A stretch of 64,000 bases of DNA, from contig OY820579.1 in assembly GCA_963681965.1 (NCBI GenBank), forward strand, positions 3,808,001-3,872,000, in the 5' to 3' direction. The stretch comes from a bacterium. Lineage in GTDB: Bacteria; Electryoneota; JAOADG01. The translations under genes were made by a program, and so were the position numbers. The notes under the pieces were generated by a model. That model was not told the origin of the DNA and ran no database searches. It saw nothing but the letters and a program-made list of their open reading frames with translations. Numbering within the stretch: position 1 is the first letter of the stretch; each line of letters opens with the position of its first letter. This document shows positions 1 through 64,000 of this stretch, one piece after another.

Positions 1-2
1 GC

Positions 3-425
3 GTAGGTTTCTACAACTTTCGATATAGTTGTGGTGTTACTGCTGTCGGCAATATCGCATATGTCACAACTTGGCATGATGGTTCACCGTCGCAATATTT
101 AGATATCTTCGACTGTTCGCAGGCACTCGGTGTCGTTGATCGTGTCGGCGAATCCGTTCCCACCACTTTCACGTTAAAACCTAATTACCCCAATCCGTTC
201 AATGCGACGACATCCATCCGCTATGCGATTGCGAAGAGCGGGAAGGTCGATCTGCGCGTATTCGATGTGACCGGCAAAGAGGTTGCGAAACTGGTCAATT
301 TCGAGCAGGATCCCGGCGAGTATTCATTTACATTCGATGGCAAGAGTCTTGCCACCGGCACCTATCTCGTGCGTCTCACCGCCGGCAATTTCACCCAGAC
401 CCAAAAGATCGTTCTCTTGAAGTAG
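3..425 (+). CDS. 5'-truncated secreted protein; C-terminal T9SS type-A sorting (FlgD-Ig-like) domain
   Basis: Open frame from the window edge reads ...NYPNPFNATTSIRYAIAKSGKVDLRVFDVTGKEVAKLV...LATGTYLVRLTAGNFTQTQKIVLLK*, stop TAG at 423-425. Confidence 0.9.
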   Translation, partial: VGFYNFRYSCGVTAVGNIAYVTTWHDGSPSQYLDIFDCSQALGVVDRVGESVPTTFTLKPNYPNPFNATTSIRYAIAKSGKVDLRVFDVTGKEVAKLVNFEQDPGEYSFTFDGKSLATGTYLVRLTAGNFTQTQKIVLLK

Positions 426-2580
426 TGCCGATCTCCGAATCGGTATCTTTTTTTACTGTAGGGGCGTATCGCATACGCCCGAAGCGGCAGGCAGCGCCTG
501 ACGCAAAGAATAGATGATGAGTGGTGCTATTAAAGTAGTTCACATCATGAAGTAGGGGCGGACCACCGTGTCCGCCCGCATCTTTTTTTTGTCGATGCGA
601 ATGCGCCGTTCGGCGCATGTGGCAACCTACTCTTTTTTTCTGTTCATCCTTTTTTGGTAGCGGCGGACTTTAGTCCGCTTTCTGTTTTCTTTGTAGCCGC
701 AGGCTTTAGCCTGCGTTTTATATTCTTGAATTTTGTATCCTGTAGAATGGGCAACCCTCCACGCCTACCCGATGAATTTTGGACACAAGAGGAGTCGGAA
801 TAAATTCCGACCTACAGCAATACGATCGTACGATTTTTACAGTAGGGGCGGACCACCGTGTCCGCCCGCATCTTTTTTTTGTCGTTGCGAATGCGCCGTT
901 CGGCGCATGTGGCAACCAACTCTTTACATCTTTCCCCAATCCCCACCACCTACCACCCATGACCTATCTTTTTGTAGCCGCAGGCTTCAGCCTGCGTTTT
1001 TCTTTCTTGTATCCTTTGTCCTCGAGCCCACCCGATCAATTTTGGACACAAGAGGTGGTCAGAACAAGTTCTGACCTACAGCAATACGATCGTACGATTT
1101 TTCCAGTAGGGGCGGACTCCCATGCCCGCCCGCATCTTTTTTTTTTGTCGTTGCGAATGCGCCGTTCGGCGCATGTGGCAACCTACTCTTTTTTTCTGTT
1201 CATCCTTTTTTGGTAGCGGCGGACTTTAGTCCGCTTTCTGTTTTCTTTGTAGCCGCAGGCTTCAGCCTGCGTTTTATATTCTTGAATTTTGTATCCTGTA
1301 GAATGGGCAACCCTCCACGCCTGCCCGATGAATTTTGGACACAAGAGGTGGTCAGAACAAGTTCTGACCTACAGCAATACGATCGAACAATTTTTCCAGT
1401 AGGGGCGGGCTCCCATACCCGCCCGCATCTTTTTTTTGTCGTTGCGAATGCGCCGTCCGGCGCATGTGGCAACCCACTCTTTTTTTCTGTTCATCCTTTT
1501 TTGGTAGCGGCGGACTTTAGTCCGCTTTCTGTTTTCTTTGTAGCCGCAGGCTTCAGCCTGCGTTTTTCTTTCTTGTATCCTTTATCCTCGCACCCGCCCG
1601 ATGAATTTTGGACACAAGAGGAGTCGGAATAAATTCCGACCTACAGCAATACGATCGTACGATTTTTCCAGTAGGGGCGGGCTCCCATGCCCGCCCGCAT
1701 CTTTTTTTTTGTCGTTGCGAATGCGCCGTTCGGCGCATGTGGCAACCAACTCTTTACATCTTTCCCCAATCCCCACCACCTACCACCCATGACCTATCTT
1801 TTAGTAGCCGCAGGCTTCAGCCTGCGTTTTTCTTTCTTGTATCCTTTATCCTCGAGCCTGCCCGATGAATTTTGGACACAAGAGGAGTCGGAATAAATTC
1901 CGACCTACAGCAATACGATCGTACGATTTTTCCAGTAGGGGCGGGCTCCCATGCCCGCCCGCATCTTTTTTTTGTCGTTGCGAATGCGCCGTTCGGCGCA
2001 TGTGGCAACCCACTCTTTACATCTTTCCCCAATCCCCACCACCTACAACCCATGACCTATCTTTTAGTAGCCGCAGGCTTCAGACTGCGTTTTTCTTTCT
2101 TGTATCCTTTGTCCTCGAGCCCACCCGATCAATTTTGGACACAAGAGGAGTCGGAATAAATTCCGACCTACAGCAATACGATCGTACGATTTTTACAGTA
2201 GAGGCGGGCTCCCATGCCCGCCCGCATCTTTTTTTTGTCATTGCGAATGCGCCATTCGGCGCATGTGGCAACCCCGAAGGGCTCACCGAAAGTAATCTCC
2301 TCGGGTTTTTCATTTACAAGAGTAGATTGCCACACATCGCGCGCAATGACAGAAGAAGATGCGATGAATTTGAATTTGAGGGTGTGCGATTTTAAGGGGA
2401 ATTTTCCGGACACAAGAGGATCGCAGGCTCGGAGGTCTGCGCCACCAACAAAATGGGGGTTGGGTATTGGGTGGTAGTGTTGGGAAAAGACAATAAAAGA
2501 TTCAAGAACGCTGTCTAAAACCTGCGGCAACAAAGAAAACAGATATTGAAAAAAAAAACGGACTAAAGTCCGCCGCTACC
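422..2580. repeat. Composite REP-like palindrome array with about 7 mosaic tandem units of ~263-293 bp
   Basis: GGACACAAGAGG anchor at 781, 1044, 1337, 1610, 1874, 2137 and 2408. Units contain GTAG-hairpins (GTAGGGGCGG..CCGCCC, GTAGCCGCAGGCTTCAGCCTGCG, GTAGCGGCGGACTTTAGTCCGC, reverse GTAGGTCGGAATTTATTCCGAC) and TGTCGTTGCGAATGCGCCGTTCGGCGCAT. Confidence 0.9.
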
Positions 2581-2780
2581 AAAAGAGAAAAGAAAAAAAG
2601 TCGGAATTGAGTACTAAACTGACTGGATTTTAGTTTTATTCGATATTTACGAAAAATTCAATTTCTTAAAATATTTCTTTTGTTAGCTGTGCAATCGCAT
2701 TAAATTTATCTTCACAAGACTTCGATTTCTATCACGAATGCATTCCCTATCGACTCGATATTCATTTTGCGGGAGGAACG

Positions 2781-4226
2781 ATGATTAAGACGCTTGGCAG
2801 TATGCTTCTCCTCTGTTTGTTAGCCGGATCGGTGATCGCCAATCCGATCGGTTTCGACTTTATCACGACCGATATCAATTTTGAAACATTTTACCCGATC
2901 ATGTACAACGGCAGCCCGGTTCCATGTGGCAAGCTGATCCAAATTATTCGTCCTGCCACAACCAACGGTCCGCTCCACACGCCGATATTGACTGGCACAT
3001 CACTCGGTATGCCGGGTGAAGGGGATATACTAAGCTGTCAATTTGCGATCGGTGAAGGGGTTGGCGATATGGACGGGATGTTTGCATTGTACTTGACCGG
3101 CGAAACTGCGACTCCGATCAATACCCAAACAGCAACATCGTTGAATGCCGGAACCCGATTTTACATCCGGGTCTGGGCGGATGTCGACTACAATACTGCG
3201 TATCCGTTTCCAGCCGGAAGATATTACGCAGACGGTGGTCCCTTTGTTGTCCCGACTACCGACAGCTCGCTGTACGATATTCAAGTGAATCCGACATCTG
3301 CGAATCCCATTTGGAATAGATTTATCGAAACCCGACCATCCATCCATATCACTGAAGTGAATGGCACCACCCTTGCAAATCCTTTGAATTTCGGGTCGTC
3401 GATTCTGGGTACTCCCGTGACACATGTAATTCGAATCACTTACAATGGATTTCTGCCAGCACAACTGTTCGATTATTCGATCTCAGGCGATTTTTCGATT
3501 TCATCGGTTCACGGTCCATTCATCGGAAGTATGGGATACGGATACCGCGATGATACCCTCACCTTCACGCCCACTGCGATTGGTACCCGGACAGGAACCT
3601 ACAGTTTTTCTCACAATGGATCCAATATTCCTAATCCATACACGATCAATCTATCCGGTACCGGATTGGGAATTCCACCTCTGATCCCGCTTATTACCGA
3701 GGTGGACGGCGGTCCAATCGTTTCGCCGTTAAATTTCGGTTCGACAATCGTTGGCACGTCGCTGACTCACACGATCCGCATCACCAATACCGGCATGGCG
3801 GTATTGACACTTTCCAGCGCTTCGACAACCGGCAATTTCTCGTGTTCAACCCTTGCCAGTTCCATTACGCCGGGCGATCATCACGATGTGACATTGACAT
3901 TTTCACCGACTGTCGCCGATAATTGTGTCGGTATATTCAGCTTTTCGCATAATGGTTCTGGTAGCCCCTATACTTTGAATCTAACCGGTACCGGTTTACC
4001 GATTCCGGATCCGAACGATCTGGCAATCACACTTACCGAAACGATCAATGGCGATGCCGTATTGTCTTGGTCGGCAGTAACTGGCGCGTCGTCGTATCGG
4101 GTTTATTCGGCACCGGATCAGACGGGTCCCTGGACTTTGATTGCATCGACGGGAATCAACAGCTACACCGATTTGAATGCCACTTCCGGTATCCAAAAAG
4201 TATATCGGGTGACGGCGGCAAATTGA
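2781..4226 (+). CDS. Secreted protein with two ASH/choice-of-anchor-D Ig-like domains and a C-terminal FN3-like domain
   Basis: 481 aa with GGAGG RBS and signal peptide; two 'PLNFGS...TH.IRIT...F.P...G...G..SFSHNGS..PYT.NL.GTG' repeats; ends LSWSAVTGASSYRVY...YRVTAAN. Confidence 0.8.
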   Translation: MIKTLGSMLLLCLLAGSVIANPIGFDFITTDINFETFYPIMYNGSPVPCGKLIQIIRPATTNGPLHTPILTGTSLGMPGEGDILSCQFAIGEGVGDMDGMFALYLTGETATPINTQTATSLNAGTRFYIRVWADVDYNTAYPFPAGRYYADGGPFVVPTTDSSLYDIQVNPTSANPIWNRFIETRPSIHITEVNGTTLANPLNFGSSILGTPVTHVIRITYNGFLPAQLFDYSISGDFSISSVHGPFIGSMGYGYRDDTLTFTPTAIGTRTGTYSFSHNGSNIPNPYTINLSGTGLGIPPLIPLITEVDGGPIVSPLNFGSTIVGTSLTHTIRITNTGMAVLTLSSASTTGNFSCSTLASSITPGDHHDVTLTFSPTVADNCVGIFSFSHNGSGSPYTLNLTGTGLPIPDPNDLAITLTETINGDAVLSWSAVTGASSYRVYSAPDQTGPWTLIASTGINSYTDLNATSGIQKVYRVTAAN

Positions 4227-4263
4227 TGGCTGCTTGAGCCGGGGAATACTATACGACTATCGG

Positions 4264-4286
4264 TGGGCGGGCTAAAAACCCGCCCA
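4264..4286. terminator. Hairpin after 2781-4226 gene, probable terminator
   Basis: TGGGCGGG-CTAAAAA-CCCGCCCA stem; no clear U-tract. Confidence 0.4.
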
Positions 4287-4416
4287 TCATCATACCGCTG
4301 ACCGAATTCTCAAGTCACAATCAATCGACGAGATTGTACTACAATATTTCATTGTGGTTTCCTTTCCTGATTATATTACCGGTAATTGATATCAATCGAA
4401 CTATTCCGAGGAACCG

Positions 4417-4995
4417 ATGTCGCGAATTACCGGAGGATTTGGCAAAGGTCGCCATCTGGTGAATGCCCCGAAAAGTCGTCCGACTTCCAGCCGTGCCCGT
4501 GAAGCACTCTTCTCGATCCTGACAGCCGATATTCCCGGCGCGATTTTCTGCGATGCCTTTGCCGGCGGCGGCAGTGTCGGAATCGAAGCGCTCTCGCGCG
4601 GCGCCGCATCCGTGTTGTTTATCGAGATCTCGCATCATGCAATCACCACGATCCACGAGAATCTCTCCCGCACCGGCTTCACGCATATCGAGCGCGACCA
4701 CTGGCGCGATGCCGAGCAACATAACGCGATCACGATGCAAGGCGATTTGTACAAATTGTCGAAACGACCTGCACCGACGGGACCAGTCGATCTCTGGTTT
4801 CTCGATCCACCGTGGACTACTTTGCAATTACCGGTCCTGCTCGGCGCAATTGAAGAGAGTCCATGGCTGGCAACTGGCGGCATCGCAATTCTTGAACACC
4901 CGACCCGGATGTCGCCTACCGATCCGGACGGATTTCAACTCATCGACCGTCGAAAATACGGCGACACCAGTTTCTCGATGTGGCAAAAAGGGTAA
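4417..4995 (+). CDS. rsmD: 16S rRNA (guanine(966)-N2)-methyltransferase
   Basis: RITGG..KGR.L, RPTSSRAREALFSIL, DAFAGGGSVGIEALSRGA, FLDPPW, RKYGDT motifs. Confidence 0.9.
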   Translation: MSRITGGFGKGRHLVNAPKSRPTSSRAREALFSILTADIPGAIFCDAFAGGGSVGIEALSRGAASVLFIEISHHAITTIHENLSRTGFTHIERDHWRDAEQHNAITMQGDLYKLSKRPAPTGPVDLWFLDPPWTTLQLPVLLGAIEESPWLATGGIAILEHPTRMSPTDPDGFQLIDRRKYGDTSFSMWQKG

Positions 4996-4998
4996 TCC

Positions 4999-5967
4999 AT
5001 GAATCAGGATGAAATTCCGACCGGACCGATCCCGGAACACGGCAGTGAAACACCGTACAGCAATATCCCGACACCACCCTCGATTGGGGTGCCGGAAATG
5101 AAACGGCTCGCCCCTGAACCATTGCAGCCGTGGGTCAATAAGACGATCCGCGATACCTTCACCGGTTTTCTGCATGCGCCGATTCATATTTGCATCGCTT
5201 CTATCTTTCCGCTGCTACCCTCGCTTCTGCTGCCGAAAATCGATTTCAAGAAGATGTTCGAAGTCGGGGCAAACGGAATGCCCGATTGGTCGAAATGGAG
5301 CGAACATCTTGGCGATCTGTCGCTGTTTTTTGTCATCTCGCTGATGGCAACGCTGATTGCGTATGCGATTGCCTTTCGGTGGGCGGATCGAATGCGGTTA
5401 GAACGCTCGTTCGGGATCGAAGAATATCTTGCCGGATTGGCGTCAGTACCGCGAATCTTGTTCGCATTTCTGTTTCAGACGGTTGTATTTATCGGTGCGA
5501 TCGTTGCAACGACGCCGCTGCTCGCACTGATGTTACTGAGTGGCGCGATGTTCATTCTCTGGTTGATGGTGGTGTTGGCGGTAATGATTTACCTGCTTTA
5601 CGCCTGGGTTGCGCGCTTCGATTACTTTATGGCGGGAATGGCAGTCACCCACGAACCGATCGGCGTGCTGTTGAAGGAAATCTGGAATATGCCGAAGTGG
5701 TTGTTGCAGCGATTTCAGGTACTTTTGCTATACCGCATTCTCGCCGGGATTGTGATTACAATATTGTTCATTCCGGTTCAACTGGCACTGGCAAAATTCG
5801 AACAGTATTTACTGATTCCGAGTTATATCGTGCAGGTGGTTGCCATGGTTTTTCTAGTAACGACGGTCGTTGGATTTGTTCGCGGTCGCGACGAATGGGC
5901 GGAACTATCCGAACAGGATCCGGAGGAAAAGAAACCGGCGGTTTCAACGCGGCAGTGGGAAGTGTAA
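4999..5967 (+). CDS. Hypothetical multi-pass membrane protein
   Basis: 322 aa ORF starting 3 nt after the rsmD stop; about 6 hydrophobic segments. Confidence 0.75.
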   Translation: MNQDEIPTGPIPEHGSETPYSNIPTPPSIGVPEMKRLAPEPLQPWVNKTIRDTFTGFLHAPIHICIASIFPLLPSLLLPKIDFKKMFEVGANGMPDWSKWSEHLGDLSLFFVISLMATLIAYAIAFRWADRMRLERSFGIEEYLAGLASVPRILFAFLFQTVVFIGAIVATTPLLALMLLSGAMFILWLMVVLAVMIYLLYAWVARFDYFMAGMAVTHEPIGVLLKEIWNMPKWLLQRFQVLLLYRILAGIVITILFIPVQLALAKFEQYLLIPSYIVQVVAMVFLVTTVVGFVRGRDEWAELSEQDPEEKKPAVSTRQWEV

Positions 5968-6034
5968 AGAGATATTGTATCTCAGATTTCCGCATCAGAT
6001 TTCACATCCGCGTGTCCTGCATTCTGACAGAAAT

Positions 6035-6628
6035 TTATTCCGCCTTAAAAATATATAGGATCCCGAGCGACGATGCGCCGAAATCGGCAGGCAGCGGTGG
6101 CAGCGGGTTCGCCGAAAGAATTGCGCGCATCCCCGCTTGATCGAATAGCGCATTCCCCGACTGCTTTTGGACTTTCAAATTGGTGGCACGACCGGTGCGA
6201 TCGATCGAGAAATGAATATCGGTTTCCAATCCGGGTGCTTTCGTCGGTGGAACAAACATCGCCTCGATTTTTTTCTCAACTAATTCCAGATAATAACCGT
6301 GCGGAAACGCACCATCGGTCGCGATACCAGTCGATATTCCACCGTGTTTCACTTCCCCTTTGCCCGTTCCGGTATTGGTGGTTTCGAGACTGCTGCTCTT
6401 CTCGACTTTCTCATCCGGCACACTTTTTTCGGATTTCGGAGCACTTTCCTTTTTCGGAATCAACTGTCGTTGCCGACCGGGTGCACCGCCGGAAACCAGC
6501 GACACCTGCCGATAGCCGGGACGAACCATACCCGTCTGCCGCGAGAACGTCGCATTCCACGAGGAAATGATGAACGCTCCGGCAACGATGGCATGAATAC
6601 CTGCCGAAATGACGAACGAGAGTTTCAC
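6035..6628 (-). CDS. TonB/TolA-family energy transducer (TonB C-terminal domain)
   Basis: N-terminal TM 'SAGIH' (SxxxH), charged linker, C-terminal 'SGNALFDQAGMRAI..ANPLPPLP'; follows exbBD/tolQR-like genes. Confidence 0.85.
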   Translation of the reverse strand: MKLSFVISAGIHAIVAGAFIISSWNATFSRQTGMVRPGYRQVSLVSGGAPGRQRQLIPKKESAPKSEKSVPDEKVEKSSSLETTNTGTGKGEVKHGGISTGIATDGAFPHGYYLELVEKKIEAMFVPPTKAPGLETDIHFSIDRTGRATNLKVQKQSGNALFDQAGMRAILSANPLPPLPADFGASSLGILYIFKAE

Positions 6629-7041
6629 CGTTTCTTTTTCTCCGGCATCGATTCTGTTACCAATCCCAAATCGACGACGCCTGCTTCCTTCAATAAATCG
6701 ACTATCTGCAAAATATCGCCATAAGCAATCCCGGCATCGCCCCGCAGATAAACCGGTGTATTCGGTTTACTCGAGGTGATCTGCTTGAATGCTTCAATCA
6801 AATTCTCGCGCCGTACCGGCAGCCGATCGATGAAGATCCCGCCATTCGCTTTGACCGTGACATCGATTCCTTCGCGGGTGATTGTCGGCAACGAAGTCGA
6901 TTTCGGCAGCGAGACATCCACCCCGCTCCGCAGCAACGGCGCGGTAATGATGAAGATCACCAGCAGTACGAGCATCACGTCTACTAGCGGTGTGACGTTG
7001 ATCTCGGACATCTGACGACCGTGTTCGCCCAATTTCATCAT
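6625..7041 (-). CDS. ExbD/TolR biopolymer transport protein
   Basis: SEINVTPLVDVMLVLLVIFIITAP and LRGD..IAYG motifs. Confidence 0.93.
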   Translation of the reverse strand: MMKLGEHGRQMSEINVTPLVDVMLVLLVIFIITAPLLRSGVDVSLPKSTSLPTITREGIDVTVKANGGIFIDRLPVRRENLIEAFKQITSSKPNTPVYLRGDAGIAYGDILQIVDLLKEAGVVDLGLVTESMPEKKKR

Positions 7042-7667
7042 CGACCTCCGGTCACTGCCCGATTATGGAATACCAGAATGAAATCGGCGGCTTGTTCGAT
7101 TCGCCGCGCCTCATCCCGCACTCGCGCCACAAAGTAGTTGTATCCGACCACTGCCGGCACTGCGACCACCAGACCGGCGGCAGTACAGATCAAGGCTTCC
7201 GCGATTCCGGGTGCGACCACTGCAAGGTTTGGCGAGCCGTAGCGACCGATCCCGATAAATGCATCGATGATACCCCATACCGTACCGAAGAGTCCGATAA
7301 ATGGCGAGGTCGATCCGATCGTTGCCAGAATCGGCAACCCGCGTTCTATTTGACCCAGCTCCGCTTCACCGACGATCCGCGCATATCGCTCCAGTGCGGC
7401 TGGATCGGTCTCCCGCTCCGCACGCTGTGCAACTTGACGGACGGTACGTGCGGACGGCAATTTATCGAACATTCGACTTTGACTCGACCACTCGCTCCAC
7501 TGCGCAATATTCGAGATGCGCGCAATCAACTGGGGAAATCCTTTTTTCGATTTCACGAACCGGAGATACCGGTCGATAATCAAACCCCACGAGAGAATAG
7601 ATAGCAAGAGCAGTAGCAACAAGGTAAGTTGACCGACAAACGACAGTTCGGACAGACTGATCGGCAC
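7038..7667 (-). CDS. MotA/TolQ/ExbB proton channel protein
   Basis: LATIGSTSPFIGLFGTVWGI and VVAPGIAEALICTAAGL motifs. Confidence 0.93.
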   Translation of the reverse strand: MPISLSELSFVGQLTLLLLLLLSILSWGLIIDRYLRFVKSKKGFPQLIARISNIAQWSEWSSQSRMFDKLPSARTVRQVAQRAERETDPAALERYARIVGEAELGQIERGLPILATIGSTSPFIGLFGTVWGIIDAFIGIGRYGSPNLAVVAPGIAEALICTAAGLVVAVPAVVGYNYFVARVRDEARRIEQAADFILVFHNRAVTGGR

Positions 7668-7919
7668 GATGCCTCCTGAAATAAAATCTGAGAATAGTAC
7701 GGATACCCACTAGATCTACGTGGAGTATCGGATCGGGCAAGTTGCAGACCTATTCCGCTGGTTCACCCGGCTTGCTCGATCCCTGTAATATACAACCGCC
7801 ATCGGAGATCTGCAGTTCCTCGGAAAGTGATTTATGAAAATTGATTTTATCGGAAGTTATGTCACGGTAGATCGGTTTCGTGGTGATACCGCCGGAAGTT
7901 CTCCTCCCGCGTCGGTTTT

Positions 7920-8287
7920 GGTAGCGGCGGACATTCGTCCGCTTTCTTTTTCGGTATCTGTTTCTGTTTTAATTCATGAATTGCGGAATGAAGACCGAAT
8001 CGATAGATCAGTGTGGTGATGGTAGGGGCGAATCGCATTCGCCCAAAGCGGCAGGCAGCGCCTGCCGCAAAGAATAGATGATCGGGTGATGTTTAATGGG
8101 GAAAAGATGGTGGCAATCGTATTGTTGTAGGTCAGAACTTGTTCTGACCACCTCTTGTGTCCGAAAAAAACGATAAAATAAAAAGAGTAGGTTGCCACAC
8201 TTCGCGCGACAAACGCGCTACGTTCGCAACGACAAAACATGATACAGGATAAAAATATACGGGCGGACACGGGGGTCCGCCCCTACT
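7920..8287. repeat. REP-like cluster
   Basis: GTAGCGGCGGACATTCGTCCGC, GTAGGGGCGAATCGCATTCGCCC, GTAGGTCAGAACTTGTTCTGACC, reverse GTAGGGGCGGACCCCCGTGTCCGCCC. Confidence 0.85.
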
Positions 8288-8292
8288 TGAAA

Positions 8293-10302
8293 TCACTTCA
8301 TAAATATTATTTTCTGCGTCGCGGAATAATTACCGGCAATCATCTTCACGAAATAGACGCCGCTCGACAATCGGTACGGTTGCCAAATCACCCGCTGTGA
8401 GCCTGCCGGATAGACTTTGTCCGCTAACGTCGTCACTTCGCGACCGGCGAGGTCGTACACCTTCACCGTCACTCTGCCCGAACGCGGTATCGTAAACCGC
8501 ACCGTCGTTACCGGATTGAACGGATTCGGATAGGTCGACAGCGCATAGTCGTAGGGAAGTACCGGTTTGATCGGTTCTTTCACTCCGACATTGAAACCCT
8601 GCACCTTCAATGGTGGATAATCGGGATAGGTTAAAGTCGAATCCATCCGAATCTGATTCCGTGGGAAGCTCTGTACATACACCTGATTCAGCGTCCAATC
8701 ATTGGCACAGTTGGAACCGGAGAGCGGTCCATCGATCCAGGTCGAACCACCGGAACGATCGTCGAAATACATCACATACAGCGAATCGTTGTTGGTCACT
8801 TCCGGCAATGTCGGCCAGATTCGGCTGTGCGCACTGCCCGATGCGGCACCGGCATTCGGTGTGGTATCGGTAATCGGCGTCGGATAATACCACGTCATAC
8901 CGGTATCGGTAGAAACGGTCACCCAGACATTCCCGCAGGGGTAGCCATTGGCACTGGTATCGTCTTCGGCATACCGCGTGAATGCGCAATACAATTTGTC
9001 GTCGGTGGAAATCGAGAGCGAGGTTCGATCGATCGTCGTGCGATAATATTGATTGTAATAATTCGGTGCCGCAAACCACCAACCGTCGGCAACCACCGAG
9101 AAGGTGTCGGGATGCGCATCGGTCCAGTGGTAATAAAGCGTCGGGAAATAGTTACCGCGACTGATCGGCGGTGTACGCGGTCGCTGCGTCGTGTCGATCG
9201 TCATATCCTCGATCACGCGAATGCAGTTAAAGACGATGTGCAAATGATCCTGATTGTCATACACCATCGCGGCATCGTTCATGAACCGGAACGTGTCGCC
9301 GGCAGCCGCCAGCGTGTCGTCGTCGAGATTGAAGCGATCCCAGCTCCATCCGCGGAAGCGGGTAATGTTGTTGGTCGAATCGTCGAAATTCCATGTCGAG
9401 CCGCCATTGGTCGAACGTGCAATCCAGAGGTCGTTGCAATATTCGGTGATTTGGAAATTGCGCCATCCCGCTTGATCGACGTACGCATTCGGAATCATCG
9501 TCGACGGCCACGCAATCGCCACTTTATCCGATATGCGCGAAGATGCGAGAGCATAGGAGTGTTCGAACGAGCGGAACGCATACGACCACGCCTGCGAATT
9601 GTGGACACCGGTGTCGGAACGGGCATAGAACAGCCGGAAGTATCCGAGTGAACGCCCGCCGTCGCGATTTCGACCGATGAGATGCGCACGGTTTTGATGG
9701 TCGATCGTCATCATCGGCCAGTTGATCGAGTCGTTCGGGAGCGCTTCGGGATTCGGTACCGTTACACGCCGGAAGGCACTGAGTTGATAGTCGTCGTCGA
9801 CACCGATCAACGTCGGCGTCGATACCGGTGCTTCCACCGGATGGTGCGCCGCAACCACTGCTCGTCCGTCGGGAAGCAGATCGATCGAGGGGAAACCTGA
9901 ACCGGTACCGTTGAACACTACCGATGGGGTCGACCAGCCGCCATTCGGTTCGCGGTAATTGTAGGAGATCACTCGATCGCCATTTCCCGAAGCACGCGCA
10001 TTCATCCAAGTGACATGCATTCCGCCGAGTGTGTCGCGTTCGAGATAGCGATTGTGGGCACCACGGCTGAACCAGTCGAGCCACGTCGAACCGACTACCC
10101 ATGCGGTATTCAATTCATCGGTCGAACGCACCGGACCGACCACAGTCGGCGTGGTTTCAGGTAAATTGGTCGGAATTGCCGGTTCGTAATCCGGTCGCGC
10201 CAGCAGTCGGACATTGTCGGATTTCAACGGACGCAATGCAATCGCTGGAAATACCAGGATCCCAATCGTCAAGAGTACTACTATCAGAATTCCAAATTTC
10301 AT
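8293..10302 (-). CDS. Secreted BNR/Asp-box (propeller-like) protein with T9SS CTD, paralog 1
   Basis: Start moved to MKFGIL (GGAGG RBS, signal peptide); Asp-boxes STNGGSTW and STDTGMTW; YPNPFN...KIIFMK tail. Confidence 0.88.
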   Translation of the reverse strand: MKFGILIVVLLTIGILVFPAIALRPLKSDNVRLLARPDYEPAIPTNLPETTPTVVGPVRSTDELNTAWVVGSTWLDWFSRGAHNRYLERDTLGGMHVTWMNARASGNGDRVISYNYREPNGGWSTPSVVFNGTGSGFPSIDLLPDGRAVVAAHHPVEAPVSTPTLIGVDDDYQLSAFRRVTVPNPEALPNDSINWPMMTIDHQNRAHLIGRNRDGGRSLGYFRLFYARSDTGVHNSQAWSYAFRSFEHSYALASSRISDKVAIAWPSTMIPNAYVDQAGWRNFQITEYCNDLWIARSTNGGSTWNFDDSTNNITRFRGWSWDRFNLDDDTLAAAGDTFRFMNDAAMVYDNQDHLHIVFNCIRVIEDMTIDTTQRPRTPPISRGNYFPTLYYHWTDAHPDTFSVVADGWWFAAPNYYNQYYRTTIDRTSLSISTDDKLYCAFTRYAEDDTSANGYPCGNVWVTVSTDTGMTWYYPTPITDTTPNAGAASGSAHSRIWPTLPEVTNNDSLYVMYFDDRSGGSTWIDGPLSGSNCANDWTLNQVYVQSFPRNQIRMDSTLTYPDYPPLKVQGFNVGVKEPIKPVLPYDYALSTYPNPFNPVTTVRFTIPRSGRVTVKVYDLAGREVTTLADKVYPAGSQRVIWQPYRLSSGVYFVKMIAGNYSATQKIIFMK

Positions 10303-10613
10303 TACCCCTCCACGGTCATCTGCTGAATATCGTATCTCGGAATGAATTCCGACTCCATCTGTGTCTTGTGGGCAGTACTGCCGATCTCCGAATCGGCGCT
10401 TTTTTTTATCTTTTGTTGATCCTTTTCTCTTTTCAATCTGAAATAACAAGAAAAAGACTACATGATGCCCGATCGGAGTTGGGCAGCAGTGCCGATCTGT
10501 TAACCAGCATTCCCGATTGTTTCATTATAATTCGTTGGAAACCAAAACTCAAGAAAAAAGTATCGGCGCAGACGAATTTTCACCTGCGCCGTGTAAGATA
10601 TTGAAACACCCGT

Positions 10614-12959
10614 CTATTTCAGGAACACAACTTTCTGAGTCGCAGTGTATCTACCGGCAGTCATCTTCACAAAATAGACGCCGCTCGATAGTCGCTCCGG
10701 ACGCCAAGTAATACGCTGCTCACCGGCATTGTAGACATCATCTGCCAGCGTCGCAATCTCCCGCCCGGCAATATCGTATACCTTCAGCGTCACCCGCTCG
10801 CGCTGTGGAAGCGCGAACTGGATCGTTGTAGTAGGGTTGAAGGGATTCGGAGCGGCAGAATACATCGCATATTCGTGTGGAAGATTGGTGTTCTGCTCCT
10901 CCACCTTCACCAAACCGACCAGATGATTGTAAGGCGTGATTTCAAATATATCCGGATTGGTCAATACCGATATCCGGAGTCGCAGCGTCTGTCCGATTAA
11001 TTCTTCAGGAATATTACACAGGCTAGAACCAGCCGAGATAAGTGGTGTAGCGATTCTACGCCATAAGATATCCGGATAATTGACGCAGATATCGATCGCA
11101 AGATGATTAGTATCGCTGAGATGATCGTAACCCCACTGTACCCAGAATGGATTACTTAATACTTCATCGAATAACGGATTGGTCATCCAAACGACAGGGG
11201 TATTGACATCATATTCATAATGTATCTTCAAGGACGGATACTCGGGATACTGCAAGGTGGAATCGCTGTGAATTGCGCTTCTGGCAACAGATTGTACATA
11301 CACTTGATTCAAAGTCCAGTCATTTTGAAGTGGTGAAGGGGTAGTGTTTCCATCGACCCAAGCCGAACCACCGGAGCGATCGTCGAAATACATGATGTAT
11401 AGCGAATCGTTGTCGATGGTTTCCGGCATCGATGGCCAGATCCGGCTGTGCGCATTTCCAGAAATCGCGCCAGCATTATTGGTGGTATCGGTAATCGGCG
11501 TCGGTCGATACCATGTTGCACCATTATCATTCGAGTGAGTCACCCAGACATTCCCGCACGCATACCCGTTAGCACTGGTGTCGATATGATTGATCGGATT
11601 TCCATACATCGTGTAGGCGCAATACAATTCATTGTTCGACGCAATCGATAAACTCATCCGGTCGATCGTTGTCCGGGTTTCCTGACGCCACCGTGGCGGT
11701 TGGCGATCGTCCCGTGCTGTCGGCCACCACCAGCCATCGGCGACGACCGTAAAGGTATCGGGATTCGCATCCGTCCAGTGATACAGTAACGTTGGCGTAA
11801 AACCAGTACGTTTGACTGCTGGGATACGTGGATTGACATTAATATTGACTGTATAATCCTCATACAACTGGCAGATATTGAAGACAATATGCAGATTGTC
11901 GTTATTGTCGTACAACATTGCGCTGGTATTGATAAACCGGAAGGTGTCACCCGCTGCCCAAAGGGTATCGTGGTTATGCGATAACGCAAATTTCTCCTGA
12001 TCCCAGATTCGGAATTTTGTGATGTTGTTGTGAAGTGTATCGTCGAAATTCCAGGTCGTACCGCCATCGGTAGATTGCGCGATCCAGAGATCGTTATTGT
12101 AATCTTGTACTAGAAATCCCCGCCATCCGGGTTGATCGGCATACCCATTGGGAATCGCGGTCTGTGCCCAGGCGACAGCGACTTTATTCGAGGTTCGCGA
12201 TGATGCCAGCGCTACTGCGGGATAATAAGTACGGATCGCATGTGTGAATGGAGTAAAATTACGCTGCATCGTATCGCTTCTGGTATAATAAAAGCGGTAA
12301 CTGGATTCATTGGAACTATTGTAGAAGCGTCGCGCCATGACATGCACGACATCGTTGCGGTCGACGACCAGACAAGGATTGTAAAAGGTATCTGCCCATT
12401 CATGCTCAGGTGTCGGGAGTATTTCGTACCGGAAGCGAGATTGTTGATAGCCGGTATCGATCGCAATCAACGAGGCATATCCTGATATTGGCGAAACTGC
12501 AGGTACCGACTGATGTGCGCTAAGAACAGCTTTGCCATCGGAGAGAATTTCCTGCTGATTGTATCCGGCTCCATTGTCAAACACCTGCGTGGGAGTCGAC
12601 CAACTACCATTCGGAGCGCGGTAGCAATAATTCACAATGCGATTACCTAGCGGATTCCGATGATTCATCCAACTCGCATGAAGACCACCGGCACTGTCTC
12701 GCTGCAGAAACCGATTATGCGAACCATGAGAAAAGAAATCGGTATAGGTCGCACCGATTTGCCAGGTCTCATTCAATTCATCCGTAGCGCGGATCGGTCC
12801 CACTGCCGGTTCCGCGGGCATCGGCTGCGACGGAGTGCGTGCTTCATCGATCATCTGCGGCGCTGCCGGAAGTGCGGGATTGACCGTTTCGACAGTTCGG
12901 ATTGCCAATACTGCAGTGGCAATTATTCCCATCAAGATTGTTACGAGTAACCTTCTCAT
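10614..12959 (-). CDS. Secreted BNR/Asp-box protein with T9SS CTD, paralog 2
   Basis: Start MRRLLV (GGAGG RBS); STDGGTTW and SNDNGATW; one extra Ig-like module; PNPFN...KVVFLK. Confidence 0.88.
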   Translation of the reverse strand: MRRLLVTILMGIIATAVLAIRTVETVNPALPAAPQMIDEARTPSQPMPAEPAVGPIRATDELNETWQIGATYTDFFSHGSHNRFLQRDSAGGLHASWMNHRNPLGNRIVNYCYRAPNGSWSTPTQVFDNGAGYNQQEILSDGKAVLSAHQSVPAVSPISGYASLIAIDTGYQQSRFRYEILPTPEHEWADTFYNPCLVVDRNDVVHVMARRFYNSSNESSYRFYYTRSDTMQRNFTPFTHAIRTYYPAVALASSRTSNKVAVAWAQTAIPNGYADQPGWRGFLVQDYNNDLWIAQSTDGGTTWNFDDTLHNNITKFRIWDQEKFALSHNHDTLWAAGDTFRFINTSAMLYDNNDNLHIVFNICQLYEDYTVNINVNPRIPAVKRTGFTPTLLYHWTDANPDTFTVVADGWWWPTARDDRQPPRWRQETRTTIDRMSLSIASNNELYCAYTMYGNPINHIDTSANGYACGNVWVTHSNDNGATWYRPTPITDTTNNAGAISGNAHSRIWPSMPETIDNDSLYIMYFDDRSGGSAWVDGNTTPSPLQNDWTLNQVYVQSVARSAIHSDSTLQYPEYPSLKIHYEYDVNTPVVWMTNPLFDEVLSNPFWVQWGYDHLSDTNHLAIDICVNYPDILWRRIATPLISAGSSLCNIPEELIGQTLRLRISVLTNPDIFEITPYNHLVGLVKVEEQNTNLPHEYAMYSAAPNPFNPTTTIQFALPQRERVTLKVYDIAGREIATLADDVYNAGEQRITWRPERLSSGVYFVKMTAGRYTATQKVVFLK

Positions 12960-12999
12960 ACCGGTACCCTCCGTCGATTTCTTCAGTTCATCGACTTCT

Positions 13000-13335
13000 G
13001 TATGTCGGAATTTATTCCGACACTTTTTTTTGATGGTAGGGGCGGTTCGCGAACCGCCCGTGTCCTTCATTTTCACCACCAATTATATCTCTCACCCATT
13101 CCTATCCTGTTGGTGGCGCAGACCTTCGAGCCTGCGATCGTAGGGGCGAACCACAAAGTGCTCGCTGAAGGCAATCGCATTCGCCTCTATGTGATCAAGA
13201 TGCACAATCTGATAAAGAGGAGATTGCTTCGTCATTCCACTTCGGAAGTGCTACGCACGTTCCTACGTTTCATTCCTCGCAACGACAAATCAAGATACAA
13301 GATTCGGGAGGCCGCGGAGGGCCTCCCCTACTACA
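13000..13335. repeat. REP-like cluster; first ~135 bp duplicated at ~16045-16180
   Basis: GTCGGAATTTATTCCGAC, GTAGGGGCGGTTCGCGAACCGCCC, GGTGGCGCAGACC..GCCTGCG; near-identical spacer sequence in both copies. Confidence 0.85.
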
Positions 13336-13339
13336 AGAA

Positions 13340-15973
13340 TCATTTCATGAACACGACTTTCTGCGTTGCAGAGTATCTGCCGGCAGTCATCTTCACAAAA
13401 TAAACACCACTCGACAACCGGTATGGACGCCAGGTGATGCGCTGCTCGCCGGCATTGTAGATGTTGTCCGCCAGCGTCGCAATCTCCCTCCCGGCAATAT
13501 CGTACGCCTTCACCGTCACCCGCTCGCGGAACGGAATCGCGAACCGGATCGTCGTATACGGATTGAATGGATTCGGCGATGCCGGTGATAACCGATAGGA
13601 TGTCAGCAACTGAGTGTGTGGCTCCTTCACATCCGATACCAATCGCAAATTCACCGGACTCAGGTCGTACAATTCAACATTGTTCAATATTGAAATTCGG
13701 ATCCGAGCCGTGCTCGTCGTAAGCAGCGAGTCGCGGTACCAGACAAGCGAATCGCGATGAATCGGCACGACGCTGACGGTACTCCAATTCCCCACTGGGA
13801 AGTCGCGATTCAAGTCAACCCGGATATGACTGGTATCGAAAATCATCAGATGCGAATAATCGTACCAATCCCATTTCAACGTGATCGGATTCTGCAAACA
13901 TGCATCCGAATTGGTCAGGAGACGGAGCATAATCAACGACGAATCGCGGGGAATGATATCATTCGCTAGAATGCTGAAGATTTCTGGAAATTCACCAAGC
14001 GATATTTTGAATTTCAGCCGCTTGAGATTGACGTCGCGATCGAATGTCCAGTTAAATCCACCCGCACTCACCGGAGCAAAACCGATCGGTTCCCAATCGC
14101 CATAAGGATAATTCCGATTGAATTGAATCTCGACCATTGCTGCCGTATCGACATTTTGTACAGTCCATTGAATCCGGGCAGGATTACCGACATACCCTCG
14201 CGTATTCGGTATCACCAACTGCATTTGCGGATTCCGGTAGCTGACGTGTAGCGGTGGAAAAGTCGGGTACCGGAGGGTAGAATCGCTCCGAACACGATCG
14301 CGACTAAATGTTTGAACGTAGACCCGATTCTGTGTCCAATCAGTTCGGAGTACCGAACCGGAATCCATCCCATCGATCATCGCCGATCCACCGGAGCGAT
14401 CGTCAAAATACATAATGTAGAGCGAATCGTTGTCGACGACTTCCGGCATCGACGGCCAGATGTAACTGTTTGCGAATCCAGATGTCGCACCAGCGTTATT
14501 GGTCGTATCGGAAACAGGAGTGGGATAAAACCAGGACAATCCATTGTCGACGGAGTGTGTCACCCAAACGTTGCCGCAGGGATAGCCGTTGGCACTGGTA
14601 TCGATCGGATTCCGGGGATTCCCGTAGCGGGTGAAGACGCAGTACAATTCGTTATTCGTCGCAATCGACAGACTGAATCGATCAATGGTCGTGCGGTATT
14701 GTTGCAACCAACGGGGCGATGTGCGGTCATCGACCGGTGCTGGATACCACCAGCCATCGGCGACGACGGAGTAATTATACGGAGACGCATCGGTCCAGTG
14801 GTAGAGCAAAGTTGGTGAATAACCGATACGACCTACCGGAGGCGTGTGTTGTCCTGCCGTGTCGATGGTGTAATCTTCGAACAATTGACAGACATTGAAT
14901 ATTACATGCAGATGGTCGTAATTGTCATACACCATTGCTGCAATATTGACGAAGCGCAAGGTATCACCGGCAGCACCTAGTATATCGCGATTGCCGCTAG
15001 CATTGAAGCGCTGCCAGCTCCAATTTCGGAATTGCGTGATGTTATTGCGGGGATCGTCAAAATTCCAAGTCGTCCCGCCATCAGTCGACTGTGCCACCCA
15101 AAGATCGTTGTTATAACTCTGGGCGAGCGTGCCATTCCAACCACCTGGAGTCGTGTATCCATTCGGGATCACTGTCTGTGCCCAGGCGACCGCTACTTTA
15201 TTGGAGATCCGCGAAGTGGCAACAGCATACGACGGCTGAAATGAACGGAATGCGTAACTAAAATTCTGCGGATTAGTTTGATTGGAATCCGTCCGAGAAT
15301 AAAAAACTCGATAGTATGGGATATTTCTCCCGCCATCCAAATCGCGGGAGAAAATGTGTACCCTATTTCGTCGATCGACGGTACCCGAAGGAAACTCGAA
15401 AGTATCGAGTGGTAACGAAATTGGATTCGGCACAATTTCTCTACGAAAACCACAAATTTGATAATCTTCATCGATACCAATGACGCTTCGGTACCCTGAA
15501 TGGATTGGTTCATGTGCCAATACCACCGCTCGACCATCCCGTAAGCACTCCTGCTGGTTGAAGCCGGCACCAAGAGAAAATACCGATGAATTAGTCCCCC
15601 ACCATGCACCACCCCAAGGTTCTCGGAAAGTATAGGAAACAATACGGTCATTAGCATTGTTTGGGATTCGATAGTTCATCCAGGAAATATGCAGTCCACC
15701 CATTGTATCACGCTCGATGAAGCGATTGTGCGAGCCGTACGAGAAGAAGTCGGCATAGGTCGAGCCAACCTGCCAGATGGAATTGATTTCATCGGTTGCT
15801 GCTATGGGACCAACCGGTAAAGGAGTTTGTGCAGGAGATTCACTAGTCGATGTCGCTTCCGATAGTTGCAATGCCGGTGCCCGCAGTGCCGGATTTACGC
15901 GCGGAATTGGTCGAAGCGCAAAACCGGTAGTTGCGACTGCAATCAGGAGCAATATTGAAATTATCAATTTCAT
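13340..15973 (-). CDS. Secreted BNR/Asp-box protein with T9SS CTD, paralog 3
   Basis: Start MKLIIS (GGAGG RBS); same conserved blocks; two NRxY/FPxGxW modules; PNPFNP...KVVFMK. Confidence 0.88.
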   Translation of the reverse strand: MKLIISILLLIAVATTGFALRPIPRVNPALRAPALQLSEATSTSESPAQTPLPVGPIAATDEINSIWQVGSTYADFFSYGSHNRFIERDTMGGLHISWMNYRIPNNANDRIVSYTFREPWGGAWWGTNSSVFSLGAGFNQQECLRDGRAVVLAHEPIHSGYRSVIGIDEDYQICGFRREIVPNPISLPLDTFEFPSGTVDRRNRVHIFSRDLDGGRNIPYYRVFYSRTDSNQTNPQNFSYAFRSFQPSYAVATSRISNKVAVAWAQTVIPNGYTTPGGWNGTLAQSYNNDLWVAQSTDGGTTWNFDDPRNNITQFRNWSWQRFNASGNRDILGAAGDTLRFVNIAAMVYDNYDHLHVIFNVCQLFEDYTIDTAGQHTPPVGRIGYSPTLLYHWTDASPYNYSVVADGWWYPAPVDDRTSPRWLQQYRTTIDRFSLSIATNNELYCVFTRYGNPRNPIDTSANGYPCGNVWVTHSVDNGLSWFYPTPVSDTTNNAGATSGFANSYIWPSMPEVVDNDSLYIMYFDDRSGGSAMIDGMDSGSVLRTDWTQNRVYVQTFSRDRVRSDSTLRYPTFPPLHVSYRNPQMQLVIPNTRGYVGNPARIQWTVQNVDTAAMVEIQFNRNYPYGDWEPIGFAPVSAGGFNWTFDRDVNLKRLKFKISLGEFPEIFSILANDIIPRDSSLIMLRLLTNSDACLQNPITLKWDWYDYSHLMIFDTSHIRVDLNRDFPVGNWSTVSVVPIHRDSLVWYRDSLLTTSTARIRISILNNVELYDLSPVNLRLVSDVKEPHTQLLTSYRLSPASPNPFNPYTTIRFAIPFRERVTVKAYDIAGREIATLADNIYNAGEQRITWRPYRLSSGVYFVKMTAGRYSATQKVVFMK

Positions 15974-16044
15974 GGCGCACCTCCATCGCACGTACGTCCA
16001 ACAATATACCGGTTTTTCGATCGAATGTTCAGCATTTATTTCCG

Positions 16045-16232
16045 TATGTCGGAATTTATTCCGACTCTTTTTTTTGATGGTAGGGGCGGTTCGCGAACCG
16101 CCCGTGTCCTTCATTTTCACCACCAATTATATCTCTCACCCATTCCTATCCTGTTGGTGGCGCAGACCTCCGAGCCTGCGATCCTCTTGAGTCCAAAGAA
16201 CACAGGCGGACACGGGGGTCCGCCCCTACTAC
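16045..16232. repeat. REP-like cluster (copy of the 13000 region)
   Basis: Direct sequence match to 13000-13135. Confidence 0.85.
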
Positions 16233-16237
16233 AAGAA

Positions 16238-18916
16238 TCATTTCATGAAGACAACTTTCTGCGTCGCAGAGTATCTGCCGGCAGTCATCTTCACAAAATA
16301 GACACCACTCGACAACCGGTACGGACGCCAGGTGATGCGCTGCTCGCCGGCATTGTAGATGTTGTCCGCCAGCGTCGCAATTTCCCGACCGGCAATATCG
16401 TATACCTTCACCGTCACTCGCTCGCGGAATGGAATCGCGAACCGGATCGTCGTATACGGATTGAACGGATTCGGATATGCCGGATGCAGCGAATATTGCG
16501 AAATCACCGGATTCACCGGATCGTTCACACCGGCAACGATATAGTACAAGTGCTGCGATACATCACTCAGCGTCGGATCGCGCAACAATGAAATCCGGAA
16601 CCGGACATTGGCATTTTCAAACGACGGATCCCAGCGCCACTGCACCGTATCGTTCGTGATCGGCACATCCCGCAAGATCGTCCATGCCCCATCTGGAAAA
16701 TTACGATTCACTTCGATCCGCACCGAATCGGTATTGCGAATTCGAGTACCCGCCACATCGAAATAGTCCCACTGCAATATAATCGGATTGGTCAGATACA
16801 GTGCCGTCGGAGATACCAGTCGCAACGTCTGCAGCAGCGAGTCGCGCGGCGCATTATCGTCCGACAAGACATCGACGACAGTGGGATTCGATGCCAGTGA
16901 AATGCGGAACCGCATGCGCAACAAATTGTACTCTTCCTCGAACGTCCAATTGTATGTTCGGGTAGTGATCGGCACGTTATCGATCAACTCCCAGGCACCA
17001 TCGGGATAATCGCGGTTCAATTCGATATTGACTCGCGCCGTTGAATCGATTTGCCGGAACAACCAATTGAATTGGATTGGATTATCGAGATACAATCCCG
17101 CCGTCGGTGCAGTCAATCGCAGGATCGGCGCATTCGGATCGAATCGGTAGCTGCAGCGTAATCCCGGATAGTCGGGATAGTGCAAGGTGCTGTCGGTGCG
17201 AATCGCACTGCGTGCCACCGTTTGCACATACACTTGATTCAGCGTCCAATCGTTGGTGATGGTCGAACCATCCTGACCGCCATCGACCCACGCCGACCCA
17301 CCGGAGCGATCGTCGAAATACATGATGTAGAGCGAATCGTTGTCGATGGTTTCCGGCAGCGACGGCCAGATCCGGCTGTGTGCCGTGCCGGATGCGGCAC
17401 CGCGATTGTTCGTCGTATCGGTGATCGGAGTCGGATGATACCAGGTCGTACCGTTATCGACCGAATGCGTCACCCAGACATTCCCGCAGGGATACCCGTT
17501 GGCACTGGTGTCGATATGACTGACCGGATTGCCATACATCGTGTAGGCACAATACAATTCGTTGTCCGTTGCAACCGAAATACTCATCCTGTCGATCGTC
17601 GTTCGAAATTCCTGTCGCCACCGCGGCGGCGTGCGGTTATCCAACGTGACCGGCCACCACCAGCCATCGGCAACCACACTGAACGTATCGGGATGAGCAT
17701 CCGTCCAGTGATACAGAAATGTCGGCATCAAGCCTACCCGTTTCACTGGCGGGACGCGCGGACGAATACCGGCGGTATCCACCGTCAAATCTTCGACAAA
17801 CCGGCAGACATTGAAAATGATGTGAAGATTGTCGTTGTTGTCGTAAACCATCGCACTGGTATTGATGAACCGGAACGTGTCGCCGGCTGCCCAGAGCGTA
17901 TCCAGATGATCGGATTGCGCGAATCGTTCCTCACTCCAGACCCGGAATTTGGTGATGTTGTTGTGCACTGCATCGTCGAAATTCCACGATGCACCGCCGT
18001 CCGTCGATTGGGCAATCCAGAGATCGTTGTTGTATTCGGAAACTAAAAATCCCGTCCAACCGTGAAGATCGGTATATCCGTCCGGGATGGCGGTTTGCGG
18101 CCAGGACACTGCGACTTTATTCGATATCCGCGATGCCGCCAGCGCATACGATGGCTGGAAGCAGCGAAACGCATACGAGAAATTCGTCGGATTTCCCTGC
18201 ATATTGTCGGTACGCGAATAGAATACCCGATTGTAGGGAATATTCCTGCCGCCATCCTTATCGCGTGCGAAGACGTGCACGACGTCGTTGCGATCGACAG
18301 CGATACTCGGCCAGTTGATCGAATCGGTGGGTAACGTCGTTGGATTGGGAATATTCGCCAAAAAGAATCCAGCAGCCTGATAATCGCAATCGGAGGCAAC
18401 TGTCGAGACATAGCCACCGGGACGAGTTGCCGTCGCCGCGACGGAGTGATGCGCGCCGATCACAGCAATTCCTGAAGAGAGGATCTCCATCTGATTGAAT
18501 CCGGCGCCGAGATCGATCGCGGATCCATAATTCCACCAGATCGGTGTATCGGAAGTATCATAAGCTGCATAGTTGACAGTTCGTGCGCCGTTAGCCGACT
18601 GATGATTCATCCACGACGCATGCATTCCGCCGAGCGCATCGCGCTGCAGAAAACGATTGTATGCGCCGTAAGAGAAGAAGTCGGTAAAGGTGGTACCGAT
18701 CTGATACAGACAATCCACTTCATCGGTCGAGCGCACCGGTCCAACTTGCGACGGAGTGATCGGGAGAATGAGTGGGGTTGGAGGTTCTTGAGTTACTTGT
18801 CGGGAATAAATAGACACGGTTGGATCGCCCGGTGCCACCGGTCGAATGGCAAATGCGACGAATATCGCACAAAGCACCAGCGAAACCGTAAAGAGCAAGC
18901 GAAGTTGCGGTTTCAT
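16238..18916 (-). CDS. Secreted BNR/Asp-box protein with T9SS CTD, paralog 4
   Basis: 892 aa, AAGGAG RBS, signal peptide, STDGGASW and SVDNGTTW, YPNPFN tail. Confidence 0.9.
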   Translation of the reverse strand: MKPQLRLLFTVSLVLCAIFVAFAIRPVAPGDPTVSIYSRQVTQEPPTPLILPITPSQVGPVRSTDEVDCLYQIGTTFTDFFSYGAYNRFLQRDALGGMHASWMNHQSANGARTVNYAAYDTSDTPIWWNYGSAIDLGAGFNQMEILSSGIAVIGAHHSVAATATRPGGYVSTVASDCDYQAAGFFLANIPNPTTLPTDSINWPSIAVDRNDVVHVFARDKDGGRNIPYNRVFYSRTDNMQGNPTNFSYAFRCFQPSYALAASRISNKVAVSWPQTAIPDGYTDLHGWTGFLVSEYNNDLWIAQSTDGGASWNFDDAVHNNITKFRVWSEERFAQSDHLDTLWAAGDTFRFINTSAMVYDNNDNLHIIFNVCRFVEDLTVDTAGIRPRVPPVKRVGLMPTFLYHWTDAHPDTFSVVADGWWWPVTLDNRTPPRWRQEFRTTIDRMSISVATDNELYCAYTMYGNPVSHIDTSANGYPCGNVWVTHSVDNGTTWYHPTPITDTTNNRGAASGTAHSRIWPSLPETIDNDSLYIMYFDDRSGGSAWVDGGQDGSTITNDWTLNQVYVQTVARSAIRTDSTLHYPDYPGLRCSYRFDPNAPILRLTAPTAGLYLDNPIQFNWLFRQIDSTARVNIELNRDYPDGAWELIDNVPITTRTYNWTFEEEYNLLRMRFRISLASNPTVVDVLSDDNAPRDSLLQTLRLVSPTALYLTNPIILQWDYFDVAGTRIRNTDSVRIEVNRNFPDGAWTILRDVPITNDTVQWRWDPSFENANVRFRISLLRDPTLSDVSQHLYYIVAGVNDPVNPVISQYSLHPAYPNPFNPYTTIRFAIPFRERVTVKVYDIAGREIATLADNIYNAGEQRITWRPYRLSSGVYFVKMTAGRYSATQKVVFMK

Positions 18917-19160
18917 GATAACTCCTTTCGGGAATATTCAAAGTGAGCTTATTTTTGAGCTATCGTTAGTTATATAGTACAAAAGCCGGCAGGAAATAAC
19001 AATTGAAAATATGAATTCCGATTTTTTTCGGTATGATCTACGCACACGGCAAAACAGTTAATTCTTATTTTTCAGGTATTTAGTTATTCTATAAGTTGAT
19101 AGAATACTATTTTAAATATTAATAGATTATAATCGCGGCAATCATCTTTTTCGATCATTT

Positions 19161-19475
19161 GTAGCCGCAGGCTTCAGCCTGCGATTTTTTCTTGATTTTT
19201 TTATCCTGCAGTAGGGGCGGGCTCCCACGCCCGCCCGTTCTTGCATCTTTCTGTATCCAGATTTGTAGTTGCGAACGAAGTCAGCCGTTTCGGCTGACGA
19301 AGTGTGGAAACCTCCTCTTTTTAGTAGGGGCGGGCTCCCACGCCCGCCCGATCATTTTTTTAGACACAAGAGGAGTCGGAATAAATTCCGACCTACGGAA
19401 AAGATATGTGGTGGGTGATAGGGATTAGGAAAAGACGAAAAGATACCAGATCGGGCGGGCATGGGAGCCCTACCC
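19161..19475. repeat. REP-like cluster
   Basis: GTAGCCGCAGGCTTCAGCCTGCG, two GTAGGGGCGGGCTCCCACGCCCGCCC, GTCGGAATAAATTCCGACCTAC. Confidence 0.85.
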
Positions 19476-19506
19476 AACTGTCTACATTCATCGAAATCGC
19501 TGTCAA

Positions 19507-21870
19507 TTACCGGTAACAGTCCCACACTCGAATCGAAAGGTCGGAACCGCACACCGCCAAATGTGCACCATCGGGACTGATTGCCAGCGAGGTCACAATA
19601 TTCAAACCGGGATTCAAGGTGTACCGATACGTTCCATTCGCAATCGTCCAGAAATTAATGCTCCCGTTGCTTGGTGATGCACCGACGAGAAATGAATTCG
19701 ACGGGAAGAAACTGAAACCATTTCTCACGATCATCGTTGAAGGGGAATACATATGTCGAAGAATAGTCAAATCGGTCGCACTCAGAATCGCAATATCGAA
19801 TTGACATGCAACTGCGAGCATTGACCCGGAAGAATCGCAGCAAACCGCAGAAATATTTGTTAGTTCTTGATTTCGAAAGAGCGAACCATCGGAGATTCGG
19901 TACAGATAGATGTATCGATCGGAGTTGCAAATCAACATCGATCCGGATTGATTGAAATTGATGCCCTGTAATATCGAAGGATTGCTGATCGTCTGTTCGA
20001 GCGACCAGTCGGATGTTCGGTAGATTCGAACTTGGAATGAATTATACGCCAATACGGCGATTTTCGATCCATCGCGACTGACTGCCAACGCGACGATATT
20101 ACTGGTTTCTTGCGGAAAAGTATGACGCAGCGTTCCCGAAGGAACACTCCACAACTGCACGTAACCATCTGAAGTTCCGACATAGAGCAGGCTGTCGGAT
20201 AGACCGAATGTCAATGCAGTAATCACGTGTCCACTATTATCGATGGTGTTGATCGGGTTATTGGTATTTGTCCAGAGTCGAATCGTCGCATCGAATCCAC
20301 CACTCGCTAAAATGGATCCACTCGGACTATACCTGACACAATTGACCTGATCGCTGTGACCGGTCAGAACTGAAGGACTGTAACATGGAATTGGTGATAT
20401 TCGCTTGGTCACGCAGTCACTATTGTAAATTGAAACGACCGTCGAATCGTGAATAAAACCGGTTTTGTCAAAGTAGATAACATGATTGTAACCACTGCGA
20501 AGGCGCATCGTCGAAAATGTACCGGTCGACGAAGTATAAACGGTGTCAGCCGATTCAGCGCAGATTACGCGAACGTTAGCGACTGGCGTCTGATCGATTT
20601 CGTTGCAGACATACCCCGAAAGAATGCCGTAATTCGGGTAGAGCTGGGGATATAAAATCGCTGTATCATTTTCGGTAATTGCGACATTGTGATATGTTTG
20701 TCGCATATAGAATGAGCTGATTACTTCTAGATCGTAATATCCGACAGGAACGGAATCGAATTGGGCAATTCCTAAGGAATTCGTGTATGCGTCGCCATCC
20801 GCCGGCTCGGTAAGATGAAAGAGAATTGTATTGACGGGAAGTTGTCCGGAAGAATCCCGTGCGATCAAACGGAGCGATCCGACAGCTAAGTTAGTCATCG
20901 AAAAATTAACTTCGGCAGTGTCATTTTCAACCACATTGGCGAATTGCCGATTTTCTTCAAATCCAAAACCATTGGCAACAACCGAATATGTTCCGGTAGG
21001 AATATTGCGAAGGGAATACTTTCCATCCGAAGCGACATACACTGTATCAGATGGTGGAATTGTGGTGATTTTTACATTCGAACATCCATACCGGGATCGC
21101 GCCGGATTCGCTCTACCGGAAATCATCCCAACATCGACGGTGAAATCGATCATATGTGGAATTGTGGCATTGTACCGTACCTGATAATTACCATACCGGA
21201 GTAGACCGTGCCGGTAAATACAAACTTTCGGTGTGACATCGACATTGGTAATCGTAAAGAAACCGAATTGATCGCTGACCGTCATACTATCACGATAAGA
21301 GCCGGTTGAGATATATATTGGCAATCCTGAAATCGGGCTTGATGAGGAGTTGCGAATAACACCACCTAGCGTATTCAATCCTGCCGTCGGTTTGATCCAA
21401 AGATCGGCATAAGTCGATCGCGAATCGGAATCGAATGTGCTCCATTCCGTTCGCAGCACATTACCTTCCAGTTGTACTGTCATCAGCGTCGAATCGCCAT
21501 GCCGAAACGATGCATCCACGGAATCGAAATACATGACGAACCGATTGACCGATCGCCAAACCAAGCGTCCCAATTTCGTTCGGGAACTGTTATTGCTGTA
21601 ATAGGAATATGCATAGCTGCAGGAATCGGAGGCAATCGTCAACTCTTCAATTTTCATCCCCATCAAGCTACAACTGACAGTGTTGTTATATCGGAGTGTG
21701 GCGGTTGCGATGTGAATCCACGATCCTTGAAGTTGAGCGATCGAGTTTACCGGAATTCTGTTCGAATTGTTCACACTGTTATCGTCGTCTTTTTGGCAAC
21801 TAAATAAGAGGAGTGATCCGATCAGAACGATGATTGAAAACGTTAATCGGTGGAGATTGTAACGATTCAT
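19507..21870 (-). CDS. Lipoprotein with carboxypeptidase-regulatory-like beta-sandwiches and C-terminal WD40 propeller
   Basis: Start MNRYNL, lipobox LLFSC; GHSDQVNCVRYSPSGSILASGGFDATIRLW WD repeats; paralog of the 45335 and 48334 genes. Confidence 0.87.
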   Translation of the reverse strand: MNRYNLHRLTFSIIVLIGSLLLFSCQKDDDNSVNNSNRIPVNSIAQLQGSWIHIATATLRYNNTVSCSLMGMKIEELTIASDSCSYAYSYYSNNSSRTKLGRLVWRSVNRFVMYFDSVDASFRHGDSTLMTVQLEGNVLRTEWSTFDSDSRSTYADLWIKPTAGLNTLGGVIRNSSSSPISGLPIYISTGSYRDSMTVSDQFGFFTITNVDVTPKVCIYRHGLLRYGNYQVRYNATIPHMIDFTVDVGMISGRANPARSRYGCSNVKITTIPPSDTVYVASDGKYSLRNIPTGTYSVVANGFGFEENRQFANVVENDTAEVNFSMTNLAVGSLRLIARDSSGQLPVNTILFHLTEPADGDAYTNSLGIAQFDSVPVGYYDLEVISSFYMRQTYHNVAITENDTAILYPQLYPNYGILSGYVCNEIDQTPVANVRVICAESADTVYTSSTGTFSTMRLRSGYNHVIYFDKTGFIHDSTVVSIYNSDCVTKRISPIPCYSPSVLTGHSDQVNCVRYSPSGSILASGGFDATIRLWTNTNNPINTIDNSGHVITALTFGLSDSLLYVGTSDGYVQLWSVPSGTLRHTFPQETSNIVALAVSRDGSKIAVLAYNSFQVRIYRTSDWSLEQTISNPSILQGINFNQSGSMLICNSDRYIYLYRISDGSLFRNQELTNISAVCCDSSGSMLAVACQFDIAILSATDLTILRHMYSPSTMIVRNGFSFFPSNSFLVGASPSNGSINFWTIANGTYRYTLNPGLNIVTSLAISPDGAHLAVCGSDLSIRVWDCYR

Positions 21871-21989
21871 AGTAGCTCCGATATTTCGAAGGTTGGTAGT
21901 ATTTAAAATATACAATCTTATCGAAAGAAAAAAGCGCGTCTATCAATTATCAACAATTATTTCGGAATATCTCATTATTGGAGTGTACC

Positions 21990-22500
21990 TACAGGATGGG
22001 TGGTAGGTGATGGTTCGAGGGTGGTAGGTAAAAGAAGGGTAACGGCGGACTTTAGTCCGCATTATGTTTTCTGCGTAGCTGCAGGCTTCAGCCTGCGATT
22101 TTTTTCTTGATTTTTTTATCCTGCAGTAGGGGCGGGCTCCCACGCCCGCCCGATCATTTTTAGACACAAGAGGAGTCGGAATAGATAGGTATTGTGTGGT
22201 GGGAGAGGATACAAAAAGACACAAGAACGGGCCGGCTCCCACGCCCGCCCGATCATTTTTAGACACAAGAGGAGTCGGAATAAATTCCGACCTACACCAA
22301 TGCAATTGCAGACACAGGAGGTGGTCAGAACAAGTTCTGACCTACGTAAAAGAAAGCGCTCGCAGGCTCGAAGGTTCGTTGTTTTTTTCCGTAGGGGCGT
22401 ATGGCATACGCCCAAAGCGTCAGGCAGCGCCTGACGCCGTCTTTGGTGGCGCAGGCTCGAAGACTTGCGCTCTTTGTAATCGGAGGTTAGACGCAGCCTG
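21990..22500. repeat. REP-like cluster
   Basis: Same hairpin families; 22075-22152 nearly identical to 19161-19237. Confidence 0.85.
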
Positions 22501-22521
22501 ACAATTCTAAATTGTAAGACG

Positions 22522-22553
22522 AAAAAAAAGGCGCAGCTTTCACTGCGCCTTTT
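22522..22553 (-). terminator. Rho-independent terminator of paralog 5
   Basis: AAAAAAAAGGCGCAG-CTTTCA-CTGCGCCTTTT: stem plus U-tract on the minus strand. Confidence 0.75.
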
Positions 22554-22570
22554 CTCTACAGAAAAACTAC

Positions 22571-25246
22571 TTACTTCATGAAGATTACTTTTTCGGTCTT
22601 GACAGTATGACCGGCAGTCATCTTGATAAAGTACACGCCACTCGCCAATCGGTTCGGACGCCAGGTAATACGCTGCTCGCCGGCATTGAACACGTTGTCG
22701 ACCAACGTGCCAACTTCCTTACCGGTGATGTCGTATGCCTTGATCGTTACGCGATCGCGCAACGGAATGGCAAATCGAATCGTGGTGTACGGATTGAACG
22801 GATTCGGATATGCCGGCTTCAACTGATAGGTCGAAACGACACTCTTCGTCGGATTTTCATTCACACCGGCAACGATATTGTAAGTCTGCCAAGTGATATC
22901 GCTCACCGTAGGATCGCGTTGAATCGAAATCCGGAACTTCACGTTAGTAGCATTCAAGTACGATTCATCCCAACGCCACATCATCGTATCGTTGGTAATC
23001 GGCGCTGTATTGATCAGCGACCACTGACCATTCGGATAATTGCGCATGACTTCGATCCGGACGGTGTCGGTCGTACGAATATCGCCATTGGTAGTGGTGT
23101 CGATATAATCCCACTGCAACGTGACGGGATTCGTCAAATATGAATTGGAAGGAAAGACCAATCGAATCGTTGCCAACGATAAATCGCGCGGTGCGTCGTC
23201 GGAAGAAATAATGTCGCTGACATTCGTATTGGCAAGCAGCGTAATCCGGAACCGGACACGCAGCAAGTTGTATTCTTCTTCGAATGCCCACGAGTAAGTC
23301 GTGTCGCTCGCCAATGGCGTGTCGATCAATTCCCACTCGCCGTCGGGATAATCGCGATTCAATTCGAGTTTGACATGGCAAGTATCGGCAATACGACGAT
23401 ACAACCAATTGAAGGTGATCGGGTTATTCAAGTACAAGCCGCCGGCAGGACCGGTAAAGCGCAAAATCGGCGCATTCGGGTCGAACCGATAACTGCAACG
23501 TAACGGCGGATAGTCCGGATACGTCAACGTGGCGGTGCTGTGAATGGCACTGCGTGCCACCGACGTCACGTATACTTGATTTTGCGTCCAGTCGTTCGCA
23601 AGCGGCGAACCGGTCTGCTGACCGTCGATCCATGCCGAACCACCGGAACGATCGTCGATGTACATAATGTAAAGCGAGTCGTTGTCGACCACTTCCGGCA
23701 TTGACGGCCAGATGCGGCTGTGCGCCGAACCGGATGCCGCACCGGCGTTATTCGTCGTGTCGGTAACCGGAGTCGGTTCATACCAGGTGGCACCGTTGTC
23801 GACCGAGTGCGTGACCCAGATATTCGCGCAAGCGTAACCGTTGGCGCTGGTGTCGACTTCGGAATCCTTGTTGCCGTACTGCGAATAGGCACAATACAAT
23901 TCGTTGTTGGTCGCAACCGAAATGCTCATGCGGTCGATCGTCGTGCGATATTCCTGACGCCAGCGTGGCGGCGTACGTCCATCGTATACAATCGGCCACC
24001 ACCAACCGTCGGCGACGATCGAGAAAGTATCGGGAGCGGCACTTGACCAGTGATACATATAAGTCGGCATAAATTCGACGCGCCATACCGGCGGAACGCG
24101 CGGTCGGACAGTCGTGTCGGTGGACAAGTCTTCCAGGAACCGGTTGACGGTGAAGACGATGTGCAAGTTGTCGTTGTTGTCGTAAACCATTGCAGTCGCA
24201 TTGAAGAAGCGGAACGTATCGCCTGCTGCCCAAAGCGTGTCAAGGTTTTCCGACTGCGTGAAGCGATCCCAGTTCCAGACGCGGAATTTCGTGATATTGT
24301 TGTGCAGCGTATCGTCGAAGTTCCATGACGCGCCGCCATCGGTCGACTGCGCAGCCCACAAGTCGTTGTTGTAATCGCTCACGAGGAAGCCGCTCCAGCC
24401 GTGCAAATCTTCGTAACCGCCGGGAATGGCGGTTTGCGGCCATGCGACTGCAACTTTATTGGAAATGCGCGAAGTCGCCATCGCATACGACGGCATGAAG
24501 CAACGGAATGCATAGGAGAATGCGGACGGATTCGATTGATTGGCATCGGTACGGCTGTAATAAATACGGGCGTATTCAATATTTCTGCCACCGTCTTTGT
24601 TGCGTGCGAACATGTGTCCGACATTATTGCGATCCATCGCAACGCTCGGCCAGTTGATCGAGTCGTTGGGAAGTGTCGCGGGATTCGGAATAATTTGAGT
24701 TCGGAAACCGGAAATCTGGTAGTCTTCGTCGACTGCGATCAGCGACATGAATCCGGGAGGGTTGCCGGTCGGTTCGTGTGCACCGATCACGGCGCGACCG
24801 TCGGTCAGTATTTCCTGCTGGCTGAAGCCGGCACCGGCTGCGACTGCAGAACCGGGGATCGACCATGCGCCGTTCGGCGGTTCGCGGAAGTTGTAAGAGA
24901 CCACGCGGTCGGTCGAGCTATTCGGCGTGCGGTGGTTCATCCACGATGTGTGAAGACCGCCCATCGTGTCGCGTTGGATCAGACGGTTGTGGGAACCGTA
25001 TGAGAAAAAGTCGGTATAAGTAGTACCAATTTGCACCGTCGAGTTGACTTCGTCGACTGACCGTACCGGACCAACGGGTGCCGGAGGCAGTGGATGATTC
25101 AACGGAACCGGCGCTGGATCCTGTAATAGTTGGCGCGACATCGACGGAGTACGGGGATCGCTGAGATGCTGTTTCCGTACGCCGAACGCTACTGCAACCA
25201 ATCCCAACACCAACAGCACTAACACTATCTTAGCTGGTATTTTCAT
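22571..25246 (-). CDS. Secreted BNR/Asp-box protein with T9SS CTD, paralog 5
   Basis: 891 aa, closest to paralog 4 (same GAAAGGAGTTATCATG start context); YPNPFN...KVIFMK. Confidence 0.9.
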   Translation of the reverse strand: MKIPAKIVLVLLVLGLVAVAFGVRKQHLSDPRTPSMSRQLLQDPAPVPLNHPLPPAPVGPVRSVDEVNSTVQIGTTYTDFFSYGSHNRLIQRDTMGGLHTSWMNHRTPNSSTDRVVSYNFREPPNGAWSIPGSAVAAGAGFSQQEILTDGRAVIGAHEPTGNPPGFMSLIAVDEDYQISGFRTQIIPNPATLPNDSINWPSVAMDRNNVGHMFARNKDGGRNIEYARIYYSRTDANQSNPSAFSYAFRCFMPSYAMATSRISNKVAVAWPQTAIPGGYEDLHGWSGFLVSDYNNDLWAAQSTDGGASWNFDDTLHNNITKFRVWNWDRFTQSENLDTLWAAGDTFRFFNATAMVYDNNDNLHIVFTVNRFLEDLSTDTTVRPRVPPVWRVEFMPTYMYHWSSAAPDTFSIVADGWWWPIVYDGRTPPRWRQEYRTTIDRMSISVATNNELYCAYSQYGNKDSEVDTSANGYACANIWVTHSVDNGATWYEPTPVTDTTNNAGAASGSAHSRIWPSMPEVVDNDSLYIMYIDDRSGGSAWIDGQQTGSPLANDWTQNQVYVTSVARSAIHSTATLTYPDYPPLRCSYRFDPNAPILRFTGPAGGLYLNNPITFNWLYRRIADTCHVKLELNRDYPDGEWELIDTPLASDTTYSWAFEEEYNLLRVRFRITLLANTNVSDIISSDDAPRDLSLATIRLVFPSNSYLTNPVTLQWDYIDTTTNGDIRTTDTVRIEVMRNYPNGQWSLINTAPITNDTMMWRWDESYLNATNVKFRISIQRDPTVSDITWQTYNIVAGVNENPTKSVVSTYQLKPAYPNPFNPYTTIRFAIPLRDRVTIKAYDITGKEVGTLVDNVFNAGEQRITWRPNRLASGVYFIKMTAGHTVKTEKVIFMK

Positions 25247-25661
25247 GATAACTCCTTTCCGAAGTTACTGAGTAAGCATGTGAGTTACCGCTTTAACAAA
25301 AAAAGTACCAAAATTGTACAGATGTAACAACCCTGTTCAATAGTTAGCAGATAATATATAGAAGAACTTGCGAAATCCCTCATCGAGTGCGATCAAAATT
25401 CGCACGAATTAACAATTAGATAAAAAAACGCCTCGACTCCCTCTAAGGGAGGCGCTCACCTACAGTGATACGGTTGCGACGCCGTTGCAATTGTGATTCT
25501 TGCACATCATTTTTTTCGCTCATTTTTTTGGATCCATCCGACCGGGAAAAGATTAAAAACGATTCAATCGTCTTGCGAAAGTTTCGAGGATTAGCTTAGT
25601 TTATCGAAATAATGCGCTACTGGAGAAAAAATGGAGCCGTTAGTATAATCAATTTCGTGCA

Positions 25662-25892
25662 ATGCAAGGATTTTCTTATCGATTCGAAGTTACCAATCGA
25701 AAACTACTCACCCGTGATTTTGATACAACAACTCCTTGGATAAATCCAATCGACTCTATCACTCTTGCCCGCGTTAATGAAGCCTCTCAAGAACTCAACC
25801 TACCCGAATCCGAGATTCGCGCTCGCTACGAAGCGATCGCCGAGAAAATTCCGATCAAATTGGCGTGGAAACCGGAAACTTGGAATCGATAG
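25662..25892 (+). CDS. Small hypothetical protein
   Basis: 76 aa ATG-started ORF with protein-like composition, converging on the MetE-like gene; no family recognised. Confidence 0.4.
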   Translation: MQGFSYRFEVTNRKLLTRDFDTTTPWINPIDSITLARVNEASQELNLPESEIRARYEAIAEKIPIKLAWKPETWNR

Positions 25893-25898
25893 CGAAAA

Positions 25899-27080
25899 TT
25901 ATTTGGAATATTTATTGCGCAGAATCTTCGCCGCTTCTACTATCTGGCGGAGCTTTGCTGTGGCGGTGGCATCGTCGTTGACACAGCGATTGGAGAAGGT
26001 CCCGAAACCGCAATCGGGATTGAGGAAAATCTTTTCCGGTGGGAAAAATTCCAGCGCGCGTTCGACGCGCTGCACGATCGTAGCGACCGGCTCGATATCG
26101 TAGCCGCGCGGATTCACTACGCCCAGCCCCAATTCGCGACCGCGTAATTCCTGAGCGACTGCCGACAATTCACCCGCCCGCGGCGTGGCAAATTCCAGCA
26201 CAAATTGATCGACATTCATCCGCGCCAGTGCCGGTGCAAGCGGTGCATAATCGCCCGTGAGCAACACCTCGTCGCAACGACTCCAGTTGCCACGGCAAAT
26301 ATGAATCCCCGTACGAATCCCGCTCACCCCGTGTACCACACGGTTGATCAGTTCGACAGCGTAGTCGAGTTCCGCACCCGCGTCCCGGCGGGTCGCCAAC
26401 GTCGCTCACATGAAAGTGCGGCGATCCTTCTCCTTCGAGAGGATGACTTCCGTCAATACCGGTTCGTCGAATTGCACCATCGCACAACCGGCATCGCGCA
26501 GCTCCGTCAATTCGTCGTGCAACATCGCTACGATGTCGTCCGCCATGTCGGTTTTGTCGCGATACGCCGATTTCGAATAAGCGGTCACCCACATCGAGCG
26601 CGTCAACAGATACGGTCCGGGCAATGTCGCCTTCACCGGTAAATCGGTGAGACTCGCAACATACTCGAATTCGCGCACCGCCAACGGTTCGCGCCGCGAC
26701 AGCTTACCGGTACAGGTCGGATTCCGAATCGCCGACGCCGGTACATCCAGCGTCGCCAACATCTCTTCGAATCCGGCTTTGTCCTCGACGGTATCGAGCA
26801 TATCCGCCAGCGACATCAACGCCGCGCCATCCACCCGCTCGGTCAGGAACGAATAGAAATTGTCGCGATGATGTTCGCCATCGACCACCAAATCGACGCC
26901 GGCATCTTCCTGAATCCGAATTGTCCGCGCAATTTCTTCACGCGCAATCTGCTCGAATTCCGGAGTCGCCAGTTTCCCGACGCGACGATCGCGCAACGCG
27001 CGCAACATCTTCTCGGACCGGATCCACGAACCGACTTGTGTCACTGGAAATAGCGGTAGTTTGCGTGTTGCCGTCTTCAT
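25899..27080 (-). CDS. Core (single-domain) cobalamin-independent methionine synthase II / MetE-like Zn enzyme; probable selenoprotein with Sec at codon 225 (393 aa)
   Basis: ORFs 26406-27080 and 25899-26399 are in the same frame, separated only by TGA (RRTFM*ATLA). Motifs TQVGSW.R, QEDAGVDLVVDGE, KATLPGP, QFDEP, IHICRGNW, LEFA and LNPDCGF span both parts. Confidence 0.88.
26376..26393 (-). promoter_or_regulatory. Putative bacterial SECIS element
   Basis: The mRNA reads UGA-GCGACGUUGGCG-ACCCGC-CGGGAC-GCGGGU: a perfect 6-bp stem, a 6-nt loop with G at position 2, and 18 nt between UGA and the loop. Confidence 0.75.
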
Positions 27081-27823
27081 ACCACCACCATCTTCGTTGT
27101 GAGTTCAGTTGCTTTCGCGAGCGTCGTTGCCAATGGTGAGCGCCGCAGTGTATCGTCCCACGCTCCGCGTAAAATTTTCTCGTCCGCGAAACTGGTGACG
27201 TAACACTTCAACTCGATTGCCGCGAACGACGGATCGCCGTCCTCGCTGCCAAGATGCGCCATGACATTGTGCAGTCGTCCGTTGACCGTGATTTCGACAT
27301 CGTCGACTTCCAACTGTCGTCGCGAACAGGCACCGAAGTAACCCGTTGCCAAATCGCCTGCAAGTGCTGACAGTAGGTATTCCACCGCCGACGGATGCGC
27401 ATCGCGTTCTTCGAAACTGGCGGCTTGACCGATGTCGAGCGCGAAGTTGCGAAAGTACGCGCTGCTCTTCTGTCCGCCGGTTGATCGTACCCGTACGCGC
27501 CATTCATAGGCTTTCGCACGTTCGCGATCGGCTGCCAGTTGACACGCTTCCTCCGCGGCGATTTTCGCACCGCGTCGCACGAAGTAACGCATGGTCCGTT
27601 CACCCGGAAGACTTCCAAGGAACTCGTGACCGACCATCCGGCACCACGGCGGTAAATCGTCAGCCACCGTCGATTCGCTGCTGCGCATTTCGAGGATGCC
27701 GTCCACCGGTACGCGAAGCATCGCTTCCCGGATCAACAGCACCAGTCCCGAACCGCAGTCGAGGTCGCCGCCATCGAACAGGTGATCGGCGTTCAAAGTA
27801 CGGAGTGTCGATTCATCCAGCAT
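27077..27823 (-). CDS. TusA/SirA-like sulfur-carrier domain fused to OsmC-like domain
   Basis: FDGGDLDCGSGL...DDLPPWCRMVGH (TusA-like), then PSAVEYLLSALAGDL...RRSPL (OsmC-like); ATGA overlap with the MetE-like gene. Confidence 0.85.
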   Translation of the reverse strand: MLDESTLRTLNADHLFDGGDLDCGSGLVLLIREAMLRVPVDGILEMRSSESTVADDLPPWCRMVGHEFLGSLPGERTMRYFVRRGAKIAAEEACQLAADRERAKAYEWRVRVRSTGGQKSSAYFRNFALDIGQAASFEERDAHPSAVEYLLSALAGDLATGYFGACSRRQLEVDDVEITVNGRLHNVMAHLGSEDGDPSFAAIELKCYVTSFADEKILRGAWDDTLRRSPLATTLAKATELTTKMVVV

Positions 27824-27829
27824 GATGTA

Positions 27830-28195
27830 TTAGTAGCACACGCAGGGCGAACCGTTCGACAGCCATTCGACCAATGCCGCGCCGCCAGCCGGTTGCGCGC
27901 CTGCGATCAGCATATCGTCGGTGATGTTCCGCTTCTTCATACACGGTGTGCAGACATAAATCTTGCCGCCGCCGTTGACGAATTTTTCGATCAATTCGTT
28001 CAAGGGCAGGAACGGAGCACCGGCATTCACTTTCGCCGCTTCCCCTTTGGCAGCTGCCCAGACGCCATCGGCACTCAAAAACACCATCGTGTCTTTTTCG
28101 CTGCCGAGAGCCGCATTCGCAACCACAAAACCGAGGGTTGCCTTGTCTTCGTTGTCGTGGGTATGGGTAATACTCACACAGAAGGTCTTGCTCAT
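27830..28195 (-). CDS. DsrE/DsrF-like sulfur relay protein
   Basis: Start MSKTFCVS via ATGA overlap; VFLSADGV and GGKIYVCTPCMKKR motifs. Confidence 0.88.
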   Translation of the reverse strand: MSKTFCVSITHTHDNEDKATLGFVVANAALGSEKDTMVFLSADGVWAAAKGEAAKVNAGAPFLPLNELIEKFVNGGGKIYVCTPCMKKRNITDDMLIAGAQPAGGAALVEWLSNGSPCVCY

Positions 28196-28443
28196 TCGTT
28201 GTCTCCTGATTCGGATTTCTTTTGAATCAAATAGAATGGGTGTTGCTTGATCAGTAGTGCGTTGCCCGTCGACCAGCACCACGCCGGAATATCGATGCCG
28301 GCTCCGCTGTCGAGTGCGCGTACGCATACTTTCGGCGAACCGGACAGCGTCTTGAAATACGCCAGCAGGTCGCAGATCAGCGTGCTGCAACTCTTGTCGC
28401 CGCCGTCATAGGTAACGTCGTATTGCCAATCGTCGGGGTACAT
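28192..28443 (-). CDS. Small TusA/SirA-like protein
   Basis: MYPDDWQYDVTYDGGDKSC...ALDSGAGIDIPAWCWSTGN, paralogous to the N-domain of 27077-27823. Confidence 0.8.
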   Translation of the reverse strand: MYPDDWQYDVTYDGGDKSCSTLICDLLAYFKTLSGSPKVCVRALDSGAGIDIPAWCWSTGNALLIKQHPFYLIQKKSESGDNE

Positions 28444-28834
28444 CGAAAATTCTCGAAAGAAACAAGAGGATGAATGTAGTGGAGAGAATTGCAAATCGAA
28501 AGTCGAAACATTCTTCTGCAAAAAATATTGTGTAAGGAATAGTCAATACTAAACACGCACTACTACCGTGTGAATTTAATTCCAGCGAATATCACGAATT
28601 CCGTTCGCGAAGCGGGACGCGAGTGTTTATTCCGATCATTTTACCGTCCTCGAACATACCTCTTCGACGCCTGGAGTCGGCTCCAGAAGTGCCGCAGTTC
28701 ATTGTTTCGCGTGCAAATAGTTTTTTGCGCACTGATCCGATGGGCAATAATTCTAAGACCTGTTTGCTGAGATCGATCTCTACTCGCGTATCGATGTCAT
28801 TGCGATTCTAATCGAGGATGTGTGAAAATATTCT

Positions 28835-29926
28835 TTACGACAATCCGAGCACACGCCCGATTTTCCGGAAGCTGACGAATTTGAAGACCCACTGGATCTT
28901 CGCAAATATGCTCCCCTTCATTGTTAGAAAGCGGATGCCCATCAACAGCACCAGAATCACCGTCAACACGAGTCGCACCAAGCCGTTGTGCGACACCGTG
29001 AAGCGCTCGTAATCGAATTTCTTCGGATGACTCACCGGCGGCAATTTGGGATCGCGGAATTTGACCCATGCCGGCAATTTGATTTCCGACTTGTCGTACA
29101 CATTCGGCAGCGGAACGGCGAAATTGAAAAAATTCTGGAATAATTTTTCTTCGTCGATTTTCGGATTGATCTTGCTCGATTGGTCTTTCCAGATCACCAC
29201 CATCAGGTCGGCGCAATCCGGTTCGTATGGTTTGCGCTCCGCCAATTTCGGAATCAGTTTTGCCGCTTCGTCGCGGGAGATCTGCGTTTCATCCATCATG
29301 CCGACGATCTTGCTGGCATTGAGTGTCTCGACATTGCTGCCGAAAATGGCGCGGAAATCGTCGGGATGAAAATAAGTGCGTTCGGCATGACTCTTGTCGA
29401 GATCGCGCAACGACATGCGGCACCAGCGCTCGGTGGTGTAGGGGCTGCATTCCAGCGTCGTGATCACCACCGCCTTGCGGGCGACGCGATATGCTTCCAT
29501 CAGACCTTGTACCGGATCGAACAGGTGCTCGATCACTTCGCTCAAAATCACGATGTCGATACTGTTGTCTTCGAAGGGGAGTCCGTGAATGTCGGCGGGT
29601 AGTGCCGGAATGGAAAACAGCTCGTTGCAGCGCGTGCACGCGTTGTCGGACAATTCGGTCATGATTGAATCGATGCCGAGGAATTTCTTTGCCAGTGCCG
29701 CGATATACCCTTCGCCACCGCCGATATCGACCAGCGTCGAACCATTGATCCGGTTCAACTGCTGGAGAATCGCATAAGCGATCGTCATCCGCATGGTGTG
29801 GTTGCGTTCGGACGGTTGGACACCGAAGCCGTAGATCGGGCGATGCGCCTCATAGCGACCTTCGGCGACACCGCGGTCGTAGCGTTCGTCGAGCCATTTT
29901 TTGGTAACGGTGGTGTATTCGTTCAC
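28835..29926 (-). CDS. Class I SAM-dependent methyltransferase
   Basis: LVDIGGGEG motif I and ADIHGLPFEDNSIDIVILSEVIEHL; C-terminal hydrophobic helix. Confidence 0.87.
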   Translation of the reverse strand: MNEYTTVTKKWLDERYDRGVAEGRYEAHRPIYGFGVQPSERNHTMRMTIAYAILQQLNRINGSTLVDIGGGEGYIAALAKKFLGIDSIMTELSDNACTRCNELFSIPALPADIHGLPFEDNSIDIVILSEVIEHLFDPVQGLMEAYRVARKAVVITTLECSPYTTERWCRMSLRDLDKSHAERTYFHPDDFRAIFGSNVETLNASKIVGMMDETQISRDEAAKLIPKLAERKPYEPDCADLMVVIWKDQSSKINPKIDEEKLFQNFFNFAVPLPNVYDKSEIKLPAWVKFRDPKLPPVSHPKKFDYERFTVSHNGLVRLVLTVILVLLMGIRFLTMKGSIFAKIQWVFKFVSFRKIGRVLGLS

Positions 29927-30124
29927 GGATACTCCCGGTTAGATCAGAAATTCGCTGCCGATCAATCAATCAGTGCAATATATACTAGATCAAAGTATAT
30001 TTCCAGCGATTGCGCGGCGTCAGAATGAGATACGAATAATTTCAAACCGCGCACCATTTTGTTTGTAAACAGACTCTGCCGGTCGTATAATAATTCCGAT
30101 ACCAGCTATCCGACCGGAGCCGCC

Positions 30125-33082
30125 ATGACTTTCCGCCATCGCAGATTTCCACAATCAATGCTCGCTTTTGCGACGACACTCGTTTTCGCTCTGTCGTTTT
30201 TGCTTTCATTACTCCCGCAACGAACATTTGCCGTGTCGGTGCAATCGACACGCCTTCCGCACCCGTTCCAGTTTACCGAGAACAAAGGGCAGTGGGATTC
30301 CGCCGTCCTCTACAAATGCGAGGTGCGCCGCGACGGATTCACCTGGTTCCTTGAGCGCGATGGTGTCACCCTCGTCACGAGTGTAATTGATTCCTCAAAA
30401 ACGATAGACGCCAGTAGGGGCGGCTCCCCGCGGACGCCCGCAAGCGGCAACGACGTTGCCGCCGTAGGGGCGTATGGCATACGCCCTGATCATGAATCCT
30501 TTCCATTAAAATCTCACGCGCTCAAATTTAAATTTGTCGATTCCCGTAGGGGCGAACCACAAAGTGCTCGCCGAAGGCAATCGCATTCGCCCCTATCTGT
30601 TCAAGATGCTCTCACTTGTCGTTGCGAGGAACGCAGCGAAGGATCGTCCGCCGCAGGCGGAAAGCCGCAGCGAAGTGACGAAGCAACCTACTCTTTAAAT
30701 GAATCAAAGACACAGGAGGAGATTACCTTCGGTGAGCCCTTCGGGGTTGCTTCGTCATTCCACTTCGGAAGTGCTTCGCACGTTCCTTCGTTCATTCCTC
30801 GCAAATACAAAATCAGGATTCAAGATACAAGATTAGGGCGAATGCGATTCGCCCCTACAGAAAAATATTCGACACAAGAGGAAGTCGGAATAAATTCCGA
30901 CCTACCCTTCGCGCAAGCGAAGTGGATCGACACACAAGGCGAACTTTCGTGGCACAATAATTATTTTCTCGGGAATGATTCGTCGAAATGGGCATCGGAT
31001 TGTCGCAACTTTACCCGCGTGGTATATCATGATGTCTGGGAGGGTATCGATGTTGAGTGGTATGAGAGCAAGGGACATCTCGAATTCGATTTCGTCGTGC
31101 ATCCCGGTGCCGATCCCAAGCAAATCAAGATGGTATGCGAAGGGTTGGAAGGAGATATTCTTTTCCGTAGGTCAGGTTTTAACCTGACCTCTTTAAACAC
31201 AAACTCTCAAATGGTCAGAATAAATTCTGACCTACAGTTACAAGATGAACTTTCGCTTCCCACTTCCCTCGGTGAACTACGGATGTCGATTCCGGGCGCA
31301 TACCAAACCACTGCAAATGGCGCTCGTGGAAACGCTGTCACGGCACAATTCACAATCGTGGCAGAAAATCTCTTCGCGATCGATATGCCAAATGGGTATG
31401 ATCCAACCCTAACGCTCCGAATCGATCCGCTGGTGTATAGCACATACATTGGCAGCTCTGGCAGCGACGATATTCGTGGTATTATCGTTAACAACGATAA
31501 TACTTGTATCGCTACGGGAATTATTATGGGAGATCCCCAAAATTTCCCAGTAACAGCCGGCGCTTTCGATACTACTCTGAATGGAAGCGACGATTGTTAT
31601 GTCTTGAAACTGAACAGCAATGGGACGCGAATTGTCTTTTGCACAATCATCGGCGGTAATAGTATTGATAATTCATGGGGAATTTCCAGTGATGGAAACA
31701 ATGGTGCTATTATCACAGGTGTAACTTATAGTTCGAATTTTCCGTCGACAAATGGAATTCGGTTGTGGGGTGGGAGTGATTTCTTTCTTACTCGAATTAA
31801 TAATACCGGCTCTCGATTGATTTATAGCACATTCTTCGGTGGATCTGATTGGGATTATGCATATGGATTAATGGCAGATGGAACTGGAGGAGCGATTGTG
31901 TGTGGTTTAACATCTAGTGTCGATTTTCCGATAATTAATGAGGGCTTTGATACAAGTTACAACGGTAATTGCGATGGTTTTATAACCCAAATCAATAGTA
32001 GTGCAACCGATTTTACTGTCAGTACTTATATCGGAGGTTCCTCTTATGATGGTATATATTCAATTTTTCGCGACGATCATTCAATAATTGTCACTGGAGA
32101 AACCAGTAGTAATGATTACCCAGTCACATCCTCGGCATTTGATACTTCGTACAATCGGATTAGCAATGATACGATGGATTGTTTCGTTTCGCGCTTCGAT
32201 CTTGCCGGTGATCATTTACTAGCGAGTAGTTTTTTAGGTGGAAATGGAAATGATATCGGTTACAGTGTAATTAGCGATCATAATGGCAATCCATTCGTAG
32301 CAGGATTCACAACAAGTCCTAGCTTTCCGGTTACGTCAGGTGCTATGGATACTTCCTATAGCGATTTTTCGGGTTTTATTACAAAATTCGATACAACTTT
32401 ACATGCTTTAGAATTTAGCACTTTTTTATGTGGCGCAGGAGGTACTTCGATAGTGAATGACCAACGTGATGGGCTGTTTATAACTGGTGGTGCAGTTTCG
32501 TCATTTGTCACCACAGAGGGAAGTTTCCAACCAAATTATAATGGTGGTATCAGGGATTGCTTCATCGCACATCTTGACTCGACTGGTAGCAGAATGATAT
32601 ATACTTCATTCTTAGGTGGTTCTTCTACCGATGGTGGTACATCAATTGCTTATCTTGGAAATGGTAATCTCGTTATCGGGGGACTAACGAGTAGCAACAA
32701 CTTTCCAGTTTCAAGCAGTGCATTCGATACTAGTTATAATGGAGGCACTAGAGATGCTTTTATTTCCTATTTACATTTCGATACGCTAGAAGTATTACCC
32801 ATTTCCAATATCCTTCCGTCTTATTATCGTCTAGAGCAAAATTACCCGAATCCCTTCAACTCCACCACCTCACTCTCCTACACTCTCCCAATCTCATCTC
32901 ACGTTGATCTTCGTCTCTACGACCTGATGGGGCGCGAAGTTACTACGCTGGTGCAACGCGAACAAATTGCCGGAACCTATCGCGTGTTGCTCGATGGTTC
33001 GCACTTGGCGAGTGGAACCTATTTCGTGCGATTGCAAGCGGGTGCGTTTTCGAAAACTCAGAAGATTGTGCTGTTGAAATAA
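30125..33082 (+). CDS. Secreted SBBP-repeat beta-propeller protein with T9SS CTD, carrying three in-frame REP-like insertions
   Basis: GGAG RBS plus signal peptide; FTENKGQW, NYFLGND..KW, IDPLVYSTYIG, repeated G.T.S..FPVT..AFDTSYNG; NYPNPFN...KIVLLK. Confidence 0.88.
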   Translation: MTFRHRRFPQSMLAFATTLVFALSFLLSLLPQRTFAVSVQSTRLPHPFQFTENKGQWDSAVLYKCEVRRDGFTWFLERDGVTLVTSVIDSSKTIDASRGGSPRTPASGNDVAAVGAYGIRPDHESFPLKSHALKFKFVDSRRGEPQSARRRQSHSPLSVQDALTCRCEERSEGSSAAGGKPQRSDEATYSLNESKTQEEITFGEPFGVASSFHFGSASHVPSFIPRKYKIRIQDTRLGRMRFAPTEKYSTQEEVGINSDLPFAQAKWIDTQGELSWHNNYFLGNDSSKWASDCRNFTRVVYHDVWEGIDVEWYESKGHLEFDFVVHPGADPKQIKMVCEGLEGDILFRRSGFNLTSLNTNSQMVRINSDLQLQDELSLPTSLGELRMSIPGAYQTTANGARGNAVTAQFTIVAENLFAIDMPNGYDPTLTLRIDPLVYSTYIGSSGSDDIRGIIVNNDNTCIATGIIMGDPQNFPVTAGAFDTTLNGSDDCYVLKLNSNGTRIVFCTIIGGNSIDNSWGISSDGNNGAIITGVTYSSNFPSTNGIRLWGGSDFFLTRINNTGSRLIYSTFFGGSDWDYAYGLMADGTGGAIVCGLTSSVDFPIINEGFDTSYNGNCDGFITQINSSATDFTVSTYIGGSSYDGIYSIFRDDHSIIVTGETSSNDYPVTSSAFDTSYNRISNDTMDCFVSRFDLAGDHLLASSFLGGNGNDIGYSVISDHNGNPFVAGFTTSPSFPVTSGAMDTSYSDFSGFITKFDTTLHALEFSTFLCGAGGTSIVNDQRDGLFITGGAVSSFVTTEGSFQPNYNGGIRDCFIAHLDSTGSRMIYTSFLGGSSTDGGTSIAYLGNGNLVIGGLTSSNNFPVSSSAFDTSYNGGTRDAFISYLHFDTLEVLPISNILPSYYRLEQNYPNPFNSTTSLSYTLPISSHVDLRLYDLMGREVTTLVQREQIAGTYRVLLDGSHLASGTYFVRLQAGAFSKTQKIVLLK
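30414..30486. repeat. Intragenic REP-like insertion 1
   Basis: GTAGGGGCGGCTCCCCGCGGACGCCC and GTAGGGGCGTATGGCATACGCCC. Confidence 0.8.
30546..30905. repeat. Intragenic REP-like insertion 2 (360 bp from GTAG to CTAC)
   Basis: Modules match intergenic repeats at 13140-13300 and 63605-64000; ends GTCGGAATAAATTCCGACCTAC. Confidence 0.88.
31167..31235. repeat. Intragenic inverted REP pair (REPIN-like, 69 bp)
   Basis: GTAGGTCAGGTTTTAACCTGACC ... GGTCAGAATAAATTCTGACCTAC. Confidence 0.85.
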
Positions 33083-33096
33083 TTCATATTGTGAAG

Positions 33097-33410
33097 TAGG
33101 GGAGGGCTCGTGAGCCCTCCCGCATATTTTTTGGTAGGGGCGGTTCGCGAACCGCCCGTATCGCCTGAAGGTTGCACAAATTTAAATTATATGCACGGGA
33201 TATAACAGCATTATTTTAATTGTGAATCCGATTACGATCGTTTATCTAGATCAGACACGGGCGGTTCGCGAACCGCCCCTACCAAAAGATAGATTGCCAC
33301 GTCCGAAGCTCGCGTCGTCCTCGCAACGACATATCAGGATACAGGAATCAAGATACAAGATATGGTCAGAACAAGTTCTGACCTACGGATAAGAAGGTAG
33401 GCGCCCCTAC
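33097..33410. repeat. REP-like cluster including an inverted GTAGGGGCGGTTCGCGAACCGCCC pair
   Basis: Copies at ~33134 (+) and ~33258-33283 (-); also GTAGGGGAGGGCTCGTGAGCCCTCCC. Confidence 0.85.
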
Positions 33411-33485
33411 GATCAGATCCGAATGATCTCACAGCAGCATTCTCAACCCACCCACCAAAAATTTTATCGACCACCGCCAAATCGA

Positions 33486-33514
33486 TTGACAAAATCGGAT
33501 TCGGGATATATATT
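33486..33514 (+). promoter_or_regulatory. Sigma70-type promoter of the padR-like operon
   Basis: TTGACA-17 nt-TATATT, ending 32 nt before the ATG; a short TTCT..AGAA inverted repeat downstream could be an operator. Confidence 0.65.
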
Positions 33515-33546
33515 TATTCTTAGTTACAGAAGATATAGGATATGCG

Positions 33547-33873
33547 ATGGAACTGTTGTCCCGGGTCGAGGAATTGTTGCTGTTGTCCGTGATCGAATTG
33601 CGCGAAAATGCTTACGGTGTCACGTTGCGTGAGAAATTAAACGACACTGTCGGTAAAATTCATGCGCTCGCAGTGGTGTATGTTTCGCTCGATCGGCTGG
33701 TGGCACGCGGCTTGCTGGACACCGTCATGACTGCGCCGGAACCGGTGCGCGGCGGTCGTGCCAAACGCACCTACCGGATCACAGCCGATGGTTTGAAGGT
33801 GTTGAACGAGCATTACGAATTGCAGCAGAAGATCTGGAAAAATGCACCCGCGCTACTCGGAATCAGCGGATGA
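33547..33873 (+). CDS. PadR-family transcriptional regulator
   Basis: EELLLL...NAYGVTL...VYVSLDRL..RGL...RGGRAKRTYRIT.DG. Confidence 0.92.
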   Translation: MELLSRVEELLLLSVIELRENAYGVTLREKLNDTVGKIHALAVVYVSLDRLVARGLLDTVMTAPEPVRGGRAKRTYRITADGLKVLNEHYELQQKIWKNAPALLGISG

Positions 33874-35231
33874 ATCCCGACCACCACTCCCCGCATCGCG
33901 GACCGTGGAAGTTGCCCGGGATCGGTGAGAAACTGCTGCTGTTCCTGCTTCCGGTAGAATTGCAGGATGAAATCATCGGCGATCTGACCGAGATATTTCA
34001 GCACGATGTCGGTAGTGAAAATGTCGGACGCGCTCAACAGAATTTCTGGTGGGAATTTATTCAGATGATTCCGTTTCTGCTCCGGAAATTCACTCACAAA
34101 CTGTTATTGAAGAGGTCGACTATGCAGCTCTTCCCGCCGAATATGGCACCATCCCGCAAGCGACGAATCATCGCCGCTCCGATCGTTTATTTACTGATGT
34201 TGTCGGTCACACTGGCAATGACATTTTGGTTCGTGAGTTGGATCGATACTCTGCTCGATTACTCGGAGGATCTGCCGAATCGGGCAACTGCGATGCAGCT
34301 CTGCTATCAACTAGCCGATGCGAATAATCCCGAGAAAGCGCCTGCGATTGCGCCCTATTTTCGCGAATTCATTGCCGATTCAACGATCCGCTCGACGGAA
34401 GTACCTCGGTTTCCGGCGCCTTATTCCAAGTTCCTGCATCCATTCTATGGTTACCGGTTCCATGGCAAACTGGTGATAAAATCGCCGACGCTGCCGCTGG
34501 ACAGCATCCCGACTGCCCTGATCGAACGTACGTTAAATGAATGGGGACAAGTACCACTGTCCGATATGCGAAAACAAATCGTCAACATCCTCAACCGGAA
34601 AGTACGAAATAAAACCAATCTAGATTCCACCCGGATCCTCGAACAGCAATTACAAAAAATGTATCGGAATCCCAGATACAATCCACGGTTCGATTCGTTG
34701 TGGCTGCTGCGAATGAGTACGCTCCCTACCAGCGACACGACTTATTTTCACGGACTGCTGACCAATCGACGGTTATCGCTGGAATTACTGCCGGAAATCT
34801 GGAAGCTGCCAACGAATTGGTGGAATCCCATGTTCCATTTTCTGGCTTCGCCTCCGGATGCGAAAGACGTGCTGGAGAAGGCTTCAGCGGAACAATTTGC
34901 GCTGCTTGCCATTCAGGATGGAAAGATCGTCTATCAGCGCGGCGATTCGATCCATTATCCGAAACGAGTGTACACTTTAAACGCGAATAAATTAACTCGA
35001 TTTGGCGAACAGCATCCCGAAATCGTGGTGTTTCGCTACGATAAAATGAATCCTGCGAAGTTCATTCACAAATACATTTTCAAAATTGTGCGGATTCAAT
35101 GGTATGCATTCCTTGCGATTATCGTATCGGCGCTGGCGTTGGTGCATTATCGCGGCTACAACTCGCGGGCAAAACGTCGCGCCAAGGAACAGGAGTGGGA
35201 AAATGAGCATCGCAATCCTCCTCCATCCTGA
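33870..35231 (+). CDS. Membrane protein with PadR-associated permease-prefix-like N-terminus and a large extracytoplasmic domain
   Basis: ATGA overlap with padR; 'LLLFLLP..LQDEIIGDL.E.F...RAQQNFWWE' prefix; two TM segments. Confidence 0.72.
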   Translation: MNPDHHSPHRGPWKLPGIGEKLLLFLLPVELQDEIIGDLTEIFQHDVGSENVGRAQQNFWWEFIQMIPFLLRKFTHKLLLKRSTMQLFPPNMAPSRKRRIIAAPIVYLLMLSVTLAMTFWFVSWIDTLLDYSEDLPNRATAMQLCYQLADANNPEKAPAIAPYFREFIADSTIRSTEVPRFPAPYSKFLHPFYGYRFHGKLVIKSPTLPLDSIPTALIERTLNEWGQVPLSDMRKQIVNILNRKVRNKTNLDSTRILEQQLQKMYRNPRYNPRFDSLWLLRMSTLPTSDTTYFHGLLTNRRLSLELLPEIWKLPTNWWNPMFHFLASPPDAKDVLEKASAEQFALLAIQDGKIVYQRGDSIHYPKRVYTLNANKLTRFGEQHPEIVVFRYDKMNPAKFIHKYIFKIVRIQWYAFLAIIVSALALVHYRGYNSRAKRRAKEQEWENEHRNPPPS

Positions 35232-35321
35232 GGTTACTCCATTTATGTTCGACGATGACAATTTCATGACAACTTCCCTCTCGATCGGTTGTATCTTGCT
35301 GTTAACAATGGTGAGGAAATC

Positions 35322-37007
35322 ATGATCGGCTGGAATAAATTTCTGCGCAACCGGAAATGGTTCGGGAGCATGATCGGTGTCTATGCGATTGTCGTATTTG
35401 GATTTCTGGTCTTTTTCGTAATCTCGATCGTCGTCTGGCAAATGTTCTTCCGCGATACCGACCGAATGCCGATTTCGGGCGAGTGTCGGTACGTCAATCT
35501 CGCGATTGCCAACGAGGCGAATGCAATTCTCCTTCCTCATGTCGATGCACTGAATGCCATGCCCAAAACCATCGTGCGTACCGTTGTCCGGGCGAATACA
35601 CTCGATTCGCTGACATTACTACCCGGTGTCGTCAGTGCGTTCTGCCTCGTCGATGGGAAGCAACTGGAAGCCGATCGTAAATCGCAGCCGTCCGTCTGGT
35701 TGCGCGATTCGCTGACGGCAATGCGAACCGAGTTTTATCGCTATCCCAACGCCAGCACCAAATACCGCTTCTCGAATCGCTGTCGTACGGCGGTGTATCA
35801 CCGGGACGGTAAAAAATACTATTTGATTGCCGATGTGTACGATTCCACCGGTACGAAGTGGTGGAACCAAGAGAAGTGGACGGATGCCGATTCAACGAAA
35901 AAAATCGTTCATAATGCGACCGGCAGGTATTATTTGATCGCACTGTTGGTCGACGAAAATTGGCTTCGAACTGAGCTAGCGCACCATTTCGAGCGGGCAA
36001 TGTCCGGCAACGAGAGCTTCCTGTTCTGGAGCGTGGATACGATACAGGGCGGCGCCGGGATTGTCTCCGATGGCGATACGTTGTGGTGGCACGGTCTCCG
36101 CACAATACAACCGGGAATCGTCACCCACGTCGAGGAATTCGAGTTGTTGTCGAATTCATGGTTTCATCCGCGCACGATCTGGAATATGGGCTTTAAACAA
36201 AAGTCGATTGCACAACGTATGGTCAAGCCGATGCTGGCAGTTATTGTCTACTTGTTGTTCACCGGTGCGATCATCTCGGCGCTGCTGGCGTCGCGAAAAC
36301 TCTGGCTGTCGCGGCAACTGGCGCTCGAACAATTCGCCCACGCGATCAAGACCCCCGTCGCACGGATGCGACTTTCTACCGATATGCTGATCGAACAACG
36401 TGCCGCATCGCCGGAACATGAACAGCAATTGCTCGCATCGCTAAATCGCGAATGCAGCCGACTCGAAATGTCGGTTCAGAATGCCGCGCTGGCACTGGAA
36501 GAAGGGGAACATAAGCTCCACTTCGAACCGGTCGATTTGCGCAAATACCTGACGGAAGTATCGGAGATGTGGTTACCGACTTTCGAGCAAATCCAGATTC
36601 CATTCACTGTGAATATCGCCTCCGATGCGACCGTTCCAATGGATCGCAATCTGTTCGGCATCGCGCTCGACAACATTCTCGATAACGCGTTGCGTCATAC
36701 CCGATTGAATCGCGAAAAAGTATTTTTACCCGGGAAATTACAGGTAATGTTATCGTTGACTCTCACTGGGTCGAATGCGGTGATCGCCGTGACCGACAGC
36801 GGCGCCGGAATCCCGCCACAGGTGCTGAAGACGATCTTCCACCGTTTCGAACGGAGTGGCGATCGCGCATTGTCGGGTGTGAGTGGTCTCGGTATCGGGC
36901 TAGCCATCGCGCAGGAGATCGTGGCATCGCATAAGGGTACGATTGTCGCAGAGAATTGTCCGGAAGGTGGCGCGCGATTTATCATCTCGCTGCCGCTGAA
37001 ATCGTGA
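35322..37007 (+). CDS. Sensor histidine kinase (HisKA + HATPase)
   Basis: FAHAIKTPV H-box, NILDNALRH N-box, DSGAGI G1, GLGIGLAI G2; two TMs; GAGG RBS before ATG at 35322. Confidence 0.9.
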   Translation: MIGWNKFLRNRKWFGSMIGVYAIVVFGFLVFFVISIVVWQMFFRDTDRMPISGECRYVNLAIANEANAILLPHVDALNAMPKTIVRTVVRANTLDSLTLLPGVVSAFCLVDGKQLEADRKSQPSVWLRDSLTAMRTEFYRYPNASTKYRFSNRCRTAVYHRDGKKYYLIADVYDSTGTKWWNQEKWTDADSTKKIVHNATGRYYLIALLVDENWLRTELAHHFERAMSGNESFLFWSVDTIQGGAGIVSDGDTLWWHGLRTIQPGIVTHVEEFELLSNSWFHPRTIWNMGFKQKSIAQRMVKPMLAVIVYLLFTGAIISALLASRKLWLSRQLALEQFAHAIKTPVARMRLSTDMLIEQRAASPEHEQQLLASLNRECSRLEMSVQNAALALEEGEHKLHFEPVDLRKYLTEVSEMWLPTFEQIQIPFTVNIASDATVPMDRNLFGIALDNILDNALRHTRLNREKVFLPGKLQVMLSLTLTGSNAVIAVTDSGAGIPPQVLKTIFHRFERSGDRALSGVSGLGIGLAIAQEIVASHKGTIVAENCPEGGARFIISLPLKS

Positions 37008-37020
37008 TGGAGCGCGACCT

Positions 37021-37698
37021 ATGGCGAATATTCTAATTGTCGAAGACGATCCCGAATTGGGACCGCAGCTCCAATACAATATCGAGTTGGAAGGGCATCG
37101 GGCGACACTCGCAACCGATGGTCGGGTGGCACTGCAGTACGTTCGCAAAGGGCAATATCAATTGCTGTTGCTCGATTGGATGATTCCGGGACTTGATGGT
37201 TTGACGGTGCTCTCGCGATTGCGAGCGGATGGAATCGAAATTCCGGTGATAATGTTGACGGCGAAGGGGCGCGAGCAAGACCGGTTGGACGGCTTTCGCG
37301 AAGGGTGCGACGATTATGTCACCAAACCGTTCTCGCTGCTGGAATTGCTCTCGCGGATTCGTGCGGTACTGCGGCGGTCAGGCTATCGCGTCGAACGGCA
37401 AACGTTGCGCTCCGACGATTTATTGATCGATCCGACTGCCTATACTGCGACATTTCGGAATTCTCCACTGGATCTAACGCCGAAAGAATTCGAGTTGCTC
37501 TATCAATTGGTGTCGCATCCCCGGCAGACGCTCTCGCGCAATTATCTACTCGAAGAAGTGTGGGGTGAGAACTGCGATATTACGAATCGCACGATCGACA
37601 ATCATGTTGCAGCGTTGCGCAAGAAACTCGATCTCAATCCGGAGCATCCGTCGCGCATTGCCACAGTTCATAAAGTTGGCTATCGCTGGGACGGGTGA
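37021..37698 (+). CDS. OmpR/PhoB-family response regulator
   Basis: ILIVEDD, LLDWMIPGLDG, MLTAK, DDYVTKPF, LTPKEFELL, RTIDNHV..LRKKL, TVHKVGYR. Confidence 0.95.
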   Translation: MANILIVEDDPELGPQLQYNIELEGHRATLATDGRVALQYVRKGQYQLLLLDWMIPGLDGLTVLSRLRADGIEIPVIMLTAKGREQDRLDGFREGCDDYVTKPFSLLELLSRIRAVLRRSGYRVERQTLRSDDLLIDPTAYTATFRNSPLDLTPKEFELLYQLVSHPRQTLSRNYLLEEVWGENCDITNRTIDNHVAALRKKLDLNPEHPSRIATVHKVGYRWDG

Positions 37699-37717
37699 TC
37701 CATCCGTGAATTTTTTT

Positions 37718-38390
37718 TAGGTCGGAATTTATTCCGACTCTTTCTTACTGTTTTGGGTAGCGGCGGACTTTAGTCCGCTTTCGTTTGCGGTATCTGTTCT
37801 GTTTTCTTTTTTTACCCGCATGCTTCAGCCTGCGTTTCTTTTTTCATCTTTTTCTTTCCCAACACCCACCACCCATTTTTTCAGTAGGGGGCATCCCCGT
37901 ATGCCCCCGCTCATGTAACTGTTTTATCATTCATCTGCGAAAAAGACAAGCGAATAAATGCCCAATCGGAGTTGGGCAGTACTATAAGAAAAACGTTGGC
38001 TGAAGCCTGCGGCTACGCAGAAAGCAAAAAGCGGACTAAAGTCCGCTGCTACTAAATGAAATAAAAATAATCGGGCGGACACGGGGGTCAGTCCCAACTA
38101 AAAAAAGAAAGAGTCGGAATAAATTCCGACTTACGGAAAAGAAGATTCTCGCAGGCTCGGAGGTCTGTGCCACCATAAACAAGACACAAGAGGTGGTCAG
38201 AACAAGTTCCGACTTACGGAAAAGAAGATTCTCGCAGGCTCGGAGGTCTGTGCCACCATAAACAAGACACAAGAGGTGGTCAGAACAAGTTCTGACCTAC
38301 GGAAAAGAAGATTCTCGCAGGCTCGGAGGTCTGTGCCACCATAAACAAGACACAAGAGGTGGTCAGAACAAGTTCTGACCTACAGTAAAA
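37718..38390. repeat. REP-like cluster with three tandem 83-bp units (38133-38381)
   Basis: ACGGAAAAGAAGATTCTCGCAGGCTCGGAGGTCTGTGCCACC...GGTCAGAACAAGTTCYGAC recurs at 38133, 38216 and 38299. Confidence 0.9.
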
Positions 38391-38435
38391 CGATCGTTCT
38401 ATTTTTTACCAAGCACTAAGTACCATTCACCACCC

Positions 38436-38747
38436 CTACTCCAACATCGTCCGCATCTGATCGATGTATTGCAGATATGCCTTGCGTCCCACGAGTGTCA
38501 TTTCATACATCGTGTGCGGTTTCCGCTCGATGAATTCCTTCTTCACGGTGATGTATCCTGCCGACTCCAATTTCATCATGTGCGACGAGAGATTTCCCTG
38601 CGTCATCCCGGTTTGATTCATCAGAAAAACGAAATCGGCGCGCTTCACGACCGACAACACCTTCATTATCAAGAATCGTGCAGGCTCGTGAATGATGCGA
38701 TCGAGTTGCGGGAACCCGCCCGGATCGGGCAATTCGGGAGCTTTCAT
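38436..38747 (-). CDS. Winged-helix transcriptional regulator (MarR/ArsR-like, HTH_34 type)
   Basis: LDRIIHEPAR..IM..L....ADF..L...TGMTQGNLSSHM.KLE.AGYI. Confidence 0.9.
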   Translation of the reverse strand: MKAPELPDPGGFPQLDRIIHEPARFLIMKVLSVVKRADFVFLMNQTGMTQGNLSSHMMKLESAGYITVKKEFIERKPHTMYEMTLVGRKAYLQYIDQMRTMLE

Positions 38748-39955
38748 GTTTCCTCCCCCAATTCCGGAACCGGTGTGTGCATGAATGCGATCGCACGTTT
38801 CAAACCGAGCACGAATGCCAGCGCCGCAGTGATTACCGACGCTGCTTCCAGCGGTAATTGAAATGCCCGCAATGCCAGATACAATGCACCGATCGAGATC
38901 AATGGCAGAGAAATTCGATCGATTTTAGTAACGCGATTTGCAACAATCATCTCGATTGCAGTAAATGCGACGATAACAACATCGAGATAAGATGATATTA
39001 GTTGCGATGTACTTTGCGATACATTTTGCGGAAGTGTGATAATAATAAAGTAGGGCAACATAAATGCCGGTGCCAACCACGCTGACCCGCGAGATTGATC
39101 GATCTTAGCCGCTTTTTCGTACAATGCAATCGTCATTTTTCGACGCGTAACAAAATATCTCCAGCACGAAGGAATCGTAACCATAGCGATAATGGAAACT
39201 CCCGATTTCCACGATAATTCCCAAAATCGTGCACCGATCGTGATGTATAATCCTGCGATGATGAATTCGATAAATCCATCCGAAAGATAATATTTCAAAA
39301 GCGCAAGCTGACGCTCTTCAGTAGGAGCAAATTCGGCTGCTACCGGTGGATGGATCGGATCTCCCTGCGGTACGTCGATCTTCGGATGCCGCTTCAGATA
39401 ACGCCACAACAAAATTCCACCCGAAATTGCCAGAATACCACCGGTGAAAAAGAAACTACCGAGAAACATCTTCTCATAATACAGTGCGATGTACCAATAA
39501 ACCGCATTGATCGCGGCAAACCAATAGAACCGTTTTGCCCGCCGGAAAATCGCAACGCAAATCATCAACGCGACGGTCTCCATTCCACCAAAAAATGCGA
39601 TTTCAGTTTGACCGTCACCGAGCCAGTGTAGTTGGTACTCCTGATTGATTACCAGTAAGCCGAGAATTGCCCACCAGCAGGCTCCATAGGTCAATGTGTG
39701 GAAGAGCGAATTCCGCTTGATCCATTTCGAAAAATCCGGACTGAATTCGACCAACCCAAAGCGCGGCAACCGCACCCATTTCTGCCACATCAGGATCGGA
39801 ACCAACAATAACATCGGTACAATCGCTCCGACTAATTTATTCACCATAATGCAGAGCGGCATGACGATCATCCAGAGCCCGATGCATAATTCGATATGTC
39901 CGTCAGTTACATATTCACGATAAATTTTGTATTCGGTCTCGAGTTCCCGTTTCAT
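38744..39955 (-). CDS. Multi-pass membrane protein, tandem paralog 4
   Basis: Start MKRELETEY by ATGA overlap; shares Y..DGH.EL and PR.G.VEFS with its neighbours. Confidence 0.82.
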   Translation of the reverse strand: MKRELETEYKIYREYVTDGHIELCIGLWMIVMPLCIMVNKLVGAIVPMLLLVPILMWQKWVRLPRFGLVEFSPDFSKWIKRNSLFHTLTYGACWWAILGLLVINQEYQLHWLGDGQTEIAFFGGMETVALMICVAIFRRAKRFYWFAAINAVYWYIALYYEKMFLGSFFFTGGILAISGGILLWRYLKRHPKIDVPQGDPIHPPVAAEFAPTEERQLALLKYYLSDGFIEFIIAGLYITIGARFWELSWKSGVSIIAMVTIPSCWRYFVTRRKMTIALYEKAAKIDQSRGSAWLAPAFMLPYFIIITLPQNVSQSTSQLISSYLDVVIVAFTAIEMIVANRVTKIDRISLPLISIGALYLALRAFQLPLEAASVITAALAFVLGLKRAIAFMHTPVPELGEET

Positions 39956-41205
39956 TTCGCTACCTCTTCCACCGGTTCGACGATCGGATCGAATTGCAGC
40001 GGAGTGCGAAGAAACCGAATCGCTTTCAATACACCGAATGAAAACATCGTCAATCCGGAAATGATCGACGCATCGGCAGACGATACTTTGCAAAATCGTA
40101 ACACCAGATAGAGGGCACCAGTACCGATCAATTGAATTAGGTCGCTGCGACTTCGGGATTTTCCAAGCACAATCAAGCCGAATGCAACGATACACCCAAC
40201 CCACAATAAATCGATCGATCCATCGAGCACTGGTGGTATAAATTTTGGTTGATAGCGCGGGACATACCAAAACATGAGGAGTGGAAGAAAAGCAAACATT
40301 TGGTATGGCGAAATATTCGCAGCGCTGACTTCTTCGGCAAATCTAAAATTCTCATTTTTGATTTTCCGCCTGATAACGTACGAATTCCAGAGATTCGAAA
40401 TAATGAGACATCCTGCGAAACAAGAAGTAAACGTAATATTCGAAGAATAGTCCCAATTCGGTTTCCAGATTTCCTGACCAATAATCAAGAACAATAGAGC
40501 ACAACTGAAATCATTTACACCGGTTGATAAATAGGTTGAACTAATCCTCTTTGCAGTATCGATCCGTCTGTCGAATGCCGCATCGGCTGCGGGATGCGGT
40601 GGCTCTTCAACAACTGCCATCGGTTTAGGATAACGATTCAGAAATTGCCTGACTTTGAATCCACCATAGAGAATAAGTGCCAGACTCAGCATCAGGAATG
40701 GATAGGCAGGATGAATTAATTTCCACGACACCATTCCCCAACCGAGTGTATTGATCGCGGCAAACAAGTAGTGCTGCGGTGCTTTCCGGGTGATCGCGAT
40801 TACGATCAACCAGAGATCGATCAGCAGACATACTTCCCAAACAATGTTGGTCTCTTGCGGCGGAATCCAAACGGTGAGATCGTTCTGCCGAAACATCAAG
40901 AGATAGTGCAACGCGACGAACAGCGCAATGAAGATGAAATTCACGACAACAAATTTGAGTAATTCGCGATCGATCATTGGCTGACTGAATTCCACCTGTC
41001 CTTTGCGGGGAATCACGATGCGCTCCCGCCATTCTTGAATTGGGATCAAGATGATTGCCGGAACCAGCCACAAAAATACCTGATTGAATTGAAACAACGT
41101 ACAGCCGCCAAATATCAGCAGTCCTAGCCCGACGAACAATTCGACATGACCGTCGGCGATATATTTGCGATAAGTGTTCCACTCTTTTTTGAGTTCAGTG
41201 TTCAC
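39952..41205 (-). CDS. Multi-pass membrane protein, tandem paralog 3
   Basis: YIADGHVEL, PRKGQVEFS; 4-nt overlaps on both sides. Confidence 0.82.
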   Translation of the reverse strand: MNTELKKEWNTYRKYIADGHVELFVGLGLLIFGGCTLFQFNQVFLWLVPAIILIPIQEWRERIVIPRKGQVEFSQPMIDRELLKFVVVNFIFIALFVALHYLLMFRQNDLTVWIPPQETNIVWEVCLLIDLWLIVIAITRKAPQHYLFAAINTLGWGMVSWKLIHPAYPFLMLSLALILYGGFKVRQFLNRYPKPMAVVEEPPHPAADAAFDRRIDTAKRISSTYLSTGVNDFSCALLFLIIGQEIWKPNWDYSSNITFTSCFAGCLIISNLWNSYVIRRKIKNENFRFAEEVSAANISPYQMFAFLPLLMFWYVPRYQPKFIPPVLDGSIDLLWVGCIVAFGLIVLGKSRSRSDLIQLIGTGALYLVLRFCKVSSADASIISGLTMFSFGVLKAIRFLRTPLQFDPIVEPVEEVAK

Positions 41206-42455
41206 GGTTTCACCACCCCTTCGTTGGATAAGTCCGGTACGCGAACGAATATTGCGGGCAGCTTGTTGAATTCCAGCACGCGCAATACCCCCAGAATCAC
41301 TGACAACACGCCGGCAATTGCGACATCAAGAAGAACCGGTACTCCGCACAATCGCAGTACAACATATAAGACGATGACACCGATCATTTTCACTGAAAAG
41401 AGTTTAATTCTGCCGAACCAACCAAAGACGATGGTCGGTAACGTCGCCCCGCCAAGGATGATAAGATCGTAATAGGGAAACAAGTTGGTGGCGTGTTCGT
41501 GCGGCAATCGATCTTCCATGGCACTAAATATCATCACCGGGAGGAAGATTGCGAGATACAGCCAATACGGATTTCGCTCGTAAATCGCACGCACCGATTT
41601 CGCCAAACCTGCCGCTGAAAATTTACGATTCATGGCATAGCTGAACCACAGAGCGGTGGCAATCAGAATGACACCAAAACTAACTGTCGAAATCCAATCG
41701 ATGCTGGAGGTATAATTCGTGGGGATAAGTCGAATAAAAATGCTCACCATGATAAATTCAATCACTCCGGTCATCAGCGAATAGTTGCCCCACTCAATCT
41801 GCTCCCGGTCGATCGCGGCAATCTCTTCCGGTGAATAGTCGTGGTCAGTTTCACTACCCGCTACTTTCACGCGCGGATGTTTGCGCAGAAAGTCGATCAC
41901 CTTGTATCCGCCGGCAACTGCGAGTATCGCGCCGATACCCATGAAACCGATCACGAAGTTGATTTTGAATAGCACCAGGGAAATCCACCACAAGGTGTTC
42001 ACACCCGCCAGCAGATAATGCATTTTCGCGCGACGGAAAATAGCGGTACCCAGAAAAAATAAATTAGTCGGTACCGCAAATAGCAGCGCGATTCCGGCTT
42101 CGTCGTTCATCCACCGATCGAGCCAATCGCTGATCGCCATCATGCCGAACAAAAAAATGAAGTAACAGAATCCCGTTGCAAACAACTGGATAAAGCTTCT
42201 CGCGATAATACTTCCCAACAATTCAGAGCTATATTCGACCTGACCGACACGCGGTACGCGTACCAATTTGTGCCAGAGCACCGGCATCAACACCATCAGC
42301 AGCACAATCGCAACTTTCAAGTACAGATATCCTTCGACACTGAGCATCACGACCGTAAAGAACAGCAATATTCCGATTCCGATGGTGAGTTCGATATGTC
42401 CATTCGCGGAATAATCGCGGTAGATCTTCCACTCTTTTTCCAGTTCGGGTTTCAT
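41202..42455 (-). CDS. Multi-pass membrane protein, tandem paralog 2
   Basis: YSANGHIEL, PRVGQVEYS. Confidence 0.82.
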   Translation of the reverse strand: MKPELEKEWKIYRDYSANGHIELTIGIGILLFFTVVMLSVEGYLYLKVAIVLLMVLMPVLWHKLVRVPRVGQVEYSSELLGSIIARSFIQLFATGFCYFIFLFGMMAISDWLDRWMNDEAGIALLFAVPTNLFFLGTAIFRRAKMHYLLAGVNTLWWISLVLFKINFVIGFMGIGAILAVAGGYKVIDFLRKHPRVKVAGSETDHDYSPEEIAAIDREQIEWGNYSLMTGVIEFIMVSIFIRLIPTNYTSSIDWISTVSFGVILIATALWFSYAMNRKFSAAGLAKSVRAIYERNPYWLYLAIFLPVMIFSAMEDRLPHEHATNLFPYYDLIILGGATLPTIVFGWFGRIKLFSVKMIGVIVLYVVLRLCGVPVLLDVAIAGVLSVILGVLRVLEFNKLPAIFVRVPDLSNEGVVKP

Positions 42456-43696
42456 TGCACAGTTCCTTCCGCAGTTTGGATCGGTGGTTCAAGTTGCAGC
42501 GGTTTTCGGATAAATCGGGTGGCACGGTAGATGCCCAACGTTAGCGGATAGATTGCGGTAATCCATGCCACTGTCGGCTGCGGCAGCGGCGTGACGCGCA
42601 GAATCAGATAGAGCACGACCGAACCGAGTAAGAGTGGAGAGAAGCGTACTACACGCTCGAAATAATTGATTGCAGTCTGGACGATCGCACAATAACCGAT
42701 CACGATCAAATCGAAATATGTGTGAAATTGCATCGATGAACCAGACAAGCTGTTGTGCGGCTGATTCATCAGGAGAATCAAAGGAAACATCAATACCATA
42801 TTGAACAGCGGCGAAGTATTTCTCTTCTCAACTGCGCGAGCGATGTGCAATTGCTCGGTATTCATTCGAAAATATGTCGCCCACGATTTCCATCCGAACG
42901 GGAGAAGCAGCGACCAGATCAACATCCAGAATAGGGGTAGATCGAAGCTTCCGAGCAGAAGCGGGATCAAACAATAACCGCAAGCGATCAAAAACTCTTC
43001 GGCACCGGTGGCGAGGTAATGACGATAGATTGCTTGCTCATATTCCGTTCTGGCAGTGAATGCTTGATCGACTGACGGCGACACCGGTTCCTGCACTGCT
43101 GCCGGATGCTTCGGGTAGCGCCGGAAAAACAGGATCACCAGCGTTCCGCCGATTGTAGTCAATAGCACACCCAGCGCGGCAAAGACCCAGAGCTGATCGA
43201 GATTCCATTGCAACACAGTCCACCACACGATGACATTGACGGCGGCAATGACGTAGTGACGTTTCACCTGAGTGACGAAAGCACCTCCGAGCATGACGAA
43301 GGTGAAAATCAAACCGAGGAAGATGGTCATCACCGGTTCGGTCCCGGCAAACCAGTGTGGAATACGATCGCGAAGTTGATGGAGTACGATCACTGTCAGC
43401 ACGACAGTTCCGACGAAACCGGCAATTGCCCACCAGAGTCGTCGGTAGAGTTGATGGATGAGTGCAGGATGAAATTCGACATGACCTCGACGCGGCATCA
43501 CGACGATGCGGTGCCAGAGCAGCGCCGGAATGGCAATCAGACCGAGCACGATCATCAGAATTTCCATTTCACAATGCCAATATCCACCGATCGCGCATGC
43601 CATCATTCCGATGCCGATGAACAATTCGAGATGCCCGTCATTACGATATTCGCGGAAAGTATTCCATTCTTTCGATGTGCATTGCAGGTTGTCCAT
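42452..43696 (-). CDS. Multi-pass membrane protein, tandem paralog 1
   Basis: YRNDGHLEL, PRRGHVEFH; GGAG RBS. Confidence 0.82.
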   Translation of the reverse strand: MDNLQCTSKEWNTFREYRNDGHLELFIGIGMMACAIGGYWHCEMEILMIVLGLIAIPALLWHRIVVMPRRGHVEFHPALIHQLYRRLWWAIAGFVGTVVLTVIVLHQLRDRIPHWFAGTEPVMTIFLGLIFTFVMLGGAFVTQVKRHYVIAAVNVIVWWTVLQWNLDQLWVFAALGVLLTTIGGTLVILFFRRYPKHPAAVQEPVSPSVDQAFTARTEYEQAIYRHYLATGAEEFLIACGYCLIPLLLGSFDLPLFWMLIWSLLLPFGWKSWATYFRMNTEQLHIARAVEKRNTSPLFNMVLMFPLILLMNQPHNSLSGSSMQFHTYFDLIVIGYCAIVQTAINYFERVVRFSPLLLGSVVLYLILRVTPLPQPTVAWITAIYPLTLGIYRATRFIRKPLQLEPPIQTAEGTVQ

Positions 43697-43819
43697 TTTA
43701 TCTCCGCAGATTAGTCTGTGCTACAAACCATTCTGTAAAGAATCTACTCGATCGCAAGTATTTTGTCAAGCACAATTGCTCTCATTTGTTAATTATTTAG
43801 TATTATAGCTGTTACAGAG

Positions 43820-44480
43820 AGCGGGTGGTAGGTGATGGGTCGTGGGTGATGGGTAATGGGTGGTAGGTGGTAGGTATTGGGTGGTGGGTTGGAAGGTAAA
43901 AAGAAGGTAGCTGCGGACTAAAAAAAGAGTCCGCGTATTTGTCCAATGTAGCCGCAGGCTTATGGATTTTAACTATTTATCTTTACATCTTTGGTAGGGG
44001 CGGTTCGCGAACCGCCCGTGTCTGGTGCATTAGCTAAAGTAGGGGCTTATGGCAACCGTGAAGCTCTCACTGAACGTACTACACCCGCATCTTTTGATTC
44101 AAAGTTTCAATCTTTGAATTCTTCCAATTCAACTGTTTCGGGCGGACGCGTAAGAACGCCCCTACCAAAAACACACTGATTTATCGATTCGGTCTTCAAT
44201 CCGCAATTCTTGAAAATGAAACAGAGAATGGAATAAAGTCCAACGCTACAGCGATGTTAATCTATTTAGTTAAAAGCCATTAGACTGCGATTGTTTTGTA
44301 GTACTGCCCAACTCCGATTGGGCATTGATTCATTTTTTTTTCGTGCAGTTCAATGATAAAACAGATACAAGAAATGGTCAGAACAAGTTCTGACCTACTG
44401 AAAAGATGGGTAGTAGGGAATAGGTATTGGGTGTTGGGAAAAGATAAAAAAGAATGCCGATTCGGAGATCGACAATACTG
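43820..44480. repeat. G-rich heptamer run plus REP-like cluster, including a ~345-bp nested inverted-repeat element (43948-44292)
   Basis: GGTGGTA/GGGTGAT heptamers; the element is repeated at 47909-48253. Confidence 0.85.
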
Positions 44481-44631
44481 TTCTTAACCAAGCACTAGTA
44501 TTCCATTGTGGACAATCGGTGGATAACTCGCGATCTTTATGTCGCCTTTAGGAGTCAGCCAAATTTCACCATTTTCGCGAACGAAATAACAATCACTAAC
44601 GATAAGAAAATGCAATGGTAAAAGATTTTAC

Positions 44632-44660
44632 TTGACTTTTGCCTAAAAATGTATTATATT
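44632..44660 (+). promoter_or_regulatory. Sigma70-type promoter upstream of the ssb-like gene
   Basis: TTGACT-17 nt-TATATT. Confidence 0.55.
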
Positions 44661-44860
44661 ATATACATGATAGGGTGTAGGTATTGGGTGGTAGGTGGTG
44701 GGGAAAAGAAATAAATGATCATGACTTCCCGCTTAACAGTGAATCCCCTTCTTCAAACATTACCAATCTGCCAACTCCGTCGCTTGCTGCTACAATCTCT
44801 GACCGACAAAGACTCTTTTATAAAAAATCTCACCGCATCATCCTCGAAAGGAATCCAACC

Positions 44861-45199
44861 ATGCCCGATATCAATGAATGGTGGCTGCAAGGTCGCATCG
44901 GCGCGATCTCGCCACTTCAATCCGGCGCCGAAACCAGCTACTGTAAAGTCTCACTCGCCACCTCGACCCGTCACGACAACGAAGGAAAACCGACCGACGA
45001 ATGGCACGACCTGCTGCTGTTCCGCCGCTTGGCGGAAAAATTTCACACCCACGCACAAATCGGTCAAACCGTCCGCTTCAAAGGATATCTCCACCGCTAC
45101 CAGCGCAAGCATCCCGCCCGTACAACCGAACAACAACTGATCGTCACCTGGTTCGCCTTCGATACCACCAAACGGAGTGAAACCGACCCTGCAGGATGA
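44861..45199 (+). CDS. Single-stranded DNA-binding (OB-fold) protein, tail-less
   Basis: IN...LQGRIG, SLATS, TDEWHDLLLFRRLAE, IGQTVRFKGYL; AAGGA RBS; no acidic C-terminal tip. Confidence 0.78.
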   Translation: MPDINEWWLQGRIGAISPLQSGAETSYCKVSLATSTRHDNEGKPTDEWHDLLLFRRLAEKFHTHAQIGQTVRFKGYLHRYQRKHPARTTEQQLIVTWFAFDTTKRSETDPAG

Positions 45200-45334
45200 C
45201 CTCGCCTCCGCCACACGGTCAATTCCCCCGACCGCTGCAACTTTCTTTCGAAAATTGTCGTTACGAGTTCTTTTTGAAAACGAATTGAGTTATTTTACGA
45301 AACGACTCAACTTCACCTTCTATCCGGAGCACCG

Positions 45335-47713
45335 ATGATCCACTCTCGCCACGTTCGTACCGGTTTCTTACTGATCGCATCGATCTCATGCTGGCTGCTG
45401 TTCGCTAGTTGTCGCGATGCCGATACTACAGCACCCACTTCGAATGGTGGACCTGTAGTAACACTGCAACAGATCACCGGCATTTGGATTCACATCGCAA
45501 CCGCCATCGCACCTAACAACGGAGCGACGACCACCAATCTGCTAGAGACCTTCGAGTATCTGACTATCGCATCCGATCGCTGCACTTTTTCGACCGGTTC
45601 ATACAATGACTACTACCCCATCGGGAAAACGCGGTGGCTTTACAACAACCTTTTTATCTTCAATTTCAGTAATTACTATCCATCGTTCAGCCATAGCGAT
45701 TCGATGTACATGTCGGTACAACTTACTGGCAATGTAATGCGCACGGAGTGGACTCCGATCGGTCAATCGACGAACACCAAGTACGCCGATCTCTGGATTC
45801 GGTCAAATGCCCTTGACCAAATCATTCTAGGTGTAACCCGATCGAGTAATTATTCGGCTCTTTCCAATCGATCGATCTACAATTTCAGCAGCGGTTACAA
45901 CGACAGTGTCGCAACCTCCGACCAATACGGGTTCTTTTCGATCCAGACGCTTCAATCGTATCCCGACGTCGGCATCATTAACGGCAGTTCCAGACGTCAC
46001 GGGGTATACCGGTCGATAAGCAGCATTAATTCATGCAGATTGATCGATATCGCAATCAATACCGGATCGATCGTCGGAACGATTTCTCCGGTATACTCGA
46101 AGTTCGGACGATCGGTAACCATATCCACGATACCCAAGACCGATTCGATCACCTTATCGCGGAATGAGACACAATCGGGAAATTATCAATTACTCAATAT
46201 TCCCTCGGGATCATTCGAAGTCGTGGTTTCGGGTTTCGGTTTCGAAACGAATCGACAAGCGGTGACCTTGCCCGACAATCAAACCGATACCGTCAATTTT
46301 ACGATGCGCCCGTCTCCTTACGGTGCACTGAAAATCGTAGCGACCGATTCCCTTTCCGGTAACGGAATCCACTTGCAGAACGTCGATATGCACTTTGCGA
46401 TCGGTTCGAATTATGTCAGCTTGTACAATACCGACAGTATCGCTTATGTCGATTCGATTCCCAGCGGCACGCTACAAATTAATGCGTACACTTCCGGGTA
46501 TAATTCGAAGACTTACTCTGCAACAATTCTCGCCGGAGATACCACCACTTTAAATGTTATTCTGAATCACTCCTATTGCAGATTGACTGGTGTGCTCAAC
46601 GATGAGTTAACCGATCAACCGGTTGCCAGCGCCCGCGTTGTTCTTCTCGGAACAAGCGATTCAACGGATACCGATAGCGACGGCAACTTTCAGTTCGATC
46701 GCGTAGAAACCGGAGAGCGATTTCTTCGAGTCGAAAAAGCTGGGTACGTGACGGATTCGATTCTGATTAATTGTTATGGTAATGGTACTTATCACATAAC
46801 GGCAACGATCAATCCACTGATCTGTTTCGATCGGGCAGCGCTGCAAGGACACAGCGATCAAGTCAACTGTGTTGCCTTCAACCGGCAGAGTACGATGTTG
46901 GCAAGTGGCAGCGACGATAATCGAATTTTGATCTGGTCGACGTCCACTCATGCACTGTTGCAAACAATCGCTAGCGATGCATACGAAGTCACCTGTTTAT
47001 CATTCACCGCCGATGGCAACTTCCTTGCCGCGGGAACCTGGAACGGCAGTGTGAAATTATGGCGCGTGTCCGACGGTGCCTTGATTCGGACTTTCCCGCA
47101 GCAACCGTCGCGGATCACCGATCTGGCAATCGATCCGACCGATACTCGACTCGCAGTGGTTGCCTATACTTCCGATTCGCTCAAGTTTTACCGTCTTGCC
47201 GATGGGACACTTGATCGGGCAGTTCACTCCGAATCGAATTTGCATTCGGTCCAATTCAATCCTTCCGGCACCCGCGTGATCTGCACCTCGAATACGACCG
47301 TTCCGATCTTTCGGGTCGACGACGGATCGAATTATTACACGTTCTCGGATCTATATCCGATAGCTGCTACCTACTCGACATCGGGTACAAAATTGGCAAT
47401 TGCATCCAATACCGATCATCGAATCAAGATTTATCGCAGCATCGATCTTACTTCATTGAATACGATTTCACTTTCCTCAAATCAATTGCTCGCGTATAAA
47501 GCATTGACGTTCCATCCCAATGGTAAAGTGATTGGCGCGATCAGCGAAGGGTCGTTATTGTTCTGGGAGTGTTCCGATAATTCTGCGTTGTACCAGACGG
47601 TTGAATCCGGCAGCAACGGTCTGACCTCACTCGCTATCAGTCCCGATGGCGGGTATGTCGCAGCAGGTGGCAGTGACAACTCGGTCTGGATCTGGAAGAG
47701 TCACGGAGAATAG
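45335..47713 (+). CDS. WD40 / carboxypeptidase-regulatory-like lipoprotein, paralog 2
   Basis: Lipobox LFASC; GHSDQVNCVAFN...LASGSDDNRILIW. Confidence 0.88.
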   Translation: MIHSRHVRTGFLLIASISCWLLFASCRDADTTAPTSNGGPVVTLQQITGIWIHIATAIAPNNGATTTNLLETFEYLTIASDRCTFSTGSYNDYYPIGKTRWLYNNLFIFNFSNYYPSFSHSDSMYMSVQLTGNVMRTEWTPIGQSTNTKYADLWIRSNALDQIILGVTRSSNYSALSNRSIYNFSSGYNDSVATSDQYGFFSIQTLQSYPDVGIINGSSRRHGVYRSISSINSCRLIDIAINTGSIVGTISPVYSKFGRSVTISTIPKTDSITLSRNETQSGNYQLLNIPSGSFEVVVSGFGFETNRQAVTLPDNQTDTVNFTMRPSPYGALKIVATDSLSGNGIHLQNVDMHFAIGSNYVSLYNTDSIAYVDSIPSGTLQINAYTSGYNSKTYSATILAGDTTTLNVILNHSYCRLTGVLNDELTDQPVASARVVLLGTSDSTDTDSDGNFQFDRVETGERFLRVEKAGYVTDSILINCYGNGTYHITATINPLICFDRAALQGHSDQVNCVAFNRQSTMLASGSDDNRILIWSTSTHALLQTIASDAYEVTCLSFTADGNFLAAGTWNGSVKLWRVSDGALIRTFPQQPSRITDLAIDPTDTRLAVVAYTSDSLKFYRLADGTLDRAVHSESNLHSVQFNPSGTRVICTSNTTVPIFRVDDGSNYYTFSDLYPIAATYSTSGTKLAIASNTDHRIKIYRSIDLTSLNTISLSSNQLLAYKALTFHPNGKVIGAISEGSLLFWECSDNSALYQTVESGSNGLTSLAISPDGGYVAAGGSDNSVWIWKSHGE

Positions 47714-47759
47714 TACCGGGTAATTTTTTTGAAGATCGGTCGCATCGAACTAATTTTTT

Positions 47760-48253
47760 GTAGGTCAGAACTTGTTCTGACCACCGTTCGCGACAAGAAT
47801 AGAATAGATGGACGCAGGCTATTAGATGGGTAGTAGATAGTAGGTGGTAGGTGGTAGGAAAACGATGGGTAGCGGCGGACTTCAGTCCGCTAATATTTAA
47901 ATTTTTTTGAAGACGCAGGCTGATGGCTTTTAATTATTTATCTATACATCTTTGGTAGGGGCGGTTCGCGAACCGCCCGTGTCTGGTGCATTAGCCACAG
48001 TAGGACTAATGGCAACCGCGAAGCGCTCAGAGAAGGTAAAATGCCCGCATCGTTTGATTCAATTTTTCAATCTTCGTATGCTGCCAATTCAACTGTTACG
48101 GGCGGTTCGCGAACCGCCCCTACCATAAACACACTGACTTGCCTTTCGGTCTTCTATCTGCAATTCTTGAAAAATGAAACAGAGAATGGACTAAAGTCCA
48201 ACGTTACATCGAAGTTAATCTATTTAGTTGTAAAGCCATAAGCCTGCGGCTAC
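47760..48253. repeat. REP-like cluster with second copy of the nested inverted-repeat element (47909-48253)
   Basis: Colinear with 43948-44292. Confidence 0.85.
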
Positions 48254-48333
48254 AAAGGATGTAGAAACAGGATCTGGACGAAGATCACAGCGACAACATG
48301 AACAATTCAATTCGATCTTAGAGCGGAGCAACC

Positions 48334-50709
48334 ATGATCGTGCGAAATCGCTTCAACTATCTGATACCGATCCTAACCGTGGTGGTTATGCTGCTTTGTG
48401 TCAGTGGTTGTATGAAGGACGACACCGACACCGTCAGCACCCCCATTACCCCGGTTGTTCCCGCGCAATTGCGCGGAACTTGGTTGCACGTTGCAACCGC
48501 CACAATGTCGATGAACACCGTCGTCAGTTGCAGTCTTATCGCCACCACCGGCATGATGCAAATCTATGGTAATCTGTCGATATACGCTTCGAAGAGCAAT
48601 GAATTCGCCATGAATGGGATTTACGGCTCTGGCTATTTACGTTACATCTCGGGTAACCGTTATCTCGCATTCTTCTATACTCGCAGCAATTCGAGGCGAT
48701 CTGGTTCCCGACTCGACACACTGCAACTGGAAGTCCAACTTGACGGCGATATCCTCCGGACGATCTGGAGCTATCCGTTGCAGCACAGCCTCAATACCAA
48801 CTCTTATGTCGATCTCTGGATCAATAACAGTACTTCCTCCAGTTACATTGCCGGCGTAACACGATTCGGCAACGGCTCGCCCCTCGCCAATCTTCCGATC
48901 TTAGGCGATCGCGGCAGCGGTTACGATAGTATCGCACAGTCGGATCGCTACGGTTTTTTTACACTCTCGAACAGCGCTCAAATCGTGGGCGTGAAAACCA
49001 ATCGGTCCGGCGAAGAACGAGTGGGTACTTTCCTGCCATCGCAACAAAATCTTGTCCGGCTGAGCGAAATTGTTTACCACGGCGGTTCGCTTACCGGCAA
49101 GATCACACCGGGATATGTTCTTTTCTATACTCAGCAGGCGAAACTCACCATTTCTCCGACTAACAGAACCGTGTATGCCGATACCTCCGGAAATTTTTTC
49201 TTACGGAACCTTCAGAATCGCGATTATTCACTCAAGATCACTCAGTTCGGATGCCGCGATACAGTCATACCTATTACGATCTCGGACAATCGGATCGATA
49301 CGATGAATATTTCGCTTACAAGGATACCGGTTGGCAGTTTGCGGATATCGGTCGTCAACGATATCGGTACTCCGCTAACCCATATCGATCTCGAAATTGT
49401 CTCGTATTACCCATATTTCTACAATGCCGATAGCGTACTTCAAGTCGATTCACTCCCGATCGGACGATATTCGATTCGTGTGGGTGTCCCCGGTTTTCCA
49501 ATCTACTCCGATTCGGTAACAATCAACGGCAACGCGACCACTTCACTGACTATTCGAAAGCCACGTCAATACACGAAAGTTATCGGAGAAGTTACCGACT
49601 GGCTGACGGACCAGCCGATCCCGAATGTTCTGGTAACCAGTACCGGAACAAATCAGCGAACATTTACCGATACTGACGGTCAGTACATTCTGGACAACGT
49701 CTTGACCGGTTCGCAAAGTTTCTTCTTTTCAAAGAATGGCAGTTACTCTTCCGATACCGTTAGTCAAATGGTCTGGGGCAATAACTCGAATACTCAACTT
49801 AATGTTCAACTAAAGCCGCAGCTAGTTGGTGGAATGACGATGCTGTCGGGACACACCGATCTGGTAACTGACGTCAAGTATAGCCACTCCGGCTCGATGC
49901 TGGCGAGCAGCAGTAACGACGGCACGGTCAAACTTTGGTCGACTTATAGTGGTGCATTATTGCGCACGCTTCCGGCAAACGGGCACGAAGTCACTTGTGT
50001 TGCTTTCAGTGCCACCGATAAGTACGTCGCAGCCGGAACGTGGGACGATAGTGTCCGGATCTGGCGGACGTCAGATGGCGAATTGGTGCATACCATTCTG
50101 ATGAGAACGAATTCACTGGCATTCAATCCGAATGGATCGCAACTGATTTTGGTCAACGATCGAGGTATTTCTGCGCGGCGTACCGATGATTGGTCTGAAT
50201 ACTATAGCATCGATTTCTACGATAATTTACCGGTTTGTTTCAATCCTTCCGGTTCGCAGTTTCTCAGTCCACACGATCATCAATTATCGATATTTAACAG
50301 CAGCGATATGAGTTACTATTCATTCGGTAATTACTGGCATAATCCTACAGCCGCCGGTTTCAATAGTACCGGATCGTTGGTTGGCGTCATCTACGACCAA
50401 ATTCTAAGAATATATATTTATGGTAATGAGTCAGAGTATCAAGAAATTCATTATCCATATTCGGATGAATTTTCGATCACGGCAATGTCGTTTTTCCCCA
50501 ATGTCGATCTGGTTGCAAGCACTACCAGTACCGGGAAAATACTCTTCTGGGATGTGATCCATAATTGGGATGAGATCCATAATAATATCTATCAATCGCT
50601 CAATACCGATACGGATTGCCTGACATCGCTCGCGATCAGTCCTACCGGTCATCAAATGGCTGCGTGCGGAGCAGACAATCGGATTCGGATCTGGCAGTGT
50701 TTCCCATAG
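48334..50709 (+). CDS. WD40 / carboxypeptidase-regulatory-like lipoprotein, paralog 3
   Basis: Lipobox VSGC; GHTDLVTDVKYS...SSSNDGTVKLW. Confidence 0.88.
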   Translation: MIVRNRFNYLIPILTVVVMLLCVSGCMKDDTDTVSTPITPVVPAQLRGTWLHVATATMSMNTVVSCSLIATTGMMQIYGNLSIYASKSNEFAMNGIYGSGYLRYISGNRYLAFFYTRSNSRRSGSRLDTLQLEVQLDGDILRTIWSYPLQHSLNTNSYVDLWINNSTSSSYIAGVTRFGNGSPLANLPILGDRGSGYDSIAQSDRYGFFTLSNSAQIVGVKTNRSGEERVGTFLPSQQNLVRLSEIVYHGGSLTGKITPGYVLFYTQQAKLTISPTNRTVYADTSGNFFLRNLQNRDYSLKITQFGCRDTVIPITISDNRIDTMNISLTRIPVGSLRISVVNDIGTPLTHIDLEIVSYYPYFYNADSVLQVDSLPIGRYSIRVGVPGFPIYSDSVTINGNATTSLTIRKPRQYTKVIGEVTDWLTDQPIPNVLVTSTGTNQRTFTDTDGQYILDNVLTGSQSFFFSKNGSYSSDTVSQMVWGNNSNTQLNVQLKPQLVGGMTMLSGHTDLVTDVKYSHSGSMLASSSNDGTVKLWSTYSGALLRTLPANGHEVTCVAFSATDKYVAAGTWDDSVRIWRTSDGELVHTILMRTNSLAFNPNGSQLILVNDRGISARRTDDWSEYYSIDFYDNLPVCFNPSGSQFLSPHDHQLSIFNSSDMSYYSFGNYWHNPTAAGFNSTGSLVGVIYDQILRIYIYGNESEYQEIHYPYSDEFSITAMSFFPNVDLVASTTSTGKILFWDVIHNWDEIHNNIYQSLNTDTDCLTSLAISPTGHQMAACGADNRIRIWQCFP

Positions 50710-50769
50710 ATTTTTGTGGATAGATGGAGTTCGGTAGTACTGCGGTTTTAAAACGGCGAGCATCTTCTT

Positions 50770-51565
50770 TTCCGTAGGTCAGAACTTGTTCTGACCATTT
50801 CTAGTATCTGTTTTTTTATCTTTTCCTAACACCCAATACCTACCCCCAACTCACTTACAATGCGTCAGGCGCTGCCTGCCGCTTGGGGTGTATGCGATAC
50901 GCCCCTACGGAAAAAATGCAGACTCGGAAATTTGCGACTCACTTCTTTTCCGTAGGTCAGAACTTGTTCTGACCACCTCCTGTGTCTTGTCTTTGGTGGC
51001 GCAGGCCTCCGAGCCTGCGATTCTCTTCTTTTCCGTAGGTCAGAACTTGTTCTGACCACCTCCTGTGTCTTGTCTTTGGTGGCGCAGGCCTCCGAGCCTG
51101 CGATTCGCTTCTTTTCCGTAGGTCAGAACTTGTTCTGACCATTTCTGGTATCTGTTTTTTTATCTTTTCCTAACACCCAATACCTACCCCCAACTCACTT
51201 ACAATGCGTCAGGCGCTGCCTGCCGCTTGGGGCGTATGCGATACGCCCCTACGGAAAAGATGCAGACTCGGAAATTTGCGACTCACTTCTTTTCCGTAGG
51301 TCAGAACTTGTTCTGACCATTTCTAGTATCTGATTTTTTATCTTTTCGCACCACCCAACCCCTACTCTCCATCTTCCATACACGGCGTCAGGCGCTGCCT
51401 GCCGCTTGGGCGTGCCATACGCCCCTACTGTGGCTGAAGCACCAGACACGGGCGGTTCGCGAACCGCCCCTACCTTATGATACAAGATTCAAGAAGAAAA
51501 AAACGCAGGCTAATGCCTGCGGCTACAAAGAAAACAGGAAGCGGACTAAAGTCCGCCGCTACCAA
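50770..51565. repeat. REP-like composite array with internal duplications
   Basis: CTTTTCCGTAGGTCAGAACTTGTTCTGACCA occurs five times; 50770-50980 is repeated at ~51110-51320. Confidence 0.88.
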
Positions 51566-51589
51566 TAAAACCCAGAGATCATTCCCGAC

Positions 51590-53767
51590 TTACACCACAA
51601 TGCGGTAGACGACTTTCAACAATACGGTCGCATCGCGATTCGCCCAGCGCTCCATCGTGTTGCGGCGATGATTGTATGCGAGATAAATATCGCTGCCCAA
51701 CTGCGGCATCCAATGCAACCGGTAATTCACGATCAGATCGTTGTCCTGATTGTTCCATTGCGAATAAATTGCTGCCTGTAGCAACGTCGTAAACGAATAA
51801 TTGAGATCGAGCCCAAGCGAGGTCGCAATCGCGCGATCCGCACCGATCCGGATATCGTACCGGTCGATGTCGGTTGCCATAATGAAATGATTGTTCCACT
51901 GAGCTGCAGTATGTAGATAGAATTCGCGCTGTTGACCGGTATAGTAGCCACTTAACGAATACCGCGCATACCCATAATAATCGCGGCTGTGACTGGTACC
52001 GATTTCAATCTGGTGATCGGTGAAATTGTAATCCCCCTGCTTGATGACGACGTCGCTCGCAACCGGAAAATCGTAATCGATCCGGTCGAATGTCGATGTC
52101 GCCGTATAGCCGAAATAATCGCCGGAGGTGGTCGTGATCCCGACCGGCGAAAACGAGTATTTACGCGATGTCAGCCGGTTATCGATATCGGTGACATATT
52201 CCATCGCCATCGGGACGACGGTAATATTGTCGATGCCGTGGCTGCGCGGATAAAAGCGATAGGTCAGATTGGCGGCGCCAAACGTGCCGGGGCGCGTGAC
52301 ATATCCCAATTCCGGATTGAAGTTGCGCTCGATTTTACTGATCCCGATGCGCGCATTCAGTTTCGGATTGGGATATGCGATAAACGAATAGAACGAGCGA
52401 TTCAAGCGATTGGGCAACTCCGGTGTCGTCGTTTCGGTGTAGGAACTGCCGATCATCAGCATATTGCGACCGATCAGATTGGGAAACTGAAACAGCGCAT
52501 CGCCGCCATAGGTGCGGCTCGCGCGATTCGTCTGCTCCTTGTCGGTGGCGATCATTCCGAAATACGACGATCCGAAAATATTGCGCTTCAATCGCAGTAC
52601 CGAAAAATTCGTTGTCGGAATATTGTCGACTTTATCGGTCTGCATTGAAAATGCACCGACATCGAAACTCCCGACGGTACCGACTACCCGCGCACCGCCG
52701 ATAATCGGTACCGTTTTCCCGCGCGCAATGCCAATTCGACGACTGTAAAACATACTCGCTGTGGTGGGAGTGAGATATGAGAATGTACCGGCACTTTCGA
52801 GAAAGAATTCGCGCCGCTCATTATTGAAAATCGGGTAGCGGGTGAGATTGATGACGGTGCGATCCTCTTCGATCTGCGCATAATCGGGATTGACGGTCAG
52901 ATCGAGTGTCAACGAAGACGTGAGCGGCGCTTTCAAATCGAATCCGGTTTTAGTCAATGTGGTGTTGTGTCCATCGAACGACTCGTAGGGATTCTGAATC
53001 GGATATTGCCGCGTGATTCCGGCAACACCGAACGGTTTGATTTCAATGTTGCTGCCACGATGAATATTCTTTAGACCGCGCAATTCACCATTCTTCGAGA
53101 CCATCGTCGCTTCGGTCAGTCGCGGGATCGGTGCCCAGAAAGCGAATTCGCGACGACGCTGCACGTCACGCTCGAAATTAACTCCCCAGACCTGAATCGA
53201 ATCGTCGGTGAACCGCAACGATGAAAAGGGAATCTCCATTTCGATATACCAGCCATGTGCATCTTTGGTCGATCGGACATCCCAGACGCCATTCCAAGTC
53301 GGATTGAAGTTATTGCCGTCATTCGACGCCATCGCATCGTACCGCGCGCCATTGGCATTGGTGCCGAAGTAGTAGCAATTGCGGTGATCGTGATAGGTAT
53401 CGAGCGAGATCACAAAACAATCTTCGGCACTGGCATCGAAATCGCGTTCCATGCGGTAGCCGACGACCTGCTCGGGGTGCGTGTCGAAACACCAGGCGCC
53501 GACAAATAGCGCACTGGCGGTATAGATCAAGCGCACTTCGGTTCGCTCGGTTTCCGGTTTGTAATCGTCCGGCTCGCGTTGGATGAAATCGATCGCTGGT
53601 GCGGCAAGTTGCCATTCCGATTCATCTAGTCGTCCATCCAATTTCGGTGCATGATCGACCCGAACGGCAGTGACCACCTTCGGGCAGGTTCCCGCGAGGA
53701 GCGGTTGTGCGAAAATCGTGCTGAACAGGAATAGGGCGATCGGTGCGTAACCGCTGCGGAAATTCAT
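51590..53767 (-). CDS. CBM9-like domain plus DUF5916-type outer-membrane protein
   Basis: Start MNFRSG (GGAGG); P.LDG.LDE..W, W..EMEIPFSSLRF, LDLTVNPDYAQIE, ERREFFLE, FYSRRIG. Confidence 0.85.
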   Translation of the reverse strand: MNFRSGYAPIALFLFSTIFAQPLLAGTCPKVVTAVRVDHAPKLDGRLDESEWQLAAPAIDFIQREPDDYKPETERTEVRLIYTASALFVGAWCFDTHPEQVVGYRMERDFDASAEDCFVISLDTYHDHRNCYYFGTNANGARYDAMASNDGNNFNPTWNGVWDVRSTKDAHGWYIEMEIPFSSLRFTDDSIQVWGVNFERDVQRRREFAFWAPIPRLTEATMVSKNGELRGLKNIHRGSNIEIKPFGVAGITRQYPIQNPYESFDGHNTTLTKTGFDLKAPLTSSLTLDLTVNPDYAQIEEDRTVINLTRYPIFNNERREFFLESAGTFSYLTPTTASMFYSRRIGIARGKTVPIIGGARVVGTVGSFDVGAFSMQTDKVDNIPTTNFSVLRLKRNIFGSSYFGMIATDKEQTNRASRTYGGDALFQFPNLIGRNMLMIGSSYTETTTPELPNRLNRSFYSFIAYPNPKLNARIGISKIERNFNPELGYVTRPGTFGAANLTYRFYPRSHGIDNITVVPMAMEYVTDIDNRLTSRKYSFSPVGITTTSGDYFGYTATSTFDRIDYDFPVASDVVIKQGDYNFTDHQIEIGTSHSRDYYGYARYSLSGYYTGQQREFYLHTAAQWNNHFIMATDIDRYDIRIGADRAIATSLGLDLNYSFTTLLQAAIYSQWNNQDNDLIVNYRLHWMPQLGSDIYLAYNHRRNTMERWANRDATVLLKVVYRIVV

Positions 53768-53949
53768 CTCTCCTCCGGAATCGTAGTGTGATGAAAGATA
53801 GGAAGGGAATAATTCGCGAGACAGATTTGGGATTTTTTCATTTCTGGACAAATGCATCATTCTGCGACACCGGAGTGCAAATTTGAACGCTGGACCGGAT
53901 TTTCGGGTGGATTCTGTTTCAATTTGCGACACTGTTTAGGGGAGCCATT

Positions 53950-54865
53950 TTGGTAGCGGCGGACTTTAGTTCGCGTATTTGTCCAATGTAACCGTAGGCT
54001 TCAGCCTGCGTATTTTTTTCGTAGGGGCGTATGGCATACGCCCAAGCGGCAGGCAGCGCCTGACGTATAAGTGGTAGGGAATAGGTGGTCTGTGGTGAGA
54101 AAAGAGAAAAAAGAATGCCGATTCGGAGATCGGCAGTACTGCCCAACTCCGATTGGGCATTTTTTTCTATCGCGGATGAATGATATGACAGATACAAGAA
54201 CGGGGGCATGCGGGGATGTTCCCCTACTCAGGATACAGGATACATAAAACAGGATACAAGAACGGGCGGGCGCGGGGAACCGCCCCTACTCAGGATACAG
54301 GATACATAAACAGGATACAAGAACTGGCGGGCGCAGGGACCCGCCCCTACTATAGGATTCAAGATAAAAAGATACAAGAAATGGTCAGAACAAGTTCTGA
54401 CCTACGGAAAAAAAGTGAATCGCAGGCTCGGAGGTCTGCGATTTTTTTTTCGTAGGGGCGTATGGCATACGCCCAAGCGGCAGGCAGCGCCTGACGTATA
54501 AAACAGGTGGTAGGGAATAGGTGGTGGGTGGTGAGAAAAGAGAAAAAAGAATGCCGATTCGGAGATCGGCAGTACTGCCCAACTCCGATTGGGCATTTTT
54601 TTCTATCGCGGATGAATGATGTGACAGATACCAGAACGGGGGCATGCGGGGATGTTCCCCTACTCAGGATACAGGATACATAAAACAGGATACAAGAACG
54701 GGCGGGCGCGGGGACCCGCCCCTACTATAGGATTCAAGATAGAAAGATACAAGAAATGGTCAGAACAAGTTCTGACCTACGGAAAAAAAGTGAATCGCAG
54801 GCTCGGAGGCCTGCGCCACCAAAGATAAAATAAAAAAAAGGTAGTCGGAATAAATTCCGACATAC
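53950..54865. repeat. REP-like array with a ~431-bp direct duplication and CAGGATA heptamers
   Basis: Units start at 54021 and 54452. Confidence 0.88.
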
Positions 54866-55036
54866 TGAAATAACGCAAATCGCCATTCATTCGTGTGACC
54901 TCGATCATCACAACTGCAGATTTCACCTAACGTCGAACTAGGAATGCGTCAAAATTATGGGTATTTTTAAGTTCAGCTTTTTCTTAGCTTCGAATTGCGC
55001 TGATCCCCGACCCTTTTCTTCATTACGAGGTAATTC

Positions 55037-56653
55037 ATGAAACAACTTTTACTCATTCTGATGCTGGTTATCGTTGCGATTTCCGGCTGTAACAAAGACG
55101 ATACGAATAAACCAACCAATTCATCGCCGGCTGTTCCCTCCAATCCCACACCAGCCGACAGTGCCATCAATCAAGCGACATCGTTGTCGCTGCAATGGAA
55201 TTGTACCGATGCGGACAACGACACGCTGCACTACGATGTCTATTTCGGTACCGACAATCCTCCTGCAACCCGCGTGGCAACTGCGATTACCGCTAGATCG
55301 TTCGCTTGCAACACTCTGGCAACATCGACAACCTACTATTGGAAAGTACTTGCCGACGACGATAACAACACCGTGGTATCGGGTCCCGTGTGGCGCTTCA
55401 CCACCAGTGCGACGGGAATTCCACTGCCAACGGCACCAACCTCGTTGACAGCAACCGTAGTAAGTTCCTCCTCAATCCGGGTCGATTGGACCGACAACGC
55501 CTCCAACGAATCCGGCTTCGTAATCGAGAGTAAAACCGGTGCTGCCGCATTCGCGACCCTCGGAACGGTCGGCAGCAATATCGTCACCTATACTGCCACC
55601 GGATTGCAGCCATCGACGCTGTACTATTTCCGGGTCAAAGCCCAGAACTCGACCGGTAGCTCCGGCTATTCCAACGAAGCAAGTGCCACCACCAGTGCCG
55701 GTAGCGGCAACATCATCAGCGGTAAGATTTTCAAATTGGCGGACTCGACCGGATTGGCAGGCGCGACGGTTCAGAACCAGACGAGTGTCAGTACGACCAC
55801 CGACGCCAATGGTAACTATTCACTATCGGTTCCCGTCGGCGTGAATACGGTGACGGCATCGAAGAGTGGTTACGTTACCGCGCAGGCGATCTGTTTCGTC
55901 ACCACCAATCAGACGACGAATCAGAATATCTTCCTCGCCGCGACCGGAGCTGCCGCCGGGACGGTATCGGGCGTCGTCAGCAGCGCCATCAATGGCTCCG
56001 TAATTGCCAACGCGAAAGTGATTCTGGAAGGCGGCGATTCGGTGACAACGAATAGCAGCGGTCAATACACGATCACGGTCGCTGCCGGTACACACGGTCT
56101 GCGCGCTCGCGCAACCGGATATGTCGAAAGCAACACCACTATTTTGCGGGTCATGTCGGGTCAGACGACGACTTGGAATTTCCAGCTATCACCAGTGATG
56201 GCAGCCTCCGGTCGGATGCGGTTTGTCTTGTCGTGGAGTTCCAATCCGCGCGATCTCGACAGTTATTTAAAGACCCCGACGACATACAACACCGATGGTG
56301 AAGTTTATTACGGAGCCAAAGGCGACTCCATAAATTCACCGTGGGTACGCCTGGACAACGACGTGCAGAACGGCAATGGTCCGGAAACGATCACGGTCTA
56401 TCAATGGACGACGGGTACTTACAAATATTTCATCCATCAATGGTCGTCCGACAGCACGCTGACCGGCAGCCGGGCAGTAGTGAATATTTACGGTACGACC
56501 GGTTTGCTCCAGCAGCTCAATGTGCCGACAGGCGGCGGCACCGAGCGCTACTGGTACGTCTGCGATATCAACGGCAGTACCGGTGCGATCACGATCGTCA
56601 ATCGACTGGTTGCTGCTTCGCCGGGATCGACGGCATCGAAAAAAGCGAAGTAA
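55037..56653 (+). CDS. Lipoprotein with FN3, carboxypeptidase-regulatory-like and YfaP-like domains
   Basis: Lipobox ISGC; YDVYFGT, WTDNASNESGF, LSW...RDLDS, LDND...GNGPETI. Confidence 0.85.
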   Translation: MKQLLLILMLVIVAISGCNKDDTNKPTNSSPAVPSNPTPADSAINQATSLSLQWNCTDADNDTLHYDVYFGTDNPPATRVATAITARSFACNTLATSTTYYWKVLADDDNNTVVSGPVWRFTTSATGIPLPTAPTSLTATVVSSSSIRVDWTDNASNESGFVIESKTGAAAFATLGTVGSNIVTYTATGLQPSTLYYFRVKAQNSTGSSGYSNEASATTSAGSGNIISGKIFKLADSTGLAGATVQNQTSVSTTTDANGNYSLSVPVGVNTVTASKSGYVTAQAICFVTTNQTTNQNIFLAATGAAAGTVSGVVSSAINGSVIANAKVILEGGDSVTTNSSGQYTITVAAGTHGLRARATGYVESNTTILRVMSGQTTTWNFQLSPVMAASGRMRFVLSWSSNPRDLDSYLKTPTTYNTDGEVYYGAKGDSINSPWVRLDNDVQNGNGPETITVYQWTTGTYKYFIHQWSSDSTLTGSRAVVNIYGTTGLLQQLNVPTGGGTERYWYVCDINGSTGAITIVNRLVAASPGSTASKKAK

Positions 56654-56678
56654 TCTGTTCAAAAATATTTGTGATGAC

Positions 56679-56709
56679 AAAAACCCACCGGGAAGCCGGT
56701 GGGTTTTTT
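56679..56709 (+). terminator. Rho-independent terminator
   Basis: AAAAACCCACCGG-GAAG-CCGGTGGGTTTTTTT. Confidence 0.85.
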
Positions 56710-57082
56710 GATGTGCGGGATCGCTTACGTGCTAGGAAGTATCAACAACTTCTCGGAGCAATTCTGGGGGTTGTTGTTTATATTAGAGTAATTGTCGTTT
56801 CAATAAATTTTTGATACAACCGTTTTTTACTTGCATGATGTTGTTGTCTATTTGTATTTTTTATTTCGAAGGTCGATGCGATAACTATGCGTATGTAGCC
56901 GCTTGATAACCGAATGCCCAGCACGAAATGATTTTTTTGACGCTGCTTTTATAACATTCAGAATGTGACTTCAGTGGTGCTATTAACTTATCTGCAAGTG
57001 CACCGACAGTTTCAAGCTCGCCTTTGCGTTAGTACTCGAAAAGTGGGTCTGTGATTTAGTCAGCATACTATAGGGGTACATC

Positions 57083-60000
57083 ATGAATCGATGGAATACG
57101 TTTCTAACGGTAATCACAATTACGATTGTGGTTCAAACTGCTTTATCGCAGACCTTTCCAAAAACATTTGGGTTTACGGGCGACCAGCAGGGTAACGAGA
57201 TTCAACCAACACGCGATGGTGGCTACATAATCGTTGCAGGGAACACCCAAAATGCTGTTGGCGGAGCGGATATCTGGTTAATACGTCTTAACTCATCTTT
57301 TGATACTGTTTGGACTCGAGCAATTGATCTCGGGTATAACGAAGGAAGCAGTTCAATTAAACAGACACAAGACGGTGGGTTTATTCTCTGTGGCGGCATC
57401 AGTTATGGTGGAGTACAAGTCCAAACTTTGCTTGTTAAAACTGATTCTTTAGGAAGAGTACAATGGAATCGTCAGTGGGGTGGATCATATGAAGACGCTT
57501 CAGTCAATGTCCAACTAACACTCGACCACGGATATATCTCTACAGGTTTTACGCGAACTCCAGCTCATCCTGCAATGTTCTACATTTGGAAAACCGATTC
57601 AATGGGAAATGAACAATGGTTAAAACGTTACGGATCGGTTGGATATGAAGAAAATCAGGGGGCTTATGTATGCCAAACTTCAGATGGTAATTACATCGCG
57701 ACAGGATATTTCGGATCTCCTAGTAATCGAGTTGCGCTGATTAAGCTTAACTCAGTAGGAGATACGCTGTGGATTAGAAATTTCGGACTTGGTTTACTCG
57801 GTAACTGGGCAAATGGAATTTGTGTAAAAGAAACTGCTGACCACGGTTACATTTTAAGTGGTTCGACACATACTGGCAGTGGTAATGGTTTTCTCATTAA
57901 AACGGATTCTTTGGGTAATCAACAATGGATAAGATCATATGGAGGTACTGCTGATGAATTCATTACAGGAATCAGGCAACTTCAAGACGGCAATTACTTA
58001 GTTGTAGGTCAAACAACATCTTATGGTTATGGCGGTAGCGATATTTGGCTTTTGAAAATCAATTCAGTTGGTGATACAATTTGGACACGAACGTATGGTG
58101 GTTCTGGTAACGAATCAACCGGAGAGCGCGACTTATCAGTAACATCAGACAGTTGCTATCTGATCGTAGGGACAACAGCATCTTGGGGTGCAGGTGGAAA
58201 TGATGCTCTTTTACTCAAAGTTGATGGTAACGGCAACATCGTGAATCGCTCGATCTCAATCTTTCGACCTATCGGTGGTGAATCCTTCCGAATCGGCACT
58301 ACCGACACAATCCGTTGGTCAAGCTTCGGAATATCGGGAAATGTCAACATCGAGCTAAACCGCAACTATCCTTCAGCATCTTGGGAAACACTTTTTGCTA
58401 ACACAACGAATGACGGTCAGGAAATGTGGAACGTTACAGGTCCCGTCTCTCCAACAGCACGTTTAAGGATACTCTCGGTGAATTATCCAACGATTGCAGA
58501 CACTTCGGATGCAAATTTTAGAATTCATTCCTCAAGCAACTCACCTCAATATTCACTTTCGTTTAACGGCACAAATAGTTACTCAGAAATCTCCACAACT
58601 ATTCTTCCTACTGGTGGGTCTTCACGTTCGATTGAACTTTGGGTCAAGACTGATCAAACAAGCCACAACGGATATGGGTTTAATCCTATAGTTAGTTATG
58701 GTATCCAGTCAGCTGGACAAGCCATGATGATTGGAATCGATTATGGTAATCTCGTGCTTTCTTGGACTGGTTATGATTATCGTCCTGGATTCTTTTTAGC
58801 TGATGGTCGATGGCACTTCGTATGTGCTACATATCAAAGTGGTATTTCATATTTATACGTTGATGGAGCGCTTATTGGGTCTGTATCTCGAACGATAAAT
58901 ACGGTGTCATCACCACTTCGATTGGGGGCAGATGTCGCTCTTTACCAAACGAATTTCAACGGGCTAATTGATGAAGTAAGAATATGGAATACACTCAGGT
59001 CGATTTCAGATATTCAGAATGACATGTATGCCAATCTTACTGGAGTTGAAACGGGACTTTTGGGTTCTTGGCGACTTAATGAAGGTGCAGGAACGACTAT
59101 CTATAACGACGTACAAAATGGAGCTTTAGGTGTTACTTACAATACGACTTGGTCATCGAACTTCCCATCGAAACTAACACTGACTCGACCCAATGGCGGC
59201 GAATCCTTCCGCATCGGCACACAAGACACAATCCGTTGGTCAAGCTTCGGAATATCGGGAAATGTCAACATCGAACTGAACCGCAACTATCCTTCAGCAT
59301 CTTGGGAAACCCTGTTTGCCAGTACCCCAAATGATGGTCAAGAAATGTGGACTGTTGCTGGTCCTGTCTCTTCTACAACACGTTTACGAATACTCTCGGT
59401 GAATTATCCAACGATTGCAGACACATCAAATGCGAATTTTCGCATCCATTCGATGGGTAGTGTCAATACATCTTCGTTATCATTTAACGGTACTAACAAT
59501 TCTGTAGAAATTGTAAATCCAAATTTACCAATTGGTAATTCTCCTAGAACAGTCGAATTTTGGATGAAGTCAAACCAGCTAAATGCAGCTACTATCCTGC
59601 TTTGGGGAACAGGAGGAAATTCACAGTTATTTGGAATTAACGTAGGCGGAGGATTGAATGGTTTTGGTGCTGGGACAATCGTTTTCTGGGGATTTTTCAA
59701 TGATTATGGATCTCCTTTGTTTATTGCTGATAGTGCTTGGCACCATGTTGCTGTTACTTATGATGGGGTAAGTCTTAGAATAATTGTCGATAATGTCGCT
59801 GACACACCGACTGTTCGTGCATTAAACACTGGCGCGTCCTCATTAGTAATCGGAGCAGATGCTCCAGGAAATACAGGTTATCGCGGTAAGATATCTGAAT
59901 TACGAATTTGGAATTATGCTCGGACATTACCTCAAATCCAATCCGCAATGTATTCTTCTCTTACCGGAACTGAAACCGGACTCGTCGGATTGTGGCGCCT

Positions 60001-61687
60001 CAATGAAGGATCCGGAACAACCGCCTTCAACGATGTCCCCGGTAGTGCAAATGGCACAATTAACGGGGCTGCCTGGAGTACCGATGTTCCAACTCCTCCT
60101 TCATTTCATCTCACTCGTCCCAATGGTGGAGAAACCTTTGTATTGGGGGTTCCCGATACCATCCGTTGGTCATCCGTTGGCTTGTCGGGAAACGTCACGA
60201 TCAAACTAAATCGAAGTTATCCGAATGGTGCATGGACTACATTAAATACCACCACACCAGTTTCACAGGGTTATCTGGTCTGGACACCCACCGCGCCACC
60301 GACAAGCAGTTCGCGGATAGCGATTATTCCGCAAGGTGACTCGACAAAAGCCGATACTTCGGATGCCAATTTTACCAGCCAGAATAAACTAATCGTCCTT
60401 TCCCATGAGTATGGCGGTGAAGTGATACCACTTGGCGTATCCGATACGATCCGGTGGACATCGAATTACGCAACGAACATTTCTATTTCGATCAGCCGCA
60501 ATGGCATGACGTACGATTCACTTTCTCCCATCGTCGAGAACCTGAATGTAACTGCTGGAAACGGTTCGTTCATCTGGACACCACTGGGTACCGGTTCGAC
60601 TGTCGCTCGCATCTATATCATCGACAACACCTATTTTAACGAGTACTGGTCAACGAACAGCTTTGCTCTAGTGTCTCCTATATTGTCGGTGCGTGGTTCG
60701 CCAGTCAGCTTTGCGGGTACGAAGCCACATCAAACCGATTCGCTGCTGATCAGTATCAAACAATTGCAAGGGCAATCTTTCACCTATTTAACCGTGACTG
60801 GTTCCAACAGTGGAATATTCACCAGACGAATCGTCGACACCGATTCCAATACGCTGGCAGGCGATTCTCTGAAGATCTGGGTCAAGTTCACACCTGATAG
60901 CATTCTGACTTATCGCGACACACTCCGGTTGACTATTCAAACACCATACCAACCGTTAACAATCCCACTTACCGGCCTCGGTCTAGGAACATACATCTAT
61001 CCTCATGCAACGACGTTGATCTTCCCCAATCAAATTGAACCGACCCGACGTGACTCGCTATCGTTAATACTGAATGTACAAGGTAATCGAACTTTGGCGA
61101 ATGGAACCTGGATCACAATTCCATCGGGATTACCATTCAGTTCACCGGTATTGTCAAATGTTCCATTCGGTCAGAATGATACCGTCAAAGTATACTTCAA
61201 TCCCTCTGCACAAGGAACCTACAGTGGCATAATAGGATTAGTATCGAATGCAGTGAATGCCGATACGATTAAAATCACTGTTTCAGGTACTTCGCATTAC
61301 GTTCCTGCGGCACCGGGTCATTTGGTGGTAACGACCCTTGGTGAAAACGCAAATCTGACTTGGAATGTGGTCGATACTTCCCTGGGTGGTGTCCCATTGT
61401 CCGTCCAACGATATTTAGTTTATTTCCGAAGTCAGACAACCTATCCGTGGGAATTCCTTGCTGGTACAATCGGAGCAACAGCGACGTCCCATACCCATTC
61501 ATTAGTAGTTACTCATAGCCCTTCAATGTATTATCAAGTAACAGCATGGCTAGGTACTGGATCAACAGATTCTTTTGATCGAATCATTCGCTCAATTCCG
61601 GTTGGGACACCAAAAGAAGAAGTGGAACGACAGTTGTCAATCATTGATGGAATGCAATCGGAAGCTAATGAAATAGAATTAAAGTAG
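57083..61687 (+). CDS. Large secreted modular protein: propeller-type repeats, two LamG domains, 'PNGGE' Ig-like modules, ASH-like domains, C-terminal FN3-like domain
   Basis: 1534 aa; G.GG.DIWL.K.....G...W...YGG repeats; DGRWHFV...FNGLIDEVRIWN; W.LNEG.GT. Confidence 0.85.
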   Translation: MNRWNTFLTVITITIVVQTALSQTFPKTFGFTGDQQGNEIQPTRDGGYIIVAGNTQNAVGGADIWLIRLNSSFDTVWTRAIDLGYNEGSSSIKQTQDGGFILCGGISYGGVQVQTLLVKTDSLGRVQWNRQWGGSYEDASVNVQLTLDHGYISTGFTRTPAHPAMFYIWKTDSMGNEQWLKRYGSVGYEENQGAYVCQTSDGNYIATGYFGSPSNRVALIKLNSVGDTLWIRNFGLGLLGNWANGICVKETADHGYILSGSTHTGSGNGFLIKTDSLGNQQWIRSYGGTADEFITGIRQLQDGNYLVVGQTTSYGYGGSDIWLLKINSVGDTIWTRTYGGSGNESTGERDLSVTSDSCYLIVGTTASWGAGGNDALLLKVDGNGNIVNRSISIFRPIGGESFRIGTTDTIRWSSFGISGNVNIELNRNYPSASWETLFANTTNDGQEMWNVTGPVSPTARLRILSVNYPTIADTSDANFRIHSSSNSPQYSLSFNGTNSYSEISTTILPTGGSSRSIELWVKTDQTSHNGYGFNPIVSYGIQSAGQAMMIGIDYGNLVLSWTGYDYRPGFFLADGRWHFVCATYQSGISYLYVDGALIGSVSRTINTVSSPLRLGADVALYQTNFNGLIDEVRIWNTLRSISDIQNDMYANLTGVETGLLGSWRLNEGAGTTIYNDVQNGALGVTYNTTWSSNFPSKLTLTRPNGGESFRIGTQDTIRWSSFGISGNVNIELNRNYPSASWETLFASTPNDGQEMWTVAGPVSSTTRLRILSVNYPTIADTSNANFRIHSMGSVNTSSLSFNGTNNSVEIVNPNLPIGNSPRTVEFWMKSNQLNAATILLWGTGGNSQLFGINVGGGLNGFGAGTIVFWGFFNDYGSPLFIADSAWHHVAVTYDGVSLRIIVDNVADTPTVRALNTGASSLVIGADAPGNTGYRGKISELRIWNYARTLPQIQSAMYSSLTGTETGLVGLWRLNEGSGTTAFNDVPGSANGTINGAAWSTDVPTPPSFHLTRPNGGETFVLGVPDTIRWSSVGLSGNVTIKLNRSYPNGAWTTLNTTTPVSQGYLVWTPTAPPTSSSRIAIIPQGDSTKADTSDANFTSQNKLIVLSHEYGGEVIPLGVSDTIRWTSNYATNISISISRNGMTYDSLSPIVENLNVTAGNGSFIWTPLGTGSTVARIYIIDNTYFNEYWSTNSFALVSPILSVRGSPVSFAGTKPHQTDSLLISIKQLQGQSFTYLTVTGSNSGIFTRRIVDTDSNTLAGDSLKIWVKFTPDSILTYRDTLRLTIQTPYQPLTIPLTGLGLGTYIYPHATTLIFPNQIEPTRRDSLSLILNVQGNRTLANGTWITIPSGLPFSSPVLSNVPFGQNDTVKVYFNPSAQGTYSGIIGLVSNAVNADTIKITVSGTSHYVPAAPGHLVVTTLGENANLTWNVVDTSLGGVPLSVQRYLVYFRSQTTYPWEFLAGTIGATATSHTHSLVVTHSPSMYYQVTAWLGTGSTDSFDRIIRSIPVGTPKEEVERQLSIIDGMQSEANEIELK

Positions 61688-61947
61688 CCATTCTAAACAC
61701 TTGTAGATCTTCTCAAGATCCTTAAGGGAATTCTCTAGTATTACCTTGTTTATTAATATGATTTTATCGGTTCTACTTCTTTGAGACCGCTCCACTTGCC
61801 CGCTTGCAAAAAATTTCGCAAATTTAGGGTTAGTTGAAATAAGACGGTTCACGAATGGCCGGACAGACCGTGGATCCATTCCCGTTATTTTCATTACCCG
61901 ACGCAGCTTGTATCAAGCATGCCAACGCAAGCAAGGAGATTCCAATC

Positions 61948-63438
61948 GTGGCAGAAAAATTCCAGAACTTTATCGATGGCGAATGGTGTGATGCGAAATC
62001 CGGCAACACCTTCGAAAACCGCAATCCCGCCGACTGGTCCGACTTGATCGGAACCTTCCCGAAGAGTAGCGCCGAAGAAGTCGACCGTGCCATCACCGCC
62101 GCCAAGCGCGCATTCAACGAATGGCGTCTGATGCCGGCACCGGCACGCGGCAATATTCTGAAAAAAGTCGGCGACCTCATGACCGAACGGAAAGAGTTCC
62201 TCGCCCGCGAAATGACCCGCGAAATGGGTAAAGTGTTGAAGGAAACCCGCGGCGACGTGCAGGAAGGGATCGATACCGCCTACTATGCCGCCAGCGAAAC
62301 CCGCCGTCTGTTCGGTCTCAATGCCCCCTCCGAATTGCCGAACAAATACAATCTGTCGATGCGACAGCCGCTTGGCGTCGTCGGTGTCATCACCCCCTGG
62401 AATTTCCCGATGGCAATTCCGACCTGGAAAATTTTCCCGGCATTGGCATGCGGTAACACCGTCGTGTTCAAGCCCGCATCCGATACGCCGCGCACTGCGA
62501 CTGAACTAGTGAAGATTCTCGCCGAAGCCGGTGTGCCGAAAGGCGTGATCAATATCGTCCACGGCGGCGGTTCAGTAGTCGGTAATGCGATCGTGAACGA
62601 TCCGCGCGTCGCCGCAATCACCTTTACCGGTGGCAGCGATGTCGGCAAGAGCATCAACGAGAAAGCCGGCAAGACGCTCAAGCGCGTATCGCTCGAGCTC
62701 GGCGGCAAGAACGCCGTGATCGTGATGAATGACGCCGATCTCGACCTCGCACTCGAAGCCGTGCTGTGGGGTGCGTTCGGTACGACCGGACAGCGTTGCA
62801 CCGCGACCTCGCGGGTGATCATTCAGTCGGGCGTGCACGACAAATTCCTCAAGATGGTGGTCGATGCGGCGAACAAACTGAAGCTCGGCAATGGTCTCGA
62901 CGAGAGCAATCAGGTCGGTCCGTGTGTCAGCGAAGCGCAGCGCGAATCGGTTCATGCCTATACCTTGATCGGTTTGAACGAAGATAAGGCGAAGCTCGAA
63001 TGCGGCGGCGAAGCGGCGCTCGGCGGCGATTTGGACAAGGGTTGGTTCTACAAACCGACGATTTTCTCCGGCATCAAACCGGGTATGCGACTCGAGCAGG
63101 AAGAAGTGTTCGGACCGGTATTGTCCGTGATCAAATCGGAAACATTGGAAGAGTCGATCAAGATTCTGAATGACACCGTGTACGGTCTGTCCAGCTCGAT
63201 TTTCACGCGCGACGTGAATGCGGCGATGACGGCGATCCGCGATATCGAAGCGGGGATTGTGTACATCAACGGCGCTACGATCGGTGCCGAAGCGCACATG
63301 CCGTTCGGCGGCGTGAAGGAAACCGGCAATGGTCACCGTGAAGGTGGCTGGACGGTATACGACTTCTTCTCCGAGTGGAAGACCGTGTATATCGATTTCT
63401 CCGGCAAACTGCAGAAGGCGCAGATCGATAACAACTAG
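61948..63438 (+). CDS. NAD(P)-dependent aldehyde dehydrogenase
   Basis: GTG start with AAGGAG RBS; ITPWNFP, FTGG, LELGGKN, GQRCTA, EEVFGPV, PFGGVK. Confidence 0.95.
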   Translation: MAEKFQNFIDGEWCDAKSGNTFENRNPADWSDLIGTFPKSSAEEVDRAITAAKRAFNEWRLMPAPARGNILKKVGDLMTERKEFLAREMTREMGKVLKETRGDVQEGIDTAYYAASETRRLFGLNAPSELPNKYNLSMRQPLGVVGVITPWNFPMAIPTWKIFPALACGNTVVFKPASDTPRTATELVKILAEAGVPKGVINIVHGGGSVVGNAIVNDPRVAAITFTGGSDVGKSINEKAGKTLKRVSLELGGKNAVIVMNDADLDLALEAVLWGAFGTTGQRCTATSRVIIQSGVHDKFLKMVVDAANKLKLGNGLDESNQVGPCVSEAQRESVHAYTLIGLNEDKAKLECGGEAALGGDLDKGWFYKPTIFSGIKPGMRLEQEEVFGPVLSVIKSETLEESIKILNDTVYGLSSSIFTRDVNAAMTAIRDIEAGIVYINGATIGAEAHMPFGGVKETGNGHREGGWTVYDFFSEWKTVYIDFSGKLQKAQIDNN

Positions 63439-63477
63439 GTGGTAGGTTGTAGGTCGTAGGTTTTAGGTGGTAAAATG

Positions 63478-63510
63478 ACCCCCCGCTTCGGATAGAGGCG
63501 GGGGGTTTTT
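63478..63510 (+). terminator. Rho-independent terminator
   Basis: C-run/CGC stem pairing with GCGGGGGG, followed by a T-tract. Confidence 0.75.
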
Positions 63511-63604
63511 GATTTATTTTTGTTTCGATATTCCGACTCTGAATTGTATCGCGACGACAGATCTAGAAACGGGATAGTTATATACTCGCAAAGCTACACC
63601 AATT

Positions 63605-64000
63605 TGTCGTTGCGAGGAACGAAGGGCGTCCGCCGGCTGGCGGATGCGACCGAAGTGACGAAGCAATCTATTTTTTCATAAAACGACAAATCAAGATAAA
63701 AAAGATACCAGAAGATTACCTTCGGTGAGCCCTTAGGGGTTGCTTCGTCTCTTCGCTACGGAAGTGCTGCGCACGTTCCTACGCTGCGTTCCTCGCAACG
63801 ATAGAACAGGATACAGGATTTTAAAAAAAAAGATACCCGAAGATTGCTTCGTCATTCCACTTCGTAAATGCTCCGCATGTTACTTCGTTCCATTCCTCGC
63901 AACGACAGATCAGGATACAAGATATAAAAAGATACACAAGATTACCTTCGGTGAGCCCTTCGGGGTTGCTTCGTCTCTTCGCTACGGAAGTGCTGCGCAC
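63605..64000. repeat. TGTC-type REP-like array running off the window end
   Basis: TGTCGTTGCGAGG...GAAGCAATC; GATTACCTTCGGTGAGCCCTT.GGGGTTGCTTCG twice; GATTGCTTCG...CCTCGCAACGAC. Confidence 0.85.

Follow-up and report, generated by a model that had tools for sequence, protein, structure and literature searches.

The 64,000-nt stretch of bacterial DNA analyzed here (the window) carries a cassette of four genes on the minus strand, encoding in order a TusA-like protein, a DsrE-like protein, a TusA-like/OsmC-like fusion and, as the last gene, a MetE-like protein. The first gene (28192..28443) specifies a small protein of 83 aa with cysteines in C-G and P-x-W-C motifs. It had no Pfam or NCBIfam match at the thresholds used, and we named it TusA-like because it resembles both the fusion protein's TusA half and hits in other loci. 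Its TGA stop overlaps the ATG of the DsrE-like gene (27830..28195), whose product carries an invariant C-x-P-C motif. The fusion gene follows (27077..27823; 248 aa, with invariant cysteines in LDCGSG and PPWC), and its TGA stop in turn overlaps the ATG of the MetE-like gene. Pfam recognized the DsrE domain (PF02635; E 7e-16, 58.8 bits against a cut-off of 22.7) and the OsmC domain (PF02566; E 1e-8), whereas the Pfam TusA model stayed below its cut-off (18.1 vs 28.6 bits). The carriers likewise missed the NCBIfam cut-offs for TusA (24.5 vs 78 bits), TusC (17 vs 94 bits) and an OsmC-related (seleno)protein. A weak promoter-like site agreeing with 9 of 12 consensus positions lies upstream of the cassette, also on the minus strand (28546..28574); the region contains 4 such sites compared to 2.2 expected from shuffles.

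The MetE-like gene (25899..27080, minus strand) consists of 393 codons and a TAA stop, and is interrupted by one in-frame TGA (26406..26408) within the motif RRTFM-U-ATLATRRDAG. A preliminary description had regarded two neighbouring reading frames as halves of a hidden selenoprotein gene. The two frames, 27080..26406 (224 aa, ending in RRTFM) and 26399..25899 (166 aa), do share one phase with this lone TGA between them, and reading through it yields an intact 393-aa product with position 225 (U225) at the UGA. Pfam Meth_synt_2 spans residues 11-385 of the read-through protein (E 7.5e-39), making it a single-barrel member of this family. The zinc ligands proposed earlier are present in IHICRG (H260, C262) and PDCG (C357), and E296 joins them. 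The TGA was also unchanged in Logan contigs from two runs belonging to two studies, possibly including the assembly's own source; coverage came from these two runs only, two further runs having no contig over 26211-26421.

We compared the read-through protein with 120 full-length homologs sharing 57-64% identity. The expectation that homologs carry Cys at this column (TFMC) proved sound: 119 of the 120 have Cys at column 225 and the remaining one has a gap, within an RTFMCA motif that is nearly invariant. The TGA form is itself widespread. The DNA pattern R-T-F-M-TGA-A-[AT]-L-A-x-R occurs in at least 119 genome stretches, and we examined 83 genes in total, namely 80 loci among the pattern matches listed and 3 relatives. 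All 83 are MetE-like genes that keep the TGA, with the frame open past it into H.CRGN, and they span at least 14 named phyla. Orthologs from the same genus and the same family retain TGA, while five genomes from another family of the same phylum have the Cys form (HTFMC). The peptide immediately downstream, ATLATRRDAG, was found in at least 120 metagenome contigs with TGA and in none with a Cys codon (TGY). On the tree, at least 7 changes between Sec and Cys are needed, six of them forced by well-supported branches.

We next consider the hairpin that follows the TGA (26376..26393, minus strand). As described previously, a 12-nt spacer (26405..26394) leads to a perfect 6-bp stem, ACCCGC (26393..26388) pairing with GCGGGU (26381..26376, GCGGGT in the DNA), closed by the 6-nt loop CGGGAC (26387..26382). 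The published bSECIS model specifies a loop of 3-9 nt, a stem of 4-16 bp and a G in the first two loop positions (PMC13188914, Fig. 2 legend), together with a UGA-to-loop distance of 16-37 nt and a minimum free energy (MFE) of at most -7.5 kcal/mol. The element identified here falls inside these limits as that paper gives them, with a 6-nt loop, a 6-bp stem, G at loop position 2, a loop that starts 18 nt past the UGA and an MFE of -9.8 kcal/mol for the 18-nt hairpin by itself. Folding of a 71-nt region was no better than that of shuffled sequences (z 0.44, with 134 of 200 shuffles equalling or exceeding its stability), and the case for a structure beyond chance therefore rests on conservation of the hairpin across species rather than on folding energy. 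Searching positions 26200-26500 against Rfam returned no match at E values up to 10; since bacterial SECIS elements are poorly modelled in Rfam, we give this absence no weight.

This conservation is pronounced. Third-codon positions within the stem are nearly frozen (C in 81, C in 79, G in 80 and T in 68 of the 83 sequences), whereas four fourfold-degenerate sites directly upstream of the stem vary (e.g., G49/C20/T9/A5). Pairing is retained in 95.5% of 492 stem cells, as against 29-49% after sliding the 3' arm out of register. A hairpin in the same register occurs in 80 of 83 orthologs, the other three, from Bacteroidota, having a shifted one, and the loop reads G followed by G or U in 79 of 83. 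Stem changes comprise 7 that preserve pairing by wobble and 2 that are double-sided; each of the latter is found in one sequence, and they were matched by only 5 of 500 shuffles. With so little variation in the hairpin, there is not much covariation in the strict sense.

These observations bear directly on the possibility that translation simply ends at the UGA, the locus then being a pseudogene or a pair of half-genes translated independently. Current databases and gene-calling programs follow this view: of 8 N-terminal pieces checked, 6 are filed as separate proteins, one of them a RefSeq "hypothetical protein". In addition, two codons past the TGA, the window has a TTG that might serve as a start. 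However, the equivalent Leu codon begins with C (CTN) in 70 of the 83 genes, which consequently have no ATG, GTG or TTG start there. Termination is likewise difficult to reconcile with a TGA kept throughout the 83 genes and 14 or more phyla, ahead of an open and conserved downstream half that holds the zinc ligands. The frozen synonymous sites of the stem, the exclusive association of the downstream peptide with TGA and the identity of the TGA base in two assemblies argue against it as well, and we consider termination very improbable.

The genome encodes the machinery for selenocysteine decoding. All of the components named in the preliminary description were recovered above curated cut-offs: selA (481.4 bits vs 267.9), selB (363.6 vs 242.25), selD (336.7 vs 125), which contains an in-frame TGA of its own, and a tRNA-Sec with anticodon tca (63.8 vs 47). 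We also asked whether UGA might be read here as Trp, Cys or Gly, through a reassigned code or near-cognate decoding. Nothing specific favors this formal possibility, and several findings oppose it. As the earlier description maintained, TGA acts as a normal stop: it is the commonest stop of window ORFs of at least 250 aa (TGA 13, TAA 8, TAG 5), and the ATGA overlaps at 28195..28192 and 27080..27077 are real, giving two true TGA stops within the cassette operon itself. Homologs carry Cys, and never Trp or Gly, at column 225, and the genome supplies the complete Sec machinery alongside a hairpin of SECIS type. This alternative is thus scarcely credible.

Taken together, the Sec machinery, the pairing of TGA with Cys, the spread of the TGA form, the frozen synonymous sites of the stem, the association of the downstream peptide with TGA and the TGA stops in the same operon lead us to read the TGA at 26408..26406 as a selenocysteine codon, and on this sequence evidence it is very likely that one 393-aa protein is made. 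In the mechanism we propose, the hairpin 12 nt downstream would recruit SelB with Sec-tRNA(Sec), enabling the ribosome to pass the UGA. The arrangement resembles that of selenoproteins with SECIS elements of the SelB/fdhF type, such as FdhA and SelD, with which it shares a UGA aligned with Cys, a hairpin inside the gene whose loop begins 18 nt past the UGA and has G-G/U at its positions 2-3, selABCD in the genome and repeated interconversion of Sec and Cys.

The host family is what sets this protein apart. Selenoprotein families are few, 119 prokaryotic ones being listed as of May 2026 (PMC13188914), and are mostly redox proteins of the thioredoxin fold. PF01717, the zinc alkyltransferase barrel, is absent from the 119 families and subfamilies in Table 1 of that paper, in agreement with the earlier impression that MetE-like proteins do not belong to the classical families, and no NCBIfam selenoprotein model matched the MetE-like protein. 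Whereas most known families combine a thioredoxin-like fold with UxxC or CxxU, Sec is found here in RTFMUA with no Cys nearby in sequence. Our search of the openly accessible literature found neither a Sec-containing MetE-like protein nor this cassette. The main text of the BSepDB paper (PMC13326102) does not contain the word "methionine"; its family Table S2 could bear on novelty. The report 10.1101/2021.03.15.435355, in the portion available, concerns metH only. Judged from sequence, this is almost certainly a widespread selenoprotein family that current catalogues and genome annotation have missed.

We next turn to what the protein may do. Its closest match in both sequence and fold is the C-terminal barrel of MetE (T. 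maritima 1T7L/1XDJ, N. crassa 4ZTX; phmmer E 5e-30). An AF2 model (pLDDT 85.9) gave MetE C-terminal barrels as the top Foldseek matches, with TMq 0.71-0.74. The two proteins have in common the zinc ligand set H-x-C, E and C and counterparts of S18, E69, D205 and W164. They differ in that ours is one barrel of 393 aa rather than two in ~750 aa, shares only ~24% identity with MetE, has an invariant C123 and is encoded beside three carrier genes; moreover, its DEP strand is followed by an insert of ~14 residues, in which Sec/Cys225 lies. On the basis of the model, the protein is predicted to be a zinc-dependent single-barrel enzyme with the fold of the MetE catalytic domain.

T. maritima MetE has aligned counterparts of residues S18, E69, D205, W164, H260, C262, E296 and C357, none of which varies among 55 sequences. 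We take S18, E69 and D205 to be the equivalents of the homocysteine site, which in MetE hold the amino and carboxylate groups, W164 to be the counterpart of the pterin-stacking Trp, and H260, C262, E296 and C357 to be, by their MetE counterparts, the zinc ligands. Since the zinc ligands, the three homocysteine residues and the pterin-stacking Trp are all kept, we suggest that the most likely reaction is an alkyl (methyl) transfer in which zinc activates a homocysteine-like amino acid through its thiol or selenol. Sec225 is additional to the four zinc ligands, all of which are retained, as the first account had anticipated. Residues ~218-233 could not be aligned to MetE and have the lowest confidence in the model (pLDDT 56-62), U225 among them. 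The model accordingly places Sec225 in a family-specific insert, a loop predicted to be mobile and located on the active-site face. There, Sec225 could act as an extra nucleophile or redox center, possibly paired with C123. C123 is conserved, but is Val in five distant Cys-form orthologs, indicating that a U225-C123 pair is not universal.

Is the protein simply a methionine synthase? Its scores lie far under every NCBIfam methionine-synthase cut-off. TIGR01371 (MetE) gave 127.1 bits compared to a cut-off of 929.95, matching the C-terminal barrel only (profile positions 421-754), and the best archaeal-type model, PRK04326, gave 185 bits compared to 406. In consisting of a single MetE-type barrel and lacking the N-terminal folate-tail domain, the protein resembles MesA-MesD, the core methionine synthases (Price et al. 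2021, PMC7857596). MesD needs an accessory protein, MesX, encoded nearby, a dependence to which the situation of our MetE-like protein may be likened. MesD (3RPD) is nevertheless further off than MetE (phmmer E 2.5e-17, 19% identity), and the accessory genes differ, being cysteine carriers in our cassette and DUF1852 or corrinoid proteins in the Mes systems. No match to MesX/DUF1852 (PF08908) was found in this genome or in the control genomes, and a term search of the main text of PMC7857596 found no TusA, DsrE, OsmC or selenocysteine.

The idea that the MetE-like protein is the sole methionine synthase was rejected, given a full-length MetH in this genome and in ortholog-bearing relatives: MetH scored above cut-off in 6 of 7 other ortholog-bearing genomes, the match in the seventh being cut by contig ends. 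Since MetH is also present, the MetE-like protein is probably not the housekeeping methionine synthase of this genome, and a need for it in methionine synthesis is not evident. A different reading grants a genuine selenoprotein and holds that it is a mere cobalamin-independent methionine synthase isozyme, in which Sec/Cys225 and the carriers serve only to protect or re-reduce an oxidation-prone zinc-thiolate site. Retention of the homocysteine residues, zinc ligands and pterin-stacking Trp of MetE fits this alternative, as does the finding that this genome has no canonical two-barrel MetE (the protein search gave one match only), and many bacteria retain MetH together with a B12-independent enzyme. 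Against it stand the presence of MetH and the low methionine-synthase scores. In addition, a gathering-threshold scan of the window and of 28 of the 80 loci found no SAM or cobalamin riboswitch, its only hit being one tRNA, and a dedicated, co-inherited set of three carriers is known for no MetE. We therefore view the isozyme as unlikely.

The carriers are inherited with the MetE-like gene. Among 87 loci, the TusA-OsmC fusion was found beside it in 78, the DsrE-like gene in 67 and the TusA-like gene in 59; in many of the remaining cases the Sec codon was near the end of the locus or matches to the neighbour were truncated. No other neighbour family recurred in more than ~10 loci, save shadow ORFs running antisense inside the cassette genes, and Dsr, sHdr and tRNA-thiolation genes did not recur near cassette loci. 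The cysteines of the carrier proteins are conserved, whereas those of the OsmC domain are not, and no TGA occurred at the cysteine motifs of the three carriers in the loci examined. In the DsrE-like protein, C-x-P-C is spaced like the UxxC of DsrE-like selenoproteins (Table 1 of PMC13188914). Judging from gene order and translational coupling, the three carriers, with their cysteine pairs, may be partners to which Sec225 passes, or from which it takes, sulfur, selenium or reducing equivalents, an idea that we put at somewhat below even chances. If so, selenium might speed exchange between Sec225 and the carriers relative to the Cys forms.

An alternative use of the same parts is a selenium-handling module, in which zinc would bind a seleno-amino acid or a methylated selenium compound and Sec/Cys225 together with the TusA/DsrE carriers would pass selenium on to SelD. 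A preprint (PMC10418091), in the portion available, proposes demethylation of methyl-selenium by unrelated methyltransferases of the UroD superfamily in Sec-using anaerobes, which lends this alternative some plausibility. Likewise, each of the 10 genomes tested, 5 of the Sec form and 5 of the distant Cys form, contains selA. However, selA exceeds its cut-off in 57 of 61 genomes of a phylum sample, so that its co-occurrence with the cassette is uninformative and no contrast is possible within the phylum. We accordingly dropped the association between cassette and Sec machinery as evidence, selA being near-universal in the phylum, the distant Cys-form carriers included. Furthermore, selD, selA, selB and tRNA-Sec each lie hundreds of kb or more from the cassette in this genome, and no sel gene was a recurrent neighbour among 83 loci. 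Such a module is thus rather improbable.

We favor instead a selenoenzyme built on the MetE scaffold, and regard the account as a whole, Sec decoding together with the proposed enzyme and mechanism, as the best explanation and a probable one. In its most specific form, Sec225 would be the catalytic nucleophile of an undescribed, selenium- or cysteine-assisted reaction that forms or cleaves a C-S/C-Se or S-S/Se-S bond on a zinc-bound, homocysteine-like amino acid, with sulfur, selenium or electrons coming from a private relay of three carriers; this last proposal is tentative, with about one chance in three by our estimate. Were it true, the cassette would constitute a self-contained sulfur/selenium amino-acid pathway in at least 14 phyla, and the zinc alkyltransferases would gain their first selenoenzyme in the MetE-like protein.

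A zinc-dependent alkyltransferase barrel would represent a new chemical setting for selenocysteine, and the presence of Sec would flag residue 225 as catalytically important and as the key residue of the four-gene cassette. In hundreds of genomes, annotation pipelines currently break the gene in two, one part being filed as a "hypothetical protein" and the other left as a fragment, which affects reconstruction of methionine and sulfur pathways for sulfate reducers, Planctomycetota, Acidobacteriota and other groups. The SECIS element, being nearly identical across phyla, provides a convenient handle for searches. The Sec form is also carried by two cultured bacteria, neither of them pathogenic, Desulfopila aestuarii DSM 18488 and Desulfobulbus alkaliphilus DSM 24258.

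Two minus-strand ORFs of the window (27080..26406, stop included, 224 codons ending RRTFM-TGA; and 26399..25899) share one frame and are split by a single TGA (26408..26406), as the preliminary description stated. Reading this TGA as selenocysteine (Sec; U225) yields a single MetE-like protein of 393 residues that ends at a TAA stop (27080..25899). The hairpin proposed to lie 12 nt past the UGA was also present (26393..26376, minus strand): after the spacer GCGACGTTGGCG, a perfect stem of ACCCGC (26393..26388) and GCGGGT (26381..26376) encloses the loop CGGGAC (26387..26382). Both the MFE and centroid structures (ViennaRNA) contained this hairpin, which measured -9.8 kcal/mol in isolation. The 71-nt region around it folded no better than shuffles (z 0.44), so folding energy by itself is no evidence. 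The hairpin agrees with the consensus bacterial SECIS model on all four of that model's criteria (PMC13188914).

We next consider the residue that homologs carry at this column. Among the best 120 full-length database homologs (57-64% identical), position 225 was Cys in 119 and a gap in one, matching the Cys expected in the preliminary description, and R221-T-F-M-C-A226 was nearly invariant. A close ortholog was found in eight of the 61 genomes of the phylum sample: TGA is kept in the genome carrying the window, its congener G001 (72% identity) and G003 (67%), while five genomes of another family within the phylum have HTFMC (52-54% identity). The DNA pattern R-T-F-M-TGA-A-[AT]-L-A-x-R matched at least 119 species genomes. 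The Sec-form set, composed of 80 listed pattern loci and three relatives, confirmed that other genomes have TGA here: all 83 genes were MetE-like, and in each the reading frame continues beyond the TGA through to the H.CRGN zinc motif. Going by record titles, the loci listed span 14 named phyla, of which Thermodesulfobacteriota (22) and Planctomycetota (19) contribute the largest numbers, and the matches listed include the cultured strains Desulfobulbus alkaliphilus DSM 24258 and Desulfopila aestuarii DSM 18488.

The genome carrying the window possesses the Sec machinery, namely selA (481.4 bits), selB (363.6 bits), tRNA-Sec with anticodon TCA, and selD (336.7 bits). Its selD is itself a selenoprotein gene, with one interrupting TGA followed by a hairpin (locus L001, G000:C1:4177383-4178309, minus strand; ...GFSDCAG-U-AAKIGP...). 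The hairpin directly 3' of the selD TGA is long, at -19.4 kcal/mol over 60 nt. selA was present in each of the five Sec-form genomes tested. Many genomes of the phylum sample had two selA matches, each over the curated cut-off (e.g. G006, G007, G012, G017, G021, G025, G029, G033 and G037).

Three alternatives to Sec were weighed. Reassignment of the code is excluded, since TGA ends the TusA-like and TusA-OsmC genes of the same operon in ATGA overlaps, bearing out its description as a normal stop elsewhere; in addition, more long window ORFs end in TGA (13/26) than in either other stop. Sequencing error is excluded by the presence of the TGA in 83 orthologs. Two Logan contigs from two studies, which may be the assembly's own source, matched the whole gene with zero differences, TGA included. 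Finally, two separate half-genes are unlikely, since the TTG two codons past the TGA, the sole start between it and the zinc ligands, begins with C (CTN) in 70/83 sequences.

Conservation of the hairpin was assessed across the 83 Sec-form sequences. Stem columns paired in 95.5% of 492 cells, falling to 29-49% once the 3' arm was slid by 1-3 columns. True covariation was sparse because the hairpin is almost invariant: there were two double-sided changes (A-U to G-C and C-G to A-U, one sequence each) and seven wobble-preserving ones, counts reached by 5 of 500 shuffles. Constraint on synonymous sites in the stem is a stronger signal than covariation. Third positions of its Thr, Arg, Ala and Gly codons were C in 81/83, C in 79/83, G in 80/83 and T in 68/83, respectively, while the four 4-fold sites of the spacer varied freely (e.g. 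G49/C20/T9/A5 and C38/G17/T16/A12). A hairpin in the same register folded in 80/83 sequences, and loop positions 2-3 were G then G or U in 79/83. The three off-register sequences, all from Bacteroidota, formed a shifted hairpin (-8.7 to -15.1 kcal/mol in 45-nt context). In these loci (L051, L057 and L076; 48 nt after the TGA), the shifted hairpin, with a 7-nt loop, replaces ACCCGC/GCGGGU, alongside an altered peptide (ATLATRSDA...), which suggests a SECIS variant particular to this lineage.

The DNA pattern for RTFM-Cys-ATLATRRDAG had no match in the metagenome collection, versus at least 120 for the same pattern with TGA in place of Cys. The peptide following the Sec codon is thus tied to UGA, as expected if RNA structure holds its codons; Cys forms mostly have AALAARKDPAEE instead. 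Taken together, the machinery, the Cys pairing, and the conserved TGA and hairpin support the selenoprotein interpretation first made from sequence. The MetE-like proteins make up a genuine and widely distributed selenoprotein family, in which Sec is almost certainly inserted by the usual bacterial mechanism, here within a MetE-type enzyme encoded in a four-gene operon.

The family appears to be uncatalogued. Table 1 of a May 2026 review tabulates 119 prokaryotic selenoprotein families and subfamilies, with no MetE-like, PF01717 or methionine-synthase entry (PMC13188914), in keeping with the initial view that MetE-like proteins are not known among the classical families. The main text of the BSepDB paper names no MetE-like or methionine-synthase family, and that of the core methionine synthase paper mentions no TusA, DsrE, OsmC or selenocysteine (PMC7857596). 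NCBIfam release 20 had no selenoprotein model matching the protein, and full-text literature searches turned up no account of a MetE-like protein with Sec or of the cassette. For 6 of the 8 looked up, public databases store the N-terminal piece as a stand-alone protein, named "hypothetical protein" (RefSeq, D. alkaliphilus) or "Cobalamin-independent synthase, Catalytic domain" (D. aestuarii).

A FastTree tree was built from 72 complete Sec forms (11 of the 83 rows, being incomplete, were left out) and 125 Cys forms, using an alignment without the Sec column and SECIS-encoded columns. The Sec/Cys label changed at least seven times, six of them forced by well-supported branches, and Sec forms made up a grade with Cys clades nested inside. 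Since the hairpin is practically identical in sequence everywhere, a single Sec origin followed by several Cys replacements is the economical reading, one that we do not claim, as the root is not secure.

Pfam Meth_synt_2 spans residues 11-385 of the protein (E 7.5e-39). Ten NCBIfam methionine-synthase models matched, all far under their cut-offs (185 bits against 406 for the top model; 127 against 930 for MetE proper). Among solved structures, two-barrel MetE enzymes were nearest through their C-terminal barrels, both in sequence (phmmer E 5e-30) and in fold (Foldseek TMq 0.71-0.74, ~24% identity), whereas the single-barrel proteins 1YPX and 3RPD were farther. Upon HMMER alignment to T. maritima MetE, H260/C262, E296 and C357 matched the zinc ligands, upholding the proposed zinc-binding MetE-like core, and W164 matched the pterin-stacking Trp. 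S18, E69 and D205 align to residues that we take to bind homocysteine through its amino and carboxylate groups. All of these positions were invariant in an alignment of 55 sequences. The same 55 sequences served as input for an AlphaFold2 model that was confident overall (pLDDT 85.9, pTM 0.89), with low-confidence blocks at 211-220 (pLDDT 62) and 221-230 (pLDDT 56). MetE has no counterpart to the U225 segment (about 218-233), an insert specific to this family and located in the loop that follows the DEP strand. C123 was invariant in 72/72 Sec rows and 120/120 Cys rows, and Val in five distant orthologs.

The MetE-like gene closes a compact minus-strand run of four genes, in which it follows TusA-like (28443..28192), DsrE-like (28195..27830) and TusA-like/OsmC-like fusion (27823..27077) genes. 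In tblastn searches with these three window proteins of 87 loci (all 83 Sec-form loci except that of the window, and 5 distant Cys-form loci), the fusion was found at 78, DsrE-like at 67 and small TusA-like at 59; many misses involved a Sec codon near the locus end or truncated neighbour matches. ORF clustering over 83 loci found no further family in more than about 10, barring shadow ORFs antisense to the cassette genes, making the cassette a self-contained module in changing surroundings. The DsrE-like protein has a conserved C-x-P-C, and both TusA-like domains a conserved C-G and P-x-W-C; cysteines of the OsmC domain were not conserved across the loci compared. A Planctomycetota locus (L118:2550-3251, plus strand) encodes, downstream of its MetE-like gene, a TusA-like protein with a long Cys-rich N-terminal extension (CGGCS...C and C..C type motifs).

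The retained site residues suggest a homocysteine-like substrate on zinc. A plain methionine synthase protected by redox chemistry is an unlikely reading, and a housekeeping methionine synthase role would be at odds with a full MetH in the same genome (1064 bits), with the lack of any SAM or cobalamin riboswitch hit in the window and the 28 loci scanned, and with a failure to find MesX, a weak result since the control was silent. MetH was over cut-off in 6/7 ortholog-bearing relatives, that of G001 being cut by contig ends. Three features favour a catalytic or turnover role for Sec225 over a structural one: its invariance as Cys/Sec, its position on a predicted mobile active-site loop, and the three obligate cysteine-pair carriers. 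Our working model, held tentatively, is zinc-activated thiol/selenol transfer: zinc would activate a thiol or selenol, and the carriers would trade sulfur, selenium or electrons with U225, perhaps acting together with C123. Its other main rival, a selenium-salvage module, we consider somewhat less probable still than the protected synthase.

In two other families of the phylum, several genomes (G006, G007, G033 and others) had MetH-like matches with one in-frame TGA inside (frames of about 800 aa, about 520 bits; e.g. G033:C7:32129-34513), which could be another Sec protein or two adjacent genes. Upstream of the cassette, about 390 nt away on the same strand, a 363-aa ORF (28835-29926, minus strand) has a glycine-rich VDIGGGEGY stretch, presumably as in SAM-dependent methyltransferases; methyltransferase-like ORFs lay near the cassette at only 5/83 loci. 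On either side, the region is bordered by a very large protein predicted to be secreted (22571-25246, minus strand; 30059-33082, plus strand); both have C-terminal tails (…NPFNP.T.I.F…) that, by eye, we take to resemble type IX secretion sorting domains.

Follow-up and report, generated by a model that had tools for sequence, protein, structure and literature searches.

The locus described here raises the question of what a small enzyme with the fold of the methionine synthase MetE, encoded by a gene that an in-frame TGA interrupts, does in the company of three putative carrier proteins of the TusA, DsrE and OsmC families. The window analysed is a stretch of 64,000 nucleotides from contig OY820579.1 (assembly GCA_963681965.1) of an Electryoneota bacterium, and all four genes lie on its minus strand.

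Layout and recurrence of the four-gene operon

The first gene (28443..28192) encodes a TusA-like protein of 83 amino acids with the motifs YDGGDKSC and IPAWC. It is followed by a DsrE-like gene (27830 to 28195, read as 28195..27830; 121 amino acids, with YVCTPC and a C-terminal PCVCY), by a gene for a TusA-OsmC fusion (27823..27077; 248 amino acids, with FDGGDLDC and PPWC) and by the MetE-like gene (27080..25899), whose 393 codons include a single in-frame TGA. The tight coupling of these genes reported in the first-pass annotation is present in the sequence: the TusA-like and DsrE genes share an ATGA overlap, a gap of 6 nt separates DsrE from the fusion, and a second ATGA overlap joins the fusion to the enzyme. 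A weak sigma-70-like promoter match (28546..28574, minus strand) precedes the first gene by about 100 nt, and in it TTCACA-17-TAGTAT agrees with 9 of the 12 consensus positions; its region holds four such sites against 1.9 +/- 1.4 in shuffles, and the candidate is a consensus match only.

The conservation of the gene neighbourhood was a check set beforehand. Gene order and strand are repeated in most of 80 related loci from many phyla, and the recurrence of this four-gene arrangement is far beyond chance. Very probably the four genes form one functional unit. An all-against-all clustering of the open reading frames from the 80 loci and the window revealed no conserved neighbour beyond the three carrier families at the loci with a selenocysteine (Sec) form of the enzyme. 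A SAM-methyltransferase gene lies upstream in the window (28835..29926) and is not conserved across the loci; an ArsM-like methyltransferase is present at 6 of the 80. The Rfam search of positions 25000-29500 (E up to 10) returned two chance-level matches only, and ARAGORN detected no tRNA in the 64-kb window.

The TGA codon of the MetE-like gene

The TGA lies at 26408..26406 (minus strand), corresponds to residue 225 and is embedded in the motif RRTFM-U-ATLA. One possibility is that the gene is broken, the TGA being either a true stop codon or an artefact of sequencing, and the two open reading frames of 224 and 166 amino acids representing a pseudogene or a split gene. Gene callers do treat the locus in this way, and among the relatives of the N-terminal piece that were listed, at least 120 in number, all are 215-250 amino acids long and named 'methionine synthase II' or 'hypothetical'. 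Nevertheless, the same column is an invariant cysteine in 17 of 17 full-length database homologues and, among the 80 best related loci, which span many phyla, it is TGA in 72 and TGC or TGT in the other 8, with the frame intact downstream. The sequence is also identical (0 differences) in the contigs of two public runs that span the whole stretch; the contigs of two further runs leave positions 26270-26363 uncovered. In addition, the genome encodes a full Sec machinery, made up of SelB (363.6 bits), SelA (481.4 bits), SelD (336.7 bits) and tRNA-Sec (63.8 bits), all of them over their cut-offs. The SelD gene of this genome itself contains a TGA.

A SECIS-like hairpin (ACCCGC-CGGGAC-GCGGGU; 26376..26393, minus strand), which also codes for T-R-R-D-A-G, starts 12-13 nt after the TGA. 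Its synonymous sites are conserved among the TGA forms, whereas none of the 8 Cys forms has the hairpin. RNAalifold applied to 29 sequences recovers a 5-bp stem with one compensatory change (C-G to A-U) and three G-C to G-U changes; the hairpin of the window sequence alone is no stabler than shuffles (z 0.06). In the light of these comparative data the broken gene is effectively refuted, its probability being negligible, and the enzyme is almost certainly a genuine selenoprotein in which the TGA is read as Sec225. The selenocysteine that the first-pass annotation had placed in the MetE-like enzyme is thereby upheld. It also seems likely that Sec225 is catalytic.

The family seems to be absent from the lists of selenoproteins. 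A word search for MetE, methionine synthase, homocysteine and PF01717 found no entry in the accessible parts of PMC13188914 and PMC9312934, and no description of the family was found in NCBIfam or in the selenoprotein literature (reviews of 2022 and 2026, a preprint, a 2007 paper and a wider search). The accessible table of PMC13188914 does contain DsrE-like (UxxC), OsmC-like (UxxT) and rhodanese-like selenoproteins, in which a conserved reactive cysteine likewise has a Sec/Cys pair and the UGA is closely followed by a hairpin of the bacterial type, whereas the DsrE and OsmC proteins of the present operon use cysteine and the Sec sits in the MetE-fold enzyme.

Active site of the enzyme and the methionine synthase question

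Residues 11-385 of the enzyme match Pfam PF01717 (Meth_synt_2; E 7.5e-39) with 134.3 bits, where the threshold is 21, and the enzyme gene is the sole PF01717 gene of the genome. The folate-side domain Meth_synt_1 (PF08267) scores 25.7 bits on a short stretch, below its Pfam cut-off of 27; this 393-amino-acid protein is devoid of the N-terminal folate-side half, as the first-pass annotation had it. Residues were mapped by HMM alignment to the N. crassa MetE (4ztx). The predicted zinc ligands H260, C262, E296 and C357 are invariant and align to its HfC, siE and npdCG motifs; S18, E69 and D205 are invariant as well and fall on the MetE motifs GSfP, hGE and vDEP, which hold the homocysteine-binding Ser, Glu and Asp. 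The roles of both sets of residues are those given in the accessible text of PMC7857596. Since these zinc ligands and homocysteine-binding residues are conserved, the enzyme is predicted to be a core-MetE-type thiol/selenol alkyltransferase. Conservation of the MetE Trp that stacks on the folate was also considered; the HMM alignment offsets this Trp by two positions and the idea was dropped.

The C-terminal catalytic domain of MetE (1T7L, 1XDJ, 4ZTX) has the same fold, the same His-x-Cys/Glu/Cys zinc site and the same Ser/Glu/Asp contacts to homocysteine. The top Foldseek match is the C-terminal domain of T. maritima MetE (TMq 0.76, about 23% identity), and the ESM Atlas returned same-family clusters only. 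Unlike MetE, which has two domains and about 750 amino acids, the enzyme is half that size and has no Meth_synt_1; it also has an extra invariant cysteine, C123, which is the second family-specific one in the homologues, and an insertion. In the alignment to 4ztx, this family-specific insertion (RRTFMCATLA in the Cys forms) carries Sec/Cys225 and stands right after the DEP strand. The AF2 model of the enzyme (pLDDT 84.6, pTM 0.89) shows no secondary structure in loop 215-233, where the block pLDDT is 54-59. The Sec225 loop would be long and placed, with low confidence, between strand 5 and helix 5, beside the strand that carries His260 and Cys262; how far it lies from the zinc site and from C123 can be gauged from topology only, this being a low-confidence loop. 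A search for longer fused forms with a natural Cys homologue as query gave three matches, none of them with a TusA domain, and fusions of about 470 amino acids fell outside the length band.

The first-pass annotation had concluded from the missing N-terminal half that the enzyme is probably not a standard methionine synthase. This argument fails, as the core synthases MesA-D are also devoid of that half. With a full-length MetH over the cut-off in the genome, housekeeping methionine synthesis need not fall to this enzyme. It may nonetheless catalyse a methionine-synthase-type reaction on homocysteine or selenohomocysteine, since its predicted zinc ligands and all three residues for homocysteine binding (Ser, Glu, Asp) are invariant in the alignment. 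The enzyme could accordingly represent, in effect, a fifth Mes-type family, that is, a folate-independent 'core' methionine synthase in which homocysteine is methylated from another donor. Residue 225 and C123 would then have structural or zinc-tuning roles and the carriers would be helpers, as MesX is for MesD, for instance by supplying or regenerating the donor. The invariant zinc ligands and Ser/Glu/Asp binders are indeed the criteria that were used for MesA-D in the accessible text of PMC7857596, where MesA-MesD (PDB 3RPD) are likewise described as single catalytic domains of about 340-390 amino acids that keep the zinc and homocysteine residues; the present enzyme, with its single domain and about 390 amino acids, is of the same kind. 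MesD/MesX also usually co-exist with MetH (75% of cases according to the same source), and here a MetH scoring over its cut-off was found in the window's own genome and in 25 of 50 genomes with the cassette, a count to be read in view of the incompleteness of MAGs and the existence of split MetH forms. Nevertheless, the enzyme falls short of every NCBIfam methionine-synthase equivalog: NF003317 scores highest with 185.3 bits where 406 are required, and the MetE equivalog TIGR01371 gives 127.1 bits, far below its cut-off of 929.95. Moreover, where an invariant position peculiar to a family holds either Sec or Cys, the residue is usually catalytic instead of structural, neither TusA nor DsrE proteins are known to carry methyl groups, and MesX (PF08908) was not found in this 99.9% complete genome, although the same search did not match any control genome either and is thus of unproven sensitivity. 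A fifth Mes-type family is therefore regarded as unlikely. The likeness to MesD/MesX includes the presence of MetH in the same genome and would extend to the reliance on co-encoded partners, but the partners here are TusA, DsrE and OsmC proteins, not DUF1852/MesX or corrinoid proteins, and the enzyme contains Sec. In the accessible text of PMC7857596, TusA, DsrE, OsmC and selenocysteine have 0 occurrences each.

Carrier proteins and their link with selenocysteine

The TusA family is characterized by a CPxP motif around its persulfide cysteine. Both TusA-like domains of the operon have DGGDxxC...PxWC instead, a replacement that was noticed in the first-pass annotation and that their sequences bear out: the cysteine itself is at the aligned position, and CPxP gives way to C-G-S-G in the fusion and to C-S-T-L in the small protein. 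In the latter, Cys19 of DGGDxxC takes the place of the CPxP cysteine and, like Cys56 of IPAWC, is invariant in 59 of 59 homologues. In the fusion the corresponding residues, C23 and C61, are kept in 64 of 64 sequences. The Pfam TusA model (PF01206) gives 18.1 bits for the fusion and 15.8 bits for the small protein, below its cut-off of 28.6, and the profile of the TusA-OsmC family finds the E. coli TusA (E 9e-5) over the whole domain, with C23 aligned to Cys19 and C61 to Cys56. The DsrE-like protein passes the Pfam threshold (PF02635, 60.5 bits against 22.7), and its nearest solved chain is 3mc3 (E 3e-4). The CTPC and the C-terminal CVCY reported for it in the first-pass annotation both occur in the window, but they differ in generality: C82-x-x-C85 is kept in 65 of 65 homologues, whereas CVCY is not conserved, a cysteine being found at position 118 in 38 of 65 and at position 120 in a minority. 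C82 is a candidate counterpart of the reactive Cys78 of DsrE/TusD. As to the fusion, which is encoded in a single copy in the genome, its OsmC domain is recognized by Pfam (PF02566, 35.7 bits against 27.5). The window's protein has both C166 and C207 in this domain, but of 73 relatives only 55 have the former and 45 the latter; judged by sequence, the two catalytic cysteines of OsmC/Ohr thiol peroxidases are not a general feature of this family.

These proteins resemble the persulfide relays of TusBCD and DsrEFH in the full-length TusA alignment with Cys19 and Cys56, in a DsrE match over threshold and in the succession of several carriers. They differ from them in that CPxP is replaced and the Pfam TusA threshold missed, in that DsrE has a CxxC and in that one TusA is fused to OsmC. 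The classical acceptors of such relays are tRNA thiolation or DsrC, whereas the acceptor proposed here is a MetE-fold enzyme.

The association between carriers and enzyme was counted in the best 80 related loci, 62 of which are Sec loci whose upstream flank reaches 1600 nt or more and 7 of which are Cys loci. Adjacent to the Sec enzyme (n = 62), the fusion was found 57 times, DsrE 56 times and the small TusA 56 times, and all three 55 times. In two of five Sec exceptions the trio is encoded elsewhere in the genome, and no trio could be detected in the incomplete genomes of the Sec forms L088, L089 and L095. At the 7 Cys loci the three carriers are missing throughout; 6 of these loci have a Cys-less OsmC, and acyl-CoA-dehydrogenase-like and SBP-like genes occur in most. 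Both OsmC cysteines are missing from these OsmC-only partners. A literature search on Rv1679, Rv1680 and Rv1681 found nothing. Thus the carriers almost always track the Sec form specifically, and an OsmC-like domain is common to Sec and Cys forms. The fusion is absent from all 8 Cys-form genomes and SelA is present in 7 of them (6 over the cut-off); the carrier link does not simply mark Sec-capable organisms, since the Cys-form genomes mostly have SelA yet are without the fusion. In the midpoint-rooted tree, the Cys forms are nested within the Sec forms in at least two places. The link between Sec and carriers could reflect lifestyle (anaerobe versus aerobe) instead of mechanism, and the trio may also serve other clients, because it stands apart from the enzyme in two genomes.

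Several mechanisms may explain this association. Our best guess is that sulfane sulfur, selenium or redox equivalents pass between Sec225 and the carriers of the relay. The zinc of the enzyme would bind a homocysteine-like thiol or selenol amino acid, and the enzyme would perform an alkyl- or sulfur-transfer step with Sec225, on a mobile active-site loop, as the catalytic nucleophile. A relay running from the small TusA through DsrE to TusA-OsmC would hand sulfane sulfur or selenium to Sec225; in the alternative direction, Sec225 would return a selenenyl-sulfide to the relay. C123 would be the resolving thiol, and the OsmC domain a docking module and not a peroxidase. That the four genes constitute an operon for a previously unlisted selenoprotein of this design, a single-domain MetE-fold zinc enzyme whose nucleophile Sec225 is fed by a carrier relay, has a probability a little under even, and direct action of the relay on Sec225 is credible to a similar, slightly less than even, degree. 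It is rather doubtful that a protein-bound persulfide or perselenide, passed from TusA to DsrE to TusA-OsmC and onto the loop selenocysteine, serves as a co-substrate of the MetE fold.

The same cysteines could, in a second mechanism, carry reducing equivalents and not sulfur. In a reductive (de)alkylation in the style of glycine reductase, the zinc-bound substrate would lose an alkyl or sulfur group to Sec225, C123 would resolve the adduct to a selenenyl-sulfide, and the dithiol proteins, acting as a dedicated relay of electrons and thiols, would re-reduce it. The CxxC of DsrE in 65 of 65 sequences and the two invariant cysteines of each TusA domain are typical of dithiol/disulfide exchange, the enzyme has its invariant second cysteine, and the Cys forms trade the carriers for a flavoprotein-like acyl-CoA dehydrogenase homologue, possibly another source of electrons. 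Yet across the 80 loci there is no conserved gene for a source of reductant such as thioredoxin reductase or ferredoxin, and C23 matches the persulfide-carrying Cys19 of TusA, which makes this mechanism quite unlikely in our view.

A third mechanism is selenium salvage, in which the enzyme would dealkylate organoselenium amino acids such as selenomethionine or Se-methylselenocysteine and the carriers would pass selenium as perselenide towards SelD. SelD is directly upstream of the cassette in L024 and L037, and the OsmC-only partner adjoins selA in one Cys-form genome. There is also a precedent in the same UroD/MetE superfamily: MtaA-like zinc methyltransferases of type 1 mlp gene clusters, which transfer methyl groups to thiols or selenols and strongly co-occur with the Sec machinery in anaerobes, have been proposed in the accessible text of PMC10418091 to act on, and demethylate, methyl-selenium compounds. 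These enzymes, however, belong to a different family, depend on corrinoid proteins and, in the same text, are not reported as selenoproteins, nor do TusA, DsrE or OsmC partners occur in it (0 occurrences). Furthermore, the adjacency of SelD is rare (2 of 80 loci, in related taxa), the Cys-form genomes are mostly Sec users too yet are without the carriers, and sequence does not tell selenium from sulfur substrates. Salvage is consequently considered improbable.

Returning to the relay onto Sec225, a persulfide or perselenide co-substrate would, if true, establish a new reaction class, in which a homocysteine-type amino acid might, for instance, be formed or methylated in a persulfide-dependent manner, or organoselenium amino acids might give up their selenium. 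It would likewise represent a new and widespread anaerobic route in sulfur or selenium amino-acid metabolism, and the Cys version would be its oxygen-tolerant counterpart, using a flavoprotein and an SBP-like protein instead. The pairing of the Sec form with TusA, DsrE and TusA-OsmC, as opposed to that of the Cys form with acyl-CoA-dehydrogenase-like, SBP-like and OsmC proteins, offers a testable handle on the role of the extra Cys/Sec and, likewise, on the second substrate of partner-dependent core MetE enzymes, a question common to MesD/MesX; the four-gene set is small enough for heterologous expression. The locus also exposes a systematic annotation error, by which a Sec enzyme is recorded as short stubs, and its family would add to the selenoproteins a widespread member with the MetE fold, found in no selenoprotein list. 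The conserved operon with its Sec points to an unstudied sulfur or selenium chemistry.

The operon and its in-frame TGA

The operon consists of four consecutive genes on the minus strand of the window. The first (28443..28192, 83 aa) encodes a small TusA-like protein, the second (28195..27830, 121 aa) a DsrE-like one (Pfam DsrE, 60.5 bits, over threshold), the third (27823..27077, 248 aa) a fusion of a TusA-like and an OsmC domain (Pfam OsmC, 35.7 bits, over threshold) and the fourth (27080..25899, 393 codons) a MetE-like enzyme (Pfam Meth_synt_2 over residues 11-385, E = 7.5e-39, over threshold). The first-pass annotation had described them as tightly coupled by two ATGA overlaps and a 6-nt gap, and the sequence confirms these junctions, in the order ATGA overlap, 6-nt gap, ATGA overlap. 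The enzyme gene contains one in-frame TGA (26408..26406, minus strand), at residue 225, and the same annotation was right to read it as a selenocysteine (Sec) codon. Full-length relatives (377-405 aa, 57-64% identity) span 93-100% of the read-through protein, and in the alignment of 17 of them the TGA column is an invariant cysteine within the motif RTFM-C-A. A scan of related loci, restricted to one genome per species, confirmed at least 586 relatives among at least 600 pattern matches; in the best 80, which were retained, the codon at this column is TGA in 72 (Sec forms) and TGC or TGT in 8 (Cys forms). The Sec forms share a SECIS-like hairpin, ACCCGC-CGKGAY-GCGGGU, which begins 12-13 nt 3' of the TGA and in which the synonymous codon positions of the stem are conserved while the loop wobbles; it is absent from the 8 Cys forms, where other residues are encoded at that place. 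When applied to the window together with 28 of the 72 TGA loci, RNAalifold predicts a stem of 5 bp that shows a single compensatory change (C-G to A-U), three changes from G-C to G-U and a few breaks. Since the window hairpin on its own is no more stable than shuffled sequences (z = 0.06), its support is comparative. Genes for SelB, SelA, SelD and tRNA-Sec, each above its curated cut-off, are present in the window's genome, a single contig of 4.24 Mb, and its selD gene, which lies outside the window (locus L010, G000:C1:4177383-4178309), itself has one in-frame TGA, so that SelD is probably Sec-containing as well. The contigs of two public runs, which may include the window's own source, show 0 differences across the stretch. 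A pseudogene, the other reading of an in-frame TGA, is scarcely credible.

Several other elements surround the operon. About 390 nt upstream, and also on the minus strand, is the gene of a class I SAM-dependent methyltransferase of 363 aa (28835-29926; Methyltransf_11, E = 2.4e-13), which is not conserved beside the cassette in the 80 related loci. Just past the 3' end, a 76-aa ORF on the plus strand (25662-25892) matches Pfam wHTH-HSP90_Na-assoc (28.3 bits, cut-off 23). At the intergenic positions 22125-22285, beyond the 3' end of an 891-aa gene (22571..25246), a 62-nt direct repeat occurs twice (94% identity, copies 99 nt apart). Finally, imperfect inverted repeats composed of GTAGGGGCG...CGCCCCTAC-like units occur several times at 30464-30863, within the 5' portion of an ORF listed with 1007 aa (30059..33082). 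They are probably small elements of an intergenic stretch, and the gene itself probably begins downstream of its listed start.

The MetE-like enzyme

The AF2 model of the enzyme (pLDDT 84.6, pTM 0.89) matches the C-terminal catalytic barrel of Thermotoga maritima MetE (TMq 0.76, about 23% identity). In the profile alignment to Neurospora crassa MetE, the zinc ligands correspond to H260, C262, E296 and C357, and the residues binding the carboxyl and amino groups of homocysteine to S18, E69 and D205, roles assigned in passages of PMC7857596; all seven are invariant in the 17-relative alignment. Sequence comparison thus describes a Sec-containing, predicted zinc-binding enzyme with a homocysteine-type pocket. 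Compared with MetE, the enzyme has an inserted segment, RRTFM-U/C-ATLA, directly after the DEP strand. This segment belongs to a loop (residues 215-233) without secondary structure and of low model confidence, located between strand 5 and helix 5, beside the strand that bears His260 and Cys262; from the topology of the barrel, this loop would lie close to the zinc. A second family-specific cysteine, C123, is also invariant among the 17 relatives.

Judging from sequence and model, the enzyme would fold and work like the catalytic domain of MetE and the single-domain core methionine synthases MesA-D, but it carries the extra Sec/Cys loop and fails the MetE and Mes equivalog tests: none of the NCBIfam methionine-synthase equivalogs is approached, the best reaching 185.3 bits against a cut-off of 406. 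These likenesses and differences bear on the possibility that it is a core methionine synthase of the ordinary kind, assisted by helper proteins, which we consider unlikely. The gene is the only PF01717 member of its genome, which also encodes a full-length MetH (1064 bits). In a survey of 50 of the 80 loci, MetH was over the cut-off in 25 of the 50 cassette genomes and at least partially matched in 48, so the cassette is usually not the sole route to methionine. The same is usually true of MesD and its partner MesX, according to passages of PMC7857596.

The carrier proteins and their association with the Sec form

The lack of a canonical CPxP in the TusA-like domains, pointed out in the first-pass annotation, is real, and Pfam TusA scores them at 18.1 and 15.8 bits, below its cut-off of 28.6. 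With a profile built from 34 TusA-OsmC proteins, however, E. coli TusA is recovered along its entire length (E = 9e-5); C23 and C61 of the fusion then align with its Cys19 (the LRCPEP cysteine) and Cys56, and because of this the domains are predicted to be TusA-like in fold and cysteine placement. These positions are invariant, both in the fusion (C23 and C61, 64/64) and in the small TusA (C19 and C56, 59/59), as is C82-x-x-C85 of DsrE (65/65 homologues). The cysteines of the OsmC domain are not conserved (present in 55/73 and 45/73 relatives, and both missing from the OsmC-only partners of the Cys forms); a peroxidase role therefore seems unlikely, and docking or binding more plausible. Single internal stops in the DsrE gene of L071 and the TusA-OsmC gene of L098, at positions aligned with no cysteine, may be sequencing errors or decay.

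To evaluate how far the neighbourhood is conserved, the 80 loci were searched with the four proteins by tblastn. The operon proved to be conserved across many phyla and specifically tied to the Sec form. TusA-like, DsrE, TusA-OsmC and enzyme follow one order on one strand in genomes labelled Acidobacteriota, Calditrichia, Bacteroidota, Armatimonadota, Desulfobacterota, Planctomycetota, Eisenbacteria, Krumholzibacteriia, Gemmatimonadota, Fibrobacteraceae and others; the small TusA is downstream of the enzyme in a few loci, and the carriers of L036 are about 3.7 kb upstream. Among the loci with at least 1600 nt upstream (62 Sec, 7 Cys), the Sec loci have the fusion in 57, DsrE in 56, the small TusA in 56, all three in 55 and an OsmC-only gene in 1; the Cys loci have none of the carriers, singly or together (0/7 each), and an OsmC-only gene in 6. 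All three carriers are also present in L092, outside this count. Five Sec loci are exceptions to this pattern (L056, L069, L088, L089 and L095); a complete trio exists at another place in the genomes of two of them and was not found in the incomplete genomes of the other three. The enzyme is thus co-inherited with three cysteine-carrier proteins. Among the 80 loci, the Sec forms have no other conserved neighbouring gene family. An ArsM-like methyltransferase of about 205 aa occurs near the cassette in six loci (L026, L038, L042, L054, L057 and L095); the NCBIfam models that fit it best describe arsenite-methyltransferase selenoprotein fusions, and it stays below the cut-off of each.

The Cys forms are usually preceded by three genes: an OsmC-only gene, an acyl-CoA-dehydrogenase-like gene (best NCBIfam model Rv1679 family, 361 bits, below the cut-off of 600, with SfnB and desulfinase models lower) and a signal-less SBP-like gene (Rv1680 family, 211 bits, below 400; also Pfam Phosphonate-bd). 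In L091 a Sec enzyme is preceded by the two accessory sets in succession, and in L056 it is the Cys-type set that accompanies a Sec enzyme; together with the OsmC-only genes of the Cys forms, these loci make the OsmC-like domain the universal partner of the enzyme family. In one Cys-form genome (L094, G055:C215:1033-3095), the OsmC-only partner (2679-3095) directly follows selA (1033-2397) within one contig. Each of the eight Cys-form genomes has exactly one relative, whose match is confined to the OsmC part, and the TusA-OsmC fusion occurs in none of them; yet SelA is present in seven (six over the cut-off, one split at contig ends), so the pairing of Sec and carriers is not explained simply by the organism's ability to make Sec. 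In a midpoint-rooted FastTree phylogeny of 98 sequences, with stops read as X, the Cys forms emerge at at least two places among the Sec forms, which suggests a repeated Sec-to-Cys change together with carrier loss.

Possible mechanism and novelty

The Sec/Cys pair at an invariant, family-specific position would mark the catalytic nucleophile, and the 215-233 loop could move back and forth between a partner and the zinc site. These partners appear to be of kinds that carry persulfide sulfur (the Cys19 position of TusA, and DsrE), and several persulfide-carrier-type families have Sec versions, according to a table in PMC13188914. It is quite possible, and of the readings considered the one that we favour, although tentatively, that the relay passes sulfane sulfur or selenium onto Sec225, or that Sec225 gives a selenenyl-sulfide back to the relay, with C123 as the resolving thiol; the other reactant would be a zinc-bound amino-acid thiol or selenol. 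The carriers might instead deliver electrons only, in a glycine-reductase-style reductive alkylation or dealkylation, which seems rather improbable. The presence of selD directly upstream of the cassette in 2 of the 80 loci (L024:1556-2506 and L037:1478-2464, Bacteroidota-type) touches on a further scenario, a selenium-salvage demethylase that feeds SelD, to which we give little credence.

The terms 'methionine synthase', 'MetE' and 'homocysteine' are absent from the portions consulted of two selenoproteome reviews (PMC13188914, 2026; PMC9312934, 2022), of PMC1976440 and of a 2022 preprint on new selenoprotein families, as is PF01717 from those of the 2026 review. Searches of the main texts of openly available papers returned, among the papers listed, nothing relevant tying a selenoprotein or SECIS to a MetE-type synthase, or joining TusA and DsrE with a methionine synthase. 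In the protein database, a search with the 224-aa N-terminal piece (4564 matches) recovers the Sec forms as stubs only: all 120 matches listed are 215-250 aa long, under the names 'methionine synthase II', 'Cobalamin-independent synthase, catalytic domain' or 'hypothetical'. We regard the system as a variation on known themes: a core-MetE enzyme that bears Sec, depends on partners and comes with a TusA/DsrE relay.
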